Assembly: GCA_043803765.1 (NCBI GenBank)
Contig: JAZDJQ010000017.1
Location: 1-20,244, forward strand
DNA: 20,244 nucleotides
Reading direction: 5' to 3'
DNA from: Candidatus Iainarchaeum sp.
Lineage (GTDB): Archaea; Iainarchaeota; Iainarchaeia; Iainarchaeales; VGJJ01
The notes beneath the pieces are model-generated. The model saw nothing but the letters and a program-made list of their open reading frames with translations, searched no databases and was not told the DNA's origin. Position 1 is the first letter of the stretch. Every line of letters begins with the position of its first letter. The position numbers and the translations under genes were made by a program. Shown one piece after another: positions 1-20,244 of the stretch.

Positions 1-1
1 T

Positions 2-508
2 CTCCGATTGCGTGAACAGACGTGCGCGAATACTATTAATGCCGCATTGGAGGGAATGACGCGCAACCTGCAAAACGTTGCCACGGGCAAAGGGACGGCG
101 CAGTTCAATTTTTCTTTTGGGGATTGTTCAGCTAAAATAAACGATTGCGCTAATTTTGCCACTCTTTCCCAAACAGGAGAAGTGGAATGCGTCCGTCTGT
201 TAGACAGCACCGACCCTAATGTTTGTTCAAGCTTTTGTTCTTCGGCAAGAAGCATTTGTTCACTACTGCAATACAAAAGCACGCGAAATACGGTGACAAA
301 ATGTGTGGATATTTCTCCTTCTACCGCGTTTCCTGCCGAGGGAAGCGGTCAATGTCCCGACCGTTCGGCCGAGGAATGGTATTTGCAGGATTTTACCGCA
401 AATACGATTCAACAGGGAACCTATTCTTTCCTTAAAGTATCCGATTTAACGGCATCCGTTCCTGTCGTGTGTGCTTATTTGAAAGGAAAACCGTCATTGG
501 GTGGATAA
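2..508 (+). CDS. 5'-truncated Cys-rich secreted or pilin-like protein (C-terminal part)
   Basis: The frame is open from the window edge, so the TTG at 8 is probably not the true start. It has many Cys and is the first of four tightly packed co-oriented genes, the rest of which have pilin-like N-termini. Confidence 0.6.
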   Translation, partial: LRLREQTCANTINAALEGMTRNLQNVATGKGTAQFNFSFGDCSAKINDCANFATLSQTGEVECVRLLDSTDPNVCSSFCSSARSICSLLQYKSTRNTVTKCVDISPSTAFPAEGSGQCPDRSAEEWYLQDFTANTIQQGTYSFLKVSDLTASVPVVCAYLKGKPSLGG

Positions 509-528
509 AAAAAAGGGATTGATTGTGT

Positions 529-1137
529 ATGATTGAATTCACCTTATCCAAAATCAATCTACTCATTCTGGTGATTGCATTGTTTTCTATTATTTCATTT
601 TTCACATTAAACGTGGGGAAGATTTTTTTAGTAGGGGAAGTTCGGCAGGAATTAGAAAAGTATTCTCTCACGCTCAATGGGATGGTGATTGCTCCCACAA
701 CGTGTGACAGTAAGCCCTTTGCTATTCCATCTAAGTATTCAAGTTTTGGGAATAATGTTTATTACACCCTGCATATTTCTAAAGCGCAGACATCTCTTGA
801 AAATAGGCTCATTTTTACGGTGAGTGATGTTCGTTCTCCAAATAATGTGTTAGCGGCTTCTTCTCTTTCAACGAATGCTGAAATAGTCGTATATGATTTA
901 ATTGGAGGCACGGTTGTGCCATTAGCTGATTTGGAAGAATTAGTTTTGGACCCTCAATCCGTTCCTCCCCGGAATGCATTTTATGTGGTGAAGAGTGTGA
1001 CGGAAGGAAAAGAAACACTGCACATCTTTCCCTGTGCTATTACTTCCAGTAGTCAAACCTGTTTTGGAAGCGGAAGCATCAAAGAGCAGGTGTCGAATTA
1101 CCTTGTATTGAACGGGGGGAACAATTTCATATGTTGA
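529..1137 (+). CDS. Pilin-like membrane-anchored protein
   Basis: Starts MIEFTLSKINLLILVIALFSIISFF, a single N-terminal hydrophobic helix resembling a mature pilin N-terminus, followed by a beta-rich domain with Cys residues. ATG 529 is preferred over TTG 523. Overlaps the next gene. Confidence 0.6.
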   Translation: MIEFTLSKINLLILVIALFSIISFFTLNVGKIFLVGEVRQELEKYSLTLNGMVIAPTTCDSKPFAIPSKYSSFGNNVYYTLHISKAQTSLENRLIFTVSDVRSPNNVLAASSLSTNAEIVVYDLIGGTVVPLADLEELVLDPQSVPPRNAFYVVKSVTEGKETLHIFPCAITSSSQTCFGSGSIKEQVSNYLVLNGGNNFIC

Positions 1138-1667
1138 CTTTCGGTTCCCGTGGTTATTTGGGGCCGATTGGGGATGATATTCCCAGTCTTATTCCCATAT
1201 TAGTGGGATTGATTACTTTTTTTGCTGCATTCACCTTTACGCTAAACGAGTATAATGCACGCGCAACCAGTTTTTCTGCGGACCGCGACACGCTCATTGT
1301 AGCAAACGCACTGAAAGGGGATTCCTATATTGCTACTCCTAATGAATTTGAGAATGCATGCAAAGGACTCCGTATTAGGGGATTGAATTATGCAGCAGGA
1401 ATCGTTGAATCATCCGAATGGGAAAAAATAAAAAAGGAAGCCGAAGACACGGGTCTGCCCAATTTGGGAGTGATGGCGAATCATTTTTTTGCAATGCAGG
1501 GAAAATCCCTTCAATGCTCAGCAGGCATTGAATCTCCTCTTACCGAATTAGGATTATCGGATATTATTCAGAATCGTTCATTTGTCGTGCTGTCTTTTCC
1601 TCTTGCCATCCAAGTTGATTATGCAGTCGTTCCCGCTACATTGGTGGTGATGACATGGCGCATTTAA
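1131..1667 (+). CDS. Putative class III signal peptide (pilin-like) protein
   Basis: MLTFGSRG/YLGPIGDDIPSLIPILVGLITFFAAF has an RG cleavage-like site before a hydrophobic helix. Ends in the beta strand LVVMTW, similar to VILSTW in the neighbouring gene. Confidence 0.6.
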   Translation: MLTFGSRGYLGPIGDDIPSLIPILVGLITFFAAFTFTLNEYNARATSFSADRDTLIVANALKGDSYIATPNEFENACKGLRIRGLNYAAGIVESSEWEKIKKEAEDTGLPNLGVMANHFFAMQGKSLQCSAGIESPLTELGLSDIIQNRSFVVLSFPLAIQVDYAVVPATLVVMTWRI

Positions 1668-2485
1668 ACAAAAAAAGAGGAAAGAAGTTTATTTTTACTA
1701 TCCCATCACGAGGACAGGCCGCCGTAACCGATGCATTATTTTTGCTTGTCATTATTTCCTCTCTCACCGGGTTTCTTTTTCTCTTTGCTGCCAATTATGG
1801 TAAAGGAATTGCCGACCAAGTGAATCGAAATGGTTCTTTTGAGTTTGTTTCTTCCGCACTCAAAACTATTATGTATCAATCCGTGACGCGTGATTCGACT
1901 CAAGCGATCAACGTTTTGTCCCCCGATCCTGATTTGGAAGTGGATTATCTCATGGCGATGGTAAAAGAAGACTATGCTGATGACCAAAATCTTTCTCTTA
2001 ACACGAAACGTAGTCTCGCAAAATCTATTTACCACGTCATGCGTCCTATTGCCGATAATCAGGATTATTTATTCGCCATCAACACGGCTCAAAAATACGT
2101 GTTAATTATTCTTTGGCGGACTAATTTTGTAGTACAAGATAGCACCGGTGCCTACGTTCCATGGGGTGGAACGGTTGACCCGGAGCGTTTTCAAAACGTT
2201 TTGCCTAATCCGAGTGAACCGCATGAAATGTTTTTCTGTAATCCTTCTATCACGGATAATGCCGTGCAAAAACTCTTCTTGCGTGTGGGAACCGCCACGC
2301 AGGCGCAGTCCCTTATCAATATGGTGGAATTCTCAGGTTCTTCTTTCTTATTAGCACTTGATACGACTGAAATTAGAGCAGGGGTTATTCTTTCAACGTG
2401 GACGGCTACTCCTATTCCGGATGAGGAATGGAATCTATTAAAGTGTGAAAAAATTCCTCCTGCGGATATTATTCCTCCTTCATAA
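1655..2485 (+). CDS. Class III signal peptide (archaeal type IV pilin-like) protein
   Basis: A basic leader is followed by SRG/QAAVTDALFLLVIISSLTGFLFLF, the canonical [KR]G/Q prepilin peptidase site plus hydrophobic helix. Confidence 0.75.
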   Translation: MAHLNKKRGKKFIFTIPSRGQAAVTDALFLLVIISSLTGFLFLFAANYGKGIADQVNRNGSFEFVSSALKTIMYQSVTRDSTQAINVLSPDPDLEVDYLMAMVKEDYADDQNLSLNTKRSLAKSIYHVMRPIADNQDYLFAINTAQKYVLIILWRTNFVVQDSTGAYVPWGGTVDPERFQNVLPNPSEPHEMFFCNPSITDNAVQKLFLRVGTATQAQSLINMVEFSGSSFLLALDTTEIRAGVILSTWTATPIPDEEWNLLKCEKIPPADIIPPS

Positions 2486-2489
2486 ACGC

Positions 2490-3395
2490 TTACTTATCTT
2501 CTTCAAAAATAGGAAAATCATCCCCTAATGAGAGATCATCGTCTTCCTCGAATGGTTTTTTCTTTTTCTTCACACTTTTTTCTTCTCCAAACAAATCCTT
2601 GAAATCGGTTTCTTCTTCAGGAAGAGTAGTTGTTGAATGAGAAGAAGGACTCTTTTCCATTTCATCTTCCGTATTATTTTCAACTTTTCCCATTCTCCTT
2701 CGAATATGCGCCGGAATATCCTCATTTTCTTTTTTATCTGCCATGCCCGTCTTTTTTTCTTCGAGTGAGGGGTTATTCTCGGGTGCATCCCCTCCCCTTT
2801 GGCGGCGCCATTCTACTCGTTCACGGGGGGATAAGTGCTGGGGGACTTTTTCAATATTCTCTGCTTCTGCGGTTATTTTCTCTATTGGGTGAGGAGGAGT
2901 AGGCGCGCCTCCTGCTGGAGTAAAATGAAATGATGCAGGCGGTTGAGATTGTTTTTCTTTCCTACCAATCGAGGCCAAATCTTTCAATTCTTTGAGTGCC
3001 TGTTCTATTTTCTCATTTTTTACTCCATGTTCGATGCTGTCTTCTCCACTTGCAGGGAGTCGATCCTCGAATGCTGCCTTTTCATGCAACCCTAATGCTT
3101 TGTCGATGTGAGAGAGAGCAGGCTTCTGTGTATTCTCCATGACTTTCTCAAAACCACCCGATCGAAACGGGGGAATAAAAGGGGGTGTTTTTCTTTCCCT
3201 ATTTCTCTGCTCATGCACATGAATAGACTTTTTTCCCGATGGACTCATCCACGGTTCCTCTTTAGGATAAGAGGATGATTCTTCCTCTTTTTTTGTTTCA
3301 GGCTTTTCCCATTTTTTCATTTCCTCCGGAATAGGTGTTCCTTTTCGTTGGAATCGCCGGAGGCGGCGGGGAACGTTTTCCATTTCATCACTCAT
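2490..3395 (-). CDS. Hypothetical highly charged, probably disordered protein
   Basis: 301-aa ORF rich in E, K and P with an acidic C-terminus. Its start overlaps the upstream stop (ATGA). Confidence 0.75.
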   Translation of the reverse strand: MSDEMENVPRRLRRFQRKGTPIPEEMKKWEKPETKKEEESSSYPKEEPWMSPSGKKSIHVHEQRNRERKTPPFIPPFRSGGFEKVMENTQKPALSHIDKALGLHEKAAFEDRLPASGEDSIEHGVKNEKIEQALKELKDLASIGRKEKQSQPPASFHFTPAGGAPTPPHPIEKITAEAENIEKVPQHLSPRERVEWRRQRGGDAPENNPSLEEKKTGMADKKENEDIPAHIRRRMGKVENNTEDEMEKSPSSHSTTTLPEEETDFKDLFGEEKSVKKKKKPFEEDDDLSLGDDFPIFEEDK

Positions 3396-4066
3396 ACTTT
3401 TTTTTCCTTCCGTTGTTTCTTACTCACGTTCTCGTTGAATTCCTTTAAATCCCTTTGGAGTTGAACCAACGTGTCCTCAAACCCAGAAAAATCACCAAAA
3501 TCAGGGGAACGAGGAGCAGTCTCCTCTAAAGGAAAAGCATGATTCCCTTTTGAAGGAGAATACAATGTATTCGTTTTCGTCTCTTTAAGCATGTCCATCA
3601 CATCATTCTCAATAGTAGGAAGTTCAATTGTCCTATCCTCCGTTATTTGCTTTTGGGAAGGACGAATCTGTGAAGGCTTTTGTACATTCGAATGAAAGCG
3701 AGAAGGAAAAGAAGAAGGATGAGGAATAGATGAAGCAAAAGGTTGATGGGATACCATTCGATGCACTACTCTTGTGGCGGCAGCCGTACAACCAAAAAGA
3801 AAAACCAATCCTATCCCGCTCCATGCACTGAACTCCATAATCAATGATACCGACTCATTCGTACTGTTCACGGCAGGAAGCAATACTATTATCAGGAGCA
3901 CGGACCAAACAATTCCTATTATTCCTCCTGCTCCCACCCGCTTCCATCCTTTCCAAAAACGAGAAGGAGGATACATCCATCGAAATCCACCATACCCAAC
4001 GGAAAGACTACCAATCACCAGAATGGCACCTATCACCAAATCCAATACGGGAGAAATCAAACTCAT
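3392..4066 (-). CDS. Hypothetical membrane protein (about 3 TM helices, low-complexity linker, C-terminal coiled coil)
   Basis: Three hydrophobic segments in the first ~100 aa and a FEDTLVQLQRDLKEF helix at the end. Confidence 0.75.
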   Translation of the reverse strand: MSLISPVLDLVIGAILVIGSLSVGYGGFRWMYPPSRFWKGWKRVGAGGIIGIVWSVLLIIVLLPAVNSTNESVSLIMEFSAWSGIGLVFLFGCTAAATRVVHRMVSHQPFASSIPHPSSFPSRFHSNVQKPSQIRPSQKQITEDRTIELPTIENDVMDMLKETKTNTLYSPSKGNHAFPLEETAPRSPDFGDFSGFEDTLVQLQRDLKEFNENVSKKQRKEKKV

Positions 4067-4117
4067 TCTATTCCAAAGGGGTGCGTCATTTTTATTCTTG
4101 AAGGGTTTGGACGAGGT

Positions 4118-4660
4118 ATGGACCCTCTCACGGATGTGCTGTTCAATCTTATCAGCCTGGCATGGGTATCATTCCAATTGTTCGTTCCCATGCTCATCAT
4201 CACCGTGATTCTTCTTTTCGTTTTTAATCAGGTACAGAAAAAAACACGATGGAAATGGATAGGGTCTACCATTCTTACATTATTCCTATCCTTCTTTCTT
4301 TTTCTATTTGTCATTCATTCATTGAATATTTGGAATGGGTTAAATGCAACGGATGATTCGACCATTCCACCCGACTTGCGTGAGAATCCATTATTCGAAC
4401 AAGGAAGACCTACTCCTATTACATTAGAAATTCAAGCATTCATTAATTCCATTATTGGAGGAATACTACTCACCTTACTTATTCTTCCATTTGCATTCAT
4501 CGGCATTTCCATTTTTGACGTACTCAAAAAAAGGTTTCATGGAGTATGGACACGCCTCGTTATCACGGTTTTCTTAGGAGCAATAGGATTCATTCTATTA
4601 CTCGCTTTTTTTCCATGGATTCCCGTAAGCCTAATCTATTTGGTATTTTATGGAGCATGA
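4118..4660 (+). CDS. Hypothetical polytopic membrane protein
   Basis: 180 aa with four or more hydrophobic segments. GAGGT lies immediately before the ATG. Confidence 0.8.
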   Translation: MDPLTDVLFNLISLAWVSFQLFVPMLIITVILLFVFNQVQKKTRWKWIGSTILTLFLSFFLFLFVIHSLNIWNGLNATDDSTIPPDLRENPLFEQGRPTPITLEIQAFINSIIGGILLTLLILPFAFIGISIFDVLKKRFHGVWTRLVITVFLGAIGFILLLAFFPWIPVSLIYLVFYGA

Positions 4661-4695
4661 GTAGTTTAGGGGAGGAATACGTACGCGTTTCCCTT

Positions 4696-4718
4696 GCGTG
4701 CGAAGGCACGCTTTTATA
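4696..4718 (+). promoter_or_regulatory. Hairpin followed by TTTTATA (terminator of the upstream gene and/or TATA box of the large gene)
   Basis: GCGTGC-GAAG-GCACGC at 4696-4711, then TTTTATA at 4712-4718, about 25 nt before ATG 4742. Confidence 0.4.
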
Positions 4719-4741
4719 GCCCCGCTACGCGATGAATCCCT

Positions 4742-7700
4742 ATGAATCCCTCCCGGATTGCTTTCCTCTACACCCTATTGCTTATTACCTCTCCGCTTGC
4801 CTCCGCACTTCCTTCTACAGAAAATAGTTCATTCCCAAATGAAAATCTTCCACCCATCGCAACGCCCATTCCTTTGATTGAAAATAATCCACCCTCTGAT
4901 ATTCTCATCACATTCCAAGCAACCCCAACAGGAGGAGTATGCCGCATCTCGCAATTAGACCCGGAAGAAGTACAGCGATTGAAGGACGCGATACTCACCC
5001 CCGGTCTCGTTGGAAATGAAATAAGCGCAGGAACCCCGCCAAACAATAACCGAGACACGGTATCCGACACGAATAAACTGCTCATTCCCAATCCCTATGA
5101 CACGGAATCCGCATACCAAAAACAGGTTCCTGTTGAATTGCTTTCACCGGAAGAACTTTCTCCATTACAAAATAATCGAATCAAAGGACCTTTTGCATTC
5201 GGCATATCCTTATACGATTCCCTGCGCGCCGCACGATGCGTAAACGACGAAACATGCGCCGTGTTAGGAGAACAATTGCAATTACGGAACTCGGGAGAAG
5301 GAATCAGCGGAAACATCAAAGACATGTGGAATGCCGTAACAAAAGATTTAGACTCTCCTTCTTCCACGTTTACTGAGGAAGAATCGGCCACCATTCGCGC
5401 TCAGATTCAGAGTGAACAATTGCTAGAAGATGAGGATTCCAATTCGGTTCCCGTTCAGTTCTATTCCCGCGCTACCTCTCCCGATGCCATGAACCACATT
5501 CGAGCCGATAACACATGGCAGTCGGGAATGCTCACCAATTGCGATGATGGAAAATGTATTTTGACATTGTATTCCATGTTTGACAAGTATTTCAATTCCT
5601 GGTATTCCGGCGACTTAGTTATCGGGTCATTCGGTCCTACAGTGTGGGGACAATTCAGAAAAATGTTAGTGAATTCTAAACGATTCAATCTCGTTTCTGG
5701 AAAGCTCGCGGACAAATTGAATCTTGCGAATGTTTGGAGCGGAAAAAAGATAACATCCGCAGGGATTTTTGCAGGCGGTGCCCCGGTTGGACCCAATGAT
5801 TTCTTTTCTAGGATGAAATCGCTCGACAAGGCAACGGGAAGCAAGGGATTCTATGAGATTTCGGGAGCGGATTATTTCCGGAACCTTAAAAAAACAGCAC
5901 AGCGGGACACCGATTTGGGAAAAATGTATGAAGAGATGTTTATCCAAGCCAAGATCACGTCAACAGGAAAAGTATCAGGTATAGAAGATGAATTATTCAA
6001 GGAGGATGGAATCCTTGGGAAGGTAACCAGTTTTGAAAAACGAAAGAAAGTTTTTGCGTACACGGGAAAATTGAAGCAACACGCGGATATAACAGAGGCG
6101 ATTCGTTTGGAGTTAGAAAAACTAGCTAAAAGTGGTAATCCAGCAGAAAGGATTCAGGCAGCAAGAGGATATGCTCGAATATTCAAAGACACGGACGATG
6201 CCTTTAATCTCGACCTGAAAAAAATGTTCAAAGAGTTGCCTGAAGCAGATTTCAGGAAAATCTATGTCAAGGATCCCAACACAGGAGCAACTCGAAGCTT
6301 GTTGGATTTTGATGACAAGTACTTTAACCAAATGTATGACAGTTTTGTTAAGCATGGGGATTTTAGGGATGTAACCATTCTTGAGAGGGATGCAGCGACA
6401 GGAGCGCTTAAGCTATTCCGTGTTCAACCAGTAAGCAACCCAATTGGTACCATTGATATGGTTCGCCTGCAAAATGGGGGGTATCCAGATGATGCGTTAG
6501 TACGCTTATTTAGTGGAGAAAATGTCGCGGCTACGCCTCGAAACCACGATATTATTTTGAAGGATCAGCTGGCAAATGCCGGACAAGTACAATACGTGTA
6601 TGCTGGTGGATTTATTCCATCAAACGAACAATTTTCTCCTAATGCGCTTGCAGAAAAAATCCTAGCAGGAAACATCATGGACGGAAAAGTGAAGAGCTAT
6701 TCCCAAAACATGAATTCGATCTACGATACCATGGTGGCACGGGACTGGGGGAAAGGAACCTACACGAATCTCCTTTCCAAAGGCCTCCAATCCAACGAGA
6801 ACCTTATTTCAAAATACTTCAAGATTTGGGACCCTCATGTTTTACAATCAGGTATTGGAACAACAGGTAAAATGTATTTATATTGGGCATTCGCCCGAGG
6901 GTTTGGATTCGACGATTTTTCGATCTATCAGCTTCCTGATGAATGGACCGAAGTTCAATTTGAACCGGGGGAAACGGAATTCTACAATGATGCGTACATC
7001 GATATTTTTGCGAACGAAGGAAGCGATACAGGAGATATTTTCCAGAAGGTCATCTCGAATCTCCCCATCCCGTATGTTCTTGACAAGTTCGTGGGAGAAT
7101 TCGATACGCTGGACACGGTATGGAATTGGGTGAATGGAGGAATGGCCCGAACCAACCCAGATAACTTGGCCATGTTCATGTTCGGCTCCCCTTCCTGCCC
7201 GGAATGTTCCGCATCACTTGTTTCTCCTGCGAATGAACGATTCGATGTTCAGTATGTTTCTCCCGAAAGCATGAATGGTTTTTTCATTGAACACGCCCAA
7301 ACAAAAGAAGCAACGGAAGAAGGACAATTGCTCATCACCTATTCGCACCACGCCGACATCAAAGGAAGAATGCAGGGAGAACCACTCGATGAGATTAATC
7401 TAGTAAAAGCAAGGCAAGAAGAGGAAACGTGCCAGCAAGTAATGGAAGACATCCCATTCTATGGGAGTGCAGCTAAATTGTTTGGAGCCGAGACTACAGG
7501 AGCGGCTGCCGCAGTGGTAGAGAATCTATTCTATGTCGGGGCGGGCTTTTTTGGCGTGGGACTCATGGGAGTGTTTTTCTCACTTGCAAACCAGGCAGCT
7601 ATCGCCCCCCAGATGGGAGAATGTGTGGATGACAAAGAAGGATATTTTGCTTCATTGTTTGTTCCAAAACCAAAGGAGAAAGAGGGAAAAACAACCGAGC

Positions 7701-9334
7701 TTGAAAAGAATATTTCGGAGAAAGCATTGGATGGGATACGCGAGTTCACCAATACGATTGATTCGAATCATTCCAATCCTTCTCTCTCAGAGAAAGTATT
7801 GCAGGAATCCACAAGCAAAGTACGAGAGTTGATTGACGATGCACAAAAGAATGATGTAGCCGAAGCAGAACTGCGTATTACCGGAAGCTCTTCAGGTTAT
7901 TTACGTGCGGAAGAAGTCATGTATTTCTGGGGAGGAGGAGAAAGCCTTATCGAACCTACTAAATACAACACGGATGGAAAAACCGTTATCGGAACAGAGG
8001 ACGGACACACGATAACACTGGATAATGATAAAGGAACGCTTTCGGTGGACGGACAGATTGTGATTGATGAAGAGCACGCCGACCATGAACGATTAAGCAA
8101 CAAAAACTTAGCCATTCCCGCGGTGGAAATCCCACAACGATTGAATGGATACACATTAGGAATTGATGCCAATTCATTACTATTCAATGTAAACATACGA
8201 GGAGAAGCCGTAGTGCACGATGTAGAATTGTTAGATTGTATTCAATCCGCTATTCTTGCCCAATCCGGTGTCCCGCTCAACTCAAACAATATAAGCGAGG
8301 CATTCGGAAAAACGGATTCCATTGTAACGGACGTTTATCCTAGCATCTCATTTGATACGATTCATAACCGCATTCTCTTAGGAGGACAGGTTCCTCAAAA
8401 TGCGAATGGAGGAAACGCCAGCGTTTCCGTGTATGGGGATCGGCATGTGATTGTAAATGGGGCGCCTAATCCTCTTGCTGGAAACTTCCAATCCGGATTA
8501 TGGGAGAACGGTTCGATTATTTACAAACCCCAAACAAACGAATTGCTCATTTGGTTACGACATCACGCGCAAGCGGTTGTATCCGATCAGGATGTAAAAG
8601 GATTTGATGGAAAACTCACCACACTAAACAATCCACTCACATTCTGCGAGGAACCCGCGATCGATTTGAGTGTGGAAACCGACCCGGCTACGGCAGGAAC
8701 CAAACTGAAAGGAGATAATTTAACAGCAGGATTACAAAAAAATGGCCCATTCCAAGTGTTCGAAACAGAGAACAAGCGGTTCATTTTGTACTCGAAACTA
8801 GTGGATGGGGAATGCAAGGACTACTTCCGTGTCGTGAACAAAGACACGGGAGAAGTATACGACCAAGAAATCACGGGCATTTCACAAAACGAGGACGGAA
8901 CGATTAACATTGCAACAGCAGACGGACAGAAACACACCCTTGAGTTCTCCGACCAGAATGGGAAACCCGTTATCACCTATGATGGACAATCCGCATTATT
9001 GCGCAGTGCCTCAGGACCGGGAGGATCGTTCTATTACGACCCAAGCAAGGGGTTATACTATGCGGAAAACGCCCAATTCGTTCCGCTCAACGAGGGATTC
9101 AAAAACCAAGGAGTGTCATTCCAAGCCAACCCGGATGGAAGCGTAACAGGGAAACCCGGAGACAACGTATTCGTGATTAACCCCGCGCAGGGAGGAGAAG
9201 GACTATTCAACATTCCCAGCCTACCGGAAGAAGCGGGAGGACTAATAGTGATGCTGCTCGTGCTCATGGGAATCATTGTAGGAATATACGTGGATGCGGA
9301 AGAACGAAAAAAGAAAGATCATTCCGGGAGATGA
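4742..9334 (+). CDS. Large (1530 aa) secreted, C-terminally anchored cell-surface protein
   Basis: Has a Sec-type signal peptide (MNPSRIAFLYTLLLITSPLASA), paired Cys and an internal Gly/Ala-rich hydrophobic segment. The C-terminus is IPSLPE, then a TM helix, then RKKK. Confidence 0.85.
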   Translation: MNPSRIAFLYTLLLITSPLASALPSTENSSFPNENLPPIATPIPLIENNPPSDILITFQATPTGGVCRISQLDPEEVQRLKDAILTPGLVGNEISAGTPPNNNRDTVSDTNKLLIPNPYDTESAYQKQVPVELLSPEELSPLQNNRIKGPFAFGISLYDSLRAARCVNDETCAVLGEQLQLRNSGEGISGNIKDMWNAVTKDLDSPSSTFTEEESATIRAQIQSEQLLEDEDSNSVPVQFYSRATSPDAMNHIRADNTWQSGMLTNCDDGKCILTLYSMFDKYFNSWYSGDLVIGSFGPTVWGQFRKMLVNSKRFNLVSGKLADKLNLANVWSGKKITSAGIFAGGAPVGPNDFFSRMKSLDKATGSKGFYEISGADYFRNLKKTAQRDTDLGKMYEEMFIQAKITSTGKVSGIEDELFKEDGILGKVTSFEKRKKVFAYTGKLKQHADITEAIRLELEKLAKSGNPAERIQAARGYARIFKDTDDAFNLDLKKMFKELPEADFRKIYVKDPNTGATRSLLDFDDKYFNQMYDSFVKHGDFRDVTILERDAATGALKLFRVQPVSNPIGTIDMVRLQNGGYPDDALVRLFSGENVAATPRNHDIILKDQLANAGQVQYVYAGGFIPSNEQFSPNALAEKILAGNIMDGKVKSYSQNMNSIYDTMVARDWGKGTYTNLLSKGLQSNENLISKYFKIWDPHVLQSGIGTTGKMYLYWAFARGFGFDDFSIYQLPDEWTEVQFEPGETEFYNDAYIDIFANEGSDTGDIFQKVISNLPIPYVLDKFVGEFDTLDTVWNWVNGGMARTNPDNLAMFMFGSPSCPECSASLVSPANERFDVQYVSPESMNGFFIEHAQTKEATEEGQLLITYSHHADIKGRMQGEPLDEINLVKARQEEETCQQVMEDIPFYGSAAKLFGAETTGAAAAVVENLFYVGAGFFGVGLMGVFFSLANQAAIAPQMGECVDDKEGYFASLFVPKPKEKEGKTTELEKNISEKALDGIREFTNTIDSNHSNPSLSEKVLQESTSKVRELIDDAQKNDVAEAELRITGSSSGYLRAEEVMYFWGGGESLIEPTKYNTDGKTVIGTEDGHTITLDNDKGTLSVDGQIVIDEEHADHERLSNKNLAIPAVEIPQRLNGYTLGIDANSLLFNVNIRGEAVVHDVELLDCIQSAILAQSGVPLNSNNISEAFGKTDSIVTDVYPSISFDTIHNRILLGGQVPQNANGGNASVSVYGDRHVIVNGAPNPLAGNFQSGLWENGSIIYKPQTNELLIWLRHHAQAVVSDQDVKGFDGKLTTLNNPLTFCEEPAIDLSVETDPATAGTKLKGDNLTAGLQKNGPFQVFETENKRFILYSKLVDGECKDYFRVVNKDTGEVYDQEITGISQNEDGTINIATADGQKHTLEFSDQNGKPVITYDGQSALLRSASGPGGSFYYDPSKGLYYAENAQFVPLNEGFKNQGVSFQANPDGSVTGKPGDNVFVINPAQGGEGLFNIPSLPEEAGGLIVMLLVLMGIIVGIYVDAEERKKKDHSGR

Positions 9335-9340
9335 TGGAAG

Positions 9341-10036
9341 ATGGACAAAAAGGTCCGGCGGGTCATCACTAAAAAATCCGCAAGAAAACCATTGGGGAGG
9401 AGGGGACCGGAAAAACCGGATTTTCGCTTTCTTCGCCGTTGTATATCCGTTTTTACTACGGCAAGGGAGTTGGTTCGCTTCCCAAGGGAACCAAACTCTA
9501 GGATGATTTTTATTGGAACAGGAATGCGCCCATTATTCGAGGCGGTGCGGGCAATGAACGAGCATTTCCAAGAATGGGGAAGAAAAGATTTCCGCTATGT
9601 CATTGCACCTCCCCGAAGGATGGATCGCGACCCGTTGGTTGAGTCAATGGCCCGATTCTTGACTTCCAGAGGAATAGTCTCTCCTGGAAAAAAAGTTTAC
9701 TATCTCGTAGATCTTCAGTTTACTGGTGGAACCTTTGATTTTTTTTCCAAAGTCATCCAGCGAATTGTTCCCGATGCACAAATACATCGCATTACTCAAG
9801 AGTATGAGCATACGAAAATGAATATGAGAAAAGTAGCTCGCGGGATAGTAAAAGGGGAGTCCTTTTTTTTGATGATGTTTAAAAAATCGTGGGATTCACA
9901 GAAGGGGGAAGTCGTGCTGGCACCTTACATGAAAAAACGACTGATCCCCAACAACCGCTATTACCTCTTATTCCAACTCGCCCTACAAAAATGGATGAGA
10001 AAAATGCGTAAAGACAATGAGCGAATAAAGAAATAG
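9341..10036 (+). CDS. Basic hypothetical protein with a degenerate phosphoribosyltransferase-like motif
   Basis: K/R-rich N-terminus. The segments MIFIGTGMRPLFEAVR and YYLVDLQFTGGT resemble a PRTase strand-helix and PRPP loop. Function is uncertain. Confidence 0.55.
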   Translation: MDKKVRRVITKKSARKPLGRRGPEKPDFRFLRRCISVFTTARELVRFPREPNSRMIFIGTGMRPLFEAVRAMNEHFQEWGRKDFRYVIAPPRRMDRDPLVESMARFLTSRGIVSPGKKVYYLVDLQFTGGTFDFFSKVIQRIVPDAQIHRITQEYEHTKMNMRKVARGIVKGESFFLMMFKKSWDSQKGEVVLAPYMKKRLIPNNRYYLLFQLALQKWMRKMRKDNERIKK

Positions 10037-10066
10037 AAAATACTCCCAATGTGCGGATAAACTCTA

Positions 10067-10678
10067 TCATTCACTATCCACCAGCGGAACAAAAACGAAT
10101 TTTCCATTGCGGATTCCCAGTAATAAGAGGTTGATAATAGATATTCCCGTACGATAACTCACATTAAAAGCTGCATCTCTCAGCCGTTGACGTAAATCTT
10201 CCTCTTTCATTTGGTGTCGCTTCGCCAAGCGAGTCAGAAAAAGAAACCCTCGTTTCGTGGAACATTCAGAGGAAATAATCTCCTCAATGCTAGGCCGATT
10301 CGTATATCCCATCGCAATATAATTTTCATTCAGTGGATAGGCTCTTACCGGAAGCAGTACATAATTATTGGGATGATATCGCAGGTTATGTTCCGCGACC
10401 AACTTATTGATTCTTCTTATTGAATCACCCGGGGGATGATCTTTTTTGATGACCACTTTCACGGGAGAATTTTCCTTCCTCAATTTCAGCAGGCGGACTC
10501 TTCCCCCCCACCAATCCACACTTATTTTTCCAACCTGTTTCAACTCATCGGACAAAGGAGGATAATCCTTTCGATGGTCTATGTTTTCCCATCTTTCAAC
10601 CCTTTCATCTTTCAGCAATCGTTTATTAGCTTTCCGAAGACGTGCAATCAACTGGGCGGGCAGTCGTTTATGGGGCAT
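10067..10678 (-). CDS. Basic hypothetical protein
   Basis: 203-aa ORF starting MPHKRLPAQLIARLRKANKR, with a TATA-like TTTTTAT about 26-32 nt upstream. VVIKK and YIAMGY are weakly kinase-like, but no catalytic motifs are visible. Confidence 0.65.
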   Translation of the reverse strand: MPHKRLPAQLIARLRKANKRLLKDERVERWENIDHRKDYPPLSDELKQVGKISVDWWGGRVRLLKLRKENSPVKVVIKKDHPPGDSIRRINKLVAEHNLRYHPNNYVLLPVRAYPLNENYIAMGYTNRPSIEEIISSECSTKRGFLFLTRLAKRHQMKEEDLRQRLRDAAFNVSYRTGISIINLLLLGIRNGKFVFVPLVDSE

Positions 10679-10703
10679 CCGTAAAGTGGAGTAATTTTCA
10701 ACA

Positions 10704-10716
10704 ATAAAAAGGTTGG
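10704..10716 (-). promoter_or_regulatory. Putative archaeal TATA box for a leaderless transcript
   Basis: Minus-strand CCAACCTTTTTAT ends 26 nt upstream of ATG 10678. A near-identical CCAACATTTTTAT precedes ATG 16428. Confidence 0.45.
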
Positions 10717-10747
10717 TAGAAATAGGGGGAATTTCTTTTCATTTTTT

Positions 10748-11575
10748 TTATGCGTAATACGATGGACCATTTTTCATATCCGCTTGGTCTTCCTGCTGCT
10801 GGGTCTCCTGCACTTTTCTTAGCTGGGAGATGATTTCTTGTTCCGTTTTCTTCGCCTGCTCATACAATGGATCCACTTTCAGGTTGAATGAGAATAATTT
10901 GTTGAGCCGTTTGATCAGCTCGGCTGCCGCCTTATAATCCGCTCCAATCGTCACGTTCCCCAGCATGGAGATGGCTTTCACGTTACTCTCCCTCAAATGC
11001 AGCATCATCAACGCGGTTATTCCAGTCGTAATACCATCCTCAATCATTTCAATATCGAGTCCTTTGAACATATCCCTGCTTTCCGCATTGGCAGCAATCC
11101 CATACACTTTCACATCTTTCTGTCCCGTTTGTATTCCTGCAAGAGAAATAACACGGGAAATACCATTTCCGAGTATCCATGATATTACGGTTTGTGCCAC
11201 ACGCGGAATATAGGGCCGAGGAATCACCTGCTCCGAAATAAGAACAATAAGCTTGTGCTTGTCATTCACATATATCCTAGACGGAAACACTGGAATACCT
11301 CTGTGAATGCGGATAATCGGCATGAACACTTCCGAATGAAGATGCCCAATTTCTTTGAAATCAATATTATCCACCAAATATTTGGTCGTTATCGTTCCTA
11401 CGAGCCCCATGCCGGGGAACCCCTCAATGAGCGTGTATCCTTTCCAATCCCTATGCTCAAACTCCACAAAACGAATAGTAGGCTCGATGCTCGAACGAAC
11501 ACCGGGAAAAAGGGATGGTTTGTTTCCCTGATTTTTATTCTTAATAACCATGCCGGGCATGTGCTTATTCATCAA
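10748..11575 (-). CDS. PAC2-family proteasome assembly chaperone (PbaA/PbaB-like)
   Basis: Signature LIEGFPGMGLVGTIT, PSRIY, GITTGITALMM and ADYKAAAELIKRL, with a C-terminal coiled coil ending YYA (HbYX motif). The true start may be one of the ATGs slightly downstream. Confidence 0.92.
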   Translation of the reverse strand: MMNKHMPGMVIKNKNQGNKPSLFPGVRSSIEPTIRFVEFEHRDWKGYTLIEGFPGMGLVGTITTKYLVDNIDFKEIGHLHSEVFMPIIRIHRGIPVFPSRIYVNDKHKLIVLISEQVIPRPYIPRVAQTVISWILGNGISRVISLAGIQTGQKDVKVYGIAANAESRDMFKGLDIEMIEDGITTGITALMMLHLRESNVKAISMLGNVTIGADYKAAAELIKRLNKLFSFNLKVDPLYEQAKKTEQEIISQLRKVQETQQQEDQADMKNGPSYYA

Positions 11576-11606
11576 TTTGGGGTTTATAATGAATGCCTAT
11601 TTTTCA

Positions 11607-13136
11607 TTACGCTCCTGCTAAATACCTTCCAATATGCCATAATAATTGGTTGAGGGGAACCAGCCAAATCACATACGAAAATCCTTTTTTCCATGAACCA
11701 TTCATTACTCCGGCAAACATACTCGCAATAAGGGCGTATATGAAAAGATAACCCATTGCCGCAAGCGTGGCGGTTTCCTGCAACGTTGTAGTTGTTCCCC
11801 CGCTTGAAAAAGAGAGCTGGGCAACCATTCCCGTGGTAAGACCTAGCAGTAATGGAATAAGGAGTCCACCCGCCCCCAAAATAGTGTATTTTTCAATCAT
11901 CAGCATGGCTTCTCTCTCCCTTGTCGCATTATGTTCCATCATGGCATCGCGTGCAAGCTGCATACACGGTTCATCCAATGGATGGCCACTCGCATACGTT
12001 TGAAGCAACACATGCCGTGTCCTTGAAAGAAGAGAACTATTCAATCCTTTTCCTAATTCCTGCAGTGCCCGAGGAACCGTGCTTCCTTTAGAAATAAGCT
12101 GGTGAACTCTTTTCCATTCCTCATGCAAAGGAGAAGGGGTTGCGTTCATCACATGAACAAGGGATTCGGTGAATGGAATCGTTCGAGGAAGAGATGCCCA
12201 CATGAGCAATGAATCCGGCATCTGATTTTCGAGAGAATGAATCCTATTCCTATGTTTCATTTGAATAAAAACGCAGTTTGCTATCCATGGAAAAAGGGCT
12301 GCCAGTCCAAGAAGAATAAAAAAAGTAATATCCGTCGGATGAAAATAAAGATACGCCGACCATCCTATAATGAAAAAACCGCTTCCTTCTAACGCACTGG
12401 ATATGAGGACGCGAGAATACCCTCCTTCTATTCCTTGTTGTGTTGAAATACAATCCATGTGGTTTTTCCATTCTTGGTATTGGACCAGAAAATTTTTGTC
12501 AGAAGAAGAAAAATCAATCCCTCTCACAAGCAAAGGGGTTGTTTCCCACACGATAGCCAAAACGAAAATATCCAATATTGGAAAAAGAATCCATGCGACG
12601 CCCAACAAGTGCCATGCTTCCCACTCTACTTCTAAAAATGCGCTACCAATCGTAGCAAATGACAATACAAAAGCAGGAACAAGTGCCGATACCGCGATGA
12701 ACACAAGAGCGTATAGGGTAAGCATCTCCCCGTATCGTTGAATCGCATTCTGTTCATGCAGCCGCACATTCTCAATTGTTTGATGAAGCGCACGCATTCC
12801 TTCTGCAGTAATACCTGATTTGAGAACATGTACGAGTACACTCCCGCTTTGAGTAAGGGGCTTTGAACCCAATTGGGTAATCATTTTTCCTATGCTTTCT
12901 TCCAGAGACAGTCCGCCCATTTCCACTCGATGAAGGACACGGCGCAATTCTTCCTGCATGGGAAACGGAACAAAAGGAATGCTCTTTTCCAATGCGGTTT
13001 CAGGATGAGAGTGAATACTCAATTCAAGCGCAAACGAAGACAAAAATGGTTCAATACCTGTAACAACTTGTTGAACATACTGCTTTCTCTTCCTCTTTTC
13101 AATGAACGCATGAGCGTATTCAATCCACGCCAGCAT
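11607..13136 (-). CDS. Type II secretion system F / TadC-like type IV pilus platform protein (two T2SSF domains)
   Basis: Two repeats of a cytoplasmic helical domain (EELRRVLHRVEMGGLSLEESI; PLHEEWKRVHQLISKGSTVPRAL), each followed by TM helices. The start is reassigned to ATG 13136 (MLAWIE, 509 aa), which overlaps the end of the ATPase fragment and has a G-rich run upstream. Confidence 0.85.
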   Translation of the reverse strand: MLAWIEYAHAFIEKRKRKQYVQQVVTGIEPFLSSFALELSIHSHPETALEKSIPFVPFPMQEELRRVLHRVEMGGLSLEESIGKMITQLGSKPLTQSGSVLVHVLKSGITAEGMRALHQTIENVRLHEQNAIQRYGEMLTLYALVFIAVSALVPAFVLSFATIGSAFLEVEWEAWHLLGVAWILFPILDIFVLAIVWETTPLLVRGIDFSSSDKNFLVQYQEWKNHMDCISTQQGIEGGYSRVLISSALEGSGFFIIGWSAYLYFHPTDITFFILLGLAALFPWIANCVFIQMKHRNRIHSLENQMPDSLLMWASLPRTIPFTESLVHVMNATPSPLHEEWKRVHQLISKGSTVPRALQELGKGLNSSLLSRTRHVLLQTYASGHPLDEPCMQLARDAMMEHNATREREAMLMIEKYTILGAGGLLIPLLLGLTTGMVAQLSFSSGGTTTTLQETATLAAMGYLFIYALIASMFAGVMNGSWKKGFSYVIWLVPLNQLLWHIGRYLAGA

Positions 13137-13518
13137 CTTTTTCTTCCCCCCGCTTTTTTTCATCCGAATAAAACTGCACCCATTTTTTTTCTGCCGTTGC
13201 CAAACGAGTATGAGGAAAATACAATGGAAACTGTTCTTCCAAGAAACGGGATTTTTTTTCAATCCATTTAGACGAAGAAACATGATACTCGAAAATGGGA
13301 TACACCACAAGTCCCTTTTCAGGAACGAATGAAACTTCCACCACTTGGGTTATTTTTCGTATTTGCCGAAAAGGACTATTCTTTTCCTGTACGGCCCACC
13401 GGCGCTGCACGACCAAAATGTTTACCCACCCTATGTCCTGCGGGGGAATCCCATTCTGTTGTAAACGGGCAATGGTTTCCATTGCCGTGTGCCCATGAAA
13501 GGTAGCATAGGTTCCTTT
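13120..13518 (-). pseudogene. 3' fragment of a CpaF/VirB11/TadA-family pilus assembly ATPase, interrupted by an insertion
   Basis: Reading upstream of ATG 13482 in frame gives KGTYATFHGHTAMETIARL, the His-box of secretion ATPases, followed by ILVVQRR and RKITQVVEV. Five codons further upstream is a TGA (13534-13536). Walker A/B and the N-terminal domain are absent. It sits immediately upstream of the TadC-like gene. Confidence 0.85.
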
Positions 13519-13530
13519 TACACGCGCTAC
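13502..13530. other. Candidate att core site at the left junction of the element
   Basis: Imperfect inverted 11-bp arms GTAGCATAGGT (13502-13512) and ACACGCGCTAC (13520-13530), matching 7/11, flank a 7-bp spacer TCCTTTT exactly where ATPase similarity stops. Confidence 0.5.
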
Positions 13531-13536
13531 ATGTCA

Positions 13537-13546
13537 TATTATATAC
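13537..13546. promoter_or_regulatory. TATA-like element upstream of the integrase, readable on both strands
   Basis: TATTATATA on the plus strand about 35-44 nt before ATG 13581, and TATATAATA on the minus strand facing the ATPase fragment. Confidence 0.35.
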
Positions 13547-13580
13547 TTCAACGTATGCTGTAGAGTCGAGTATAACCCTT

Positions 13581-14936
13581 ATGCCTGACTATTACGCCAA
13601 GTCTGAGAAAAGAGCAAAACTGTTATTATGTAGGCTTTTGGGTCGCCCTTTCCCTGATTATGTGAAAAAAGGTTCCCAATTTTACTACGATGTTCCGGAT
13701 GAAAACAAGCGTGCCATTGAGGCGTTTGATAATCAAATCGTTGCCAGAGGTCTCACGGATTCGTGCCGGATCCACTACCTTCGCACCCTTTGCGATTTTG
13801 CCCATTTTTCCAAAAAGCCCTATTCGCAGGTTACGGCTGAGGATACGATGGCGTTCATTTCGCACATGAAGAATGAGTATGTTTCAAAGAACTATCATAA
13901 AAAGCTCAGCAAAGCCAGCGTTAGCCATGCTAAAACAGCCATCAAGTTCTTTTTCATCAAATTTTATGAGGGCAAAGATACCAAACGTGATATTCGAGGG
14001 ATTCCTCCCATGGTTTCATGGATTAAGCGGGAGCGCGGTGACGAAATTCGCAAACTTCCCAAAGATATGTTGAGCACTCAAGAAGTTCGCCGAATGATTG
14101 AAGCCAGCCCTAATCCACGCGATAAAGCCATTGTCGCTGTCCTCTATGAGTCGGCGTGTCGTTCGGGAGAATTTTTAGAAATGAAAGTCGGGGACGTAAA
14201 ATTCGACCAATACGGTGCGACCGTAGTGGTTAGTGGTAAGACGGGTGATCGCCGCATTCGTTTAGTGGATTCTGTTCCCGATTTACAGGTCTGGATGAAC
14301 AGCCACCCATTGCGTGATGATGATACGGCTCCTGTTTGGACAGCGATTGGAATCCGTGCGAAAAGAGAGTATGAATCCCGAGGCCCAAATAGTCGATTAA
14401 CCTACTACCGAAAACCCTTGTATCCCCGTGGACTAAATCACCGCCTCAATCAAATCGCAAAATGGGCGGGAATCCAAAAAAATATTTACCCCCACCTTTT
14501 CCGCCATTCTCGCCTCACTGAATTGGCCAAAAAAGGATTCCGAGAAGCCGAACTAAAAATCATGGCTGGATGGACAGAATTGAGCAAGAGTCCTGCGACC
14601 TACATTCATTTATCGGGAGCAGATGTGGAAGAAAAAATCCTCCAAATGAATGGCGTTCTCAAAGAAGACGAAATGAGACCCGATATCAACCTCAAGCCAA
14701 TAAAATGTCCACGCTGTACAGAAAAAAACCCTGCTACAGCAAAATTTTGTTACAAGTGCAGCATGGTCTTAGACACCAAGACCGCCGTCGAGCTCGAAAC
14801 CGTCCGAGAACAAGACGACCAAGCCGTCCAAACCATGATGGCACGAATGATCCAAATGCAAAAAACAATGCAAGACTTGTTTGAAGAAATGAGCCAACTC
14901 AAAGCCCAAAATCCAACCGGAGGAAACCAAAAATGA
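13581..14936 (+). CDS. Tyrosine recombinase/integrase with an N-terminal SAM-like domain and a C-terminal zinc ribbon plus coiled coil
   Basis: The catalytic set is intact: R (ESACRSGEF), K (SGKTG), HxxR (YPHLFRHSR), W (MAGW), Y (ATYIHL). The tail has CPRC-x10-CYKC. Confidence 0.95.
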   Translation: MPDYYAKSEKRAKLLLCRLLGRPFPDYVKKGSQFYYDVPDENKRAIEAFDNQIVARGLTDSCRIHYLRTLCDFAHFSKKPYSQVTAEDTMAFISHMKNEYVSKNYHKKLSKASVSHAKTAIKFFFIKFYEGKDTKRDIRGIPPMVSWIKRERGDEIRKLPKDMLSTQEVRRMIEASPNPRDKAIVAVLYESACRSGEFLEMKVGDVKFDQYGATVVVSGKTGDRRIRLVDSVPDLQVWMNSHPLRDDDTAPVWTAIGIRAKREYESRGPNSRLTYYRKPLYPRGLNHRLNQIAKWAGIQKNIYPHLFRHSRLTELAKKGFREAELKIMAGWTELSKSPATYIHLSGADVEEKILQMNGVLKEDEMRPDINLKPIKCPRCTEKNPATAKFCYKCSMVLDTKTAVELETVREQDDQAVQTMMARMIQMQKTMQDLFEEMSQLKAQNPTGGNQK

Positions 14937-15067
14937 GCAACGGACCAAACAACATGACATACTTTTACATGGGAGCACAATACGGGCTACCCATCCTCAT
15001 ACTTGTATTTCTAATAATCATTTTTGGAACACTAATTAGCCTATTAGCACTCTCGACACTCGGCTAA
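14933..15067 (+). CDS. Small single-TM protein (44 aa), not in the ORF track
   Basis: Hand translation gives MSNGPNNMTYFYMGAQYGLPILILVFLIIIFGTLISLLALSTLG. It has an ATGA overlap with the integrase stop and GGAGG shortly upstream. Confidence 0.6.
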   Translation: MSNGPNNMTYFYMGAQYGLPILILVFLIIIFGTLISLLALSTLG

Positions 15068-15131
15068 ATCAAAAAAGAAGCCCAATCTACCAACCATTTT
15101 TGGTGGACGGCACGAAAAAAGACAGAAAAGG

Positions 15132-15164
15132 GCAAACCAAGCAAGACGCGCGGAGTTGGTTTGC
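15132..15164. terminator. Hairpin between convergent genes
   Basis: GCAAACCAA (15132-15140) and TTGGTTTGC (15156-15164) form a 9-bp perfect stem with a 15-nt loop. Confidence 0.4.
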
Positions 15165-15178
15165 AGGGAATAGACTAA

Positions 15179-15844
15179 TTATTCTATGTTTGTGGAAAGG
15201 GAGTCTTGCACATACTCAGTTATTTTTTCTTCCAATTTCTCTGACTTGGTAAATTTTTTCAATGTGTCAAAAAGTGACATTAGTTTTTCTTTAGTAATCA
15301 GATAGGCACCTCCTTCGTGGATTAAATAGAGATTATTGTCTTTGTCCGCTAGTAGATCGTGGTTCGCTCTATTCCTCCAGTTAATTGGTTTGGATAAATC
15401 CGCACAATGTCCTAAATCAACAATAGTTTTGATGTAATTTTCATCAACTTCTATAGCGTTAATTTCCAACTCGCCCGGACATTCTATTTCAGCATTTACC
15501 GTGTTTATTCGTTTTACCTCAGATTGGATTGATTCCTTAATTTCAAATAATGGAATTTGAGATGTGCGATCCGTCAGCATCACGTCTTCAATTTCTTTGA
15601 GCATTTTTTTCAAGTATTCTTCTTTGTTATTAGTTTCAAAAATAATGTCTTCTATTTTATTATTGACATTTAAGTGAATTCGGACTCTATCTTTCCTATC
15701 CAAATGGACTGACAAGTGAACCTCGTTTCCACTATAACTAAAAAAGATCCCAAAACCGCCATCCGCAAACAACTTTTTTAAAATAGAAATCTTGGTCTGC
15801 ATGACTCTGAAATTAATTTTTTTATTGGCTTTTCGACCACTCAT
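15179..15844 (-). CDS. Hypothetical cargo protein
   Basis: AT-rich ORF of ~221 aa with no recognised motif. ATG 15844 (MSGRKANKK) is preferred over TTG 15853. Confidence 0.65.
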   Translation of the reverse strand: MSGRKANKKINFRVMQTKISILKKLFADGGFGIFFSYSGNEVHLSVHLDRKDRVRIHLNVNNKIEDIIFETNNKEEYLKKMLKEIEDVMLTDRTSQIPLFEIKESIQSEVKRINTVNAEIECPGELEINAIEVDENYIKTIVDLGHCADLSKPINWRNRANHDLLADKDNNLYLIHEGGAYLITKEKLMSLFDTLKKFTKSEKLEEKITEYVQDSLSTNIE

Positions 15845-15900
15845 AAATAACAAACGACTTAAATGAAGTTAAAACCGAGCGAAAACCTACTATTTCCCTC

Positions 15901-15959
15901 GCCTCCTCCCGCGTTTTTTCCTTCGTCTCGCGATTGTTTTCGTCTTAAACCCTCGCCCT
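15901..15959 (+). repeat. 59-bp perfect direct repeat, copy 1
   Basis: GCCTCCTCCCGCGTTTTTTCCTTCGTCTCGCGATTGTTTTCGTCTTAAACCCTCGCCCT, identical to 16490-16548. Confidence 0.95.
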
Positions 15960-16059
15960 TGAAAAATACGGATTCTTTATAGGCTGGGCTAAAAACAGTT
16001 ACCGAATCTCCCGATGCCGGCCCGATAACCACGGGCACTGTATTGATTTTCCCTAAAAC

Positions 16060-16428
16060 CTAATTTCCAAAAATCGGCTTTGGGTTATAAATCGGCTTAT
16101 CCCGTATTCCCCCTTTTTTAGCTAATTCACATTGAGGGTATTTTGTTGCCCAATCCTGATTTTTATTTGGGTCTATTGAACATTCAAATTTACACCAAAA
16201 AATCTTTGAACTCTGATCGGGGTCTTGCGATACATTTATGCAATCAGTTATACAATTATTTTGCATGCATTGAATGTCGTTTATTTTAAAAAAATCAATT
16301 TGTGAGTTTACTTGGTTGAGTTGGTTAACTATCCCTTGTGCGGCATACTGTTGAGCGCGTTGTTCAGGGCTTAAACAACCGAGTAAAAAGAACATCAACG
16401 AGACCAAAATCAAAATCATTTTTCTCAT
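16060..16428 (-). CDS. Small Cys-rich lipoprotein
   Basis: Lipobox signal MRKMILILVSLMFFLLGC, six further Cys, and a TATA-like TTTTTATA 22-29 nt upstream. Confidence 0.75.
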   Translation of the reverse strand: MRKMILILVSLMFFLLGCLSPEQRAQQYAAQGIVNQLNQVNSQIDFFKINDIQCMQNNCITDCINVSQDPDQSSKIFWCKFECSIDPNKNQDWATKYPQCELAKKGGIRDKPIYNPKPIFGN

Positions 16429-16489
16429 ACCGTAAAAAGACTTGCCTCATATAAAAATGTTGGGAAATAATCATCTTTACCATCCAATA

Positions 16490-16548
16490 GCCTCCTCCCG
16501 CGTTTTTTCCTTCGTCTCGCGATTGTTTTCGTCTTAAACCCTCGCCCT
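16490..16548 (+). repeat. 59-bp perfect direct repeat, copy 2 (left arm of a long imperfect hairpin)
   Basis: Identical to 15901-15959. Confidence 0.95.
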
Positions 16549-16641
16549 AATCGGGTTCAGCCGTTCCGGCTTCAAGGGTTTTAATGCCGAATCCAACGCC
16601 ATCCGCCTCCAGAAAAAACGCTTAATGGAGGCGATTCTCAA

Positions 16642-16779
16642 ATGGATTTACGACTCAATAAACTCGATATGAATAATTTTACTCATCGGCGCATTGCGCA
16701 AATCATTGCGAAGTGTGAGCGCGGTGAAGAATTAGATAAAAATGAAGGACGTATTTTACGCTCGGAGGTGTTCCGATGA
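16642..16779 (+). CDS. Small hypothetical protein (45 aa), not in the ORF track
   Basis: Hand translation gives MDLRLNKLDMNNFTHRRIAQIIAKCERGEELDKNEGRILRSEVFR. GGAGG at 16627-16631 lies upstream, and the stop overlaps the ArdC-like start (ATGA). Confidence 0.55.
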   Translation: MDLRLNKLDMNNFTHRRIAQIIAKCERGEELDKNEGRILRSEVFR

Positions 16780-17621
16780 ACACCGCACTCGTTTCATTTA
16801 CTCGACCGTTTTCCGTGGCGAAATTAGCGCAATTGGTTCAGAATGGGTTAAACCGTTTGGTTTCTGAAACGGATTCGTTCCGCCAATCCGCCTTGTACCA
16901 ATCCTATTTGGATGCGATGGCCGCGTTTTGGTCGTACTCGTTCCGTAATCAAATGCTTATTCGGCTCCAATGCCCTATTTCTTCACGGGTTGCTGGTTTT
17001 CGTGCATGGAACCGTCTTGGTCGCCGTATTCTGCTCGGCTCGAAGGGCATTAAGATTCTCGCGCCCTACTCTCGAAAATCGGTTCGACTGGATGCGTTGA
17101 CTGGTGAAGAAAGCGAGATTGATTTTACTGCTTTTTTTCCCGTGACGGTTTTCGACGTTTCCCAAACCTACGGAAAAGAATTACCTCGACTCGACATTGA
17201 CCTTCAAGGAAACTCGCACGAATGGATGGTATCTCGATTATCTGCTTTTTGCGAATCGCATCATATTCACCTCGAAACCAAAAATATCGGCGTGAACGGA
17301 TTGTATGGATACAGTCAAGGCGGAACCATCGTATTGAGCGCAAACCAAACACCCAACATGACCGTGAACACGCTCGTGCACGAAATCGCACACGAACTAC
17401 TCCATCATTTTCCCGAAGCAAAAATGTTCTCCAACACCGAACAAGAAATCCAAGCCGAAGGAACCGCATACGTAGTATGCCAAGCGCTCGGTCTACGAAC
17501 AAAGAGCCCGCAATACCTCGCTTCTTATTCCAAAGAAACCAAGCAACTAATAGAACAACTGAATATTATCTCGGGAACGGCGAAAGAAATACTATGGTTT
17601 GTTCAGAAAACAGGTAAATGA
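16776..17621 (+). CDS. ArdC-like ssDNA-binding/antirestriction protein with a C-terminal zincin (ImmA/IrrE-like) metallopeptidase domain
   Basis: YSFRNQMLIRLQ, VAGFRAWNRLGRRI, GIKILAP and VTVFDVSQT match the ArdC N-domain. TLVHEIAHELLH and EIQAEGTAY match the HExxH metallopeptidase. SD sequence GGAGGTG is present. Confidence 0.88.
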   Translation: MNTALVSFTRPFSVAKLAQLVQNGLNRLVSETDSFRQSALYQSYLDAMAAFWSYSFRNQMLIRLQCPISSRVAGFRAWNRLGRRILLGSKGIKILAPYSRKSVRLDALTGEESEIDFTAFFPVTVFDVSQTYGKELPRLDIDLQGNSHEWMVSRLSAFCESHHIHLETKNIGVNGLYGYSQGGTIVLSANQTPNMTVNTLVHEIAHELLHHFPEAKMFSNTEQEIQAEGTAYVVCQALGLRTKSPQYLASYSKETKQLIEQLNIISGTAKEILWFVQKTGK

Positions 17622-17642
17622 TAATACTGTGAAAAGTCAGCG

Positions 17643-18167
17643 TTAAAGATGTTTTTGTTGTTCGGCAATTTCATTAGATATATTCTTGTATATTTTTCCT
17701 GTTTCGATTGTGCGGCATAATTCTATAAGATATTCATGAGTGAATTTTCTGGCTGTTTTTGTTTTAGATGACAATACAATTCTTGGATAGGACATCATTT
17801 TATGTCGCGCTTCATACTCTAGTTTGCCTGATTTATTCAGAAACAACTTGGATACATTGGCTGTAGGCCCATTATAACTCGACTCTAAATTAAGATGGCC
17901 CCACCCGTAAAAAAAAACTTCTACTTCATTATCACCACCAAATATCGTTTTGAATTGTTTTGATTTTTTGAATTTGTTTCGCCAAGACAAAATTTTCTTA
18001 TACAATTCAATTTTTTTGGGCAATAACTTGGATTCATTTGCCCTAAATTCATTTTCTTTTTTCTGTAAGATTAAATCTTCCTTCGTCTCTCTTTCCCGTA
18101 TTATTTTCTTTTTGGTACGATACTTTTGGATTTGCTTATCCAACAATTTGATGGATCCTTTAGACAT
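17643..18167 (-). CDS. Hypothetical Lys-rich cargo protein
   Basis: AT-rich 174-aa ORF with an N-terminal coiled-coil-like segment and no recognised family. Confidence 0.65.
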   Translation of the reverse strand: MSKGSIKLLDKQIQKYRTKKKIIRERETKEDLILQKKENEFRANESKLLPKKIELYKKILSWRNKFKKSKQFKTIFGGDNEVEVFFYGWGHLNLESSYNGPTANVSKLFLNKSGKLEYEARHKMMSYPRIVLSSKTKTARKFTHEYLIELCRTIETGKIYKNISNEIAEQQKHL

Positions 18168-18212
18168 AAAAAATTAATAAAAGCGCTCTATATTAATCTA
18201 TTGTTTTTAATC

Positions 18213-18336
18213 GGCTCTGTTGAAAGTCTCATTTTCAAGGAGATTGGTTCACCTGATTAACGGGCGTTTTACCTTTGAACAGGCTTGTTAAATGTTATTC
18301 ATCTGCATTCGGTTCAGGGACATTTTCAACAGAGCC
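18213..18336. mobile_element. 124-bp MITE with terminal inverted repeats and a target-site duplication
   Basis: The TIRs GGCTCTGTTGAAA (18213-18225) and TTTCAACAGAGCC (18324-18336) are flanked by the direct repeat GTTTTTAATC (18203-18212 and 18337-18346). It is too short to encode a transposase. Confidence 0.9.
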
Positions 18337-18385
18337 GTTTTTAATCCATTAAAATAAAGACCAAAGGCTCGGGCGTACTATTATC

Positions 18386-18895
18386 TTATTCGAATTGTAT
18401 TTTTCCGTTTTCGGCTATTCTTGCGATTTGCCATTCGTATTTTTTTTCTTTTACTACTTGGTGTAGTTGTTCTCGCAGGGTGTTGATTTGTGGGTTTTTC
18501 AGGTTTTTTGATAGAAGTATTATTTCGTCTACTGTTTCGTTTTTGGTCATTCCGTCGAAGACCACGAAGTCGATTGGATTCAATATTGATTTCACATCGT
18601 ATGGGTTTATTTTTAGTTCTTTAAAGATTGGCGAGATGGCTTTTCCTACTATTTGTTCTGCCCCCAATCTCCCTTTTTCTATTTGGATTTTTTGAATGTT
18701 TTCTTCTTTTTCCTCGAATGATTCAACATTTTTTTCTAACACGTTCACTTGTTTTTCGTAGTCGTCCAGCCACGTTTTTGGTGTTGGGGTCTTGGTGAAT
18801 ATTCGGAGGTCTGATACTCTTACTATTTCGTTACAGCATGGGCAGAGGCATAGTATTTTTCTGAATTCTTGGTATTCTTCTCCTAATCCTTTCAT
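18386..18895 (-). CDS. Holliday junction resolvase-like (Endonuc_Holl) protein, catalytically degenerate, with an N-terminal Cys cluster
   Basis: NPIDFVVFDG is present, but the ExK motif is replaced (EIILLSKN). It has CLCPCC at the N-terminus and a coiled coil, and an ATGA overlap with the upstream paralog. Confidence 0.75.
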   Translation of the reverse strand: MKGLGEEYQEFRKILCLCPCCNEIVRVSDLRIFTKTPTPKTWLDDYEKQVNVLEKNVESFEEKEENIQKIQIEKGRLGAEQIVGKAISPIFKELKINPYDVKSILNPIDFVVFDGMTKNETVDEIILLSKNLKNPQINTLREQLHQVVKEKKYEWQIARIAENGKIQFE

Positions 18896-19383
18896 TTTAC
18901 CACCTTGAAGGATACTTTTTTGTCGTTTACTGCGTCTTTGACGGCCTTTTGATGCTCGTTCAGCCGAGCGGTTCCTGTTTTTATTTCAATGAAACTCATT
19001 GATGCTATTTTGTTATTGCTGCAACCATTGAACGTTATCATGTCAATTGGTTCCCCTAAAAACCGGCAATCGGGTAGCGCCCATTTGAAATCCTTTAAAA
19101 TCGGGAAGACCACTTCCATTTTTTTACCAATGTTAACTGTTCTGGCCGTAATTTCGGATTTTTTAGTGTCTAACAACGATTTTTTCCTTTTCTCAAAATC
19201 CTTCTTTTGTTGCTCAAAATCGTTCAATAAACGTGTGCGCACTTCCAACGCTTCGGAAGGAAAAGACTTCGTACCATCAAACAAGAATGCATCGCCCAAC
19301 TTAAAACTCTCATTACACGAAGGGCACTCCGCATAAAGCTTCGAACCCTTTAATTCAAGAATCGTTTCTTTGGTACCAGCCAT
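18892..19383 (-). CDS. Holliday junction resolvase-like PD-(D/E)xK endonuclease (Endonuc_Holl) with an N-terminal CxxC
   Basis: DCRFLGEPIDMITFNG...FIEIKTGTARLNEHQKAVKDAV is the family signature with the E, D and ExK residues intact. CPSC lies near the N-terminus. Confidence 0.85.
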   Translation of the reverse strand: MAGTKETILELKGSKLYAECPSCNESFKLGDAFLFDGTKSFPSEALEVRTRLLNDFEQQKKDFEKRKKSLLDTKKSEITARTVNIGKKMEVVFPILKDFKWALPDCRFLGEPIDMITFNGCSNNKIASMSFIEIKTGTARLNEHQKAVKDAVNDKKVSFKVVK

Positions 19384-19394
19384 TTTTTCACACC

Positions 19395-20069
19395 CTATTG
19401 TTCCGTGTAGCTCCTAAATTTTGCTTCCACTTGATCACCTGAAGATCGGGCAATTCCAACTAATTCAATTTTATTGTACGCGGTTAAATCAAGGTTCCCG
19501 GTGTACACCAATATCGTGTTGTAGTATACTTCATAGCCATTGGGGATTTTTTTGATTTTATAGGTGTCAAAGTTTGCTGACGGGGGGTCAGGAGAAACGT
19601 ATTTGAAGTGGTTGACCCCGTTTATTTTTTCCACAATGAACACGTTCGTGTTATATTGCGGGTCAGTAATATCGCGATGCTTTTCCACAACAAGTACATT
19701 TTGACTATCCTTCGTGAACCAGATGCTTGCGCCGGACGCACTGGCGGGTAAATCAGCCGACGCGATATCAACTTGCGCGGAATTACCATTTAACCGCTTG
19801 ACAATTCTCCCTTCACTATTCCAATAACTACTGGTCGCGGCTCCTGCAATCGTTACAATTTGATTGGTATAGGAAACTGCTACCCCATTCATTTGGGTTT
19901 GGTTCCAACAGAATCCACTCCAAAAAAAGTTTTGCGACTGGCAAATATGATAGGGCGCCGTAGTCAAAACAAACTGCGCAGAAACACTTTGAAAAGAAAG
20001 AAGCAGGATTGAAATAAACAGTAACAATGGCAGGAAATTTTGGTGTTTTCGATAAGCTTTCTCAATCAT
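19395..20069 (-). CDS. Secreted beta-rich hypothetical protein
   Basis: Signal peptide ending QSVSA/Q and a beta-strand pattern (KIKKIPNGYEVYYN) loosely like a lectin-type sandwich. Confidence 0.7.
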   Translation of the reverse strand: MIEKAYRKHQNFLPLLLFISILLLSFQSVSAQFVLTTAPYHICQSQNFFWSGFCWNQTQMNGVAVSYTNQIVTIAGAATSSYWNSEGRIVKRLNGNSAQVDIASADLPASASGASIWFTKDSQNVLVVEKHRDITDPQYNTNVFIVEKINGVNHFKYVSPDPPSANFDTYKIKKIPNGYEVYYNTILVYTGNLDLTAYNKIELVGIARSSGDQVEAKFRSYTEQ

Positions 20070-20132
20070 ACTAGATCTACCTTACCACAAAGAATAAAAA
20101 CAGCGACTCTGGGACAAAATTATTGGGTCTTT

Positions 20133-20243
20133 TTAGTTCAAAATTACCACGTATGCTCGTTTATTGACGTATTTTAGTGGGACGTCGGCTTTGGCTGAGT
20201 TTCCGAACGGTGTGACGGTTCGTTCGAGAATAATCGTCACTTT
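20133..20243 (-). CDS. DUF2080-family (transposon-associated, AbrB-like) small protein, 5'-truncated by the window edge
   Basis: Hand translation gives ...KVTIILERTVTPFGNSAKADVPLKYVNKRAYVVILN*. The VTPFGNSAKxDVP...KRxYV pattern matches the family. Not in the ORF track. Confidence 0.8.
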   Translation of the reverse strand, partial: KVTIILERTVTPFGNSAKADVPLKYVNKRAYVVILN

Positions 20244-20244
20244 T

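Follow-up and report, generated by a model that had tools for sequence, protein, structure and literature searches.

The window, which is the whole 20,244-nt stretch of DNA analysed and the entirety of contig C17 of genome G000, contains the 3' end of a pilus-type ATPase gene close to an integrase gene. The features needed here are as follows, the last two lying on another contig of the same genome, C7.

11607 to 13136, minus strand: gene for a TadC/T2SSF-like membrane platform protein, 509 aa (PF00482, 1.7e-13; sequence)
13120 to 13518, minus strand: 3' third of a CpaF/TadA/FlaI-type ATPase gene (sequence, same-genome paralogues, intact orthologues)
13511 to 13518, minus strand: attR copy of the 8-nt crossover core, AAAGGAAC, with an identical copy at the other junction
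13519 to 13580, no strand: element arm of 62 bp, from the core to the integrase gene
13519 to 20244, no strand: part of the element within the window, 6,726 bp, continuing into C7 55364 to 26632
13581 to 14936, plus strand: tyrosine integrase of 451 aa (PF00589), with a zinc ribbon at its C terminus
14933 to 15067, plus strand: gene for a 44-aa membrane peptide, overlapping the integrase stop and kept after related integrases
16776 to 17621, plus strand: ArdC-N plus M78 peptidase-like protein of the anti-restriction type, with an 83% identical copy in the G004 element
18386 to 19383, minus strand: two tandem Endonuc_Holl (PF10107) paralogues, element cargo
20096 to 20104, plus strand: 9-bp target-site duplication of an insertion sequence (IS), AAAAACAGC, with a second copy directly after the IS on C7
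20105 to 20244, plus strand: left end of the 1.26-kb IS, with the terminal inverted repeat GACTCTGGGAC
C7, 25658 to 26631: 5' two-thirds of the ATPase gene, ending at the same K-G-T codons
C7, 26624 to 26631: attL copy of the 8-nt core, AAAGGAAC

The 3' third of the ATPase gene starts at the K-G-T codons of the His-box region and ends at its natural stop, with no frameshifts and no internal stops; on the minus strand the frame runs open from 13533 as far as its stop (13120), follows a TGA at 13536 to 13534, and reads HVARV-KGTYATFHG. Searched alone against Pfam, the fragment gave no T2SSE match. It matches the C-terminal parts of two paralogous ATPases of the same genome (41.5% over 65 aa, with an E value of 0.001, and 35.9% over 39 aa) as well as the C termini of all 10 intact same-genus orthologues examined, in each case of the latter from fragment residue 6, the K of KGT, and it corresponds to residues ~323 to 455 of the intact proteins. 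The 5' half carries the Walker A motif GSGKTT and matches T2SSE (PF00437) at 9e-30, with 104 bits against a cut-off of 24.9, an intact orthologue reaching 121.7 bits. No named subfamily (TadA, FlaI, VirB11, or PilB) could be assigned, the best score being 168 bits against 373 for TIGR03819, with FlaI at 158 against 550, and the split ATPase scores under every NCBIfam equivalog cut-off; public sources label its homologues "CpaF family." The TadC-like gene, whose ATG overlaps the ATPase stop, is the downstream partner of the split gene and also follows the intact ATPase gene in genome G007. An orthologue of the ATPase is present in all 41 relatives searched. Four or more full-length frames for other T2SSE ATPases remain in G000, in which an intact orthologue of the split gene was not found elsewhere. 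An undecayed ATPase frame running from KGTYATFHG to its stop and an intact TadC-like gene downstream had already been described in the first-pass annotation, and both descriptions hold. The 5' half with its Walker A motif, which had been predicted for the distal end of the element, exists, but it lies on C7, outside the window.

Joining the two halves in silico gives a virtual empty site with a 1365-nt ORF of 454 aa and no internal stops, which around the junction shares 35 of 50 residues with the G007 protein, without a gap. Both halves map contiguously on the 10 intact same-genus orthologues (10/10), the K codon coinciding, and the gene order at the G007 empty site, UPPS-DUF192-ATPase-TadC, equals that of the C7 flank followed by the window flank. 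The core encodes K-G-T and sits in the stretch that encodes the AGQG-KGT-x-x-TFHG (His-box) region, and AA[AG]GGAAC occupies the site in every one of the 10 intact orthologues. In the 62-bp arm, the hexamer CGTGTA adjoins the core and has an imperfect inverted partner, TCCACG, 1 nt beyond the core at the opposite element end; dyad symmetry matching these hexamer arms is absent at the chromosomal site, a point that, like the shortness of the 8-nt core, counts against the main reading given below. The arm also contains a TATA-like box (13539 to 13545), kept in all four related elements, which is a putative promoter whose function and orientation are predicted from the sequence.

The integrase scores 64.8 bits against PF00589 (cut-off, 27.1) and 37.9 bits against the N-terminal SAM-like domain (cut-off, 27). 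Its catalytic set, R194, K220, H305, R308, W331, and Y341, is invariant in the five relatives aligned (5/5), and the R, HxxR, and H/W positions align to XerA 4a8e, the Tyr falling past the end of the printed alignment. Since the best NCBIfam match, XerA_Arch, reached 105.5 bits against a cut-off of 220, the enzyme is not XerA itself. The integrase gene is whole after integration in both G000 and G004 and is cut by a contig end in G193; the enzyme is a classical, non-SSV-type (nonsuicidal) archaeal tyrosine integrase. The 44-aa membrane peptide gene recurs after related integrases at six other loci (E < 1e-4). The initial reading of a catalytically complete integrase, a break in similarity about 60 bp away from it, and a junction free of tRNA genes agrees with the PF00589 match and full R-K-HxxR-H/W-Y set, with the 62 bp between the junction at 13519 and the integrase ATG, and with the lack of any tRNA in the whole window.

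The window contig ends at 20244 because the end of the IS lies there. C17 is continued by C7 through a 140-nt overlap of the contig ends, and because the IS, with its matching 9-bp target duplications, joins the two contigs, we regard them as carrying a single element of 35,459 bp, the gene order of which is common to the element in G004. It encodes the integrase, VirB2-, VirB3-, and VirB4-like transfer proteins, ArdC, AbiE, and an Hma defence system. [quoted passage not shown] As a relaxase and a coupling protein were not found by Pfam among the 33 element ORFs, a search that small ORFs and divergent families could escape, we use the label "conjugation-type" rather than that of a proven ICE; calling the element conjugative would draw on its VirB2-, VirB3-, and VirB4-like genes and ArdC. 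Genes for FlaI, TadC, and VirD4 were not found inside the element.

Insertion into this gene recurs in other hosts. Integrases 48 to 92% identical occupy the same codons in the genomes of three other species, and one more has entered the gene elsewhere, at another of its conserved motifs; His box and Asp box are the names in use for motifs of such ATPases. In G004, the integrase is 92% identical and the host ATPase halves are only 53% and 37% identical; in G193, whose host belongs to another family of the order, the integrase is 50% identical. Both halves were found in these two genomes, split at the same codon, each with its own core, so that att cores flank the element in G000 (8 nt), G004 (12 nt), and G193 (8 nt). 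In G118, a 3' ATPase fragment starting at the same codon adjoins the integrase, and in G183 the gene is split at the P-E-I codons, with the core CCGGAAATC. Five of the 80 public homologues that carry the motif, counting the query, end just past it with short nonhomologous tails. The four His-box integrases form one clade (SH-aLRT, 99), and tRNA-adjacent relatives fall elsewhere in the tree, the more distant relatives being those that sit at tRNA genes. An ambiguous arrangement in G121, a truncated integrase abutting an ATPase fragment, weighs on the other side.

Within the order, integrases at least 48% identical occur in 6 of 196 genomes, G000 among them, a patchy distribution. Scans of metagenome contigs with the two 92% identical integrases revealed no closer relatives, and with five integrases 41 loci were returned, at which identity over a long match did not exceed 43%; at none of these 41 does an ATPase fragment adjoin the integrase, the single ATPase match (L107) being ~6 kb off, and several have tRNAs. 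Viral contigs yielded three distant loci, and genome contigs searched for closer relatives gave the G004 record alone. The integrase clade, a small one, is specialised on this ATPase gene, because its members sit at the same codons or at a second motif of it, truncated homologues of the gene occur, and the integrases found at tRNAs are distant ones. That related elements strike the same gene in other species also marks the gene as a deliberate landing site. The combination of 92% identical integrases with host ATPase halves that are 37 to 53% identical suggests that the element moves horizontally. The earlier proposal that the integrase targets the His-box coding sequence and the expectation put forward for checking, that its homologues repeatedly flank split copies of this gene, are borne out by the same-codon splits in G004 and G193 and by the restriction of tRNA positions to more distant relatives; the same is true of the integration inside the ATPase gene itself, given the split halves, the common 8-nt core, and the intact integrase at the junction, and of the in-frame rejoining of the halves into a 454-aa ORF collinear with the intact orthologues.

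We consider it highly probable that a 35.5-kb integrative conjugation-type element has entered a conserved ATPase gene by means of its own gene-specialised integrase, with a motif as landing site and in a manner that is reversible in principle. The element's integrase would have inserted it by site-specific recombination at the 8-nt K-G-T core, and the almost invariant motif-coding stretch would most likely offer a landing site available in many divergent DPANN hosts. As a result of the insertion, the 5' gene ends with 12 foreign residues and the 3' third is left without a promoter, for which reason the ATPase should be nonfunctional for as long as the element stays; the TadC gene, being translationally coupled, would probably be silenced too. 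Precise excision between the two copies of the core, one at each end of the element, would rebuild the ATPase gene.

That no single genome carries the insertion, the halves having been brought together from different strains or paralogues by assembly or binning, is very improbable. G000 is a 19-contig metagenome-type assembly with the ATPase halves on separate contigs, and the terminal 141 nt of C17 are also common to C16; however, a two-copy IS explains this three-way contig end, the 9-bp target duplications pairing C17 with C7 and C16 with C14, an identical split occurs in independent assemblies, and G000 holds no intact orthologue elsewhere. The same junction architecture in the independent assemblies of G004, G118, and G193 excludes a misassembly at ~13520. 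Population heterogeneity or an inversion as the source of the three-way end of C17, C16, and C7 was ruled out by the IS and its target duplications. Given a real insertion, the host, alone or together with the element, might use it to turn the pilus machine on and off by regulated, nonlethal excision and reintegration, in the manner of the Listeria comK prophage. We regard such a switch as unlikely, even though excision would rebuild a perfect ORF, no stop or frameshift interrupts either half in G000, G004, or G193, and the conservation of the gene in 41 of 41 relatives makes a permanent knockout look costly and leaves room for a switch. Between the 5' halves P0007 and P0019, which have closely similar element tails, differences fall in 1 of 80 columns that are at least 95% conserved and in 53 of 91 variable columns; this avoidance of conserved columns would suit a gene still under selection as part of a switch, but the purifying pattern is equally expected from recent independent insertions. 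Moreover, the element is complete, moves between hosts far more divergent than its integrases, and is patchily distributed, whereas domesticated switch elements are usually inherited vertically and degenerate. A selfish element with a landing site in a conserved motif fits these properties at least as well as a host switch, and a parasitic knockout, an alternative already offered in the first-pass annotation, is the simpler reading.

A somewhat better, still tentative, case can be made that the element benefits by knocking out a pilus machine that poses a danger to it, be it through DNA uptake leading to recombinational curing or through the entry of a rival element or virus. Related integrases strike this gene at two separate conserved motifs, and a two-site pattern in comFA was used by Croucher et al. 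to argue for selection on the function of the target (PMC4774983). The target here is a pilus-type ATPase with its platform, and for Methanococcus a discussion links type IV-like pili with natural transformation (PMC10133366). Against this, the ATPase, below all equivalog cut-offs, is without an assigned function, the genome retains four or more further full-length ATPase frames of the T2SSE type, and the codons of conserved motifs may attract integrases simply as invariant sequence. Stated for the whole group, it is conceivable, if doubtful, that a clade of conjugation-type DPANN elements has evolved integrases directed at two catalytic-motif codon blocks of one conserved Tad-like pilus ATPase, carriage reversibly disabling the machine and either shielding the element from uptake-driven curing and rivals or restoring the machine only upon excision for transfer.

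Bacteria are known to harbour elements that insert within genes and are able to rebuild them by excising. Gene switches such as the comK prophage of Listeria (PMC7397523) and those acting in sporulation, nitrogen fixation, and DNA repair (PMC8987985) likewise involve a recombinase-bearing element that splits an ORF and rebuilds it by precise excision; in those cases regulated excision was demonstrated, whereas here it is hypothetical. Many switch elements are reported to be defective and no longer capable of horizontal transfer (PMC8987985), while the present one looks fully mobile and recently transferred. Bacterial elements in competence or pilus genes (comYC, comFA at two sites, comM, and comK) share with our case the use of two distinct sites in one gene and the true disruption of coding sequence, but they are mostly prophages with a documented link to transformation (PMC4774983), whereas here the host is archaeal and the element of the conjugation type. 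Among archaeal integrated conjugative-type elements, such as Thaumarchaeota ICEs with pNOB8/lambda-type integrases, the portions of PMC6563490 and PMC8371274 consulted describe the same arrangement of an intact integrase gene adjoining one att site, short direct-repeat att cores at the element ends, and a VirB4-type ATPase, pilin, small membrane proteins, IS insertions, and defence cargo. The targets of 68 Thaumarchaeota elements given there comprise 39 tRNA genes, 15 intergenic sites, and 14 3'-distal ends of protein genes; in contrast, the insertion described here falls within a catalytic motif at ~70% of the length of the gene and cuts off ~130 residues, the element resides in a DPANN archaeon, and its transfer genes resemble the bacterial CD1110/PrgI type. 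In these portions of the literature, protein genes appear as archaeal integration targets only sporadically, mostly at their 3'-distal ends (PMC6563490; PMC8371274), and full-text searches on DPANN/Iainarchaeota integrases, conjugative elements, and mobilome did not turn up a description of the present case, Table S2 of PMC6563490 possibly adding further protein-gene targets.

To conclude, the case puts on record the movement between DPANN species of a conjugation-type element that carries an Hma defence system and transfer genes of bacterial appearance. It supplies a defined attB, a short core, clear integrase-arm pairs, and a natural range of hosts in which the site is either empty or filled, which makes target switching by an archaeal integrase testable, as well as the costs and benefits to an obligate symbiont of doing without one of its pilus machines. 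If the reading of a clade-wide targeting with reversible shutdown is true, this would be the first archaeal instance of a conflict between a mobile element and uptake or pilus machinery, as is seen in bacteria.

The element sits inside the ATPase gene, as the first-pass annotation held, and the insertion is real, precise, in frame, associated with an integrase and recurrent in this one gene. The window carries the following features around the junction:

13533 to 13120, minus strand: frame containing the ATPase 3' fragment, open to its stop at 13120, with a TGA directly before it; reads HVARV, then KGTYATFHGHTAMETIARL
13136..11607, minus strand: T2SSF/TadC-like gene, 509 aa, whose ATG overlaps the ATPase stop
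13581..14936, plus strand: tyrosine integrase, 451 aa, catalytic set complete; SAM-like domain at the N-terminus, zinc ribbon at the C-terminus
14933-15067, plus strand: 44-aa membrane peptide overlapping the integrase stop; N-terminus MSNGPNN.TYFYMGA.YGLP, then a hydrophobic helix

The annotation was correct as written in reporting an ATPase frame open to its stop, an intact TadC gene, an end of similarity about 60 bp from a complete integrase and no tRNA gene at the junction; the integrase begins 62 bases past that end on the opposite strand, and no tRNA gene lies within the window. The 3' fragment by itself gave no T2SSE Pfam match; two paralogous ATPases encoded in this genome align with it over their C-terminal parts, as do intact orthologues over their C-termini, from its sixth residue on. 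Public sources label the homologues of the ATPase as coming from Candidatus Diapherotrites or Iainarchaeum archaea. A 1530-aa ORF (4742-9334) in the host part of the window had no Pfam match at E 0.01.

A 5' half had also been anticipated at the distal end of the element on the same contig; it was found at that end, with its Walker A motif, but on another contig, C7, of this 1.02-Mb genome (G000; 19 contigs, 93.5% complete, 1.5% contamination). Of nine T2SSE matches returned by a genome-wide family search, that on C7 is an open frame of 348 codons stopping at position 234 of the 370 positions of the model. Counted from the first ATG, its product has 337 aa; it includes the N-terminal domain, the Walker A motif and the RMRPDRVVVGE block, and after ...ILAGQG-KGT it has just 12 more residues, unrelated ones, before the stop. 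The sequence AAAGGAAC is exactly common to both junctions (C7 26624-26631 and window 13518-13511). Both halves are contiguous on one gene in all 10 intact same-genus orthologues examined, where the K codon of KGT is the same codon approached from either half; an eleventh locus of the set (L014, in genome G004) is itself split and is not among the 10. When joined in silico at the core, the halves give an in-frame ORF of 1365 nt and 454 aa with no internal stop, as the annotation's reading predicted, and this frame aligns with the 448-aa orthologue of genome G007 with no gap and with 35/50 identities around the junction. The gene order at the empty site of G007 (UPP synthase, DUF192, ATPase, TadC) equals the left flank on C7 plus the host flank of the window. 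No second copy of the split orthologue was found in G000, and an orthologue is present in 41/41 related genomes searched.

Contig ends of this assembly overlap by ~140 nt, and the right end of the window, which is contig C17 in full, overlaps the right ends of both C7 and C16. The overlap is the end of a 1.26-kb IS (window 20105-20244, on into C7 54245-55504; 9-bp target duplications), which has an 11-bp terminal inverted repeat, GACTCTGGGAC, and a 394-aa ORF matching no family in Pfam or NCBIfam. At least two identical copies exist, the second between the right ends of C16 and C14, and the other IS end is common to C7 and C14. The pairing of C17 with C7 follows from the matching target duplications: AAAAACAGC flanks the copy linking these two contigs, and the copy linking C16 to C14 has a duplication of another sequence. 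The element therefore runs through window 13519 to 20244 and C7 55364 to 26632, 35,459 bp in all. A second multi-copy repeat, probably a further IS or else an island present in several copies, also breaks the assembly, with at least 7 contig ends on each side (C7_L, C2_L, C8_L, C9_L, C18_R and inside C12 and C15 on one; C10_R, C15_R, C19_L, C2_R, C3_R, C4_L and C5_R on the other). Besides the integrase, the 44-aa membrane peptide and the IS, the element carries:

window 18386-19383: tandem pair of overlapping Endonuc_Holl (PF10107) paralogues
C7 42401-51442 (6401-15442 of locus L067): complete Hma defence system (HmaA, HmaC E 0, HmaB E 1e-290 vs PADLOC)
beside Hma: AbiEi/AbiEii, and a Cas4-like PD-(D/E)XK nuclease
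elsewhere in the element: TrmB-type regulator; ArdC-N/M78 protein; weak RepD-like match; PrgI-like protein and TrbC/VirB2-type pilin; VirB4-like ATPase (CD1110 family, 317.7 bits, below the 325 cut-off)

Neither a relaxase nor a separate coupling protein could be recognised in it, and we therefore speak of a conjugation-type element, not of a proven ICE.

The expectation that related integrases would repeatedly flank split copies of the ATPase gene was borne out. In G004, of the same genus, a 92% identical integrase adjoins that genome's own 3' ATPase fragment, and the 5' half lies on another contig with the same end codons, a similar tail and an identical block of 12 nt. Because the integrases are 92% identical and the integrase, ArdC, pilin and VirB4 modules keep the same order, while the host ATPase halves are only 53% and 37% identical, the element appears clearly to have moved horizontally into the same site. 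Among 196 genomes of the order, the next-closest integrases are those of G118, G193 and G183 (48-50% identity by alignment, 46-50% by tblastn) and a partial match in G121 (53% over the part matched), and an ATPase fragment adjoins the integrase in all four. Both halves were found in G193, where K-G-S is the split point and the 8-nt core is AAGGGAAG; the 3' fragment of G118 begins at the same codon, and no 5' half turned up in that genome, which is 67% complete. Both parts were also found in G183 (L068, C1:407-1102, and L045, C81; integrase 49% identical), where the split falls ~60 codons nearer the 5' end, at the P-E-I of EETPEI, and the core is CCGGAAATC; this motif is a second landing site within one gene. 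In G121, the integrase is cut short at residue 258, and an ATPase 3' fragment directly adjoins it where the contig ends (L053, C86), a locus that may be rearranged, decayed or chimeric. Among the query and the best 120 public homologues of the 5' half, 80 proteins bear the motif G-[QH]-G-[KRQ]-G-[TS], and five of these (the query, the G004 protein, P0019, P0085 and P0095) end just past it with short non-homologous tails.

The chromosomal site reads AA[AG]GGAAC in the 10 intact same-genus orthologues, six being identical to the G000 core. On the element, the core is directly bordered on its integrase side by a hexamer whose inverted partner lies 1 base past the core on the far side, leaving a 9-nt spacer: CGTGTA / TCCACG in G000 and CATGTA / TACACG in G004 (each 5/6 complementary), and GAAGAT / ATCTTC in G193 (6/6). 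The arms vary by integrase subclade and the spacer tracks host codons, as expected of putative core-type binding sites; no dyad matching the arms was seen at the chromosomal site. A TATA-like box (13539-13545), ~24 nt from the crossover core and conserved in all four elements compared (G000, G004, G118 and G193), may promote transcription of the integrase gene or, facing outward, of the 3' fragment and TadC.

Of the 63 integrases placed in a tree, the four inserted at the His box form one clade (SH-aLRT 99), with that of G183 nearby. Homologues at tRNA genes, which had been named as evidence against ATPase targeting, are absent from this clade but do occur among more distant relatives, at 8/17, 3/17 and 6/44 loci in three locus sets; 14 of 15 tRNA-adjacent relatives are placed elsewhere in the tree, and the fifteenth (L118) is a long branch inside the same 23-row starred clade as the His-box integrases. 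ORFs like the 44-aa peptide follow related integrases at six other loci, tRNA-targeting ones included. In two neighbouring small clades (L050 and L058; genomes G096 and G188), the integrases lie directly past the stop or 3' end of a gene that, by eye and without a family search, we take to be scpA-like, which suggests a preference of the wider clade for protein-gene targets. Targeting of the ATPase gene by the integrase is supported.

What the insertion does for element or host can be read in several ways. An excision-controlled switch of the predicted pilus ATPase, as the annotation envisaged, would be consistent with (i) the restorable reading frame, (ii) the intactness of both gene halves and (iii) the conservation of the ATPase gene; however, recent insertions would give the purifying pattern seen between two carriers just as readily, and besides the split gene G000 retains four or more full-length T2SSE ATPase frames. 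We regard a switch as distinctly improbable. Deliberate sabotage of a putative uptake or entry machine would parallel, by analogy, bacterial elements in comYC, comFA, comM and comK, for which PMC4774983 reads related integrases at two sites of one gene as evidence of selection on target function; the same remaining frames weigh against it, and we hold it to be doubtful, if somewhat less so than the switch. The portions available of a review of archaeal tyrosine recombinases (PMC8371274) and of a Thaumarchaeota survey (PMC6563490) describe protein-gene targets as sporadic, in the latter as 3'-distal in Thaumarchaeota, and make no mention of pilus ATPase targets or of a target-specialised integrase clade; supplementary tables aside, literature searches directed at DPANN or archaeal cases turned up no account of such an ATPase insertion.

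For the host, the truncated 5' product, without the His-box region past K-G-T and the C-terminal 130 residues, is predicted to be inactive, and the 3' fragment with the coupled TadC gene would be severed from its promoter. The simplest reason for the integrase's choice of target would be that the motif codons are nearly invariant where host proteins are otherwise 37-55% identical, and therefore offer a landing site in many species.
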